A stretch of DNA of 63,248 nt, filler included, from Neolecta irregularis DAH-3 (Eukaryota), in assembly GCA_001929475.1 (NCBI GenBank). It is 7 parts of 7 records of this genome, joined end to end, with 100 filler letters (N's around TTAATTAATTAA, not from the genome) between each part and the next. Parts side by side here need not be neighbours in the genome. Positions count along the whole stretch, not along the records: positions 1 to 30,911 come from LXFE01004103.1; 6 more parts are not named here. One strand, written 5' to 3'. Shown in pieces: positions 1 to 63,248 of this stretch (within the stretch, counting starts at the first letter, position 1; each line of letters begins with the position of its first letter). A model generated the notes under the pieces. That model was given only the letters and a program-made list of their open reading frames with translations. It searched no databases and had not been told where the DNA came from. The position numbers were made by a program, and so were the translations under genes.

Positions 1-423
1 CGCTCGCCGCGGCCGCACTACGCGGAGCTGCTGCCGTGGTCGCCTGCGCCACCGCCCGCGTGGCCGGCACCGCCACAGTCGCCGTGCGCGTATCTGCCGC
101 CGGCGTGGTCGCCCGAGATGCTGCGCCACGACCGCCACTCGCTCCTGCGCGACCACGCGCGCGACGCGTACCGCTCGGTCGCGCGCGGCAAGCCGGGCGC
201 CTTCTTCCCCGCCAACGCCGTCTACAACGCGCTGCTCCATCTGTACCCCGCGGCGCAGCTCACCGAGCAGGAAATGCTCACCGTCTGCGCAAAGAAGCCG
301 CTGGCGGACGGCCACTTTGACATCCACACAAACGCAGACCTCGCCTTCATCCGCTGGCAGGACGCCCGCCCCTTCCCGCTGTCGCCGCCCGCCTCCGCCC
401 AGATGCGCTTCTCGCCGCAGTAG
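1..423 (+). CDS. 3' end of a hypothetical protein (runs in from left edge), very GC-rich
   Basis: Frame 1 open from base 1 to TAG 421-423 (..EMLRHDRHSLL..FDIHTNADLAFIRWQD..), strong C/G third-position bias; family not recognised. Confidence 0.6.
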   Translation, partial: RSPRPHYAELLPWSPAPPPAWPAPPQSPCAYLPPAWSPEMLRHDRHSLLRDHARDAYRSVARGKPGAFFPANAVYNALLHLYPAAQLTEQEMLTVCAKKPLADGHFDIHTNADLAFIRWQDARPFPLSPPASAQMRFSPQ

Positions 424-496
424 ACTAGCCTGCTGTAGCCATGCGTATCTGTGACCTGCATCACTCTACTATTCTATTCGTGATCTCGTTATATTG

Positions 497-606
497 TATC
501 CATCAGTCATCCATCGCCCCCTATGCCTACTGTATCCATTGTCATCAGTCATCCATCGCCCCCTATGCCTACTGTATCCATTTCATCAGTCATCCATCCT
601 ATGCCC
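497..606. repeat. Tandem repeat, ~43-bp unit, about 2.5 copies
   Basis: catcagtcatccatcgccccctatgcctactgtatccatt occurs twice plus a partial third copy. Confidence 0.85.
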
Positions 607-1021
607 GCTCGTACTCTACAGAAACCAGCACCTGCTCAATCATCCACCGAAGAAACAGGGACCGGCTGCGCTGCTCCAGAGTGTACTCTATCCGCCGCTT
701 CAAATATCGCACCACACTCGAAAACCCCTCCGGCACACTCCGCCGCGTCTCGCCCTTCTCCGACACTCGCCGCGATCCGCTCTTCCTCCCCCCGGCCCCG
801 CTCTTCTGCAAATTGTATTTCTTCTCAATCGCCTCTTTCGCCGCTAATGACTTGGCCGTATGTCGGATTGCAACAGAAACGTGCTGCGATACCGGGACAG
901 GTCGTGCTCTAAATACCCTTCGAATTGTAGAAAACGGCACCGTTTCCAGAACAGCCGATTTCATCGCATTCAATTGTCCCGAGGATGTCTTTCTCATTCG
1001 ATCCGATAGTGTGCGCAACAC
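599..1021 (-). CDS. Hypothetical basic protein (probably last exon; 5' end unresolved)
   Basis: 140-aa open frame, convergent with the first gene; no recognisable motif. Confidence 0.35.
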   Translation of the reverse strand: MLRTLSDRMRKTSSGQLNAMKSAVLETVPFSTIRRVFRARPVPVSQHVSVAIRHTAKSLAAKEAIEKKYNLQKSGAGGRKSGSRRVSEKGETRRSVPEGFSSVVRYLKRRIEYTLEQRSRSLFLRWMIEQVLVSVEYERA

Positions 1022-1413
1022 TGGCTATTATATATCCAACACGAAACGGAATGTACGTGTCGTCTTCTCAAAGAGGTGGTCTTGGGAGGGGTTATTACCA
1101 CACTTGGTTTCGTTGCACCATTGCTAGTACCCCCTTTCCCGCAGTTTTCTTTGATCACTCACCCTGTTCAATTATCATTGTTCCTTACAAATATTACATT
1201 GTTATTTCTTTCTGCCTTGCCGCCAATAGCGCGTCAAGAGTCATTCACACCTGATCTGCAACTCATCCATAGTCATCTTCACTATTTCTCCGCCCGTCGA
1301 CGCAGAGCATCTCAAGATTTGATTCTTGTATATACAACACTGTCCTATACCCCGTTTGTTAAATGATCACTTTGTGTTCCGCTATAAACAGTCCATCCTA
1401 TAGCCATGAAAAT

Positions 1414-4131
1414 TCAAAATAAAAGACCGTCAAATTCTGGGAAATCGGTTTCCAGACCAAAATATTGGTACCTTGATCGAATCAGTATTAAACAGAATAC
1501 ATTTATACCAGTCGTCGATGTTGAGGGTACTTGGGGGTAAGCCATCCAATGCTTTTTCCTCTGATGATGTGTTCCCCTCAGAGGGCGACGACGTGGCCTG
1601 TTGGGGCATAGCCATGCCTGGGTGAACCTGCAGTGAGTCTCGGTTCAACGGTTCGTCAGGAAAAAGACAGGTCGGTTGATAATTCTCCCAGAGATAATCA
1701 GGAAACGGACAAGTCTTTGTGACAAGAAACATTTCAGGAGGCGTGGTCATCGCGTTTGCACTAAATTCGAATTTCCCTACAAACGGCGACAGCGGCGCTT
1801 TTCCTCCTAGAGTCGCACCTTGGACAGAGGGTATTCCATTGGATATTGAAACAGGCGGCGTGATCCCTTGAGTAGGACTAGTTCCAGGCGACAACGTAGA
1901 CGGCATCATGGGATACGAACCAGTTGGAACCCGTTTACGACTCGACTCTTTCGCTTTCGCCTTTCGTTTCAAACCTTGGGCATCGTTCGTTCCTCGACCT
2001 GCATAACGAGTCTGCGCATGTTTTTGAACACCTTCTCGCATTCGTTCCTTCATTCCATCGTCTCGCTGGATTACTTCAAATAACCGATACACCATTTGTC
2101 CTACACTCCACACTTTTGAAAGTTCCTTCAACGCTTTCATACATGTATCAAGTTTATTTTGTGCCGCTTCAACAACCGATAGACTAGCAGACCGGATTTC
2201 AACAACATGGAAAATCATCGCAGAGAATAAACTGTACACGCTAAACACATTAGCATTACTTACTGGAAGACGTTCCTGAAAGATGGACAATAGCGTATCT
2301 CATTCTTCTTTACGAATCGGTCGAAAAGTCGCGTGAGGTTAACTGCTGCTGTATGCGCTATACTCATCGACGGATACGACGAATTCGATCCGGTCTTGCC
2401 GATATGTGGCCGGTGAAGAAGACATAATGTCGTGCTACTAATCAGTACACGTAGAACGCGAGCGATACAAATATATAGAATGCAGGATCGCTGCCCAGTA
2501 ATTGAGTTCCATTGGATCCGATGATGTGCTATATCGTAATTCTGGAGGGAGATTCATAACCCAGCCAGCCAATGCCATGTCAGAATGCATTAGATTCGTA
2601 TGATCTTTCTGTGGACTTCGTCTCGAAGCCACGGTATATTGCCGCGAGAGAACCAGGCCCCTAGACTTGAGTCCAGCTAAATAGAATAGAATACATGATT
2701 TCGCACAGTTTGATATGATTGATGAAGAACTGAACATGTAACGGGATAGGAGGATACATCAACGACTGATTAGGACCGACTTGCTCTTCAACAAAATCTT
2801 GTTCAGTCAACATCTCCACATCAGAATCTTCCGTAGAAATCATCATTGGTCTTCCAAGAGCTTGAACCAATTAGATCTCGCTTTGTACAATAAAAAGTAC
2901 CTACAGCAGCCATCCGGTCACGCGAAAAACACGTCCACCATATTCGTCTCCATAATTGCTGATCCTTGACAGCCATTCTAGAGCATCGCACACTAAAATG
3001 GCTAAGTCTTGCCGAATATTACTAGTCCTACCTCCTATGCATACCAATGCCTTGCGCAATCCTGATAGCCACTCCAATCCAATAATATACCTATCTATTA
3101 AAATGTCTTTGAGAAATTCAACACACATTCTTGGTAACATCTTCAGGACCTTCCCACCACCAACTCAATACTAACAATGACTGTACAATAGCAACTTTAT
3201 CCTCCTCGAAATCAGCATCAAACAACGCTTTTGCACGCTTCCAAAAAGTGAGACTGGCGGCATTTGTAGAGCCAGTGTTCGGATCAATCAATGCCGCACT
3301 TTTAGAAACTCGCGATCCGGCTAGAAATATACTTTGTAATAATAACAACGAAGGCGGATTCGCAGAGAGATCTCCATATCTTTTCATAAAATCCGTTCGA
3401 TTGATAATTGGTAAAATCGGATGAATTCGTTGAAAAAAACAGTCTACTAATTCATCACATAATTCTCGAGGGGGTAATAGAAACGCCCCTCTCAGTCGAA
3501 GGATATCCATGTCTTCCGAGTCAAGTTCAATTGTTCGCGAAAAAGATTGCCCGTGTGGTAGCGGATAATGTAATACGGATTGTTGCTTTTGATCTCTATG
3601 GCTCACGAAAAATCCCAAATTCGACGATTCGCCTGTATACTGTCAAAAACTCGTTGATTATAGATCTTGCCGAGAAAGGCTACTTTGCCGTTTGGCTCGA
3701 TCGTCGATTTTTGACCGAGAAAATCAACATAGTGATTTCGACTTTCGCTCTGTTGAACAATTGGCGAATCTTCGACCTCGTGCGTGACGTTTAGAGGTGA
3801 ATGGGAAATATTACTTTGAGGCGATTCGGCTGAAAGATGCAAATTATGGACTGTCGAGAGTTCGAGCTGTTCCAACGGTCCACTATGAGATCGCCTTCCC
3901 CGCCTTACTTCTCGGATTCTATACATATTAGAATGCTAAATTTAATGGCAGTAGTCTACCTGCATTCGACGCCAAAGGCTGTGCAGTTCTATAACGTCAA
4001 GCCATTCAGTATTGGCTCCATACTGTACACGGGAGTTTTTCCACGACATCGCAGCGGACTTTGCGTTGGTGACACACTTCACATGCCACCGCGCTGCGAT
4101 TTCGACGGAAACTCATATTTGCACCCGACAT
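1414..4131 (-). CDS. Zn(II)2Cys6 transcription factor, cutinase transcription factor 1-alpha/FarA-like (multi-exon)
   Basis: Spliced N-terminus MSGANMSFRRNRSAVACEVCHQRKVRCD..PCTNCTAFGVEC; fungal TF domain (LRGAFLLPPRELCDELV, WWWEGPEDVTKN, ALGRP); C-terminus LNIDDWYQYFG. Confidence 0.9.
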
Positions 4132-4369
4132 GCCAAGACAATAAAGAAAAGAAAGCCGCAATAAGATTAAGCCAGCTGTTGGAAATTTCGCGAAATTTCG
4201 GACGGATCCGCGGGAATTTGATGTAATTCGACTCGAGATGGCCTAGCGCGGGCACAAGGAAATCATCCAGTTGAGGATTGCAGTTGGTCATGATTACAAA
4301 GTCAGACTACAATCTACATTACTATTTGCATAATATGTCTTACGAGCACTCCGAAGCCTTTTATCAGAG

Positions 4370-7300
4370 TTATTTGTCTTTACTTATAGACATTCCATTT
4401 GTGGGAATGTAGACCCGCGCAAGCAAAATATCGCTCACCGATTCCAAACCAATAATAAAAAGAACAAGCATACTGCTAATGCAAAAATGCGAGATTGTAG
4501 TCCCGATATCCAGCCAGCTTCCCTCGTCTCGGACGAGGTAGAAAAAATTCATCGTTAGTACATCTGAAAATACCAATACGATCATGAACAGCGACGATGG
4601 AGGAATACCGAGCCTTCGAGTCAAGATTCCGAGATTCGCTGAAAGAAGCGCAAAAGGCACCATCAATTTGAAAATCAGTAATGTCCCCATTGCGAAAGGA
4701 TCGAATATAGGTATCAATCGATATACTGAATCAAGCGAGAATGACGACAATGACGCGACATTCCCGGTCCCGAAAAAGGCTTCCTGAATCAGAAAAAAGA
4801 AAAATAACGATATGCTGGCATCTTGGATTTTCAATTGACTTTTCCTCGCCTCTGTAATACTGAAGCTAAATCGAGTTTCCAATTCTACCCATAATACCAC
4901 AAAGACGTTTAGCAGGGCATAAAATATTCCCTCATATGATATCGATAAAATAACAAAGGCGGGCGAAAAAGCGAGGAATATGATAACTATACGATGGAGA
5001 TAGTGATGATTAGGGTGTGGTGTGTGAAGTACCGGGAAGAGTATCGACGAAACTATTCTAATTAGCCAAGAGCTTAAGAAGGCTCACCCAATATAATCCA
5101 TCCCATTATTCTATTGCCTGCCGGCAGCCCCTTTTTCGCTTGTAGCGAACGTAGTGATGATCTTGTAATTACCATGGACAGTACGACGAGAGCTATCTTG
5201 ATGTCAGATACAGTATATTACAAGATTAAAACCTGGATTGTAAGGAGAGTTTTATACTTTTTCAGATTATTGCTTCCTGAAGCAGTTTGCAGGAACTCGG
5301 AACCCAAGAGTAGAAAGGCCACGCCAATTGAAACCATGATTGCACCTCCGAGCAAACTGACTAGTCAGCTAGCTGAACGGCTTAGGGAACAAGTTACACT
5401 AAAGTCTCACTTTCAGCTTTCCCTACAGGAAGTAGGGTGAAAACACTCATGCCAAGACAGCAGGCAGTCCAAGAAGCTAAAAGCAGCCTGTTTTCTCTTC
5501 TAAATTTCGATTTGTAAAGAAAGGTTCTTGCTGCAATTACCACAAAGCATAAACTAAATACTGATCTGTGAAAGTATCCGATAACCTGTGATCATCAATC
5601 ATGTAAAGAGCAAGTGAGAATACCATAGCTTCGAGAAAAATAATAGGTACGACAATATTACGCATCAGTTTCACACAATCCTTCTTGGAATCAATATTTT
5701 TCAGCAAGAACCGCGATCCATCAATCAGAATTCGTCGTTTTGCCCAAACCCTTCCCAAGAACATTACGGGGAAGAATACATAAGCGTAATATACCGATGG
5801 TGAAAGTTTCATGAATAAAACCACATAGAGTATCCCGAGTGTCGAAATGAGAGGAAGTAGGTTCTATACATGAGAAGTGAGAGGAGCGATATATCATACT
5901 GCCTGTTCTTGAGCCCTAGTGTTCAGGACATATGTTTCCAATACATTGACAAGAGCATAGCCAATCCAACCGATATACCCTGCTGTAATGATGAATTGTA
6001 AAAATACTCGGTCATAGCTGACAAGTCAGTGATATGCAGCAGATAGAATGATGCGTTTGAAGATAACGAAGCCCCTTTAGTCCAAGATCCACTAATTCGA
6101 GACTCTGTTCGATAGATTTATCAAACTCTTCGTTTAACATGAGGGTTTTGATCGTTCGAATTCGAGAGTCTGGGGAATTATCTTTGGCCCCAGCGAATGC
6201 TTCGAATGGTCTAAAAGCGATCTCGCTTGCCCGTTTTTCTGTTTCTTTAACTAGATACTGTTCAATGATTTGCTTTGCATTAGCCAAAGCTGCTCGACTT
6301 TTGACTTCTTTCGAAGCGGCGAGGAAATCTAGTGGTATCTGTCCAACGGAATTCGCAGGTATGTTGATTCCAGCAAGATAACTCTATAGAAACTCAGCAA
6401 CAGTAAGTAGAACAAGATACCATCAATGGAGCAATGTCAGCTTGATTAACATCCACTCTTTTAACTTCGTTCAATGACCAATCACTTGAAAATGCATCAT
6501 GCCCAGTTATTGAGTATTTATCTGGCCGTGCAACACCTGAACCCCAGGCGATGATGGGTGTACGAGTATTGTCCGGATGACCATCCCCATGGCTGCCCCA
6601 ATCGCTCATCCCATGGTCAGCTGTGAAAACAAATGCAGTATCATCGTCTCCATAAAACCGATTTACCATACTGACAAGATTCCGGACCCCCTCGTCTACT
6701 ACTTTAATTCCTCGTAGATATTCTTTAGAATACGGGCGATGCGCATGGCCTGCTGTATCTAGCCCAAGGAGATGGAGAAAAAAGACGGTTTGATTTTGTC
6801 GAAGAGATGCATCAAGGGGTTTGTCCACGGTAGCCTTGCGAAATAAGTTGGCGACTTGATCAAAGACCCAAGTATCGAGTTTTGTGGCATCTAGGCTTGT
6901 CAAGCACTGATTATTTTCACGCTCGTACCTTCAGTGAAATCCTCAGCTTCTTCTCCATACGAAAAAGTGTCGACTCGTGTTATATCAGAGGCTCCATGAG
7001 CGAACATGGGCAAAATGTCTGGGGAACCAAATGACCATGTATGCCGACTTTGATTGAAAACAGAATCAAAGTTCACAGGATTCATTTTCCATCCTGAGAA
7101 TTACCACTAGTCACTTGGGAATATACCTTTTGTCACAGCACTTACATCTTCGTAGAAGCCGGCGATAATAGCGACGTGTCCTGGTCGAGATTCAGTTGGT
7201 ACACGGGTGTGCGAAACACCAAAGGTCCCATTGTTCAGAACAATCGAGCGCAGAAATGGTGCCAAATGTCTCCTTTCACCGGTGTCTGGATCATTGTGTT

Positions 7301-7584
7301 CCTGGAACAATTTATCTGCGCGAAGTCCGTCGCCTTGCCCATTGTCAGTACCAATCGAATCGAATTTACTCAAAGTACCGACAACCAGGAAAAGCCGTTT
7401 AGATGGCGCAGGAGCGTCTATTGAGAAATGTTTCATTCCATGGACCAAGGGAGATCGAAAATATATATCGAATATTGACCTTAGCGATTAAGCAAATTAG
7501 AACGCAACGAGATGCACACTTGATATAAAGAACGTGAAATAAAATGCCAATCAGCAAAAATTTGCGCTGCGGGAGCATAGTCAT
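4370..7584 (-). CDS. MCD4: GPI ethanolamine phosphate transferase 1 (PIG-N), multi-exon
   Basis: [78 protein letters not shown]. Confidence 0.96.
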
Positions 7585-7744
7585 GCTAGAAATAGTCTTC
7601 GAAATCAATAAAGAACGGGTGCAGGTTTGGGAAGGGCAACAACTGTACTCGAGCCAAAAGTTTCCATTTTTATTTCTCGCCAAGCCAAATATCGAAAACC
7701 ATTTCCAATGTTCTATGTATACATGCAAATGATGTCGCCCCTAT

Positions 7745-8392
7745 CTACAATCCCTTTCTCTTCATATCACGAACAATGTTGACCAACCGCTTCACTCCTT
7801 CTTTAAACATTTTTCGATGGCGTTCGCTGCGCAGCCGTTTAGCCTTCACACTTGGCTTTTCGTAGTATTTTTGGCGTCTAAACTGTTGCCTGACATTGTT
7901 ATTTTTAAGGATATGATGTAGTTTGCGAAATGCAAATGACAAATCCCCTCTGTCAATTGCAACACTTCGTCCTGCATATGGCCCTACTCTTCCCAGTGTT
8001 TCTCGAGCGGATAATTCCCCGATACTATATTTATCCGCGAGAGATCGATTGGTTCCGGAAGCTGCCGGTTCGACGATATCAAAGACAAAATCCTTTGGTC
8101 TTGCGGTTGCTGAGGACGTTCGAGACATATTAAAAGGATCTCTCGGCCCATAGGCAAACTTATCCACCCTTTGGGATGGCGGAATCGAATCTGATAGATC
8201 GAATTTCTTTTTATCTTTCTTATCTGGTACTGCTTTCGCTTTGAGATATTCCCATAGTTCCGGACTGTGAGAGCGTCGTGATGTCCTCGATAATGGACGA
8301 AAGGAAAACAGGATGTGGCTTTTACGAGACGCAAGTATTGGTCTTGAACAACCTAAAGACGACATAATAGTGGGGAAAAGGCATAGCCGCAT
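7745..8392 (-). CDS. MRP21: Mitochondrial small-subunit ribosomal protein bS21m
   Basis: C-terminal S21 motif GRSV..AFRKL..NNVR..QKYYEKPSVKAKRLRSERHRKMFKEGV; basic N-terminal targeting-like sequence. Confidence 0.85.
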   Translation of the reverse strand: MRLCLFPTIMSSLGCSRPILASRKSHILFSFRPLSRTSRRSHSPELWEYLKAKAVPDKKDKKKFDLSDSIPPSQRVDKFAYGPRDPFNMSRTSSATARPKDFVFDIVEPAASGTNRSLADKYSIGELSARETLGRVGPYAGRSVAIDRGDLSFAFRKLHHILKNNNVRQQFRRQKYYEKPSVKAKRLRSERHRKMFKEGVKRLVNIVRDMKRKGL

Positions 8393-8608
8393 ATTGGTAT
8401 CCGTAACTTATGAATAAATATTTTCGTGGGGTTTCTGTTTTCGATCACGCAGTGACCACCTCAAATTTCCATCCTCAACCATTTACGTATTGAGACTGAC
8501 ATCTTGGCAATTACTGCTGCAGCTGCATTTTAACTCTCTTAGAACACACCACCTCTCCTCGCTCACCAAGATCTGCGTCTGAGCGAGCTGTATTAACAAG
8601 AAGCAGAC

Positions 8609-10847
8609 ATGTATAACCAACCGTATGGAGGAATTCGTATGAATCAAAAGTCTTTAGTATCATGATCTAATTAATCCAGCCCCATATGGAGCTGGCCCAG
8701 CTAGACCGGGAATGTCATATGTCTCTCCCTCGATGCCGGGGTTCAACTTCAGTGCACCAGTCATTCATCTTGGCACAAAGCCTTCCAGCTCGACTCTCTC
8801 GTCCGCGAACCTGGGCGTAGCTCCCGTACAAAGCCAAGCTTATGTTCCTGGAGGTGTCCCTGGTTCTCTGCCCTCGATTCAGGAACAGCTGAACACTATT
8901 TTTATTGGAAATATACCAAAAGATTTAGAAGACGAGTCAATGGAGAAGATCTTGATGGTTTCAACTTTTCACCAAGCTTTAGCTGATAGTCTCTAGTCTG
9001 CTCACTCCCGGCTGAGGCGCTGGATACGGGCACGAGACGCTCTGGGTCGAGCCTTTGGATTTGGATTCGCCGTGTATGCAGAGCCCGACGCTACATATCA
9101 GGCGATTGAAGTTTTGAAGGATATCGCAATCCCACCGCTTGAAAATGGTGACGCTTCATCAGTGTTAAAGGTTCAGGAATCCTAATTCATTATGTTCATA
9201 TTTAGGTCGTCGGAGATGCTCAAACTCAAACTTATCTCGACGAGCACTTGGCAAACAAAGTAAATCGCAATGTGGTATATAATATCTCACTTGCCATGTC
9301 ATATATCTCACTGTATAGCAACGAGAAGCCCAAACCATATCTGGTGCTCGAACGGCAGTGCTCAAGGTACTTGACGAACTCAAAGATCCCGCTTCTCGTG
9401 AGAAGAAGGTGGAAGAAAAGAGAGAGAAAGCCGAAGAAATCGCCATCAGGGATCCCAGCGTAATCACCATCCCGCTTTCAACCAGTGAAGAACTAAGCGA
9501 TGTTCCGCCCGAACAAAGAGCTGAAGTCGCTCGTGAGATAGCAAAATTCCGAGAACGATCAAATCGTCGAGAACTAGATCGAATGCGAAAAGAAGCGGAT
9601 GCAGAACGTCAAAGAGAGCTCGCAACCCGGCAGAGGAAAGCTAAAAATGTAGCCGAGGGAGTCAACAATACGCCCTTAGGACCGCGAGGAAGCGGTGCCC
9701 CGTCAGGACCAGCTGCTGATCGACGAGGTCCTAAAAGTAACGCATCGAACTACAGCAAGCACAATTTATTCCCTCATGAAAGCGAAGAAGATGTTCCAGA
9801 TGAAGAGTTGGAGAGAAGACGGAAGGAAAGGCAAAAGGCGGATCTCGATGCTGCTTTCGCCGAACGAGAACGCAGATGGCTTAATCGGGAACGCTCCAGA
9901 ACTTCTGCTCTTGAACGAGAAATGGCAAGGGATGCCGAAGAAAAGTCTCGTGAAGGAAAAGAGAGAGAAGCTTTGAGTCGAAGACTGGCTGAATGGGATG
10001 ACGACGTCGAGGGCGAAAGAGCGACGGAAGAATATTACAAAGACAGGTAAGTATCGATTTCTAATGCCGGCTGATTCGTTAGACAGAGCTGGCTTCGCCA
10101 TAGAACAGCCTTCCGTGCCCGAGAAATGGATGCCGATACCAGGGATAGATCTCAAGAAGACCGAGGAACAAATACAGATAGATCTCGGGCCACTGTCATG
10201 GCTGAGACCTTCCTAGCTCAACAGGCCAATGAATTGGTCTCGAAGTCAACGTCTGGTCCAATCAGACTTGTTTTTGGGAATGCCAAGAAATCTGCCGAAC
10301 AACCGAAGAGATCCATGGCTGAGTCAGAGGGCCTTTTGGAAGATGCTGAGGAGCCTCAGACAGAAGGAAAACGAAAGATTGTCCCCCTTGAGTACGATAC
10401 TCCGATAGAAGGTCACATGGACGAGGAAACAAGGCAGAGGAAAATTAAACGGCTTGTTCAAGATATTCCATCCGACAAGGAGGGTCTATCAAATTGGAAA
10501 GTTCGCTGGGACCAACTTGACAATGTATCTCCTATATTTTTCTTGGCAGCGTGCTAATGCGTCGACATAGTCTATCGTTGAAGACAAGATACAACCATTT
10601 GCAACCAAGAAAATTGTTGAATATCTCGGTGTCCAAGAAGACGACCTTATTGCGTTTGTTGTCTCGCATATTAAGAAAAAGGGTACAGCTGAAGACTTGG
10701 CGAAAGAACTGGAGATGGTATGATGCTTTTACACAGGCCTATTTTGCTGATTATATCCAGGCTATGGATGAAGAAGCAGAAGTCTTTGCGATGAAGATTT
10801 GGCGGATGTTGATCCTTGAACTCGAACTCAAATACCACAATCTGTAA
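8609..10847 (+). CDS. SNU71: U1 snRNP-associated RRM/PWI protein (RBM25/Snu71/Usp107-like), multi-exon
   Basis: RRM (TIFIGNIP, FGFGFA), E/R-rich middle (ERERRWLNRER, LAEWDDD), PWI domain (KKIVEYLG..DEEAEVFAMKIWRMLI). Confidence 0.88.
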
Positions 10848-11425
10848 AACATTTGATCAATATAGAGGCATTTCGTGACAAGAAATTCCATCTTTGAATT
10901 GAATTGCTCACGTGACTTTTCAGCTTCCCCGTCTTTACAGTCTCGAGGGCCGGTCGAGGCTAAAACAATTGGTAATGAATGCTCCCTTATCATACACACC
11001 GCCTCAAAAAAGCACATCTTCATATTCCTCAGTCTTTACAGAGTGTTAATTCCTGTTGTTTTATTTCAAATGCACACTCGCTGTGGATATGCCGTTGTGG
11101 CGGTTTATATGACGTATGAAGCTAACCAGGAACAAAATTCCCGTTGACAGGTTTTCGCGTTGAACAAAGTTCAAGAAAACAGTTATGTATTGACTGACTA
11201 GATTCATCCAATAGAGAGAATCGAAGTAGAATATCTATAACTAAAACGGGATTCCTCTAGCGGCAGTGCCTGTATCACACGGGAAAATATTTTCCCGAGC
11301 CACGCTCTTCGGCAATTTAAAGGTTTGCAAAATTACGTTTCATGGTGTTAGGCCCTCGCCACCCTTCAATTTCTGGGTTTTCATAAAGTGACTCTTGGTG
11401 TCAGCCTCAAAAAATATTTGCATAT

Positions 11426-12905
11426 ATGTTTCAAAATACTTCCCCTGCCCTAAAGTCAAACAGACAGAACTCAGGTTCGATCGACGATTTCGTAGAGAAA
11501 CAGAGAAATGTTTTTCCACCCATTACAAATGAATATCCTAATGCAGATGAATATCCTGATGGCGGATTAAAAGCTTGGTTAAATGTACTCGGTGGCTTTT
11601 GTCTTTTGGTTAACAGTTGGGGATTCATGAATTCATGGGGTGTAAGCTCTATATCTGACAAATCAAATAACAGTTCAAATAGGTTTTCCAAAAGTATTAC
11701 AAGGATAACCAGTTGCACAATTTCTCAAACTCGGAAATCGCGTGGATCGGTTCTTCTCAACCCTTCATGAGTTTCGCTGCTGGATCAGTTGCAGGTCGAT
11801 ATACTGATGAAGGCTACTTTCGCACAATTGTTCTTATTGGAACAATAACTGGTGTTTTCGGTATCATGATAACGAGTATCTGTAAAGAATACTATCAATT
11901 TTTCTTGGTGCAAGGGGCAATGCTTGGGATTTCTCAAGGCTTGCTCTTTACACCAGCAGTTGCCGTTGTTGCCACTTGGTTTCGTCGAAAACGGGCTTTG
12001 GCCCTAGGCATCGTTGCTGTTGGAAGTAGCGTAGGAGGACTCTGTTTTCCTATCATGCTCACAAAACTCATCCCAAAGATTGGCTTTGGATGGAGTGTTC
12101 GGACTATCGGCTTCATGGTCCTTGCTTTCGATATCATTGCGCTTGCTACCATGAAGTCGAGATTACCACCTCGGCTTCCTGGTCCAATCTTTGATTTTTC
12201 GGCATTCAAAAGTGCAGCATATAATTTCTTCGTGGCTGGTACGAACACACTATACAATCTCGATTCAACTGTGCAGGTATGTTCTTTGGTTTCCTCGCCG
12301 TGTACACTCCTTTCTACTACATCGAACAGTGTGCTATACGAGATGGCATATCCCCAGATATTGCGTTTTACCTGTTGTCTGTGATAAATGCAGCTTCAAC
12401 ATTTGGACGAGTAATTCCGAGCTATCTCGCTGATAAATTCGGTGCAATGAACATATTTATACCTGCTGTGCTTGTGACTGCGATTATCATCTTTATCTGG
12501 CCAGCGACATATAATCTCGCTTCCTTGATATTGTTCGCCTGCATTTTTGGGTACCTGACTCTTTACCATTGTCGGACTTACTGTTAAGATTTTCCAGTGG
12601 TGTATTTGTGTCCATGCCTCCTACTGTACTTGCGTCTTTATCTTCGGATATGTCTAAGGTTGGCACACAATTAGGAATGGTAGACGATTTACCCAATTAT
12701 ACTATGCTGATGTTCTAAGGCGTTCTTGATTATCGGATTTGCCACGCTAATAGGAACACCGCTTACCGGAGCTATCATCAGTGCTCAGAGCGGCTCGTAT
12801 TCTGGAGCGGCTGGATTTGCTGGTGGATGCCTTCTTATTGGAGGTTCATGCATGATAATTGCTCGCTCAAAAGTTGTTGGCTGGAAGTTTTTCGTGAAGG
12901 TCTGA
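11426..12905 (+). CDS. MFS monocarboxylate-porter family transporter (MCH4/MCH5-like)
   Basis: YPDGGLKAWLNVLG, WFRRKRALALGI..GSSVGG, GFGWSVR, FGRVIPSYLADKFG; multiple TM segments. Confidence 0.9.
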
Positions 12906-13271
12906 TTGATTGCCTTTATGAACAAGGTAACGAACGATACACGTTTACTTGCGTCAATGTAATGATGCGTTGACAAGATCACGATCAAAATTTTATAAGG
13001 CGCACAGTCAATTCGGCACTAGTGCCGTATGATAAACGATAACCTCAAAAGTGAGGCCCTATATATTATTATCTAGATTACCATCTCATAGACCTTGTAG
13101 AATTTACTTTCAAGTTTAATCCTTATATTTGATCGACAATGGGGCTTTGACAACTTAAAAATCAAGTGTGGGTGCGAGAGGCTCGAGATCTTTGTGGGTC
13201 AAATACTATAAATATATTTTGCAAATTTTGTAATAGTTTTGCCAAGCCGGTTATGGTTTATAAGTTATAAT

Positions 13272-13606
13272 TAAGCAGAGGGGTGATTTAACCAACACCC
13301 CCTAAACCCAACACAGTATAAATATATAATAAAAATAAAAATAAAGATTTTTCTCCACCACGATCTCTTCAAAATGGATAACCATGAGAAAATGATTCAA
13401 TCAGCTATTGAAGATCTCAAATCTGTAAAATTTACCTCCCAAAAAGCAGTAGTGGCAGCATATGGAATCCCGCGTGCGGCGGTCTACACTAATTGGGCGA
13501 ATCCACTGCCAAACAAATTGTCAAACTGGCCACCAAAATTACCAGCAATTGGCACCACCACAACGGGAGTTTCTTGGGGGTGTCGGTTAAATCGCCGCTG
13601 AGCTTA
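13272..13606 (+). mobile_element. Internally deleted pogo/Fot1-like (Tc1-mariner) element
   Basis: 31-bp imperfect inverted termini (13272-13302, 13576-13606; 5 mismatches) that begin and end in TA; encloses HTH_psq-like transposase N-terminus IQSAIEDLKS..SQKAVVAAYGIPR. Confidence 0.75.
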
Positions 13607-13681
13607 GTCTAAATTGCGAATCTACCAACAAACCCTGTCTAGAGATTCTATACATTGATAACACAGGAGATTTATAATATG

Positions 13682-15194
13682 TCATTCTGAGAATGAGTCA
13701 TTCCCAATATCTGGTTCAATGTTGTGACCCAGGACCGGTACAGGTTTGCTTTCAAGAATATCGAGGCTCTGACCGCCTATTAAATCAACGTTCACAGTTC
13801 GAAGCGCTTCTACCGCCCATCGAGGATATTTACACATTCGACCCTCATAGAGCGTACTGAAAAAATCTCGAAGATACTGCGGGAACCGATCTTGAATGAT
13901 AGCTTTACGTGCCTCTCGCATAAGATAAAACTGGTAATGGAGATTATGTAACGTAAGTAAATGAGCGCCAACTTGAAAATCATCAGTTCCGCATAAAGGT
14001 ATAGCGTACCAGTCTCCTTTCCAGCTAGATGGTATACATATGCGCGTGTGATTTTCCAACCATTCTTCGCGCAGCAAGGGCAAGTACATTCCGAGTCGAT
14101 GGGCCTAAAATCTGATGCATATTGCCGATTTTTAAGATTGAGAACCCCTTTGGGCGTCAGAGCGTTTCCGAACCGCTGAGAAAGTGAGTAAGCAAATCTA
14201 AATGGGAGATGCATACTGCCGTCCGAGTCGGATATACACAGTCGAACATGTCAGCCCCAAGGGCCACAGATACCATTAGATCTTCAGCATATCCCTAAAG
14301 CAATGAGAAAGCGCCAGGAGTTATATCATCTACCACTCCCATCACATAGCGAGGCTTATGTTTTGGTAGTAAATCCGTGCATAGAGATACACTAGGCATA
14401 AGATGTTAACCGTGTTCCAGAGAGCATACATTTTGCAGTATTGCGGCTTCTCTTCTCCTCCAGAAAGGCCACCGATAGCAATGCCGGGTGTATCACGTTC
14501 GACCATTTTTTCACAACAGAGTCGTCTCAACCTTTCGTCTAAACCACCTTGTATAATCGCAAATAGAGCTTGCGTCTCCGGTTTTTTATGAGCCTTGATA
14601 CATCGATCCAACCATCTGACACTTCTGAGCATGGCCTGAAGTGTTAGGATGTCGCCTCTGCGATATATGCCTCTTCTATTCTTGGTCCTGTGGTGAGAGT
14701 GCTTACCACGTCGTCTAATTGCATTATGATATCCGAACCAATGCTATTTTGTAGATTCATAGAATGTTCCGGAGTAAGTAACATGGGTGACCCATCGTGA
14801 GGACTTAGAAAGCGGACTCCTTCCTCCATTATATGAGCCAGTTTCAGTAACGAAACCATCTGAAAGCCTCCAGAGTCTGTTAGAATTGAATGCGCCCAGC
14901 CCTGAAAGCTATGTGCTCCACCCACCGCGTCAAGGACCTCCTGGCCTGGCTTGAGGCCTAGATGGTAGGTATTGTTCAACATTAAACGACATCCTAAATC
15001 TGAGAGTTGATCGGGGCTGATTCCTTTCAAAGAAGCCTAAAGGGTGAGGAGAAATTATAGAGAGTTATTACTTGTGTACCCACCGGCATGAACACGGGCA
15101 GTTCAACTGTACTGTGTCGTAATTTCATCAACGAAGCTCTGGCTTTCGTAGTCGAACATATTGCTACAAGTTTGAAAGATAACGGTCGGTCCAT
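13682..15194 (-). CDS. tgt: Queuine tRNA-ribosyltransferase catalytic subunit (QTRT1), multi-exon
   Basis: [67 protein letters not shown]. Confidence 0.96.
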
Positions 15195-15500
15195 CTGTCT
15201 ATCTTCTATTAAACCTCAGTGCAGAAGTCTCTTGGAGGTTTCCGGGAAAATCAGAGACATTTCATGAGCCGACAAAAAAAGAAAAGATGAAAAATGATAC
15301 AATCTAGCACATCTCCCTTAGTCTTACTTCTTTCGTATTAGTAGGCTCCTCCTATAGTAAGTTTATCAATCTTACGTAAAATTTCCCAAAAGCAATCGTA
15401 AAATCCCAGGTTTCCCCGCACACGACTCTCCACGATCTTTCACTTTGTGTAAGCCCACGTCCTCAATCGCCTTAGTTTCCCTACTCAAAACTCATTGAAC

Positions 15501-16520
15501 ATGTGGAGCCATCACTCCCATTCTGGTCAGTATTGTCAGCATGCCCAGGATAGTCTCGAAGATATTGTACTGGAAGCTATTCGCATGGGATTCACCAAGT
15601 TCGCTTTGACAGAGCACATGCATCGACAAGATGAAGCAGATCTTTATCCTGAAGAGCTAGAGCTATGCAACAATCTCTTGCTTCATATCTCATCGATTTA
15701 GAAAGGCATCACTATCGATGATCTTGAACGGCAGTTCACAGCTTACTTCGTTCATGCACATGGTATTAAATCGAGATATAAGAATAAAATCGAAATTTTC
15801 GTCGGATTTGAGATTGATTACATTCGGCCAGAGTCACTCGACTTCATCAAGCTGACTATCAAGAAATTTCGTCCTGATTTCATTGTCGGCTCGATACATC
15901 ATGTCGAAGGTATTCCAATCGACTTCAATCAAGAATTATGGACAAGAGCTAGGGAAAAAGCTGGCGGATCGGAAGAGATCCTATACGCACATTACTTTGA
16001 TGATCAATTTTCTATGCTGCAAGAATTAAGACCAGCTGTTGTGGGTCATTTTGATTTGATTCGACTTTTCGCTCCCAATTCAAAAATCGATTTCCAACAA
16101 TGGCCAGTTGTCTGGGAGAAGATTATTAGGAACATTTCGTTCATATCTGATTATGGAGGCTTAGTTGAGATCAACTCGTCTTCTCTAAGGAAAGATTGGG
16201 ATGAGCCTTATCCACGTAGAGATATTGCTCAGGTAAATCATAATAGTCTCACTTTGATAACATTCAAGCTGATCATTTCATGCCAAGGACGGTTTACTTT
16301 ATCGGATGATAGCCATAGTATTGCTCAAGTTGGTCTCAATTACCACAAAGTAAGAGATTATGTTCAGAGTCTTGGAATAAGCGAACTATATTGTTTGAAT
16401 ACAGATGCAGATGGAGAATTGGAAAAGAAAAGGGTGTTTCTGTCAGAGTTATGGTGGGCAAATGACTTTTGGACAGAAACAAAGATCAAGTCCATGAGTG
16501 TAAGCGATCCTGCAAGATAA
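15501..16520 (+). CDS. HIS2: Histidinol-phosphatase, PHP family
   Basis: SHHSHSGQYC, LTEHM, VGSIHH, VVGHFDLIRL, EINSS, LSDDSH; first intron donor is atypical (see findings). Confidence 0.92.
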
Positions 16521-16620
16521 GCGTTAGGGATATGGTATTTATCGATTCTGCTAGGGTCCTACAACATTGACGATATGATTCTTACGTATACAAAAGCACG
16601 GGCAAAATAACTGCCAGATC

Positions 16621-17516
16621 TCATACTCCCACGTAATGTTTAATGAACGCCAAGTATCCTTCCACCGAGTCATCGTCAAGAAGTGGCTCATGCAGTCGAA
16701 TTCGGATACCTACAAACCGATACTGTATTGCCTGAATATCCCGTCTTGTGAGATCGTCGATTCCACGAACATCAAGCCACTTGAGAGAAGATAAGTCTTC
16801 CTTCAACTCAGTCAGCCAGCTTCCACGAACACTGAATAGCCAGCTGATGTTTAAGCTTTCAAGAGTAGATGGTAGCTGTCCTTGCAGGAAAGTTTGCATT
16901 CCTCTTAACGATAGATTATAACATGAGGCGATGTTGAGATGGTGCAAATTTATCACACCTTCGAACATGATTAAAGCTTCATCTCTGATACCTGTTCTTG
17001 CAACGTTGATAGATGTCAATGTATCCCGGTGACATTCGATGAGTGCGGATATAGCCCTCGAACCAACGTGAAAGTTGGATGACAGATCTACCACGCATAA
17101 TCTCCGAAACGACGAAAATACTTCAAAATAAAGATTTTCGGACACCGCCTGGCAGTTTGAGAGTACCAACGTAGAGATAGTATCGAAAGGATCGGTATTG
17201 TTTAGGATCTCTGACAATATATCGAATCTATCGACAGTCAGGGACCTTGCCTGCCGCAGACGATTAAGGAGTAAATGAGGCGCTGGTCCCGATAACGAAT
17301 AAACAGAAAAGTCAATGTCTTTCCAAAAGATCGGTAGATAGGCTATTTCTTTCCACTTGACTCTAATCAGGGACAACACCTAGAGAAGAGGCCCCTTACC
17401 GACTTTGTGACCTGGGCCGAGTTTACAAGCGAACTATTGGGGAGAAACGAGAAGATATGGCTTACAAGCTCGATAGGAAGCCGCGATATTCCCGTCGTAT
17501 TGGGCTCCAACCTCAT
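16621..17516 (-). CDS. F-box/leucine-rich-repeat protein
   Basis: F-box LPIELVSHIFSFLP in exon 1; Cys-type LRRs (LVLSNC, LNIASCYNLS, LESLNISW). Confidence 0.8.
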
Positions 17517-17741
17517 CGTAAGTGATCATACAGATCGGAGATGTTAGTGGCCGCTTGCGGAAACCAAAACCACGTGGGGAATGGTTGCTATCGAAGATAA
17601 GTGATCTGTTCTATCAACAATATTCAAATGGTGTTTTATGTATGGCCAATGCAATTTGTGTCTTTGTGATGATGTAACGACTAATATGTGCCTGCGGATC
17701 TGGTATGAACCTTAGTCCGCCACTTCGTCTTTTTTAGGACA

Positions 17742-19939
17742 ATGTCTCCCGCTCACGATCACTTTCAGCATATCGAGCGACAGCAGAAAAAGAAACGGAA
17801 TCGCGCAGCAGTATCGTGTGTTCGTAAGCAGAACCCCTTTATTAGAACGTTGGACTTGTAACACAATAGCATGTCGAAACCGGAAAATCAAATGCAGTCG
17901 TCAGCAGCCTTGCGAGTCTTGCACAGGCAGAGGGCATCCAGATGAATGCATATTCAAGAAAACAGATTCGGCGGCAGAGGTTACTCGCGACGACATTAAC
18001 ATCATTTTGTTGAAGCGGGTCGAAAATTTGGAGGGTCTGCTGAGAGTCATATACAAACAAAATCCCCCTCAATCCAATTTCCCCCCGGTTCCACAGCAAT
18101 GTTTCGGAGACCAACCCAACACTACAACTACAGAGACTCCAACCAATGACGAACCCGGAAACCTGGAAGTTACGCTAGGATTATTGGCGGTGCACGAAGA
18201 GCGATCGCACTATTTGGGTCCGACCTCGGCAATGGCAATTTTCACAGAAATCGAGTCTTTGAAAGAAGTTATTAAACAGTCAGAGAAAGTTTCTCCCAGC
18301 ACGTGTGCATCTGACGATTACAGCGAAGAAAAATCTCCAGACGACATTGCAAACTCCATGCTCCTTGCGCCATTATTTAATCAAACTAAACCAGACAAAA
18401 GCTTTCTTCTCTTGCTTATTCCCCCTCGCGAGGATACAGATGCTATAGTCCAGCATTTTATGCAATATCTTCAACCGTTGTTCCATTTGTTGCATACCCC
18501 AACGTTCATGCAAGAATATGCCCACTTTTGGCAGAATATGGATGCGTCCTTCGAATGGCTCAGTCTCTTTTTCAGTGTAATGATTCTTGGAACTCACTGT
18601 CTCCCTGAACGGTCCCCGGTTTTCTTGTCACTCAGCAGTCGGGAAGACCTCATTGAGAGATTTTACAAGGCTACCGAAAGTGCGTTGATCATGTCAAAAT
18701 ATCTGGTTAAGGCTACGATGACCACAATCCAGACCCTTTTACTCATATTCATTGCAAATGAAACCAGGGCCGCTGCGAAACAGAATTGGGCCTTGTTGGG
18801 CGCTGTACTTCGTTTGTCACAGCAGATCGGACTACATCGAGATCCAAGTCTTTTCAACCTACCGCTCCTTGAATCCGAAATGCGTCGACGTACATGGGCC
18901 TCTGTACTATTATTTAATCGATGGTGTGCCTCTCGCACAGGTGTTCTTCTTGATATCTCAGAAACAATGAGCGATACTCGTCTTCCTATGGATCTCAATG
19001 ACACGGATCTGATATCAGGAATACCAATATGCCAGTCCAAATCAACTGATATGAGTTTGTTGCTTGCAAGGGATAGGGTTAGTGTTAAATTGCATCATCT
19101 ACTTTCCGAAGCTTTCGCGATCAAACCTCCACCTTATTTACGAGTCCTTGAAATGGACGATGAGATCCGAGCTGAAGTTCGAACCCTACCGCATTGTTAT
19201 CTCTTTAAGCCTGCGAGCGACCAAGATCAGTCGAGCGTCGTAGTTCTTACCAAGTATGAAATTGAGGCCTTGTGCAACGGAACAATTCTCTTTATTCATA
19301 GACCTTATGCCGTTCGCTCTCGGACACACCCAGAATATATACCTAGTCGACACCGTTGTCACCAAGCTGCTCAATCTCTGCTTAAACTTTTTATTGATTT
19401 CGAAACGAAAATTGCTATATATGAAAACTATCGCTGGTTTATTGAGACATGGTACCGAGTTTATCATTTCCATGGTACTGTCAACTTTTACTGAATGTCT
19501 AACCTATCAAGCTGCTCTAGTTGTGGCTCTTAGTCTTGTCTGGTATCCGAACTCGCCCAACGCCACTGAACTTCGGAATGATCTTTATGCAAGTCTGAAG
19601 ATGTTTAATAAACCATGTTTCAAGTGCGAATGGCATCGCAAAGGTTTCGCAATTCTGCTCGTCTTGTGTCAACGCGGCGGTGTCGATTTCCACCTTAGCG
19701 AAGAAGACTCGCCTCCAAGTGATTCCAAGACCAGAGATATGCCTAGTCTAAGAACAGTTGCGAAAAGTGCTGAAATTGCTGCTAATGCAGATTATCTACA
19801 ACATGGTTCGTTCTCGAGAGGAGACCCTCTACAGACCGATATGATTCAAGGGTTTGATTGGCAGAATTGGGATACTATGATGCAAAGCTTGGATGCATCA
19901 CTTGGAGTTGGGTTTACCGATGGAATGTCTTCTTTTTGA
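17742..19939 (+). CDS. Zn(II)2Cys6 fungal-specific transcription factor
   Basis: RNRAAVSCVPCRNRKIKCSRQQPCESC..C after splicing; IGLHRDP, EMRRRTW middle domain. Confidence 0.92.
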
Positions 19940-20631
19940 TGCCTTGCACAGGGTTGATCGCGTATAAAACAGTGATGGCGGGAGAATTAATTATATCTTG
20001 ATGAAGTCGGAGATATATATTATGGATTATACTTTCTCCGGCTTGACTATCTCTTCCGAATATTGATAACCTTAAACTACGCTTCGGACACAGATTTATT
20101 ATCTGTTGGAAAATGAAAGGTGCTGCCTAATTGGCAGCTTCAAGTTATTAGTGGATTTTGTAAACACTTTTTCAGCGGAGGAACAATCAATAGGTGAACT
20201 ATTTCTGAGTCTTGAATCCAGTTCACAATTCAGTCGTGTTCGAAGCTTAAAAATGACAATGCCGAAATATCTGGGAGAATCTAGCCTCGTCGCCTTCTAA
20301 AACTCCTTTGTATTGTTAGTTTTTCTCTTTCTGCCGATTTCGAGGAAATATATTCATAAAATTTATTGCGGTCCAATATGTCGGTTTCTTCCACTGCCAT
20401 TAAATGTACATAGGACCCCTACGTGCTGCTTTTCAAATCCAATAGTGTTCGATTAAACTGACACCCAGTCGGCCGTCAATTGATTACTGCAGAATAAAAA
20501 TAGATTAGTCAGATTACCGGCTTTTTGATTTCTACCTCACTGATCTGTTTCTCTGGGATCCGAAAAAAATCAGGGCTTGTTTAAAAAGCCGCACGTGTGC
20601 AGCGAGTTGCTAAGAACCCATCTGTAACCGG

Positions 20632-22168
20632 ATGAAAGAAATCTTGACACTGCAATTTGGACAAGCCGCCGGGTTTCTTGGCGCACATTTCTGGAACCAA
20701 CAAGAAAGCCTGTTTTCCTGCGACGAGAACAATGAATCTCCAATTGATTCAGATGTGCACTTCAGAGCTGGAATTGGAGCTGGAGGCATAGAAACATTCA
20801 CACCGCGAGTATTGATATACGATGTAAAAGGTATGCTCATCTTTATTGGGCCATTAGACTGATTTCCTCGACGAGGCGGATTTGGATCTCTTCATCAGAA
20901 TGCTCTTTACGAATCATTAACTCCAGAAATTAATCATGCAGCTTGGTGGGCGCTTTCATCACTTAATAGCGCTGATCTTCAGGGACAGAGAGATTCAGGA
21001 ACAAAAGCAACCGGTTATCGAAACCGAATATGAGAAAATATTAAGAAATGTTTAATTCGCCTTCAAAAGTCAGTCAGTTTACTCCTTAGGAAGTAACTGA
21101 CAGCAACCAACAAACTGTTCCCGTACTATCGAAAGTGGAAACGTGGAACGACTTCAACCGCGTCTATTACCATCCTCGCAGCTTTGTTGAAATCACCGAA
21201 TATGATCTCTACGGCGAACTAGCCGTTCTAAACACGTATGACCAGGGCGCAGATTTGTTCCAGTCGCTGAATAGGGTGCGAGTCATTGATTGAGAATTTT
21301 CCTGATCGTCTGTAGGAATACGATTTATTTGATCATGATCTCCGAAGTTTTCTTGAAGAATGTGATTCTTTACAGGGAATCCAGGTCTTATGCAGTGTTA
21401 TGGATGGCTGGGCCGGGTTTTCAAGTGAGTATCTCATCGAGTTGCGAGATGAATTTCCCAAAACTAGCCTGATATCTTGGGCTATTGAAAACCCCATGAA
21501 TGACTGGGTAAACCATGCCTCCATGCTATATCTTAATCAAGAATAGGAATCTAGCCATTCGTTCATTAGAGCATTGGTTTCGCTTAATGAAACCTCCTCA
21601 TTATATGTGCCATTGGGTATGCCTGCAATACAGAAGGCGGGGTATGATGCCAATTCCCTATGGAATAGATCAGCAGTACTATCACTCGGATATGATTCAA
21701 TTACGCTCCCTACTCGTCTCAAAGCTTCTCAGAGATCTTCGATAAGCGAAATTATTGAATATTTTTCCCCCTCATCACAGCAACGAATTGCTATGCTCAA
21801 TTTGGAGATTGAAAACCATTCATCCGTGATAAATCTTTCTTGGTCTGATCGTACGCCTAAATTATATTCTGTTTTCAGTGTTGCACGGAGCCAATCTCCT
21901 ACAAACACCTATAAGTACGTATTCTATGTTCCATCTCAACCAACGTATCAGTTACCATATTGACATTCCCTACAAGCTATTGTCGAGTTTTCCTTCGTCC
22001 CTTGCAGAAGATTCTATGACAAGACCAAACGCTTATCTCTCGGTTGGAACTACACCTATTCAGAAAATGGAATATTTAGTAGAGTTAGCCCGACGCAAGA
22101 CTTTTGGAATCAAAAGAGAGGAACTTGTCGACCGTCTCGAGTCAATAAAAGAAGCGTATGAATCGTAG
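20632..22168 (+). CDS. DML1: Misato/Dml1 tubulin-like protein, multi-exon
   Basis: [59 protein letters not shown]. Confidence 0.92.
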
Positions 22169-22305
22169 AACATTCCCATTTAATTCATTCACCCGATTTC
22201 GTATACATATTAAGACTAAAGAGAATCCCCCTAATGTTCTTCAAATTCCGAGTAATAAATATTCTTTTTATGGCCGACTACGAAGTAGTCGGAAAAACAA
22301 CCTCA

Positions 22306-23487
22306 TTACCGAAAAACTTCTCTTGCAAGCTTTGAAGCACTCTTAATATTAAAAGTTTTCGAGTTCCATCGAAGCAAATCGAAGAAGTCTCTAGATGTAG
22401 GGAAAACAGCAATTCGTTCCACGATCTTGATATATTCTGGCAACTGAAAATCAGTCAAGCCGCCGTTGGGATCATTACATCCACAGGAGAATTCTTTACG
22501 AAAACTCCCGCCTTGTCTATGTTATCGTATAAGATCATCATCATCGTCAGAGAGAACAAAACTAAACTCTCGATCTCAGACGGTGGCATGCACCTCCTTA
22601 TTGTCGGACGATCGGAATTCTCATTACTATTCCCGATTTGCGTAAAGACGGTATAACCACTGTGAATCATGGCAAGGACTGTGGTAATTCGGGTTTCTAT
22701 TCGACCTTCAGAAGAACGCACAAAGGCTGTACAGAGACCATTCGCCATGCTTGTCGATTAGCTGGGACATTCTGCAAGCTGTCTTACGGAGATCGATGTG
22801 CGATAAATTGCGATAGCTTATCTGTTCTCTGAAACTCATCGTGGGGAATGTCTTTCTGCGACCTTCAGCCAGCGAACTACGACAGTCATTATCATACCAA
22901 TAAATTCAAGCGCAACATTCTTCTATATATGGCCAATATATTTTGCATCTCTGGCTTGCGTAGCTGTGTCGTTAGCACTGCAATTACTGTAGCTAACTTT
23001 TATCAAATCGAATTTCAGTGCATCATAACATCCTTTCCCGATTTCAAAATGTAATGAATGTCGCTCGTAGCTATTCCATGGTAGATCTACAACGGAATCG
23101 AACGTGCCACAGATTGCTGCATCTATCTAATTAGTCAGCAAACTACAACGAGCAAATACTTAATTGCTCAGAAAACTCGTAATAATGCTTTAGAAGCTGT
23201 ATTGCAGGTTCGATATCCTTTCTAGCATTTTCTGAATCACAAGGAAGGCCTGATGCTATGGCTGTACGAATAGCCTCTCCAGAAACTCCAAAAGTCTCTG
23301 CAGTTGCGAGAATCTCGTCTTCCCAGATCCGAATTAGTTGAAACTCGGGTGCAGGTGTGAGATGCTTGATTGCTATCAAGATCAGCATTTTTCCATGAAA
23401 CCACCAACTTCTTTCGTCGATATAGGCTCCTTCTAATTTGGAGATCCTGAAATTCTTCTGGTCGTTTTTTGAGACATTAATGCCCAT
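22306..23487 (-). CDS. FAM49/CYRI (CYFIP-related Rac1 interactor, DUF1394) homologue, divergent copy
   Basis: Spliced: MGINVSK..AIRTAI..LKHYYEFSEQL..ALKFDLIKLRKPEMQNILAIYRRML..MILYDNIDKAGVFVKNSPVD..LLRWNSKTFN; collinear with animal FAM49 motifs. Confidence 0.82.
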
Positions 23488-24223
23488 TCGACCTATCCAC
23501 ACAGCAGGATGTTTGAACGCTGACGACAGAACAGATTGGCTGTGATGTGGAATACCGCGCTCAGAGGTTCCTTTGGTGCAAGGCAAGTCCTTCATATAGA
23601 TGCTATGGCCCCCGAAACGTGATAAGTCTGGAGAGCAATGATACGAGTAGGCTCCTACTTAAATTAGCCCCGTTCGTCTCAGTTCAAAGGAAACAAAATT
23701 ACGAGTGCGCGAACCACAAATCTCTAGATTTGGCGATTGCAAAGCTGGATCTCATTCTCCTTCCATGCTCCATTCCCCTCTATTGAACAAGTAAGACGCA
23801 TTTGAGAGTTCGATATCCCTGATGGAGGGGTTATCGATGACAAATCCGGGTGCTGTCCAAGCAATATCATCAGACTTGTAAGTAACCCATATCTGCTTGC
23901 AGTATAGTCCTGAAACCTCATTAATGCAAGGAGTGTACTAGTGAATGCAAATAATAGTTGCGAATTCCAAACAAATAGAAAATAGAAAGCCCCTATGTTT
24001 CATATCTCAAACCAAGACTCTGGGTGAATAACTCATTGATAAAACCAACCCTGATGCAAATGCAAGTTTCTTTGTATATTCCAAGACAATATCGTACGGC
24101 GAGACCCGGGTAAAACAAAAGAATTAAACAAATTTTAGAAAATTCCAAACCCAAACTGAAAAAGAATGAACTCCTCATGACGTTGCCACCCAAGAAGAAC
24201 ACAGTAGGGATAGTCTTTTACAT

Positions 24224-25448
24224 TCATCGATTGAACCCGGCTTTAATCGTCTTTGATGTTGATTCGTCATTCAGATGTTTTGAGTTGTATTTGACAACCA
24301 ACGCCAGCTCATCTCCCTCCGGCTTTTCGGTTAACTCATTTATCAATTTAAGATAGTGCCGGACCTGCATGGACAGTTAGTGCTGTTACACGAGTGATAA
24401 CGCACGTTTATTGGAGCATGTTTAGAGAATGAACCATCAGTGTCAATGTGGTCGTACAGTACAATGAAGCCAGTAAGTGCACGTAAAACTATGCTACTGA
24501 GTTCCGCAGGTCTCTAGTTAGACTGATGTTTGTCAGTTGAATGCATACACTGGCTTCGCAAGTAACGCAAATGCACCATCAATGAATGACAACATTGTAA
24601 GCGAGAGTGTGTCCAAGTTGGGTTGGGGAGGTGCATCCTTGATGCTGACTATGCTGTCTCGTAATGTTTCAAGCATTCTATAGGTTATTCGGATATATGT
24701 AATGACGTACGGGTAACGACGACCGATAAACATAGATAGCTGGTTGGCCGAGTCATGGCTATGGGCTAAGAGCGAGTCCTATGTCTTTAACGTAGATAGC
24801 AGCGGGAAAATACCAAGGGAAAGTCACTGCTCCGACTAATTGCTCGTCTATAAAATGATAAATCGTTCTGCATACTCGGTGTTTTTATCTGGAATTGAGT
24901 CAGGAATCCGGGTGATAGATATACCTTAGTACAATCAAATCGAATTGCATCTGCGACCATTCTCCCTACTTCGTACTGTATATTATGTCGTTCGTGATTA
25001 TCCTTAGGCAATGCTGCAACTTTCAAAAGGGCATCTCGAGCAGCGTCGTCTTGTCAATTAGTTTTTGCATTAGTGATCCATGCATGCTCATTTGCTGACT
25101 AAAGTTATAATATTCCTTCAATTTCTGGACGCAAGGCTCCACGTTTTCCCACGCCGCTTTGAAAGTCTGATCACTTTCGTTCGAAATAGCTTGTCGGATA
25201 AGCTCAGCGCACCCTGTATAACTTTCCAGCGACGAGAGAATTTCAGGGGACCAGTTCCGGATGGTTTGAAACTCTTTGGGCGTTGTGAACAAATTATGCT
25301 CGTCTATTTATACGTCAGAAGCTATACGTCCAGGGGGTGTCGAGAGCGCACTTCGAACATCGTAACTTTCCAGATGAACCGCAAAACTCTCGGCACCGGG
25401 CCTTAGAGACGGCCTGCGATTGAAGATTTGCGATATTACAGCACCCAT
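24224..25448 (-). CDS. FAM49/CYRI homologue, more conserved copy
   Basis: Spliced: MGAVISQ..ILSSLESYTGCAELIRQAIS..AWENVEPCVQKLKEYYNFSQ..IRFDCTKIKTPSMQNDLSFYRRAISR..VKYNSKHLNDESTSKTIK; matches FAM49 motifs QNDFSYYRR and YTTKHLNDETTSK. Confidence 0.9.
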
Positions 25449-25744
25449 TGGAAATGAATGACGAAGAATGAAAGACAAGGCAGGACGAATAATGGAGTTT
25501 GGAGGTTGGGTTTGCGGCTGTTTGCGCCGAATATCAAATGGGTTCGTAAGACTCAGGTCTGATTGTTTGTCGGTGCTTAGTCTAATCATCGTCCAATTGC
25601 ATTTGGTTTAGGAGAAGATATTAGATTTAATCGGAAAGACATGGAAGTGAATAATATCGATAGGTCAATATGGACACCAAAGTCAGTTTACACTAACGAT
25701 AACTTTAACATGGTCGCACGAGGCAAGAAAACCGGCAGACACCA

Positions 25745-26635
25745 TTACTTCCTGCCAGGTCGGAATATGCCGAATATACCTCCAGAGTTGGGCTTTTGCT
25801 GAGGTCGATTATCTATGATATATATACGCCTTTTCAGCTCTGATATCAAGTCAGTTCTCATCCACCAGCGGCAAGAAATACCTGGCACGTCGACGAAGAG
25901 ATATTGATATTGGAGGTTGCCTTCAGAATCCTTGACTGTTAGTTATAAAGTCCTTCAGTCTGTGAAGAGCTACTTGAACCATATCAAGATTGGCAATTCC
26001 AGAAGTTAGTTCTCCTTCAACGTGGTATCTCATGAGAAGATGTTCGCGGTTGGCCTTGTCTAAGGTCTTCTGAGTTCTATACATAAGTTTCATATAAGAT
26101 CCTGATATATAATACGCGAGTGGTCGATTCTTCTGCCAACGTGAGCGGGTTGCTTCCCCGTGCGCAGACAGATCTGATCCAAGTAGAATAAGCACCTATA
26201 AATCAGCGCTAATATCAACAGTTCCTTGATACCTCGGGATGCTTCCTAATAAGATCAAAGGACTTGTTATAAAGGCGCGTTTCACTAGATGGCAACAGCA
26301 CATAGGTAGTGAATGCATATGCAACAACCCCCTTGAAAAATTAACATTAGGACATTTTGTGTTGGTAGAAGACTCACAAACACACCAAGACCAAGCATAA
26401 TGACAGCAGCATTGCTTCCATAACTTCCGGTGCGAATAGCTTTCTGTTTAGTCGTGAGATTATCCCATTTCTGATAAGCCGGGTCAATATTAGACGTAGG
26501 CGCATGTGTTTTTATGGAGCCAATGGTTGGCCTATCTGTAGATGTGTGTAATCTTTTCGGGCTTACTTTTGTCGTACTAGCACATATTTTACATAGCGAT
26601 TTAGCTATCTCGCTACTGTTCGGTCGCAAAGTCAT
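25745..26635 (-). CDS. TIM21: Mitochondrial import inner membrane translocase subunit Tim21
   Basis: WDNLTTKQKAIR plus TM segment, AHGEATRSRW..NRP, EHLLMRYHVEG, YQYLFVDVP. Confidence 0.85.
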
Positions 26636-27125
26636 GGCGGAGACAGGACGTTGTGCTTTTTGCTCCGCCCATTTGGTTCATTGTGCTTCATATTCAGATA
26701 TAGCAGATATCATATTCATTCTAAGAAAATATCTTGGGGAGGGCTGAAATATAGTGCAAGATTTGTCACTTGTGTAGCATTACATATTTGCGAAGATGCC
26801 ATTTTCTCACTCGGGAGCAATAATGAGTACAGACACACTTATTGGCTTTCTTGTATGCATCCTACACTTGGAAACTCCTCTCAGATCTTCCTGAAGGCAA
26901 TCTGGAATGGAACTTTTGATCATCCTACGCGAGATTTTTAGGGTGCCCGATACCCTATTCCTCTGCTTCGATCTTGATGTAACTGTCATACATCCATCAA
27001 AAATTAGGCATCATCCTAAGCCAAGTGACTTCTCAGCTGGTGTTTAAACGATATAAGATACTATGGGCTTCATTATGGAGGCCGGTCTCCGTCTAACTTT
27101 CCTCCACCAACCCCAACATCCCAAA

Positions 27126-28515
27126 ATGGCATCCGAACAACCTACAAAAGAATACGCTCATCTTCTTTTCGATAAACTCCGCGATAGTCATTGCTTCGAC
27201 TGTAATGCTCGCTCTCCGACTTGGAGCAGCGTTCCGTTTGGCGTGTACCTATGTCTCGACTGTTCATCGGTTCATCGGAATCTTGGTGTCCATGTGTCTT
27301 TCGTTCGGTAAGGATACTTGCGACCTTCTCTCTGACCACAAAGATCTACGGTTCTGGATACATGGACTTGGGAACAATTGCGTTTAATGAAGGTTGGAGG
27401 GAATAAGTCCGCCCAGGAATTTTACACAAAACATGGGGGTGGCTCCGCCTTACGTGCAGATGCGAATAATAAATATACGGGCCGAGCAGCTCTCCTTTAC
27501 AAAGATGAATTGAAAAGAAGAGCTGCCGAAGATGCGAGGCTGTATGGTATCGCAAATCGCCATATGACCTGACACTTTCAGAAACCTGACCGTAGAGATC
27601 GGAAAGGAACCAGAGACCCAAGCCAAAGGCGAAGATGATTTCTTCTCAAGTTGGGATAAACCAATGATCACGAAATCCACCCCTCCACCATCTCGGACTG
27701 CAACACCCCCTGTTATCGGCACAATCCAGAGCCCCGCGGATGTAAGTACTGCACCTCGCACCACCACTTCTTCTGCTATTCGATCGACAAAATCTCACCC
27801 AAAAAAAACTGCAACAACGAAGAAGCCAAAAATTCAAGTTAAGAGGATCAATGAAGGCATCGACTTTGAGGCTGCCGAAAGGAGTGCTCGAGAAGAAGCG
27901 GAACGAGTTGCGAAGCTGGGCTATGACGAAGCTGAGGAAGCTAAAGCTGCTGGAGAAATTAATCATAGCACTTCTTCTTCCACTATGAAACCAAAACCCT
28001 CCGCATCTGTCAAAGAAACCACTCAAAGTTTAGCCAAGCTCGGGTTTGGTCAAGTCGCTGGTCCAACTCCTGCTCAAAAGCCAGCCTCAACTGTGCCGAG
28101 AAAGATGGGATTTGCTTCGATAGGAGTTTCTTCAACCCCTACCAGTGCAGGTATTCAGTCCCAAAAAATGATAGCTGATATTATTACAGATGACGCATAT
28201 GCCCGAGAAAAATTTGGGAATCAGAGGGGCATCTCCTCTGATCAATATTTTGGGCGCGGAACTTACGATGAAGATGCCGCTAAAGAAGCCAAAACCCGTC
28301 TTCAAGAATTTGGGGGAGCAACTGCTATCAGCTCCGCCTCCTACTTTGGTCACGAAGAACCGGAAGCTGAGCATGGCGATGACTTGGAAGGCACTGCGCG
28401 GGAATTGGCTAGACGCATCATCGGTACCAGTGTTGAGGATTTAAGCCAATTGAAGGATTTGGCAAGTGCTGCGTCCGGAAAGTTGCAGGAATACATCGCG
28501 AAGTATAATGTCTAA
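27126..28515 (+). CDS. GLO3: ADP-ribosylation factor GTPase-activating protein (ArfGAP2/3)
   Basis: [32 protein letters not shown]; Glo3 motifs GISSDQYFG and AISSASYFG. Confidence 0.94.
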
Positions 28516-28676
28516 AAGTTGCTTTGGCGGAACGTTTTTATTTCAAAGTAGGTTAGAGATTCCGGTATTTCTTGTAAACTGCTTTTTCTACAGGCATTCC
28601 ATGTTTTATGGGGTCTGCCATATCTTCAGATACTGGAAGGTTCTGCGTGATCCGATTTCTGTGATGAAGTTCTCTA

Positions 28677-28979
28677 CTACGAAGCATTTTCCGACGATGG
28701 GGTCCCCATATTCCACATCTCCCGTATTCCTTTAACACAACTCATGCACAAATGATTTGCCATCTTCAACCTTCCGCAAACAGGGCATTTATTCAAAGCT
28801 AAGTTGTCCGTCAAACCCTTTGTAGCTTGCCGCATTCGTTTCTTGGAGTGCGATGTCCGTTTTTTCGGTACCGCTCTCAGAATGTAATCAAGAAGAGGTA
28901 TCGATGATGGAAATGTAATCCTTAAATGTGGGATGAGCAGTGATAGTTGTAGAAAAGCGGATGTTTGAAATGCGAGCAT
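28677..28979 (-). CDS. MRPL32: Mitochondrial ribosomal protein bL32m
   Basis: AVPKKRTSHSKKRMR..CPVCGRLKMANHLCMSC. Confidence 0.92.
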   Translation of the reverse strand: MLAFQTSAFLQLSLLIPHLRITFPSSIPLLDYILRAVPKKRTSHSKKRMRQATKGLTDNLALNKCPVCGRLKMANHLCMSCVKGIREMWNMGTPSSENAS

Positions 28980-30125
28980 GCTACTATTTTTGTGTAGGAA
29001 AGAAATTAGCTGACCCTCTAGAAGTATTCCAGGCTGATCGTAAAACACCACCATAGTGCTTCTTATACATGATCCTGGTTCTTTTTGGTTCCGTTTGTAG
29101 AAATATGTTCAAATGGAATATCTTTGTATAATGTGTCCTAGTTTCAGACGACCTAGAGAATTTCCATGTCATGATCAACTGCACCCTTTCAACAAATGGA
29201 TACAAAATGAATCTGTCTGCTTTCCGCTTAGCTATGCCTGCAGTAAATTTAAGGTCACGTTGGCTTGCGTGGCATGGGCAAGGTATGCACATCCAAAAAC
29301 CACACATTCTTTTCTAGGGTCCTCTGTTATGATTCTAATTTCCAGGGTTTCTTAAAATTTTACACCCTTATATTCCCTCAATGGTCTTAACTGTTTTCGG
29401 TTGAAGGTAGTATAAAATATCAACCTGACTCCCTTGGCTTTGCCAAGGCAAGCTTTCGGAAAATGCACAAGGATATCTTGTCATGGCACTATATTAACAC
29501 AATGCCTTCATCATTCCGGCGATGTTGCCTATCTTAGAGATATTTCAAAGGTGAAGCAGGTTCCCATTATTTATCAAGATGAAGTTCTTTTCTGGACATT
29601 GTATCTCCTATCAAAATATCAACATATTATCATCGAGTTCTGATGAATTCACAAAAACTGGAAGTTGTTCCAGGGCCGAAATTTTGATAATGTTATCGAG
29701 ACTGTCATGATAAATCACGGGCTGTCTTTTTCATTGACGTTGTTTAAAGGATCCTGATTTGCCTGCAAACCATTACCAATGATTGGCACTTTTTTCGGCC
29801 AATCTTCCCGCGTTTTTCTCATCTCCAAATTTTTCTTCTGATTATTAATATTTCGAGTGCAATAGTATCATCTACATCTCGGTTATACAAATTAACGGCA
29901 ACTCCCGCAAGCGCATGAATATCGCATCCCTGGCCACTGCCAAAAGCCACGTCAAGAAACAGATATAAATATCGAGATCAAACATTATAAATGCAACATT
30001 TTGATCTTTGACGTTATTGTTCAAGTACCATGATTTGCGATTGTCTTGAGAATATTCGTTCTCCAGATTATTCTCTCTACGCTCCGCGGTATTCTCTCTC
30101 ACTTTGCATCATAATTGAGATGTGA

Positions 30126-30850
30126 AGTCAAGAGCCTCCAGCCGGCACGCTGCTCTCTCAAGAGGAGTCACCAATTCTCTTTCATCCCATAAAAATCAGA
30201 TCTCTTAACATTCATAATCGAATCTTAGTTAGTCCAATGTGTCAATACTCAGCCGAAAATGGCCATATGACAGATTGGCATCTTGTCCAGTGAATTTACG
30301 CGATTGTGCACTTGGTCTGATGAGAATAGTTATGGGTCCTTTGCAATCCAAGGACCAGGTCTCACAATGCTCGAATGTACCAGTGTCACTGCCGCAGGAA
30401 GAACAAATGTTGGAGATTCTGGTCTTTGGGTAGACAGTCAAATTGCGCCATTGAAGCGCATTGCAGATTTCTTTCACAGTCAGAACCAGAAACTTGGAAT
30501 ACAGTTGTCTCATGCCGGAAGGAAATCTTCCTGTCTGGGTACTTCGACCGTTCGCCTTTGAGCTTATATCACGAGCTCCTTGGATGAAACTGCTTACTAG
30601 CGCTCCTGTTGAGGCTGGTGGCTGGCCTGATCAGGTCATTGGACCTTCGAACGAGCCATGGAACGAAGATATGGCCGTTCCGCGTGAAATGACGATTCAA
30701 GACATCCAGGAAACAACTGAAGCATTTGCAAGAGCCGCTAAGAGAGCTATCCAAGCAAGTATGTAATTCGACCACTCACTTGTGAATGTTGACCTTCAAG
30801 ATGTTAATTGCATTGAGATTCAAGGCGCTCACGGTCATCTACTTATGTGA
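30126..30850 (+). CDS. NADH:flavin oxidoreductase (old yellow enzyme, YqjM-like); partial, cut by gap, start unresolved, possibly a pseudogene
   Basis: NRILVSPMCQYSA, DWHLVH, GIQLSHAGRK, GGWPDQVIGPS, IEIQGAHGHLL; in-frame TGA just upstream of the conserved region. Confidence 0.8.
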
Positions 30851-31011
30851 GTACTTGACCGGTTTGGTCTACACTCCGCTGAGTCTTAAGGTCGTAGAAT
30901 GGGGAATGGTTNNNNNNNNNNNNNNNNNNNNNNNNNNNNNNNNNNNNNNNNNNNNTTAATTAATTAANNNNNNNNNNNNNNNNNNNNNNNNNNNNNNNNN
31001 NNNNNNNNNNN

Positions 31012-32050
31012 CCATAAGAGAGTTTTTACCTTCAACAAGACAAAGGCTCTCACAAACGTATGTAAAATTTAGTAATAAATTATTTATGGAGTAATCAGAT
31101 ATGTATTATATGTCTCACCTGCAGTGTTGGCAACAATATGAAAATCCGACGTCATTTTTTGCATTTTATGATATACTATAATATTTTTTCATATTGTAAC
31201 CTTATGTTAGAAACAATATAAACTATGTGTGTTTGGTAGTATAAAAATATTGTAATATTATCACACAATCAAAAAGTTTATCTTATATGATGTGACAAAA
31301 ATTAAATAGTTACATTATTATGCAAAGGGACTATATATCATATTACATAATATATTATATATAATATATCTTTTTATATTGTTGCCAACACTGCTCACCT
31401 GAAAAAATGACCATTCTCAAGTGTACCTAAATACAAAATTAAACTAGTAGATGAGTTAGTAAAGATTAATAGTCGACTATTACATATTCTGACAAGATAT
31501 TGGCTATACATACAGTAATTTCTTATAGAACATTATCGAGCAGGATATCTACAACCATCTTCAAGTTACTTATTGTCAGGAGTCTTTATGGTCAGAAAGA
31601 AAGACCAGGAAGCAGTAACACAGGTAGTAACGGACTATTGGAAGTTGAATATGAATAATGTAAAAGATCATATACCTCTACCTCACCAGGAAGAGATCAT
31701 CGAAATGGTTGTAAAGGAGAAAATACTGGGGAAACTAAACTTAGACAATGCTTATTACTAGTTACTGGTAGATGAGAAAGATATACCTAAGTTGGCTATT
31801 AAGACTATGTTTGGTATCTTTGAGTTCACAGTTATACCCCAAGGCCTTTGCAATTCTCCCTCCTCTTTCCAATGTTTTATGAACCATTTGCTAAGGGAAT
31901 ACCTTGGTTGATATTGTGCAGTTTACCTAGATGATATTATAATCTGGTAGAATTCTGTAGAGGAGTACCTCTTGAACCTCCAATCAATCCTGGATATCCT
32001 ATAAGCAAATGGTATAATAGCCTCAACAAAGAAGTCAATCCTTATGTACT
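31012..32050 (+). mobile_element. Degenerate Ty3/gypsy LTR-retrotransposon reverse transcriptase remnant
   Basis: DYWKLN..KLNLDNAYY*..KTMFGIFEF..PQGLCNSPSSFQ..VYLDDIII with several stop codons. Confidence 0.9.
31122..31393. mobile_element. hAT-type MITE (272 bp) nested in the gypsy remnant
   Basis: Perfect 18-bp TIR cagtgttggcaacaatat; perfect 8-bp target duplication ctcacctg at 31114-31121 and 31394-31401. Confidence 0.95.
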
Positions 32051-32957
32051 ATGTAATGATAGTAGTAAATTTTATATAATACTTTAGACTGTAAGATACC
32101 AGGTATATCTGTGCTTATATTATATATAGTTATTTCTAAGGGAAGCTAGTAGTAGCTTAGTTATGCTTGGCTACATTGGTATTAGTATTTTAAACAGTAC
32201 TAGTAAGTAAAAACTAAGAGTTGGTCAGTAGTTCTATTTATCTGTAGTAACTTATTTACCACTCTAAGCTATTTATTCTAGTATAATATGATTATATAGT
32301 TTATATTGTTGAACCACTAACAATGAACTAGTCTATAATTTTAAGTATAAAACAAAGGAATATTTAAGCACATAAGTGTTATATTGTTACTATATAATAT
32401 TATAAGGAGTTCATTAAGAGACTTAGTAGATTATATAATATAGTTAACCCTAATCTTATTACTTATTCTTAGTTTATATTTATTGATATATTAGATTATA
32501 TAGTATAATCTTTTACTTAGTTATAAGATTGTTTACTGAGAAAAGTAGAGTAATATAGATCTAGTATAGAGTGAATGTAGGTATAAGGTAGATATTTGTT
32601 ATTGCTAACTCAATAATAATAGTACATACAGAGTATAAAGATATAAACTATAATTAAAGATAGAATATTAAGATTGTATAAAAGTAGTATTTCAAAATAT
32701 ATTTTGTATGTATGATTATAATTATATCAGAAGATATAAGGAGATAATATTAAGTATGTTAATAGTATTAAAAGTATATATTAAAGAAAGTTAGTTAATT
32801 AAGATATATTATATGATGTTATACAAATATAATATATTGTTCTATAAGATTACTCTTAATAGTAATATTTAGGATAAAGTAAAGGAAATATAGTAAGTGG
32901 ATAGGAGTAATATTCTTACAGTTATAGTTATTTGAGATTAAATTTTAATACTTATTT
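32050..32957. repeat. Extremely AT-rich, TpA-rich decayed repeat block
   Basis: Composition by eye; no ORF; abuts gap. Confidence 0.6.
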
Positions 32958-33057
32958 NNNNNNNNNNNNNNNNNNNNNNNNNNNNNNNNNNNNNNNNNNN
33001 NTTAATTAATTAANNNNNNNNNNNNNNNNNNNNNNNNNNNNNNNNNNNNNNNNNNNN

Positions 33058-33122
33058 TTACTTGCTTATAAACAAGTAAGCAAGCAAGTCTGACTTGAAC
33101 GACTTACTTGTTAGCAAGTCTG
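33058..33122. mobile_element. Terminus of a hAT-like DNA transposon (CAGACTTGCTA family)
   Basis: Ends ttacttgttagcaagtctg with caagt/acttg subterminal repeats; same family as 59299-59795. Confidence 0.65.
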
Positions 33123-33882
33123 TGCGTTAGTGTAGTGCTTTCTGGTAATGTACTACCATCTGCTACGGTCTGGCCCCGAATGGCCAGTGTTGTGTGTAGT
33201 AGTTTTATTGATAATATTCCAGTTAGAATACCACTGAAGGGATATATTCGCAATCCGGACTCTCATTCATATCAGTTTAGAGAACTCTATTTGAGTCATT
33301 TCATCCATTTGTTCCTAGCACATTCTTCTAGCTAAAGTCTTGAAAGCTGTCTGTTAGATCGACATAACTAATCCATGTCTTCCAAATAACTACCGCGACG
33401 GTCGTGGGAAATAAAGACCTCCTCCATTCAAGACATAGTGTTAATCTGCTAGACGATCATAATTGCACAATACTTGGTAGCACGCGAACTTGTTACAGTC
33501 AATCAGAGTAAAAGTAACTACTTATATTAAATATCTGGTTAAAGTCTAGTCTGCTAGTCAGGCTAGATGCTACTTATATCAGAAATAAGTATGTGCACAC
33601 TACCCTCATTCCGTCCCTCCACTTACGTGCTACAATGCCTGTGATAGCCCATAATGGGTCTAGCAGTGACGCTTGCTGCTCTGCGTCATAATCCCTTCGG
33701 TTACACCGAACGGTTTGGTGGTGGTGGTGGCGTGTCGATGGTTCTCGTTGCTCGAGCCACAATACCTAAATAATATATATTACTAGAGGNNNNNNNNNNG
33801 TGGTGGCGTGTCGATGGTTCTCGTTGCTCGAGCCACAATACCTAAATAATATATATTACTAGAGGAACGTAAACTTCACGCC

Positions 33883-34030
33883 TGAAGTTACAGATAAGAC
33901 CAGGTTATATACTAGCCTAAATGTTGTAGGGCCATACCAAGCCTAAGTGTTGTAGCTTAGGTTAGATATTACTATGTACTCTGCCTTTATACCCGCCTCT
34001 AGTGGCCGATTGGTAAGGTCTATCCTTACA
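33883..34030 (-). mobile_element. LTR fragment (family shared with 50514 and 58931)
   Basis: Minus strand begins TGTAAGG; shares tacaacacttaggct and ttaggctagta with the 58931 copy; left boundary approximate. Confidence 0.6.
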
Positions 34031-34328
34031 CCAAAATACGTACATGGCTGTACGCCTACAGATGGGCCCATCTAATAGAATCAAACGCCATCATAGTCAT
34101 TTACGTTAAAGCTAGTTCAAACTACGAGCCAAAGCACCCATGAGAATTAGGTATATCGGTGTTAACGGACCCGCCGGAAAATCGGTGTTAACGGACCTGC
34201 CCTAGAAAATACTACATTTTATCGCAAAACCAATCATAATCCAAGTAGCAGAGAGTACTTTTCATCTCTAGCGGATGAAAATTTTCCAATATCAAACATA
34301 AATGCAATCCAGTGCCATCTCCAACAAT

Positions 34329-36169
34329 ATGGATCTCCCTTCAGCCTTCCTTACTTTCGTGGTTCTTCCAGTATTTCTCATTGTTTTATGTCTGCTAAGT
34401 ACATTCCAAGATCTTTGGTTGGATTGTATATCAGCTGTACTTTTGTCCACTATCAAAATTTCCAGGACCTTTTTGGGCCAAGATCAATCCATTGTGGCAC
34501 ACGTACCAATTTACAACGGGTCAAAGGCATAAATATTTCCTTAAACTTCATCAACAATATGGTTCAACTTTCGATATTCTTTTGATGAGCTAATACATTC
34601 TTAGGTGATTTAGTAAGGGTCGGAGTGAGTGATATATCCGTTTGCAATATCTCAGGAATAAAAGGTAACTCGACTCCTATTCTTCATTGGCATGTTTATG
34701 CTACCCGGATAGATTTGTATGATCACGGAGTAAGCCTAATTCGACCGCTTGGCTACAACAATTTTCGATGTGATAAGCGTTATTCTAGTGTAAGTAACGA
34801 GCAAAACAAGGAAGCTCATAAGCGACTTGCCCGAGGGTTGAGTGGTGCCTTTTCACCAAAATCACTCGAGGAAATGGAAATTTACATAAGAAAAAGCGTC
34901 CTCGCTTTTTGTGATGCGATCAAGGAATCAGGGGATAATGGAGAGAAAGCTCTGGTTAGATTTCTGACTATGCATTGACTAATAAAAGGATATGTCTATA
35001 TGGACTAGCTTTCTCGCATTTGATGTGCTCGGGGATTTATGCTTCTCTAAATCATATGGGATGCTGAACACAAGGGTTAAAAGCCCAGTTATCGACGCCG
35101 TCGAAGGTTTCACTATCATCACACTGGGGGTATGGCAATTCTAATCTCGAGTTAACCGAAGTTCATGTTTATACCGAGAATGTTGTTCCTTTCCAAATAT
35201 ATTTTACCCAAGTACTTAATTCAACAAAGACGACAGATGATTCAGGTATGGGTATGGTACAGATTGAATTCCTGAACCATTCAGGAAGCCTATGATCGCT
35301 TGATTGAAAGGTTGTCCATCACTGGTGGGCGAAAAGATATCTTTCACTATTTGGTCCAAAGTTTAGAGCCTGGTCTAGGTGAAGATGAAAGACAGGGTAA
35401 ACTTCAAACTGCTGTCCGTTCAATGATGTAAATCTATTTTATTCAATAACTGACACTCGTAGAACAGCAGGTACAGTAAATGTTTCTGGTAAATTCAATA
35501 CTCTTTATACTTGCCACCAACTATTTAGCAACGATTACAACGGCAATGTATTACCTATGTCAAAACTGCAGGGTATTTTCCAGACTTCGCCAAGAAATCA
35601 CTACGGAATACCAGACAAACCCGGATCTTGATTATCGTCGTCTTTCTGCATTGATCTACCTCAATGCGGTCATAGCAGAAACTCTTCGAATAGCCCCGCC
35701 GGTCTTGGCGGAGCTTGTAAAAGTAACCACTGAATCAGAAACCGTTATTGCGGGCCAAAGGTTTCCGATTGGCACAATGCTGGCGACATGTTCTTATGCA
35801 TTGACTCGAGATCCAAGATATTTCACGAATCCCAACGCTTTCATCCCGGAAAGATGGTTCGAGAATGGCTATGAGAAAGACCAGACCCTTGGTTTCGAAG
35901 CATCGTAAGATCCCGCATTTCCCATAAATAATACTGTAGCAAACCGTTTTCTATTGGGCCCAACAAATGTATTGGGCTTGGGTAAAATCCTAATTCTGTT
36001 TTCATTATCAAACTCTAGCATGGCTTACCTGGTCATTCGTCTCACGTTAGTTCATTGGGTTCTTATGTTTGACTCCGAGTTGGAAGATCCCTCGTGCGTC
36101 TTTGAACCAAAGGATTTTGGGTTTTCAAAGAACCCGCCAGTTCTGATCAAATCGTATCCAAGAGTATGA
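34329..36169 (+). CDS. Cytochrome P450 monooxygenase, many introns
   Basis: N-terminal TM then PLSKFPGP, YGDLVRVG, ExxR (AETLR), PERW, heme motif PFSIGPNKCIG. Confidence 0.9.
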
Positions 36170-36376
36170 TTTGCCATGCTACCAGAACTAGTCTTGTTGC
36201 TGTCAGCTATATCGAGATATCGAGAAAATCAATGCTTGATCCTAAATTTATATATACAAATGCTAAAAAGGATGTTNNNNNNNNNNNNNNNNNNNNNNNN
36301 NNNNNNNNNNNNNNNNNNNNTTAATTAATTAANNNNNNNNNNNNNNNNNNNNNNNNNNNNNNNNNNNNNNNNNNNN

Positions 36377-36485
36377 GCAACGATAGCAGTGCATTTATTC
36401 TGGCCTCGTAACGAGATAATTCGAACAGCTGATAGCTTTTATGTTATCTGGACACCTGCTTAGACGATTGACATCTCCCAAAATA
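36377..36485 (+). repeat. Left arm of 109-bp inverted repeat at contig end
   Basis: Reverse complement of 42926-43034 with 2 mismatches. Confidence 0.95.
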
Positions 36486-37784
36486 GATTCAGATATTTTG
36501 TATTTGGATATGATGAAAACATTAGTGACTGCCAGTATAAAAAACGACTTCTCAATTTGTTGCTCGAAAAAATACCAATTTTTAAAGATGAACAATTCTT
36601 GTAAAATTGAGAGTAAATCCTGTCCGAAAATAGAGGTCGCTAATATACGGCGATATCAACGGAACAAAAGGATTGAATTTTCTACAATTGACGGTTTAGC
36701 TACTCTCCCGTTTCCCCTCTTTAACCTCCTTCAATGCTTTCATAGTGCCTTGCAACGCGAATCTGTGGTTTCGCTTAAACTTCTCGTCAGTTTCGCCTCA
36801 AGTAAGTTAAACTTTTTGATCAACGCCTTTCAGGGATGGATATCTGTTTGACTTCGGCCTGAATATACCATTCCTATGGGCCTTGGCATTCTGGTTGTGA
36901 TTTGTGTGATTCTACGAGTAAGCGCAAACTGAGATGAAGCGTATGACCTTTGATTTGGCCATTGGAGGTGTGGTGGGTGGAAACTATTTGGAGATAAAGG
37001 TGTGTGACTGCTTCCGAAGCGGAGTTTGGAAAAAGACCTGCTTAAAACAAAGCGATGACACGGGCATCACTAACTGCTGTAGTAGGTACGTCTATTTCGC
37101 CATTTTTCTCTTTCCTTTTTTCCATGATGAACTATGTTGTCCATGCCTGACAGATACTACTGTGGAGGCTTATCATTTAAGTCGCTGATTTTTCATCACT
37201 TTTCCTCATCTTCCAAACTCTGCTGATTTCTTCTCATAGGAAAAAAATATAGGCTCATGAAAAAAAGTCCTTTCGTGTAATTTCTATTCCTACGGGAAAT
37301 TCACTGCTCTAAATCTGATCAAGTTTATTTGAATTTTACCATTTCCAAACTCTACCAGATACAAGGGTTGCTTAATACTACATACAAAATGATATCAACA
37401 TCAGCAAAAAACATTTGTCTATTTCAGATGTGACCTCAATCGTCGATTCTCGAAAGTTTTGAAATAGGAAGAGGAAATGAACATATCATCGAATACCTTG
37501 GGACATATTCTGGCTCCAAATCGTGAGTCTGACGGCCTGAATCTAATATTACCTCTACAAATGTTGATTTCCATTTCCGGATTCTTGACTGAATGAGTTG
37601 GTGAACAACTAATGAAATTTCGGCTGATAACTTAGCACAGTTTTGATTCTGATCATTTCCAACCTCAGCAATGCTAAGATTTTATCTGAGCTCGATATAA
37701 TAAATTGATGTCCTTCATTGACCAGATTATTTATAACCATAGTATTGTATGTACGGAATAGGTGCGAGACCGACATTAAAGGGT

Positions 37785-40607
<2,823 letters not shown>

Positions 40608-41262
40608 AGCCAGAGGACACGATTATGAAGTTGAGAATTCGAAGTCCGTCGATTGTCGAGCTGACCGTCATACCTATCAACTACCCATCGCGGAATCTCA
40701 AAAGCATTCGAAAGCATCATCACACCTGATATTAGATGCAGTGACATCTGTCAACATAAGCTCGTTCTATAATTCTATCCTTATCAATCATGGAACTTGC
40801 TCAATCCTTTGAAGGACCTCCCTAGGGTCATCTGCATTCCAAAGCCGAAGGAAATTTTCTACAAAGTTTTCCCTCACATACAGTAGTGATTACGTTAAGT
40901 AAGCAAAATAAATCCAGGTTATGAGCGTTGTCTACTCTATGGTCCATGACCAGAAGGTAAAAATTTGCACCTATCTTTTCACCACAAGTTCTGCCTCTGT
41001 AACTGACGTTTCTAATTCTAAAAATGTATTAAGATGAAGGCAATATTATATCAAGAATACAATGTCGTCTATAAAAATAACTAGAATACTTTTAGAAGAT
41101 CAATATCGAGTCCCGGGGCGGCAAACATTATCTTTTATTTCCCTTGCTCCAAAGTTGTATATACAATTGCTGCATTCAAACTATTTTATATCTATGACAC
41201 ATGTAGAAGTAGCTTCCAACACTCCCTGTGAATATAAAGAATATCAACACTGGAATAAATCT

Positions 41263-42659
41263 TTATGACTTCATATAAGCAACACAGATTTCTTGTTCGA
41301 CATAAAAAGCAATGATTTCCCCATTGGACACCCTTTCTTTGGCCATATCCAATAACTCGGAATTCTTTTCGATAATTTTGGTCGGTGTGGTGACAACAGT
41401 TTCAATAGAATCTTCTTCATCTGGCAATGCTTCGAAAGCAGTGCGGCTACTGCTCTGACAACTTCTTGAGAGCCTAACTGAGCGTGGCTGTTGTAGAACA
41501 GTCAAATACGAAGGAGTCGGTGATTCGGGGTATGTTGACTGTGGTGGAAATGTCAGTGTTGATGCGTAAGATTCCCTTTGTAATATTTTCTCACATGTTG
41601 AACTTGTAGAAAAAGTATTTTCCTTGGAAACAAGTCTATCATTAGCAACACAGAAGTAGCGCCTGTTCGTACGTTTTTCCTGTAATTGAGTCCGAGGTGC
41701 TCCTTCCAGACCTTTTCCATAATCTGTCAAGACCGATAAATGAGGTCCACATTGTGTAATAGCTTAGGGCATCCTTGCCTGTTCCAAAGAAGGTAAAGCA
41801 AATGAATCCGGCAAGGACAGGCACATAATATCCAAACGGTACCTTATAGTTCGTAGTTCCATATATTTTGTTCCATGCATCATTATGGATTTGTGACCAG
41901 GAGTAGGGAACACGGGGACCCCTCATGATATCGATAGAGTTTATTACTGAAAGCGGGATATAAACGAAAATGACGCAGATTGACAAAAGCAGAAGACGGG
42001 CGAACCGAGCTTGTGATATTCCAGTTCTAGAGCGGGTGAGTAGGCGGGCAAACGTAACTCTTCGTCGGACAATGTAAAATACAACGATAACTACACATTA
42101 TTTGTCTACCTTGGCATGAACATGGAATACCGGCATAAATCGCACAAATGAGTATCCAGAATGGTGGCCACATATTTTGAAGAACAACCGTTACCCAAGT
42201 CGGAGCATTGACGAATGCACACCCTAAAGTTCCATAGATCATGAATCGGAATGGTTGAACAATATAATGTGTACCCATAGCAAATAAAGACGGTCCAAAA
42301 CACATCATTGTGTCCACCCAAATTCGTCTAGAACGAGCTTCATAGGTTATAAATGACTCTTTCGGGGATAGAATGTCTGCGAGATATCGGAGCAGTGCTG
42401 CTGTTGACGATGGAATCCCAACTTCTGCGCCAATTATGAGTTTAGTTGTAATATCGCAAAGAATTGCTCCATCCCAGGAATTTGAGGTATCTCCATTCCA
42501 CCAGATGATTGAATTGATAAAATATACTAAATTGGAAATACCAATCCAGAATATCAGTCCAAGAATAGGGACGTTGAAGTTCTTAAAATGAAATATTGCT
42601 GGGACTGAGATGAAAAGAAGCGACAGGCCGCAGAGGGTTGTATAAACTGGCTGACCCAT
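41263..42659 (-). CDS. STE3: STE3/Map3-type lipopeptide pheromone receptor (7TM GPCR)
   Basis: INSIIW..WDGAILCDITTKLIIG, HYIVQPFRF..GC, ARFARL, PYSWSQIH..W, FTFFGTGKDA..Y; two introns. Confidence 0.95.
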
Positions 42660-42925
42660 CTGTGTTTTACTTTTCGTGAATGGGTGTTGCAGCTCTTCTT
42701 ATTACTACGGAGACAAAGCATCCTGTTCGAAGGCAGAGATTATTGAGAGTCCAGTTAGGTTTAGTGTGTTGCTTGGACGAGTAAAATTTTAATAGTACGA
42801 CAGTATTGCGAAACGATCAAGGTAGAAAATTGCCTCTTTGGGGATGAAATAGACCTACGCGTCACCCTTCGTTCAAACTTACCCTCATTGAGCAGAGATA
42901 TCTGCACTCAGGATTTGTTGCATTT

Positions 42926-43034
42926 TATTTTGGGAGATGTCAATCGTCTAAGCGGGTGTCCAGATAATATAAAAGCTATCAGCTGTTCGAATTATCTCGT
43001 TACGAGGCCAGAATAAATGCACTGCTATCGTTGC
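42926..43034 (-). repeat. Right arm of 109-bp inverted repeat at contig end
   Basis: Reverse complement of 36377-36485. Confidence 0.95.
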
Positions 43035-43134
43035 NNNNNNNNNNNNNNNNNNNNNNNNNNNNNNNNNNNNNNNNNNNNTTAATTAATTAANNNNNNNNNN
43101 NNNNNNNNNNNNNNNNNNNNNNNNNNNNNNNNNN

Positions 43135-43192
43135 AACCAAGGTAAGTGAACTTCTATATACATGAGTATACCTAACCAAGGTAAGTGAACTT
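43135..43192. repeat. 19-bp direct repeat aaccaaggtaagtgaactt x2 at contig start (possible transposon end)
   Basis: Two exact copies visible. Confidence 0.7.
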
Positions 43193-43868
43193 GGTTAGGT
43201 CGCCGTAATCCCCCTCTATTATATAGTTTCTTAAATGTCCGTTAAACTAATAACATATCCACGTCATATGTAAGAACCTATGTTCTTACAAAACACCACG
43301 TTGATGCAATGTTTGTATTTAGATTTAGCCTTCAAAGTGTAAAAGAGACGCCGACTTGTCGAGAGTGCTTTGTACCCATTGTAAAACTTGAATGGGCCAA
43401 CTGTAAATTGTACGCTTGAGGTACAAATAAGACTAGGATTTAATTGTTCAAACCTATGTAAGTTAGGTTGGGTAATGATGATATTCCCTTCTTAATATAC
43501 TATAACTTTAATGTCGTAAATATTTCTTCAAGCCACTTGCCGTAATGGTAAGAATATTACCTCGTATTCTTGCACCAACAATTAGCAACTCTGTGTTAAA
43601 TTGCCAAGAGAAGATGGGCAGACCGAATTTATCCAAGCACCTCTAAACTTGCCAGTAGGCATCTTCGCAGGAGTTTATTTCTTAGAATGCTGCCAAGGGT
43701 GCAATTCACCAATGACCATTGAGCGAAATTCTATAAGATGACTCGGAAATATTTGGGGGAGGGTTAGTTGTATTTGAATAAGGGAGATTGTGTGTAAGAT
43801 CTTCCAGATAGGAAATAAGACAATCCTTGCGATCTTGGTGTCGACCGATGTGCAAGTGATCAAATACA

Positions 43869-43911
43869 ATATCTCGATGTTTATGTTTATCAAACATAAA
43901 CATCGAGATAT
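43869..43911. repeat. Perfect hairpin, 20-bp arms, 3-nt loop
   Basis: atatctcgatgtttatgttt-atc-aaacataaacatcgagatat. Confidence 0.95.
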
Positions 43912-44673
43912 ACAGATTATGGCAACGGCTCAACTCCACAAACTCATTCAAAGTTTGAAATCATATCGTTCTAGAGCAGTTTCTTCTGTTTTCTTTCATC
44001 TTCGTGACAAACTTGTATATTGCTCAATAGCGAGAAATACTGTTCTGAACCTTAAACTATTGACTGGGTGCGATATATGGAACGATTTTTGTTGAGTTTG
44101 GGATAACATGAATCACTTGCTATATCCTTAGAACTAAACGTCAAACAGTTGCAACAGTTCAGTTGAACTGTGGAAAGGCAGCAGCTAGCATTAATCAATT
44201 ATTGCATGACTAGGATCCTGACAATTTCGAGATTGGATATGCTATCAACTAGAGTACTCACTGATATAAAGGATTATAGTAGTGATATACATGCCGCTCC
44301 CATTGGTTCTTTCTAAATATAATTCTGCACACGTATTTTGTTCTCGCTAACTGTTACTAGGATGCCCCGCAATAACGCGGGCCTCATGTGTAAACTTATC
44401 TGTATACACTTCGGTATCTGTTTCGAATTCGTGAGGTCGTGCGAAATAAAATTCAGGTCTGACGTAAGAGACAAGAAAATCAGGTTAAAGTAAAAGGGGG
44501 TCAACAGAAACCCCTTCATGCCAGTGAGTCGCAAATACGTGTAATTCGGAGATATATAGAGCCAAACTAACACCTAAACTTGTAACTTTGTAGGCTTTAA
44601 AGTCATATTCGTCAATAGGCTTTTCAATCTCGATGATTCAATGAATAAAGGAACACATCTAGAAAAAATATCC

Positions 44674-45339
44674 TCAACCGATCAATCTTTTTAGTCCTTC
44701 CTCGTCCGTCTCCATATCTTCCGTCTCATCTTGTTTCGAAATATGGCGAAGAATTGATTTCTTACTGGTCTCCTGGATTTCACCAGCCATTAACAACTCG
44801 TCCAGCAAAAAGTAAGCCTTTTGAAAATTGAAGATCAGATCTAATTCGCAGACCTTTAATATCAACAGCTAGACGGGAAAGGAAGGGTGTTTACATTTCC
44901 GAAATACCGATCCAGTATTTCAACATACCGATGGACTATCTCAAGAGTAATCAATTCATTATCATTATTTTCAATTCCAGTAATGAAGAAGAGGCTCGCA
45001 TATCTGTAGAGGTCAGCGACAGGGACATGTTCTTTGAAACCTCCTATAAACAACCTTAGAATCTACCATCGATAAGTAACAAGCAGATGGCGATTGAAGG
45101 ACACACCCTTATACTCCAAGAAATTGCACATTTTGGTTCTTCGCGCAAGGATGAGTTGGGTTACGTCCTTCACAATTTTCGAGCGTTCCTTGGGAGAGAG
45201 TGTGGTGAACCATTTCGCTAAACGAACCTCCAGTTAGCGAAGATGAGCCAAATGTATACCTTCCCTTGCCGCGACACTAGCAGAATATACTGGATCTGTA
45301 ATGGTCAGAACTTTGTGGTCATGGAAAATGTACTGCCAT
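44674..45339 (-). CDS. APS1: AP-1 adaptor complex sigma subunit
   Basis: [58 protein letters not shown]. Confidence 0.95.
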
Positions 45340-45990
45340 TCCAAGATGGATTGACGTTGAATACAAATTGTGGTTATAAATGACCTGAACAACTAATCAT
45401 CTGTACTATGCATTACAGAGTACAATACATACCTGCAAATTATAGACAAATGATATCATTCCAATGTCTCTTGGGACGCCTAAGAAACAAGTTCTTGGAC
45501 CATTGCGAATTACTATTCTTCAGTCTGTTCTATCTGTGTTTTTCGCACAGCTACTTTTGCTTGAGTCTGATTCATGCGAATAAACTACGACAACCGTAAT
45601 CCTGAAACTCATCCTGCAACTTTACTATGGTATTATTGAGGGTTATCATCGAACACTTGACAAAAGACCAACAGTCCTGCTAATTTTGGACGATAATTTT
45701 TTGCTACATCTACATCGGGCACATGATTCTTTCAGAATTAATGCTGAGAATTGTTTTGACTTTTGTCTGGGTAGCAGAGTATGTTCTCTCCAAAAATACA
45801 TGGTTGTTTTCTTGCATACGTTATTTCATAAACGGAAGTTTTTCATAAAGAGAGTGCTTTCCTTCAATTTTCCAACACGAACAGGGTCAACCAACTGGTG
45901 TTTTCAATTATACGACGCGATCTTTCCGAAGACTACTTGAGGAAATTCGTCATCACGGGAATCTTGTCTCGCCTTCGAAATCCCTTTTCA

Positions 45991-47407
45991 ATGCAAACCC
46001 GATGTACCTTTAGTACACTTCCAAAAACTATATCTCAAGTGATTTCCTCGTCGGGTTCGTCAGTTGTAAAAACAAATGGCTGGATCCGCTCTATTCGCCG
46101 GAAAAAGACCGTTGCCTTTGCGGATTTGGTTGACGGCACTACGTCAGAACCCCTTCAGATACTCTTATCTCAAAATGAAGCAAACCAGTATTATTATATT
46201 AGCATAATGCTGTCAGGATTAATCGACAAATAGATTATCGAATGGATGCAGTGTGGAACTTACAGGAGAACTGAAGAAATCCGAAGGAAAACTCTCAAGA
46301 CTTGAATTTCATCCTATAAATCTAAAGATACTAGGTTCCTCCAACGCTGAAGTGATATTTTCTTTCCCCTGCCTTTCTAATTAAAAGACATATCCAATGC
46401 AAAAGAAGTACCATACGGCTGGTTATTTACGCCAGCAAGCTCATTTACGCTCTCGAACTTCCTTATTTTCCATCATCCTTCGATTACGATCAAAGATAAC
46501 CACTCAGCTGCATTCTTTCTTCTCGTCAAATAATTTCATCCATACTCACCCCCCTGTGATCACGTCATCAGACTGTGAAGGTGCAGGCGAAACATTCGGT
46601 ATAAGGCCAGAAAACTTTTTCAGCACATCGGCGAATCTCTCGGTATCGTGTCAGCTACATCTCGAAGCACTTTCAATGGGAGTCAATAGAGTATGGAGTC
46701 TAAACCCGACATTTCGAGCCGAAGGGAGTGTTACCTCCCGACACTTGGCTGAATTTTGGATGTTAGAGGCAGAAATGTCTTTTATTGAAAATTTAGAGAC
46801 AGTCATGAGTTTAGTTGAAGGCTTAATCAAAAATGTTACAGGGAAGTTGATTGAAGATGAAGCTTGGAAAGAATTTGAAAGTGTTAAAGGAAGAGAGAAT
46901 GGAACTATTGTTGATACCCGCGATCATTGGATGAGACTAATGGGTGAATGGAAGCGAATATCGTATGCTGATGCCATCGAAATCCTGCGTTCTTCAAGTG
47001 AATCATTCCAATTTGAGCCAGCTTGGGGATTATCACTTCACTCAGAACATGAAAAATATTTAGCAACGAACGGTCCAATATTTATCACTGACTATCCTCG
47101 AAGCTTAAAACCATTTTACATGCTAGCTTCATCATCTACAACAGTTGCGGGTTTTGATCTCCTCTTTCCTACAATAGGGGAGCTAGCCGGAGGATCACTT
47201 CGTGAACATTCATACGAACGTCTAGAACAAAGGATGAAAGAAGACGGAATAGATATTCCGTGGTATCTTGAACTTCGAAAATGGGGCACTGTACCCCGTG
47301 GGGGGTTTGGAGTTGGTTTCGAACGTTTGCTGATGTTTCTCGTGGCTCAAGAAAATGTTCGAGATGTTATTAGTTTTCCTAGATGGAGGGGAAACTGCCG
47401 ATTTTGA
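45991..47407 (+). CDS. SLM5: Asparagine--tRNA ligase, mitochondrial
   Basis: NGWIRSIR, TSSDCEGAGETF, PTFRAE..SRHLAEFWMLEAE, WYLELRKWG..GFGVGFER; start codon uncertain. Confidence 0.93.
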
Positions 47408-48449
47408 AAATCAACAATTCATTAATGATGATCAACAAATTTATAATGAGAACCCTACATTGTGACCTTCAGACTAGAAGCGATAAAAAATATTCCCAGT
47501 ATGGGTGTTCCAAATGCTTATTAAAGACGATATGCCAATCCTTGCGAGAAAAACAGGATAGAATTCTGCACCAAATGATCCGAATGATTCGTTTACTCAC
47601 TCTATCTTTTAAGATATTCCTTGGTATTGATTATTGTTTTTATCATCTTTGGGTGTTCATAATCAAGATATATCTTTCTCGGGAGCAAAATGTTGACGAG
47701 ATTATTATTTTGAGGGTCTAACATTTAATTTCTGCTTAATGATGTAATTTTATATCCTTTTTTGGCATATTTTGCATTGTATCTCGACATCGAAGATCGC
47801 GAAGGACAATGTGTTTCGAATTGCAGTTTAAGTCTGAACCTCCACCAGAGGTCGTCCTCAACTTCGCCTCCCAGCAGCCGATCTTCGAATATGGTATATC
47901 CATATTCCTCTGGTTACATATCTGATCCTTCGAAAAGGCAGATAAACTGCATCAACAGTCCCAGCTAGAGCAGTTAAAATCTCGCCATGTCGGCATCGGA
48001 GATGCTGATATTTCTCGCTAGTACCATTTTATATTCTCGAATCTCCTCTTATGACTAGCGAATGGCAGGCGAATATACATCGCGATACTCTAAGCAGTAT
48101 TATTGGGCATCCCTCGTCATTGGAACTCCTTGCGCTGGCTGAGGGGGAATGTATGCAGAGAACGAAGTTAAGAATGACAGAAGTATCTTTCAAATGACGG
48201 GTACAATGCTAAATGTAGAAAATGCTCATGCCTATCGGGCCACCACCTTCAAAAGAAAAAGATTTATGAATGATAGGGCTACGAAATATGTTATAATAGA
48301 GGACACAAGTCTCTACTTGTCACCCATTGCTGCGTACCAAAACAGCTCAAGCATATAGTTGTTGAGTGTTTTGTACACATATACCTGCTATTCTTGTTTC
48401 TTGGATGTTTACGTCAACTGTTTGGGTATGGTTGCAAGCTCAACATACT

Positions 48450-48686
48450 CAGTGTGGCCAACCACCCGACGGGTGGCACCCGGTGGGCCACCGGGTTGGT
48501 TACTAATCCACCCACCCACAGTGTGTCCAACCACCCGTCCGACGGCTTCGACCGTCAGAAAGTTGTTCGGCGGCGGATCGCCCGCCGTCGGACAGATTAC
48601 TAAGCGACACACCCGCCGAGGAGATATTAACCGCCCGCCTGGAGTGTGCTCTAGCAGCTGTTGAGCTGTTGGGTGGGTTGCATACA
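48450..48686. mobile_element. GC-rich non-autonomous DNA transposon termini (hAT-like), apparently nested
   Basis: cagtgtggccaaccaccc at 48450 and cagtgtgtccaaccaccc at 48519; degenerate inverted end gggtgggttgcataca; related to 59436. Confidence 0.55.
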
Positions 48687-49881
48687 AGGAACAGAGGGAT
48701 AAAGTGCCTAGCATGGTATATTGTTTCAAATGTCCAAAAACAGTAACAAATGTCAACCGAATGTGAAAAACTAACAGGAAAGTGGCACACCTGCAAGTTA
48801 AAACTGATTAATTTGTTAAAGTATCAAGCATACCATCCATAGTGATAGCCAATCCGAATATGGCAGGTTATTTGAAAGCAAACAACTACACGCCGACACA
48901 TATCAACAGTGAGTGCGAAGGATCATCTAATGGAGCAGGTTTGTGAGAAGTTCGAGAACTGCAGAGCATACTGAACAAAAGAAATAGTCTTTCCTACAGA
49001 AGGGGCAAAAGAAAAAGGCTTCACAGAGAGAGGAAAGAAGAAAAGATCTTCCCTGGAGAAGTGGCAACAATAAGGAAGGATTCACCCCGAGAGGAAGACA
49101 GAATAGTAACCACAGGAAATATTTTGAGAATCGTGACTCGTGTTCTAGTTTCATTCTTGGGTGGTATCTAGTTTTTGATTCAACTAAAAAGACTGGTCTA
49201 AGCATTTTCAAGAGCTTCTGCAGATCATGTTATTGTTCTTTTGACAATCCCGATAGATGATGATAGTGTCCTTTCCAATGAATCAACTCTGGTATCATAA
49301 TCTGGACTTCCTGCATTTTAAGATGGGTCTGGCCTTTTGCTTTATTCATTCATCTCTATCAGCACCAACTGGGGAAAATACATTTGACTAGAACGGAATC
49401 TTCAGCTAATATAGTGTTGCATCATCCTATGATTGACCACCCCCTTATGCTCTGGGTTAAAGATCTTCGCCAATTCTTACACAAACTACAGCTACGATCA
49501 ATGCAACTTCCTATTGACTTTTGTGGCATTGAATAGGGAAGCTCGCGCGTTTGGATGATTCAATTTCATTCTTTGCCTATGGATTAGAGCCACTTTACAC
49601 ATAGGTAGATGTATCAGATAGAAGGATCTTGGACCCGATCTCGATGATTATGATAGCTAAATAATCAAGCTCTTTGACTGCTGGTACAATAAATATACCA
49701 TGATTGGATCCAGAAATTACTAAAACCAACTTCAGCTTCTGATGATTCACCAATTGACCAGAACGAAAAACACAGTGAATCGGTTAAGCGGGTAATTAAT
49801 TTGAAGTTCTGGGACTCTGGTAGCGCTATCAGTCTTGGCTTAAGGAAGAGTTTTCGCTAGTGTCAATGATATTTGTTTTGT

Positions 49882-50495
49882 CCCACCTGTGGGATCGTCC
49901 CCACCAAATCTGTGACCGTCCTACCTGCAGAATCCACCAACGTCACCCTTTGATATTAAGTTTAGTGGTGAGGCTGGACAGGGTCATTATCAATGGGTAC
50001 TTAATATCAAAGGGTGATGTTGGTGGATTCAGCAGGTAGCAGTGAGCGTTAAGTATCTGAACTTACCGCTCGGCAGGCTTTACTGGAAATATACGATCAC
50101 GATTCTGGAAATAAAGGCAATTATGTATATTATTATTCGGGTTTTTCAAACCAGGCCCTACTTATAGAAGAACTGGCAAATGCACTTTCTTATCTCGGTT
50201 TGCCTCCCTGCATGCCTCTTGGGTTATCCTGACTTGGCTCAGTGGTACTGCTTGCCACAGTCGGCTGCTTTGGTCAGTATTAACGTCAGTAAATCTTGAA
50301 CCGTTGGGGGAGTTATGGTTGCTTGCGATTGGGGGTGCCCATGCCGTCTGATCGTGGGGATTGATTAAGTCCCCACAGGAGGACAGTCACATATTTGATG
50401 GCGAGGTTGGACGATTCCACAGACGGGTCATTATAAATGGGTACTTAATATCAAAAGTTGAGGATTGGTGGCCAGGTTGTAGATTTCACAGGTGG
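49882..50495. repeat. Foldback-like element of nested inverted and direct repeats
   Basis: 41-bp IR 49921-49961/49999-50039 (2 mismatches); gggtcattat..acttaatatcaaa repeated near 50426; 50370-50420 is an inverted relative of 49886-49925. Confidence 0.7.
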
Positions 50496-50513
50496 CAGAG
50501 AACATATTAGTAC

Positions 50514-50671
50514 TGTAAGGATATACCCTTTGGGTAAATCTTACAAATACGGCAAGGTGGCTTGACGGGAAGTATATAAATGCAGAAGTTAGACATTCCT
50601 AGCCAAGTACGAATACTTAGGCTAGCTATGTCTCTTTGTATGAAGTACGAATGCTTAGGCTAGTTATAACA
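50514..50671 (+). mobile_element. Solo LTR-like element
   Basis: TGTAAGG...AACA, internal TATA and duplicated aagtacgaatRcttaggctag; shares aatacggcaag and cttaggctag with 58931 copy. Confidence 0.6.
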
Positions 50672-51983
50672 CTTTGTCTTATCGTATTTCTAAGCGCATA
50701 GTTTACAAGTTCACTTCTGCTCGATATTTGCATGGCATCTTCAAATTTGTGTTTTATCGACGAAGCGTGAGTTTTGCTTCAATTCAAGGCCTCTTTCAAA
50801 CAGGTTTCTATGCCTTGGTCCTCAGTCCTGTTTCTTTATTCACTACCATGAGGGGCGGAGAACCCTATGTTTCGTGTCATTGGTATTTATTTAATATTTT
50901 CAGAGCTGGGTCGAACAAGGTTTTCGCTCCTATATTATATATGATAGACTTCAAGTATTCACTACTATCAGTTAAATGAGCAATCTTCTCATATGTATCT
51001 TTCGGTACACGTAGACTTATGTAATTCTGTCTGTCTTGGCTACAAACTCTATTTGCGATTCTGTTGGAAAATTATAAACAAAAAACACCTAAGCCGTACT
51101 CATGCTGGTCTTAGACAAGATTCTTGAAGAAACAAATTCTGCTATAACTTATAAGGAGCCGGAAGACATATAATGTTTTTGTTCCAGCTAGTCATGCATC
51201 CAGTGAAGAAAAGATTGTAATATTAATAATAATAAAGCCAATGTAACATACATTAATAGTATATTTGCATGATTCAGCAGACGTTCAAAAGATGCCTATT
51301 ACCTGCCGTCCACCAAACTGAAGAATTTTGGTAAGGCGTTCGACAGACTTAAGAAATCAAACCGGGAGGCCTTAATTGGGCGAGCCAACTACAATGAAAA
51401 TTAGCATATTTTTGACCCATCATAGGTAGGTAACTCGCTATATCCTGTAAATCAAAATAGAAGGTTCTGCTTGCTGATGCGCTCTTAGTTTTCAACGTTC
51501 CCACCGTTTTGGCGTTAGGGAAACTGGACACCATTCAGTATCTCAGATCGCCAGTTAACTGGAATATTACAAACATGTACGATATTTACTGGTTACAATC
51601 GTCGATTTGAATGTTGTATTCAGCTACTTTCTTTGTAAACGATCTTCAAAATTCAGCAAGTAGAATTGATCGGCTCCACGCTTGTAGATACTTTCTAGAC
51701 TGGCTGATGCTTTCGAGTGTAGAAGCTCTAGTCCTTTTCTTCTTTGAAGTCGGAAACGTGTGAAGGCATTATTCGAATAGTTCGAGAAGAATGTGATACC
51801 GCTTCCAGGTATAGAGCTATCTCTTTGAGCTACCATTCCTGCATTACAAGTCATCCGGAATGAAAATCGAATTTCTGTCTTCGAACACGGCCGAATGAAA
51901 ACACAAGCTTTTATCTTGTTACTTGACATTTCCTGGGCCGGGTTTAAATCTATTGCAGCCTCCCGGCTACTGTCTCGATTCGA

Positions 51984-52228
51984 ATGTGCAGTTTCGCCCA
52001 GTACTTCTATTCCTGTGGCCATACCACAGATATCTCTCGCTATTCATGTTTTACTGGAGCACATTGTCATGAACCAAAAGAGGTCGGTGCAACCCTTGTC
52101 CCAGCACCTTGCCAAAGATGCCATCAAGAAAGTTCAATGTCTAACAAAAGCGAAGCTATACGTTTGCTTCTTATCTCCTACTAGGCTAACATACAGCAAG
52201 TCTCCTTGCAAGGTCCAGCCTCAGCTAA
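51984..52228 (+). CDS. Small Cys/His-rich hypothetical protein (~69 aa, one intron)
   Basis: MC..YSCGH..C..C..CQRC pattern; intron gtttgc..gctaacatacag with canonical branch point. Confidence 0.55.
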
Positions 52229-53946
52229 CTTTCGCTTGAGTTCGGTCGAGACTTCAAGAGTTTACGGAATATGAATATCAGGACACTTCAAATCGGAGAT
52301 ATAGATGGTTATATTGATTTGAACAGATGCTGACCTCCTTCGGTCCTTTGCAATGTATGTCGATGCGTTGCTACGGCTGACGTTTAGTTTTTCATGTATC
52401 TCTATTCACAAGTCCATATTTTACGCTGCATATTTGTATTCCTGTATATAAGGTATCATCTTATCGACATTTCAATAACCTCTCTTGCGTGTTTGCTACC
52501 TAGTCCTTATAAATGGAACATTGGGGATGCTGTTTTGGAGCTCGTCTTCCTTGATGCTTTTGTGCTTAAAAGAGGAGAGACTGTCAATGATAAGGTAGAC
52601 GAGTTCGTGTTTTTGGGGGTTCAATCGTGGGTGTAGATGCCTGCATCAGGCACTAAACAGCCAGGCTTCTGTCATGATGACCAAGTGCCGCTTCATTCAT
52701 TCCCACAGCAGGTTCAGAAGGTGTAGAAAATGTCTTCCTGGTATGTTGTGCCGAAGAAAGTTCGAACAACTTCAGATTACATAGCTCGAGACGACGAATT
52801 TATTGGAAAGAGTATTCTAAATGCATTCTATTTTCATTCCCATTCAATCTAATACTTACCATAATCGCTTCCTCCATTCAGGCAGAATGTATTACGAGAC
52901 AATCGATCAAATATAATGGCATGGTAGGCTGGGTGTATGTACGTTAAAACCTGTAAGGGTAATTTAGAGCGGGGAACTATGTGGCGTCAAACCCCCAACA
53001 TCCTCCTCAAATTCTTACAAAAAGATTATATCGAGTAGACTACTCGAACTTTCAAAGCTTTTCATTTTTTAACAATCCCAAAGTTTCACAACGCATGCTT
53101 ATTGAATTGACATTCTGCCCACTTGGATGGATCATTCTTTTGTATTTGTGCGTTGTTATTGTTTATCTCGCACAATACAAAGTTGTAGCACTCCACTCAT
53201 CAGACGACACTGCCAACATTGACAAGGAGTAAACATCTTTTATTACTAAATTCAGAACAGATTTAACAAATTTCTCCAGATTTTCAGTAAAATTGCCGAA
53301 CGCTACTCTCATGACCAGATACATCGAGCAACTGTATATTATTAAGGTGGATGCGGATACACGACAAATGGGGATGGCTCAACAGTATTATTGGACGATA
53401 TGGGAAGATTATTGGATTATCCTCGGTACGGATTGCCTCAAATGAGTCAAAATAGGGCTGCTCACGATTCAAACACTCGACTGTGCCTTTTATTTTGAAT
53501 ATCATTTAGCATGAACTTCATTATCACGGACATTACATTTTTAAGTCATTTGACGAATTTTCATTCGCTCGATTCGATCCATGATGAGACTTATCGATAT
53601 AGTGGTTGTGAGGTTCTTAGCGCGTTGCTGAGGTAGAGTGGAAGTCATCTATACGATGACAGTTTTCAGTACTAAATCAATGCTTTAAAAGATTGGCAAG
53701 AAGACTTCAATGCTGCTTGCTGTTCTTACTGTCAGAATCGTCACGAAACCCAGGAAACTGGAGCTGTTGATAAATTCATGACGAGGTGTCCGATTAGGCT
53801 CTTCTTGTTCATTGAAGCAATCTCTCGTTTACAAAAGAGGCATGAATTGACAACAGCAAACTGAATTTATTCACATTTAAGTTTACTGTCGGTCAAAATC
53901 TGTAATGAAACATCCGTGTACCGCATCAAACTCTATTGTCTATACT

Positions 53947-54249
53947 TTATATACCCTTCACAATAATCTCCAGTCGTTCAATAGATGCGCTAGCATCCCT
54001 AATTTTCTCTTCTATACACGACCTTCTTCCTTCTTCATCAGATTTCCATTGTTTGTCAGATATCGCAGACAGATATCCAGTGCAGTCCTTCATCACTCTC
54101 GTCCGTTTCTCGATTTCGTCCTTTGCAGCATTACTTTGGTGTTCGAGTTTAGATAGATGTGCTAGGAGTTTACGATGCCGAAGATATAGGCGTTTTAGAG
54201 TCTTAATGTGTTCTTTTCTGGTAGGTGAAGAAATTATTTTTGCAGGCAT
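53947..54249 (-). CDS. Hypothetical coiled-coil protein, 100 aa
   Basis: ATG-initiated ORF with heptad-like charged composition. Confidence 0.4.
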   Translation of the reverse strand: MPAKIISSPTRKEHIKTLKRLYLRHRKLLAHLSKLEHQSNAAKDEIEKRTRVMKDCTGYLSAISDKQWKSDEEGRRSCIEEKIRDASASIERLEIIVKGI

Positions 54250-55117
54250 TCGATTTTGTCGACAAAACTGGAAGACAATGATCGATATTTATATAATGCC
54301 GAACGAAGAGTTCGTAACCCTGAATGCGCTGAACTCTAGAAGATCTAGCTCCCATAGCTGTTTGTCAAAAAAAGTCTACAGTGTAGCTCTCGGGAAATTC
54401 GGGTTGGAGAATTGCCGATAGTATAGTCTAGATATCGACCCTACGTTAACGGCTTAAAATCTAGCTAACATTAATTTCTTTTTCGACTTATTCACCCTTA
54501 TCAAGACATTCAGGCGAGAAATAGGATTGCAGAAATACTGCTGGAACTGGATTGAAAAATAGAAGTAGTATATATACTACGAAAGCTGTTGAAACATTAA
54601 TCGGTTTGTCAGTCAAAGTATCCCCTTATCCCTTTCCTACTGGCACGGGATTGCCTAGCATATAGGCACTGCAGTATAGCCTTTAATGTTACTTTTGAGA
54701 ACGAAAACAAGTCTTATTTTACCCCTTTATCTGAGGCTTGCCATGTTTTTATTGAGCTGTGTGCTCATTTCAGATTTGTCTTGTAAGAGCAATCAATTTG
54801 CTATAGTCTAGCTGCTGAACTCTTAGCGGTTAAAAGCTCTATCCATGCAGTTTTATAATTTGGTTCTAGAGGAGAGATGTCATCTCTACTCCGGCGAGAA
54901 CCCGTCAAAGGGCGTATGTGTTCAGTACATGTATCACCTTTAGCATGCCCTACCATATTCTGGTGATATAATCATCACAGATTTAATGTTATACATGAAC
55001 CGTATACCAGATTTCCATTAAGGACAAAAGTAAGAAAAAATGACAATGATATCCTATGTCCATTCGTCCAAAGAAATCCCAACCGTAAATGCAATAGTAT
55101 CCATCATCCACTCAGAA

Positions 55118-57187
55118 TTAGCTTTCCCTCTGTAAAAATTCCCAGGCTCGTTTTCTCACATCAAATAAACTGCCTATATCCCGTCCGCCTCTCATGATCC
55201 GAAAAAGCTTAAACGCATTTCCATTGGTTCTAACTTCCCTTCCTATTCTTCCATCTTCCTCGAGCATCAATCCTTCAAGCATAGTTGGACTCCGTACATC
55301 TTTCAGAGTCTTGATATTTCCATGAGTAAGTTCACTTGAGGGTCCAGTGGGGCACTCGAATGTCAGCAGGCCTCGGTCATCTACTGCGATTAACCGAACA
55401 TTTTTAGTCACTGAAAACGAGGATCGAAATTTTCCAGCTTCAGAGGCAAATCCGCGATTATAAGTCCAGATATCACCAATTTGGAGATATCCATGTTCAA
55501 ACATTTGGGACATCCGGATCTGGACTTGTTCGCCTGCTAGTGCTCTGCTTGGTGGCACCGACTTCTTCTTCACAGGATTTATCTGCCTAGACGTCGGTTT
55601 GCCATTATATAAAACTTTGATTCGCTTTATAGGCATCGCAATAGTTTCGTTTGGTATTATTGCTAGTGGTCTCACGCGCTTTTCAGCACTTTGTTTAATC
55701 GAAATGATGGTAGAGTTAGGAACTTTAGAATCATTTGTCTCAATCGTTTTCCGGTATTTCTTTGCCTCTTTTGCCTTTTGCTCATAATCTGTTGACATTT
55801 TCCCAGTTTTTAGATCAGTCTGGAGATTAGTGCAATGCTCTTGGAAGGCCTTATTGTTGAAGAGCATTGGCTTTATATCATATCCGAAATCGCGCTTATC
55901 AAAGGAAGGAAGAAGCGCTAGGCAATCTCTCTTCTCAGAATGAGATAACATATCCCAACATTGCTGAGATATCAGAGTCTCTGAATTAGGAATCGGTTTT
56001 TCAAGGAGAGACATACGTCCAGCTTGGCGGTCGCAACTGGACTCTCCGGATTGGAAAGAAGTGTATCCACAGTCCATTTGGAGTCAATTTTCCGCCGTTT
56101 GTAATTCCTTTCAATCACTGGTGGTGGCGATGCCCTTCGCTTATCTTGAGAAGAAGTTTCGCTTATGGCATCATCATCAATTTTCATTAATCCCATGGCG
56201 TTTGTGGCACGTCTTCGACTTATTCGAGTATTTGGATCTATGCCATCCATAACTCTGATTTCTGGTGTTTCGAACTGACTTAGCGAGGAAGCCGATGGAA
56301 TAGGAGACTTCTCGTATTTTTGATTAGGTCTGGGTGATAGGCATGTTGACTCTCGAAAACATTGTTGGAATTCATCCATTGTGGCACGCCCAGAGTTGTG
56401 TCTTTGATGGCTATGAATGTCGGCTATATATGGATTTAAATAACGTGGCGGATGAAAGGTTGTAACTTTTGGAAAATCCGTATCATCGCTAATTAATGAG
56501 CGACTAATCACGATCAAATAGAGCTTGTACGTTTCTGAATCGCTATTTTCGTTGGTAAATGGCACTTGAATAAGAATAGGGGGCTTTGTTGTGGAAGTGA
56601 CTCGGCATTCCATCTTGACATCAGGGGAGACCGGCATACTTGGATTTCTCCGTAGTTAGTCAAACCTACAATTCAACGCAGGGCAAACCTAAATATATGT
56701 TGTTGTGTGATTGATTCTCGAGGAACAACAATTGGCACCGTGTATCTGGAAAGTTCATGAGTTTTCGTATTTGATACATTGTTATTTCTTCCGTTTTCAT
56801 GACCAAAACTTGGTGAAAGTCCAAAAACTTCCCCGAGAGATATAAACACGTTTCTGGAATTAGAGGCAATAGAGCGATTCTGGAAAATTAGTATTTTGTG
56901 GAAAGGAATGATTATGATACGGAACATGAAGATCTATTGGAATGCGGTAGTATAGCTATTGGATCCTCCTTCACTTCCAAAGCACGTCTAGTTTCCATCG
57001 AGCATACCTGATCACAACCTAACCCTGCATTATCACCTATGGAAGACAGTCTTTCAAGAGCGGAATCTTGTCTCCGAGCAGGTTGCGAGGTGGAACTCGA
57101 TGTTCCGGAAATATTTGATGCGAGATTCTCCTGCACGTCTACAACCATGGAAAAGATGTCGAAAGGTTCGTCTTCGTCCGTGGACAT
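55118..57187 (-). CDS. ASX-homology (DEUBAD) domain protein with C-terminal RAMA-like domain; 5' exons uncertain
   Basis: LLSNPESPVATAKL..CWDMLSHSEKRDCLALLP..FQEHCTNLQTDLKTG; C-terminus GYLQIGD..SPT..NGNAFKLFR..GSLFDVR. Confidence 0.7.
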
Positions 57188-57922
57188 TGCCAAAGAAGAA
57201 CCGAGTGTGCTAGAATGGGGTTGAAGGTGAACAGCGATGATGCCACAGCGGCGACGAGAGTGGTGGTTGCCTTGCGCGAGCCCACTTGAATCCGAGCCGC
57301 TCTTCCTTTGCAGATTTCGTTTTGTACAGCGATATTCGAGAAGTAGCATATCTCAGCACGGGCCAGGAAGGCTTCATCAAAGCTTTTTATACTGCTGCCA
57401 ACCCTGATACTGTCTTCCATTGATCTCAGAGTGAAATACACCTTCCAGCTTAGACGCTATAATCTGGAATGCATGATATTCATCAAAGCTCAAGGGCGCT
57501 GCTTTCAAGAGCTTTGCACAACAAGTTGTCAAGTGTGGATATCCAAGGGACTGGACTACTGCCACAATATATGTTAGCAACAGAGCTTCCATTAAGGCTA
57601 TGCCATGTCAAGTTATGTTCGTCTGGTCAAACGAACGCGGTCTTCTCTATGAGCCTTAGTTTCGCCCGAGTATGCCTTTGAACACGTAGTGGGCTATCTA
57701 CAGTGTCAAAAAAATAATTAAATCGCGAGTGAAAGCCATTGTCTCTTGCATACACAGAATTTCACTCTGAGTTAATAAAGTTCATTACAGATGAGGGCCT
57801 ATTGACATAGATATAACTCATTTGTCTTAAAATAGTAACCTTTTCATAGCAACAGCTAAAAGATCTTCAATGGTAGCTTTTTTTACTGTGAACAAATATT
57901 ATTACATGGGGCAGATCTCTGT

Positions 57923-58013
57923 GAGTGGGCGGCTTAGTAATCGGCCCGCCCGCCAGAGCCTCTCTAGCGAGCGGTTGGGCGGGCTGTTGGGCAGATATCT
58001 AAGCCGCCCACTG
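57923..58013. mobile_element. 91-bp miniature inverted-repeat element
   Basis: 25-bp imperfect TIRs with perfect core agtgggcggcttag / ctaagccgcccact. Confidence 0.7.
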
Positions 58014-58390
58014 ATGCCTACTTGCTTTCCTTCTTTTTGCTTACCTTTCCCTCGGCATGTTTGTGAAATGGATGTTAAGGCCAGCTAGGTCCTTCCCTCT
58101 AAACAGTAGTCAGATAACGAGCCAAACTTTAGTCTAGTTGTTCGCCAAAATGTCCAATTGTCTCGTCCCCTTTTTGTAGCTCTAGCTAGGCCGGTAAGAT
58201 TATTGTTTGTTTCCACCACTGATAAAGATACTGTAATGATTATGTAAGAAAGGGGAATCCTTCCGCTTAAAAGGGGGAGGCGTAGTATTAGAATCCCGGT
58301 TTTTTCGCTTATAGAAGGTGCTGCGTTCTCGTCTCTCACTTCTCGCACCTAGACACAGTTTACTTCCTCTACTCTGACGCAATATCCACC

Positions 58391-58536
58391 ATGCAAATTA
58401 TGTCTGTCGCAATCCTGGCTTTGACCATCCTCTCAAGTACTTCCTTGCTTTAATTGGAGTTCATGATTTAGCACTCGCTGCTCCTATCAGCGACTATGGA
58501 AGACCCAATTTCGGCTTAGAACTATTTTCTTCATGA
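58391..58536 (+). CDS. Candidate 36-aa secreted peptide (one intron)
   Basis: CCACCATG context; GT-AG intron 58437-58471 gives MQIMSVAILALTILSTLAAPISDYGRPNFGLELFSS*. Confidence 0.4.
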
Positions 58537-58930
58537 AATGTTCCTTTGGTGCTGAGTTTCATTATTTTCGTATGCTTTTCAGTGTTGTTGGAGAATTCCA
58601 CGAGAATGTAGTGGAACAGAGATTTATTGTGTATTTTAATGAAAAGCTTTTTATTTCGCCAGTCTCGCCTCTGCAGGTTCTCTCTACAGTCCTGTTTGCA
58701 TTGAATATGAGGGGTGATGGCAAGAGTCATTCTCGTCTCGTGCTGCTATTATAGTTAAACCTGGTTATAATGAATGTGGCTTGGCAGGGTGTTCAGTTCG
58801 TCATAAGGCGTGCAGTACGAACATGATATAGTAATCATTTGGAGGATATTTTAATCATACATTAACAATGAGGCCCATCTAACAAATATCCATTGATAGT
58901 TTAATTTTATAGGCATGGAAATAGGGGGAC

Positions 58931-59119
58931 TGTAAGAATGTACCATTTGAGTACACCTTGCAATACGGCAAGAGACGCGGAATCATATTGCGGTCTTAAT
59001 GGCCGGATATAAACTTGATGTGATTAGAATACCCAGCCTAAGATACAGCACTTAGGCATAGCATGTTTCCCTAGGAGATACAACACTTAGGCTAGTACTA
59101 TAAACCTCCAAATCTTACA
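58931..59119 (+). mobile_element. Solo LTR (189 bp)
   Basis: TGTAAGA...TCTTACA inverted ends; 5-bp flanks GGGAC/GGGCC; internal TATA. Confidence 0.8.
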
Positions 59120-59298
59120 GGGCCGAAAATAGAGAATTGAATATAATGTATGTGGTACGAAAATGATATTTTAATCTTTTGGAAGATATTGAAAGGGGTC
59201 TCTTGTTTGGTTTTTTCTTTGGTCGGTGTCTAGGTTTCTATAACCGATACGGCTGTTTCTGATTCCTATAAGTAGACCTGTAGGCACTTGCTTGTAGG

Positions 59299-59795
59299 CA
59301 GACTTGCTAATAAGTAAGTAAGTCCAAGTCTGGACTTTATATTTCAGGCCTTTGGACTTACTTACTTGGACTTACTTGCTATTTTACTTGCAAGTCTGGA
59401 CTTACTTGTCTGGACTTGCTAGATAAATTTTTTTACAGTGTGTCCACCTGCCCGCCCGACCCCGCCAGAGACCCTCCAGCGGGCGGGCAGGTCAATCAAT
59501 CTCCGACAGGCGGGCGGGCGGGTCAAAACGTTTCCGGCAGGCGGGCGGGCAGGTCAACCATTTCTTTTGACAATTAGGATAGGTGCAATACAATATTCAC
59601 TAAATAACCAAAATTGCTAACATAGAATGANNNNNNNNNNNNNNNNNNNNNNNNNNNNNNNNNNNNNNNNNNNNTTAATTAATTAANNNNNNNNNNNNNN
59701 NNNNNNNNNNNNNNNNNNNNNNNNNNNNNNCCAAAATGAGCAAGTAAGCAAGTCCAAAGGCCAGACTTGGACTTACTTACTTGATAGCAAGTCTG
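59299..59795. mobile_element. hAT-like DNA transposon termini flanking a gap, with a second GC-rich terminus nested at 59436-59560
   Basis: 35-bp inverted termini cagacttgcta..aagtaagtaagtccaagtctgg (2 mismatches); 8-bp flanks differ, so the ends may belong to different copies. Confidence 0.7.
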
Positions 59796-59799
59796 AGTG

Positions 59800-60010
59800 T
59801 ACTTTGTCTGTCTGGACCGGCCAGAGAGTACATTGCTGAGAAGGGGTGTTCATTGTCTACCTGGACCGGGTAGAGTGGACAGTCCTTGACATGATCCCAG
59901 TTTACCAGTATCTGGGTTATCAAAATCTGAGCATACTTTGTCTGTCTGGACCGGCCAGAGAGTATGCTACTTGAAGAAGTGTTCTTTGTCTACCTGGACT
60001 GGGTAGAGAG
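59800..60010. repeat. Imperfect direct repeat, ~135-bp period
   Basis: tactttgtctgtctggaccggccagagagta at ~59800 and ~59935; tgtctacctggacYgggtagag twice. Confidence 0.75.
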
Positions 60011-60698
60011 AATCTTCTTGACAGGATTCTACAGTTTTGCCACAGTCATTGCCACCGTCGCACCTCTGTCTTCACTTGAATTTTCGGGTTTCAACTTCAA
60101 CATGTCCTAGAATCACCAATTTCCCTCCAAAGTTATCGGTCTTGGTGTCATTCTGACCGTCTCGTCCTGCTCGTCATGCTCCTAAAAGATCGCTCGCACA
60201 TATTGTTTCTAGAAGTCTTGCTGATGAGTTGAAGGAACCATACGTTTTAATCGTTGAACGCTGGCGAAATGCTCAGTTGATGTCCGTTCAAAGCGATATT
60301 TTAATAGCACGTTCCTCTCGTCACTCTCTACCTGCTCGTAAAGTTTCAAATCGCTAGCTTCAATATTGAAGCCTACGCGATCGATTTTACGCTTTTCGTT
60401 AATTTTGCTCCAATTCCAGAGATTTTGGTACCGTTCTGATCGTATCGTCACGCCCGTTCTCCTCATCTAGTATGAATTCATATTCATCTATGTTTCATGC
60501 TCTGGGGCTGATTTTAAGTTTTCGGTTCAATTTCCTCACCCGAGTTTTGCTCCGTTCGATCTGACATTTCAGTATGTTATTCACCTCGTCTTTCACTACC
60601 TGCTCCTAAAATTACACTTTGATACCTCGAAAACTTAGGCCTCTGCAATCGTTTTTGTCAATGTCATCAATCAGTTTCCCCTACCTTCTCTTTTTTTC

Positions 60699-60908
60699 AA
60701 AGGGGGGAGGAGTGTAAGCATATATGCTTACTACATTTCTCTCTACTGCTTCGTTCTATCTGTTGTCCTACTATTCTTTCCTTTATCTCCTTGTTTTCCC
60801 TGCTACCCTGTTGTTCCTTTTCCTTTACAAAGGGGGAAGGAGTGTAAGCATATATGCTTACTACCTTTCTATCTATTGTACTATGTTCTATTACTGTTGT
60901 ATCTGCTA
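60699..60908 (+). mobile_element. Tandem polypurine tract + LTR-start units (130-bp spacing)
   Basis: aaagggggRaggag-TGTAAGCATATATGCTTACTAC at 60699 and 60829. Confidence 0.7.
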
Positions 60909-61008
60909 NNNNNNNNNNNNNNNNNNNNNNNNNNNNNNNNNNNNNNNNNNNNTTAATTAATTAANNNNNNNNNNNNNNNNNNNNNNNNNNNNNNNNNNNN
61001 NNNNNNNN

Positions 61009-63248
61009 ATCATTAGAGTTAATATTGCCTTATAATAGCACAATATGTAAAACCAAAAGTTAACAATATAGATAGGGTTAAGATAGTAAATAACTTGCAG
61101 ATAGAGTTAATCGATTGTTGATTAAAAGTATTGAAGTGTTGAAAACAAAGAATCCATACCACAACATCGGAAGCAGAACCATGCCAAGCAGATAGAATAG
61201 TGAATCCCAAGCAAGATAGATGATAGTAAAAATCGTGGAGGAAGCAGGGAGGAGGGAGCTTGACTGAGGTGTTGCAATATTGACTTGTTAGGCGTAAATT
61301 CTCAGTTTAGCATTTCTTTACAACACTCTCCCCTCTAGATGATGACTATGAGGGAACCTGAGTAGGAGACGTGGAATACTTCATACAACGAGGATAAGAT
61401 ATAAGGATTGAGTGGGGATATAGGTGTAGGTAAAATTGATCAAGTGAAGAAAAGAGAGAACAGTTGAGATGAGGTCGTGAATAGACTCCATAATTAGGTA
61501 GAGATGCCCAAGCTGCATGACAGAAATCATTTAAGCCAATGGCCATTAATTCTTGTTGAATCCTAGGTTCCTTTCTCTTTGACATTGTTGAATAGTGCTG
61601 GGATGACTTCAAGTATATTGTTAACTTCTTCAGTATTGTTAACTTCAATTCCAAAGTCCTGTAGTTGTCTCATCAGTTGATCGAGTCTGTGTTGATGAGT
61701 CTTCAAGTCTGGTGAATAGGCAATGATATCATCCTAGTAGCATTTGATTCCTTCAAGTCCTGATAAGATAATCGTCATTCCTCTCATCCAGGTTGCTGGG
61801 GCATTGCATAATCCAAAAGGCATACAAATACATTCGAATGTACCATACTGAGTCTTCACAGCAGTCAAGGGGATATCTTCTTCTTGTACTTGAGTGTGAG
61901 GGTATGCATCCTTGACATCAAGCTTTGCAAAGATCTTTCCTTCCTGGATTCATTTGAGTAATATATCTAGTCTTGGGATTGTTGTTTGGTCTGGGATAGT
62001 GTTGGAATTGAGCTTCTAATAGTCATGCACACAACGAAAGTGCTTCAGGAACTGTTCCAATTAATCTTCCTCTGATAAGCTGAGGAACTGTTGACTCTGG
62101 AGCTCTAATTTCTTCTTATGGGGTTTGCTGACAAAGAATGCTGCTGAGGCGATCTATGATGATGATGGTCACATTCTTCTGGTCTTAACCTCTCGTTCAA
62201 AGTACATCTTCAAGAATGGGAGGTAGGCATCTGGAACTTTGATGATTGGTGAATTCACTTGTTCATTTGGATCCAATAATGTAATGACATGTTCAATAGG
62301 AAATTATGGTAATGGTTTCAACTTAGGCTCAAAGGTTCTGGCATATCTCTTAAAGAATTTCATGGTCCTTTCTTCAATTTCGCTTGGTTCCATCTGATTA
62401 TTTGTTATCTTCTGTTTATTGATATTTGGATCTTTATTCTGTTGATTAGGTAGACTACGGGCATCTGGTAGAGTACTTTCATCATTCTGTACTTTGTTAT
62501 GGTATTTATTTTCAAGTTGGATTGCAAGAACTTTCTTCAAATTGATTTCTATATCCTTTAATGTTTTGTCTTTTGTATAACTAGAGGTAGACATGTCTGT
62601 TTGCTATTGTTTGACTTGTGCTGAGATCTCCTCACTTGTGGGCATCTTTCTTTGTCTTAGGATATTCTGATTAGCAACTGCATTCCCCTCCAATTCGAGG
62701 TCACTAATCATAAAACTCCTTGGATCCCATGATATCTTTGCTTTTTCAGCTTCAAGAAATGGAATACTAAGTATAGCATCATAGTGATTCATATTCAAAT
62801 AAAAGAAAGTTGTGATTGCATTTCCATTCAGGTAAATCTTCATGTGAAATCTCTAGATTAATCTCTGCATTAGTTTTAGCCTTAGATCCTTTGACAATGA
62901 AGTTAAGGCTAGTTGGTATCTTGGGTCATTTAGGCTTAAAGTTACGGGCTTGAGAGAATGATTGAGGCTAGTAGGTTTACTGAGCTGCCAGTATCCATAA
63001 GACATCTTGCCTTATTTCCATTGAGTAGGAGTGTTGATATCAGCATTTGACTCCTTGGTTTGACAGAATGTATGTTGATGGATCCTTTTACTGCTTGTGC
63101 ATAAGTTCGTTTTGGGTTTAGTTAAGTTATTGTTGCTTGCTGAAGTAATATAGTTGATTGCTGGGGTAACATTGTTGCTTGTTGGGGTAATGACATTGTT
63201 GCTTGCTGAGGTAACATCATTGATTTCTGGGGTAATGAAGTTGATTTC
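61009..63248 (-). mobile_element. Degenerate, internally deleted Ty3/gypsy element (gag repeats, protease, RT, PPT, 3' LTR)
   Basis: YDAILSIPFL protease tail; HDY*KLN..AKLDVKDAY..MPFGLCNAPATW..Y*DDII; PPT agaggggagag 61336-61326 followed by TG at 61325. Confidence 0.88.

What the first reader, a model, noticed from the sequence alone, without database searches (positions are those of the whole stretch)
22306..25448. Two tandem FAM49/CYRI (Rac1 inhibitor) genes in an ascomycete-like genome
Seen: two adjacent same-strand multi-exon genes align end to end with animal/Dictyostelium CYRI. Both begin Met-Gly (N-myristoylation-type start) and both keep the Pro..YRR motif (KTPSMQNDLSFYRR and RKPEMQNILAIYRR). 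Established: CYRI binds active Rac1 through this Arg pair and limits Scar/WAVE-driven actin protrusion; WAVE is associated with crawling cells such as chytrid zoospores and is regarded as lost in Dikarya, and the model yeasts lack CYRI. Inference: this walled fungus retains either a WAVE-independent Rac-buffering module (e.g. for polarity or NOX signalling) or an unrecognised WAVE/CYFIP system.
Basis: partly seen in the sequence, partly recalled or inferred. Interest (0 to 1): 0.85.

Follow-up and report, generated by a model that had tools for sequence, protein, structure and literature searches.

The report
Two tandem CYRI genes in Neolecta
The ascomycete fungus Neolecta irregularis carries two neighbouring, intron-bearing genes for CYRI, a protein that in animals and amoebae damps Rac signalling, and it is the only member of the "higher" fungi found to have the gene in this limited survey.

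Summary
Window 22306-25448, minus strand, holds two head-to-tail CYRI/FAM49 genes (Pfam PF07159). Gene A spans 25448-24224 (8 exons, 318 aa). Gene B spans 23487-22306 (7 exons, 319 aa). The window is Neolecta irregularis DAH-3, and GenBank already names the products "Protein FAM49" and "Protein FAM49B", although both deposited models have faults.

A and B are each other's closest relatives. They share 33% identity and at least 4 of 6 intron positions, so they arose by an old DNA-level tandem duplication. B evolves much faster.

Both keep the MGxxxS start, Pro150 and the Arg160/Arg161 pair. A matches CYRI-B at 9 of 13 Rac1-interface residues and B at 8 of 13. B's predicted fold matches CYRI-B (TM 0.85).

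A spliced environmental transcript of a gene-A orthologue shows expression, confirms 6 of 7 splice junctions and the Met-Gly start, and gives dN/dS 0.13.

All 13 other fungal CYRIs I could name are non-Dikarya. Monophyly with them is not rejected (AU p 0.19). The literature reports WAVE as lost in Dikarya and Mucoromycotina, so a WAVE-independent Rac buffer is the likelier reading. Rac and WAVE-complex genes could not be searched because no genome was held.

The parts
24224..25448 (-). Gene A (CYRI paralogue A), 318 aa. Exons: 25448-25352, 25303-25088, 25049-24925, 24888-24814, 24778-24711, 24677-24549, 24511-24406, 24364-24224 (stop TGA at 24226-24224).
   Evidence: Splice junctions were found by frame-consistent GT/GC-AG search, and the assembled ORF is. 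Six of 7 junctions read identically in the spliced orthologue contig L001. PF07159 hits fall on 4 exon pieces.
22306..23487 (-). Gene B (CYRI paralogue B, fast-evolving), 319 aa. Exons: 23487-23409, 23372-23160, 23122-22998, 22963-22898, 22855-22788, 22749-22479, 22443-22306 (stop TAA at 22308-22306).
   Evidence: Junctions are. The model is identical to residues 37-355 of NCBI P0004 'Protein FAM49B'. PF07159 hits fall on 2 pieces. PDB CYRI-B matches at E 1.1e-16. The AlphaFold2 model has pLDDT 81.8 and matches 7ajl with TM 0.85.
25443..25448 (-). Gene A start, ATG-GGT (Met-Gly); N-terminus MGAVIS, an N-myristoylation-type MGxxxS.
   Evidence: In the orthologue transcript the upstream frame has a stop and no ATG before this Met, plus two 1-nt indels relative to the window. 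Met1 and Gly2 are at least 90% conserved in the 84-row family alignment.
23482..23487 (-). Gene B proposed start, ATG-GGC (Met-Gly); N-terminus MGINVS.
   Evidence: This Met-Gly aligns with the family's near-invariant Met1-Gly2. The 36-residue upstream extension in the NCBI model is predicted disordered, with pLDDT below 50. There is no transcript evidence for B.
24844..24885 (-). Gene A Rac-contact motif KTPSMQNDLSFYRR (equivalents of CYRI-B P150, Q153, N154, S157, R160, R161); RR codons at 24849-24844.
   Evidence: residue roles are from passages of PMC7955166.
22919..22960 (-). Gene B Rac-contact motif RKPEMQNILAIYRR (P150, Q153, N154, R160 and R161 kept; S157 is Ala); RR codons at 22924-22919.
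25050..25087 (-). Gene A intron 2, a 38-nt GC-AG intron (the only non-GT donor among the 13 introns).
   Evidence: The junction QQM|NDAAR is confirmed by the orthologue transcript and is used in both deposited models.
22584..22640 (-). Gene B in-frame stretch (QIGNSNENSDRPTIRRCMP) at the place where gene A has intron 6. There is no GT donor here, so it is read as coding, and intron 6 is absent from B.
   Evidence: The stretch aligns to a CYRI-B loop/helix region and forms a low-confidence loop in the model (block pLDDT 59).
23488..24223 (-). A-B intergenic spacer of 736 bp. It holds the gene-A 3' UTR (at least 260 nt, about 88% identical to the orthologue transcript) and presumably the gene-B promoter.
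   Evidence: alignment of the L001 3' end to the window. The promoter is an inference only.

Best explanation
These are two functional, tandemly duplicated genes for CYRI (CYFIP-related Rac interactor, FAM49, Pfam PF07159) in Neolecta irregularis. They are most likely inherited vertically from the ancestral fungal CYRI and kept in the Neolecta lineage, while the other Dikarya I could name appear to have lost the gene.

Proposed mechanism (inferred by homology, not shown here): each protein is N-myristoylated on Gly2 and so sits on membranes. Its N-terminal helical bundle binds the switch-I face of GTP-bound Rac through the conserved R64 / P150-Q153-N154-S157 / R160-R161 / N185-S188 surface. 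This sequesters active Rac locally and limits what Rac can activate.

WAVE is reported lost in Dikarya, and also in Mucoromycotina, whose relatives still carry CYRI. The Rac outputs being buffered in Neolecta are therefore more probably fungal Rac effectors, such as the NoxR/NADPH-oxidase complex (NOX is retained in Neolecta) and hyphal-polarity effectors, than a WAVE complex.

Gene A is the conservative copy, under purifying selection and with an expressed orthologue. Gene B is a fast-evolving copy that keeps the fold and the Arg pair but has altered interface residues (S157A, N185D, L189Q). It probably has weaker or shifted binding, or a regulatory role.
For: Shown:
- PF07159 hits on 6 of 10 ORF pieces.
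- CYRI-B structures matched at E 6.6e-32 (gene-A orthologue) and 1.1e-16 (gene B).
- Gene-B AlphaFold2 model has pLDDT 81.8 and pTM 0.81. Its top Foldseek hits are CYRI-B (7ajl, TM 0.85, rmsd 3.1 A), followed by CYFIP1 of the WAVE complex.
- Of the 13 Rac1-interface residues named in PMC7955166, A is identical at 9 and B at 8, and both keep P150, Q153, N154, R160 and R161.
- A keeps 16 of 16 and B 13 of 16 of the family's invariant or near-invariant columns.
- MGxxxS N-termini occur as in 13 of the 16 other MG-starting homologues tabulated.
- L001, a 1321-nt contig, carries an uninterrupted 304-codon ORF that is 92% identical to A with homologous 5' and 3' flanks. It is therefore a spliced transcript of an orthologue, and it has an in-frame stop upstream of the Met-Gly.
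- dN/dS between A and L001 is 0.13 (dS 0.28, 305 codons).
- A and B are sisters, with support 100/100 in a 48-row IQ-TREE tree and 99 in a 128-row FastTree tree.
- Four of B's 6 introns fall in the same alignment column and phase as introns of A. The other 2 have the same phase within 10 columns.
- The region's GC is 0.428 against 0.414 for the window.
- Neighbouring genes are fungal: a Zn2Cys6 transcription factor, STE3, MCM3 and others.
- Holding Neolecta together with the 16-row fungal CYRI clade is not rejected (AU p 0.186, delta lnL 4.7).

From the literature (passages read):
- WAVE lost in Dikarya (10.1101/2020.06.12.142943).
- WAVE lost in Dikarya and Mucoromycotina (PMC3298513).
- NOX present in Neolecta (PMC5309816).
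Against: - No Rac, NoxR or WAVE-complex gene of Neolecta could be looked for, so the partner and the absence of WAVE are both assumed.
- Rac is lost in fission and budding yeasts (recalled, not from a call), and Neolecta's Rac status is unknown here.
- The free ML trees do not place the Neolecta pair inside the fungal clade. It sits on a long stem (1.06 + 0.59 substitutions per site) near Anaeramoeba and unnamed metagenome sequences.
- Vertical descent needs several independent losses in Dikarya.
- There is no expression evidence for gene B or for this strain.
- The one orthologue transcript uses an acceptor 42 nt further on at intron 7, which removes 14 conserved residues.
- S157A reduced Rac1 binding in CYRI-B pull-downs, and B carries Ala at that position.
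- 'No other Dikarya' rests on 21 organism-named hits out of 30 looked up, from 150 listed of 415 hits. It is not an exhaustive survey.
Confidence: 0.6

Rival explanations
1. Horizontal acquisition: a CYRI gene entered the Neolecta lineage from a non-fungal eukaryote (or an early-diverging fungus) after Dikarya had lost theirs, and then duplicated in tandem.
For: In both trees the Neolecta clade falls outside the well-supported fungal CYRI clade (100/98) and lies nearest to Anaeramoeba and unnamed metagenome rows. No other Dikarya appear among the named hits. The best non-Neolecta identity is only 34-37%.
Against: - The AU test does not reject fungal monophyly (p 0.186).
- The placement is a classic long-branch position with weak local support (84/49).
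- There is no candidate donor.
- Both copies carry 6-7 spliceosomal introns of 33-48 nt, mostly with CTAAC/CTGAC-like branch motifs, and the region's GC is like its surroundings.
- The gene is present in a second Neolecta-like lineage at dS 0.28.
Confidence: 0.1
2. The genes are part of a retained, so far unrecognised Scar/WAVE regulatory system in Neolecta, where CYRI competes with a Neolecta CYFIP for Rac as it does in animals and Dictyostelium.
For: In the species surveyed by Fort et al., CYRI is described as co-evolving with Scar/WAVE (legend of Supplementary Fig. 1B, read). The surveys that declared WAVE lost in Dikarya do not mention Neolecta: there are 0 occurrences in the Prostak preprint and in Merenyi 2023, and Kollmar 2012 predates the genome.
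Against: WAVE is reported lost already in Mucoromycotina or 'after Blastocladiomycota'. Yet CYRI is present in 4 Mucoromycota and 4 Zoopagomycota species named here, so CYRI does not predict WAVE in fungi. The Neolecta genome paper's main text has no mention of WAVE, FAM49 or actin.
Confidence: 0.08
3. Gene B (and possibly both genes) no longer acts on Rac. B would be a decaying or neofunctionalised duplicate whose CYRI fold now serves another partner, for example another Rho-family GTPase or dimerisation with A.
For: B's terminal branch is 2.22 against 0.013 for A, plus 0.34 for the branch A shares with its orthologue. B differs from the family consensus at 3 of 16 near-invariant columns. It carries S157A, N185D and L189Q at the interface. 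No transcript or orthologue was found for B.
Against: The ORF is intact across 7 exons with all 6 introns bounded GT-AG. The fold prediction is confident and CYRI-like. R64, P150, Q153, N154, R160, R161, S188 and A192 are kept, as is the MGxxxS start. Ramicandelaber also has Ala at position 157.
Confidence: 0.2
4. Artefact: contaminating non-fungal DNA, or a mis-assembly, in the Neolecta assembly.
For: The assembly presumably comes from field-collected material (recalled, not checked in a call), and the genes have no close Dikarya relatives.
Against: The pair is embedded in a 63-kb stretch with fungal-specific genes on both sides: Zn2Cys6/Fungal_trans at 17716-19491, STE3 at 42030-42698, and MCM3, PIG-N and mitochondrial ribosomal proteins. 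The GC matches the surroundings. An independent environmental contig carries the orthologue with homologous UTRs.
Confidence: 0.02

Closest known systems
Vertebrate CYRI-B / CYRI-A (FAM49B/A); structures 6yjj, 7ajl, 7ajk (complex with Rac1 Q61L)
   Same: - Single-domain protein of about 320 aa with a PF07159 match over the whole length.
- L-shaped all-helical fold (B model against 7ajl, TM 0.85).
- Gly2 start.
- P150, Q153, N154, R160 and R161 conserved in both copies, plus S157, N185 and S188 in A.
   Different: - Only 24-28% identity.
- The host is a walled, non-motile ascomycete in a clade reported to lack the Scar/WAVE complex that CYRI opposes in animals.
- B has S157A, N185D and L189Q.
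- Binding to Rac is untested.
Uncharacterised CYRI homologues of non-Dikarya fungi (e.g. Radiomyces, Cokeromyces, Mortierella, Calcarisporiella, Dimargaris, Neoconidiobolus, Ramicandelaber, Spiromyces, Gonapodya, Obelidium, Chytriomyces, Caulochytrium, Blastocladiella)
   Same: - Same family and length, and an MGxxxS start in most.
- The same interface residues.
- Also found in walled, and partly non-flagellated, fungi.
- Monophyly with the Neolecta pair is not rejected.
   Different: - These form a tight clade (100/98) from which the Neolecta pair is separated by a long stem.
- Identity is 24-30%.
- They appeared as single rows per species in my sample, whereas Neolecta has a diverged tandem pair.
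- None belongs to the Dikarya.
DUF1394 domain of CYFIP1/Sra1 in the WAVE regulatory complex (3p8c, 4n78, 7usc-7use)
   Same: Homologous helical domain carrying the Rac 'A-site' arginine. It is the second-best group of structural matches to the B model (E 4e-4 to 1e-3).
   Different: CYFIP is about 1250 aa and is a subunit of a five-protein complex, without Gly2 myristoylation. The Neolecta proteins are stand-alone, CYRI-sized proteins.
Rozella allomycis CYRI (noted in Fort et al., legend of Supplementary Fig. 1B)
   Same: A CYRI recognised in the fungal lineage.
   Different: It is reported to lack the N-terminal myristoylation site, whereas both Neolecta copies keep it. Rozella is an early-diverging, wall-less endoparasite, not a dikaryan.

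Membership tests
CYRI / FAM49 (Pfam PF07159, CYRIA/CYRIB Rac1-binding domain) | Significant match to the PF07159 profile over the domain | tested here: met
   Six of 10 exon-level ORF pieces hit PF07159 (E 6e-16 to 4.5e-5, each at least 23.1 bits), colinear over profile positions 21-301. The deposited products P0001, P0002 and P0004 carry precomputed PF07159.18.
CYRI / FAM49 | Stand-alone protein of about 320 aa (not the ~1250-aa CYFIP architecture) | tested here: met
   The spliced models are 318 aa (A) and 319 aa (B). Family hits are mostly 300-330 aa.
CYRI / FAM49 | Two-bundle all-alpha CYRI fold | tested here: met
   For B: AlphaFold2 gives pLDDT 81.8 and pTM 0.81, all helical, and Foldseek's top hits are 7ajl (TMt 0.85) and 6yjj. 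For A: inferred from the E 6.6e-32 alignment of its orthologue to 6yjj over residues 47-300; no model was made.
CYRI / FAM49 | Rac1-contact residues (R160/R161 pair, P150, Q153, S157 and others, as defined in PMC7955166) | tested here: met
   A is identical at 9 of 13 and B at 8 of 13. Both keep R64, P150, Q153, N154, R160, R161 and S188. B has Ala at position 157 (residue list).
CYRI / FAM49 | N-terminal Met-Gly (Gly2 myristoylation site) | tested here: met
   The sequence motif MGxxxS is present in both. For A the start codon is supported by an upstream in-frame stop in the orthologue transcript. For B it is supported only by alignment to the family N-terminus. Lipidation itself is not testable here.
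CYRI / FAM49 | Direct, GTP-dependent binding to Rac | not testable with these tools
CYRI-Scar/WAVE antagonism module | Presence of Rac and of the CYFIP-Nap1-Abi-WAVE-Brk1 complex in the same genome | not tested
The literature reports WAVE lost in Dikarya, but those texts do not mention Neolecta.

The most novel reading that the evidence does not exclude
Neolecta has kept more than CYRI. On this reading it retains a working Rac-CYRI-CYFIP/WAVE circuit, so Scar/WAVE was not lost once at the base of Dikarya. This 'living-fossil' ascomycete would then use WAVE-driven branched actin, for example in an unobserved wall-less, engulfing or host-invading stage of its uncultured life cycle, with the diverged paralogue B tuning it.
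Probability: 0.07. Interest if true: 0.85.

Novelty: new member of a known kind. Interest (0 to 1): 0.42.

Why it matters
CYRI is understood only as the brake on Rac-to-Scar/WAVE signalling in crawling and engulfing cells, and it was described as co-evolving with that complex.

Here a conserved, selected CYRI, apparently expressed to judge from an orthologue transcript, sits in a walled, non-motile ascomycete. The same searches show CYRI across Mucoromycota and Zoopagomycota, groups reported to lack WAVE. Together these point to an ancestral WAVE-independent job for CYRI, most plausibly buffering Rac for NADPH-oxidase and hyphal-polarity outputs.

The finding also adds a concrete case to the 'delayed, lineage-by-lineage loss of protist-type genes' picture of fungal evolution, and marks Neolecta as the dikaryan exception.

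Two things limit the practical value. Neolecta is not culturable, so the function would be tested more easily in Mucor or Mortierella. And the genes are already named in GenBank.

Tried and rejected
- Whole-genome search for PF07159, Rac and WAVE subunits: no genome is held for this window.
- RNA evidence from public runs: no RNA holder was listed.
- Word-based homologue search with the A orthologue returned only 3 proteins: two Neolecta and Radiomyces. The exhaustive HMMER search was needed to see the family.
- ESM Atlas look-alike search with P0002: no usable hit.
- A-B heterodimer prediction, prompted by the CYRI-A/B dimers in PMC7955166: verdict 'no answer', score 0.00. This is not evidence either way.
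- Literature searches for CYRI, FAM49 or DUF1394 in Neolecta, Dikarya or fungi. Only the Fort et al. preprint touches fungi, in a figure legend mentioning Rozella. One search was badly framed and uninformative. The search for Neolecta with Rac/NoxR terms listed no paper holding 'Neolecta' among the 15 shown.
- I considered a canonical intron in gene B at the place of A's intron 6. It was rejected because there is no GT donor, and the only candidates were GC-AG with poor context.
- I considered whether the NCBI N-terminal extensions are real. For A this was rejected. For B it is doubtful.
Full report
**What is there**

Both features lie on the minus strand. Reading stop-to-stop ORFs across 21800-26000 shows the two quoted motifs and two Met-Gly starts. 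The coordinates were verified. Gene A's ATG-GGT is at 25448-25443 and its motif KTPSMQNDLSFYRR at 24885-24844. Gene B's ATG-GGC is at 23487-23482, its motif RKPEMQNILAIYRR at 22960-22919, and its stop ends at 22306.

Six of the 10 ORF pieces I submitted hit Pfam PF07159 (CYRIA/CYRIB Rac1-binding domain). E-values ran from 6e-16 to 4.5e-5, each at or above the curated cut-off, and the hits run in order along the profile. Four pieces gave no PF07159 hit.

**Gene models**

Junctions were found by a frame-consistent GT/GC-AG search between flanking peptides, then assembled and checked.

- Gene A has 8 exons: 25448-25352, 25303-25088, 25049-24925, 24888-24814, 24778-24711, 24677-24549, 24511-24406, 24364-24224. 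The product is 318 aa.
- Gene B has 7 exons: 23487-23409, 23372-23160, 23122-22998, 22963-22898, 22855-22788, 22749-22479, 22443-22306. The product is 319 aa.
- The 13 introns are only 33-48 nt long. Twelve are GT-AG and one, intron 2 of A, is GC-AG.

**Whose genome**

A word-based search with exon 2 of A returned NCBI 'Protein FAM49 [Neolecta irregularis DAH-3]' (P0001) and an unnamed JGI protein (P0002). The long exon of B returned 'Protein FAM49B [Neolecta irregularis DAH-3]' (P0004). My B model is letter-for-letter residues 37-355 of P0004, and the first 60 residues of my A model are contained in P0001. The window is therefore N. irregularis, in the Ascomycota, Taphrinomycotina.

The genes are already named in GenBank, but the deposited models have faults. 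P0001 starts 47 codons upstream and skips exon 7. P0004 starts 36 codons upstream.

**Transcript evidence**

A scan of the metagenome collection with P0002 returned one 1321-nt contig, L001. Its 304-codon ORF is uninterrupted. Its 5' and 3' flanks align to the window on either side of gene A. The simplest reading is a spliced mRNA of an orthologue from a close relative; this is an inference.

- It reads through 6 of my 7 junctions exactly as modelled.
- At intron 7 it uses an acceptor 42 nt further downstream. This removes 14 residues (VRHYLKLINELTEK) that are conserved in the family and match the Pfam profile.
- Upstream of its Met-Gly the frame holds a stop and no ATG, and it differs from the window by two 1-nt indels. 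Met-Gly is therefore the real start of A.
- Nei-Gojobori dN/dS between A and L001 is 0.133 (dS 0.282, dN 0.037, 305 codons), which indicates purifying selection.
- No RNA run was listed for the window itself, and I found nothing on expression of B.

**Family membership and the Rac surface**

Against PDB sequences, P0002 matches CYRI-B 6yjj at E 6.6e-32 and P0004 matches 7ajl at E 1.1e-16.

An AlphaFold2 model of P0004, built with an 84-row alignment, has mean pLDDT 81.8 and pTM 0.81. It is all-helical, and the 36-residue NCBI extension is disordered. Foldseek's best PDB matches are CYRI-B (7ajl, TM 0.85, rmsd 3.1 A; then 6yjj), followed by CYFIP1 in WAVE-complex structures.

Passages of Yelland et al. 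(PMC7955166) name the CYRI-B residues at the Rac1 interface: R64, Q68, M147, P150, Q153, N154, S157, R160, R161, N185, S188, L189, A192. I anchored the numbering on a mammalian CYRI-B row, which reproduced exactly those residue identities. On that numbering:

- A is identical at 9 of 13. The differences are Q68S, M147I, L189M and A192G. The first three are also seen in other family members.
- B is identical at 8 of 13. The differences are Q68A, M147L, S157A, N185D and L189Q.

S157A lowered binding in that paper's pull-downs, so B may bind more weakly.

Of the 16 invariant or at-least-90%-conserved columns of the 84-row alignment, A keeps 16 and B keeps 13. Both begin MGxxxS, as do 13 of the 16 other MG-starting homologues tabulated.

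**Origin of the pair**

A and B are 33% identical (95 of 288 aligned positions). They are sisters in both trees: support 99 in a 128-row FastTree tree, and 100/100 in a 48-row IQ-TREE LG+C20 tree. For the FastTree run I kept only listed hits of 270-460 aa, plus the window models, P0002 and P0003. B's end branch is 2.22 against 0.013 for A.

Four of B's 6 introns fall in the same alignment column and phase as introns of A. The other two share the phase and lie within 10 columns, in poorly aligned stretches. A's intron 6 has no counterpart in B. This is an old DNA-level tandem duplication, not a retrocopy.

**Distribution**

HMMER against 1.84 billion representatives gave 415 hits at E <= 1e-3, of which 150 were listed. 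The best non-Neolecta identities were 34-37%.

I looked up 30 of the listed hits, and 21 carried an organism name. Twelve of these are fungi: Gonapodya, Obelidium, Chytriomyces, Caulochytrium, Blastocladiella, Cokeromyces, Mortierella, Calcarisporiella, Dimargaris, Neoconidiobolus, Spiromyces and Ramicandelaber. Radiomyces makes 13. All are non-Dikarya. The other nine are animals, Pygsuia, Diphylleia, Anaeramoeba (two hits) and a Cochliopodium-like cluster.

The 16-row fungal clade is well supported (100/98) and is sister to animal CYRIs. The Neolecta trio sits outside it on a long stem. An AU test does not reject holding Neolecta with the fungal clade (delta lnL 4.72, p 0.186). Vertical retention is therefore compatible with the data but is not demonstrated. 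The survey of Dikarya is not exhaustive.

**Genomic setting**

The region's GC is 0.428 against 0.414 for the window. Flanking ORFs encode:

- a Zn2Cys6/Fungal_trans factor (17716-19491);
- a Tubulin_3 (Misato-like) piece (21547-21960);
- mitochondrial ribosomal L32 and S21;
- MCM3, a class II aminoacyl-tRNA synthetase, PIG-N and an MFS transporter;
- a STE3 pheromone receptor.

Contamination is therefore very unlikely.

**How it probably works**

The steps that are shown are family membership, the fold (for B), the conserved interface and start motif, selection on A, and expression of an orthologue of A. The steps that are inferred are Gly2 myristoylation, GTP-Rac binding and sequestration, and the identity of the buffered outputs.

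[quoted passage not shown] They also state that Dikarya and Mucoromycotina lost WAVE (Kollmar et al. 2012), and they list WAVE among families lost in fungi (Merenyi et al. 2023). None of these texts mentions Neolecta.

CYRI persists in Mucoromycota and Zoopagomycota. Its presence therefore does not imply WAVE, and a WAVE-independent role is the more economical reading.

The Neolecta genome paper says NADPH oxidases are retained in Neolecta and lost in the yeasts (PMC5309816). In filamentous fungi Rac activates NOX through NoxR. This is established knowledge, and one search lists abstracts saying as much. NOX and hyphal-polarity effectors are thus the likeliest outputs. That paper's main text has no mention of FAM49, WAVE or actin.

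**What is in print**

In the held library, only Fort et al. touches fungi in connection with CYRI. That is a supplementary-figure legend noting a Rozella CYRI without the myristoylation site, and 'co-evolution' of Arp2/3, Scar/WAVE and CYRI.

Searches for Neolecta+CYRI, FAM49+fungi (20 papers) and DUF1394 (22 papers, 20 listed) found nothing on dikaryan or hyphal CYRI. Supplements were closed and might contain per-species tables.

**Verdict**

The pair is a new, divergent, duplicated member of a known family. It is already labelled in GenBank but apparently undiscussed. It is phylogenetically unusual, being the only Dikarya lineage seen here.

The indirect evidence leans towards a WAVE-independent Rac buffer. 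Interest is moderate.

Noticed in passing
window 24224-25607 and 22306-23595 (minus strand): Both GenBank models are imperfect. P0001 (gene A) starts 47 codons upstream of the Met-Gly and skips exon 7 (24511-24406). P0004 (gene B) starts 36 codons upstream. The orthologue transcript contradicts the A extension.
   Followed up: yes
window 24365-24405 and about 24323-24364; L001 950-965: The orthologue transcript L001 joins exon 7 to an acceptor 42 nt downstream of the one that keeps the conserved helix. This deletes 14 residues. It could be an alternative 3' splice site, a species difference or a minor isoform.
   Followed up: partly
window 22306-25448: All 13 introns are very short (33-48 nt). 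Most have a CTAAC/CTGAC/CTAAT-like branch motif 8-15 nt before the AG. One (A intron 2, 25087-25050) is GC-AG.
   Followed up: partly
window about 23965-24223; L001 1056-1321: The 3' UTR of gene A is about 88% identical to the orthologue transcript over some 260 nt with few indels. That is at least as conserved as synonymous sites (dS 0.28). It may hold regulatory sequence or the gene-B promoter.
   Followed up: no
proteins P0003, P0084, P0049, P0058, P0042, P0067, P0108, P0133 (not in the window): CYRI homologues with intact MG starts and Rac-contact residues are present in Mucoromycota and Zoopagomycota. The literature says Mucoromycotina lost WAVE. This is an exception to the published CYRI-WAVE 'co-evolution' that seems undiscussed.
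   Followed up: partly
proteins P0119, P0143 (metagenome, not in the window): Two unnamed environmental CYRI-like proteins form a tight pair (100/100) on a long branch, close to where the Neolecta clade attaches. Their organism is unknown.
   Followed up: no
window 42030-42698 (-): ORF piece with a strong STE3 (pheromone a-factor receptor) match, E 1.5e-50. This is a mating-pheromone receptor gene in a fungus whose mating system is little known.
   Followed up: no
window 55121-56083 (-): ORF piece with an ASXH (Asx homology / DEUBAD-type) domain, E 3.4e-11.
   Followed up: no
window 37788-40130 (-), 46385-47404 (+), 4373-5083 (-), 17716-19491 (+): Ordinary neighbours: MCM3-type helicase, class II aminoacyl-tRNA synthetase, PIG-N and a Zn2Cys6 transcription factor. 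No tRNA genes were found in the window.
   Followed up: partly
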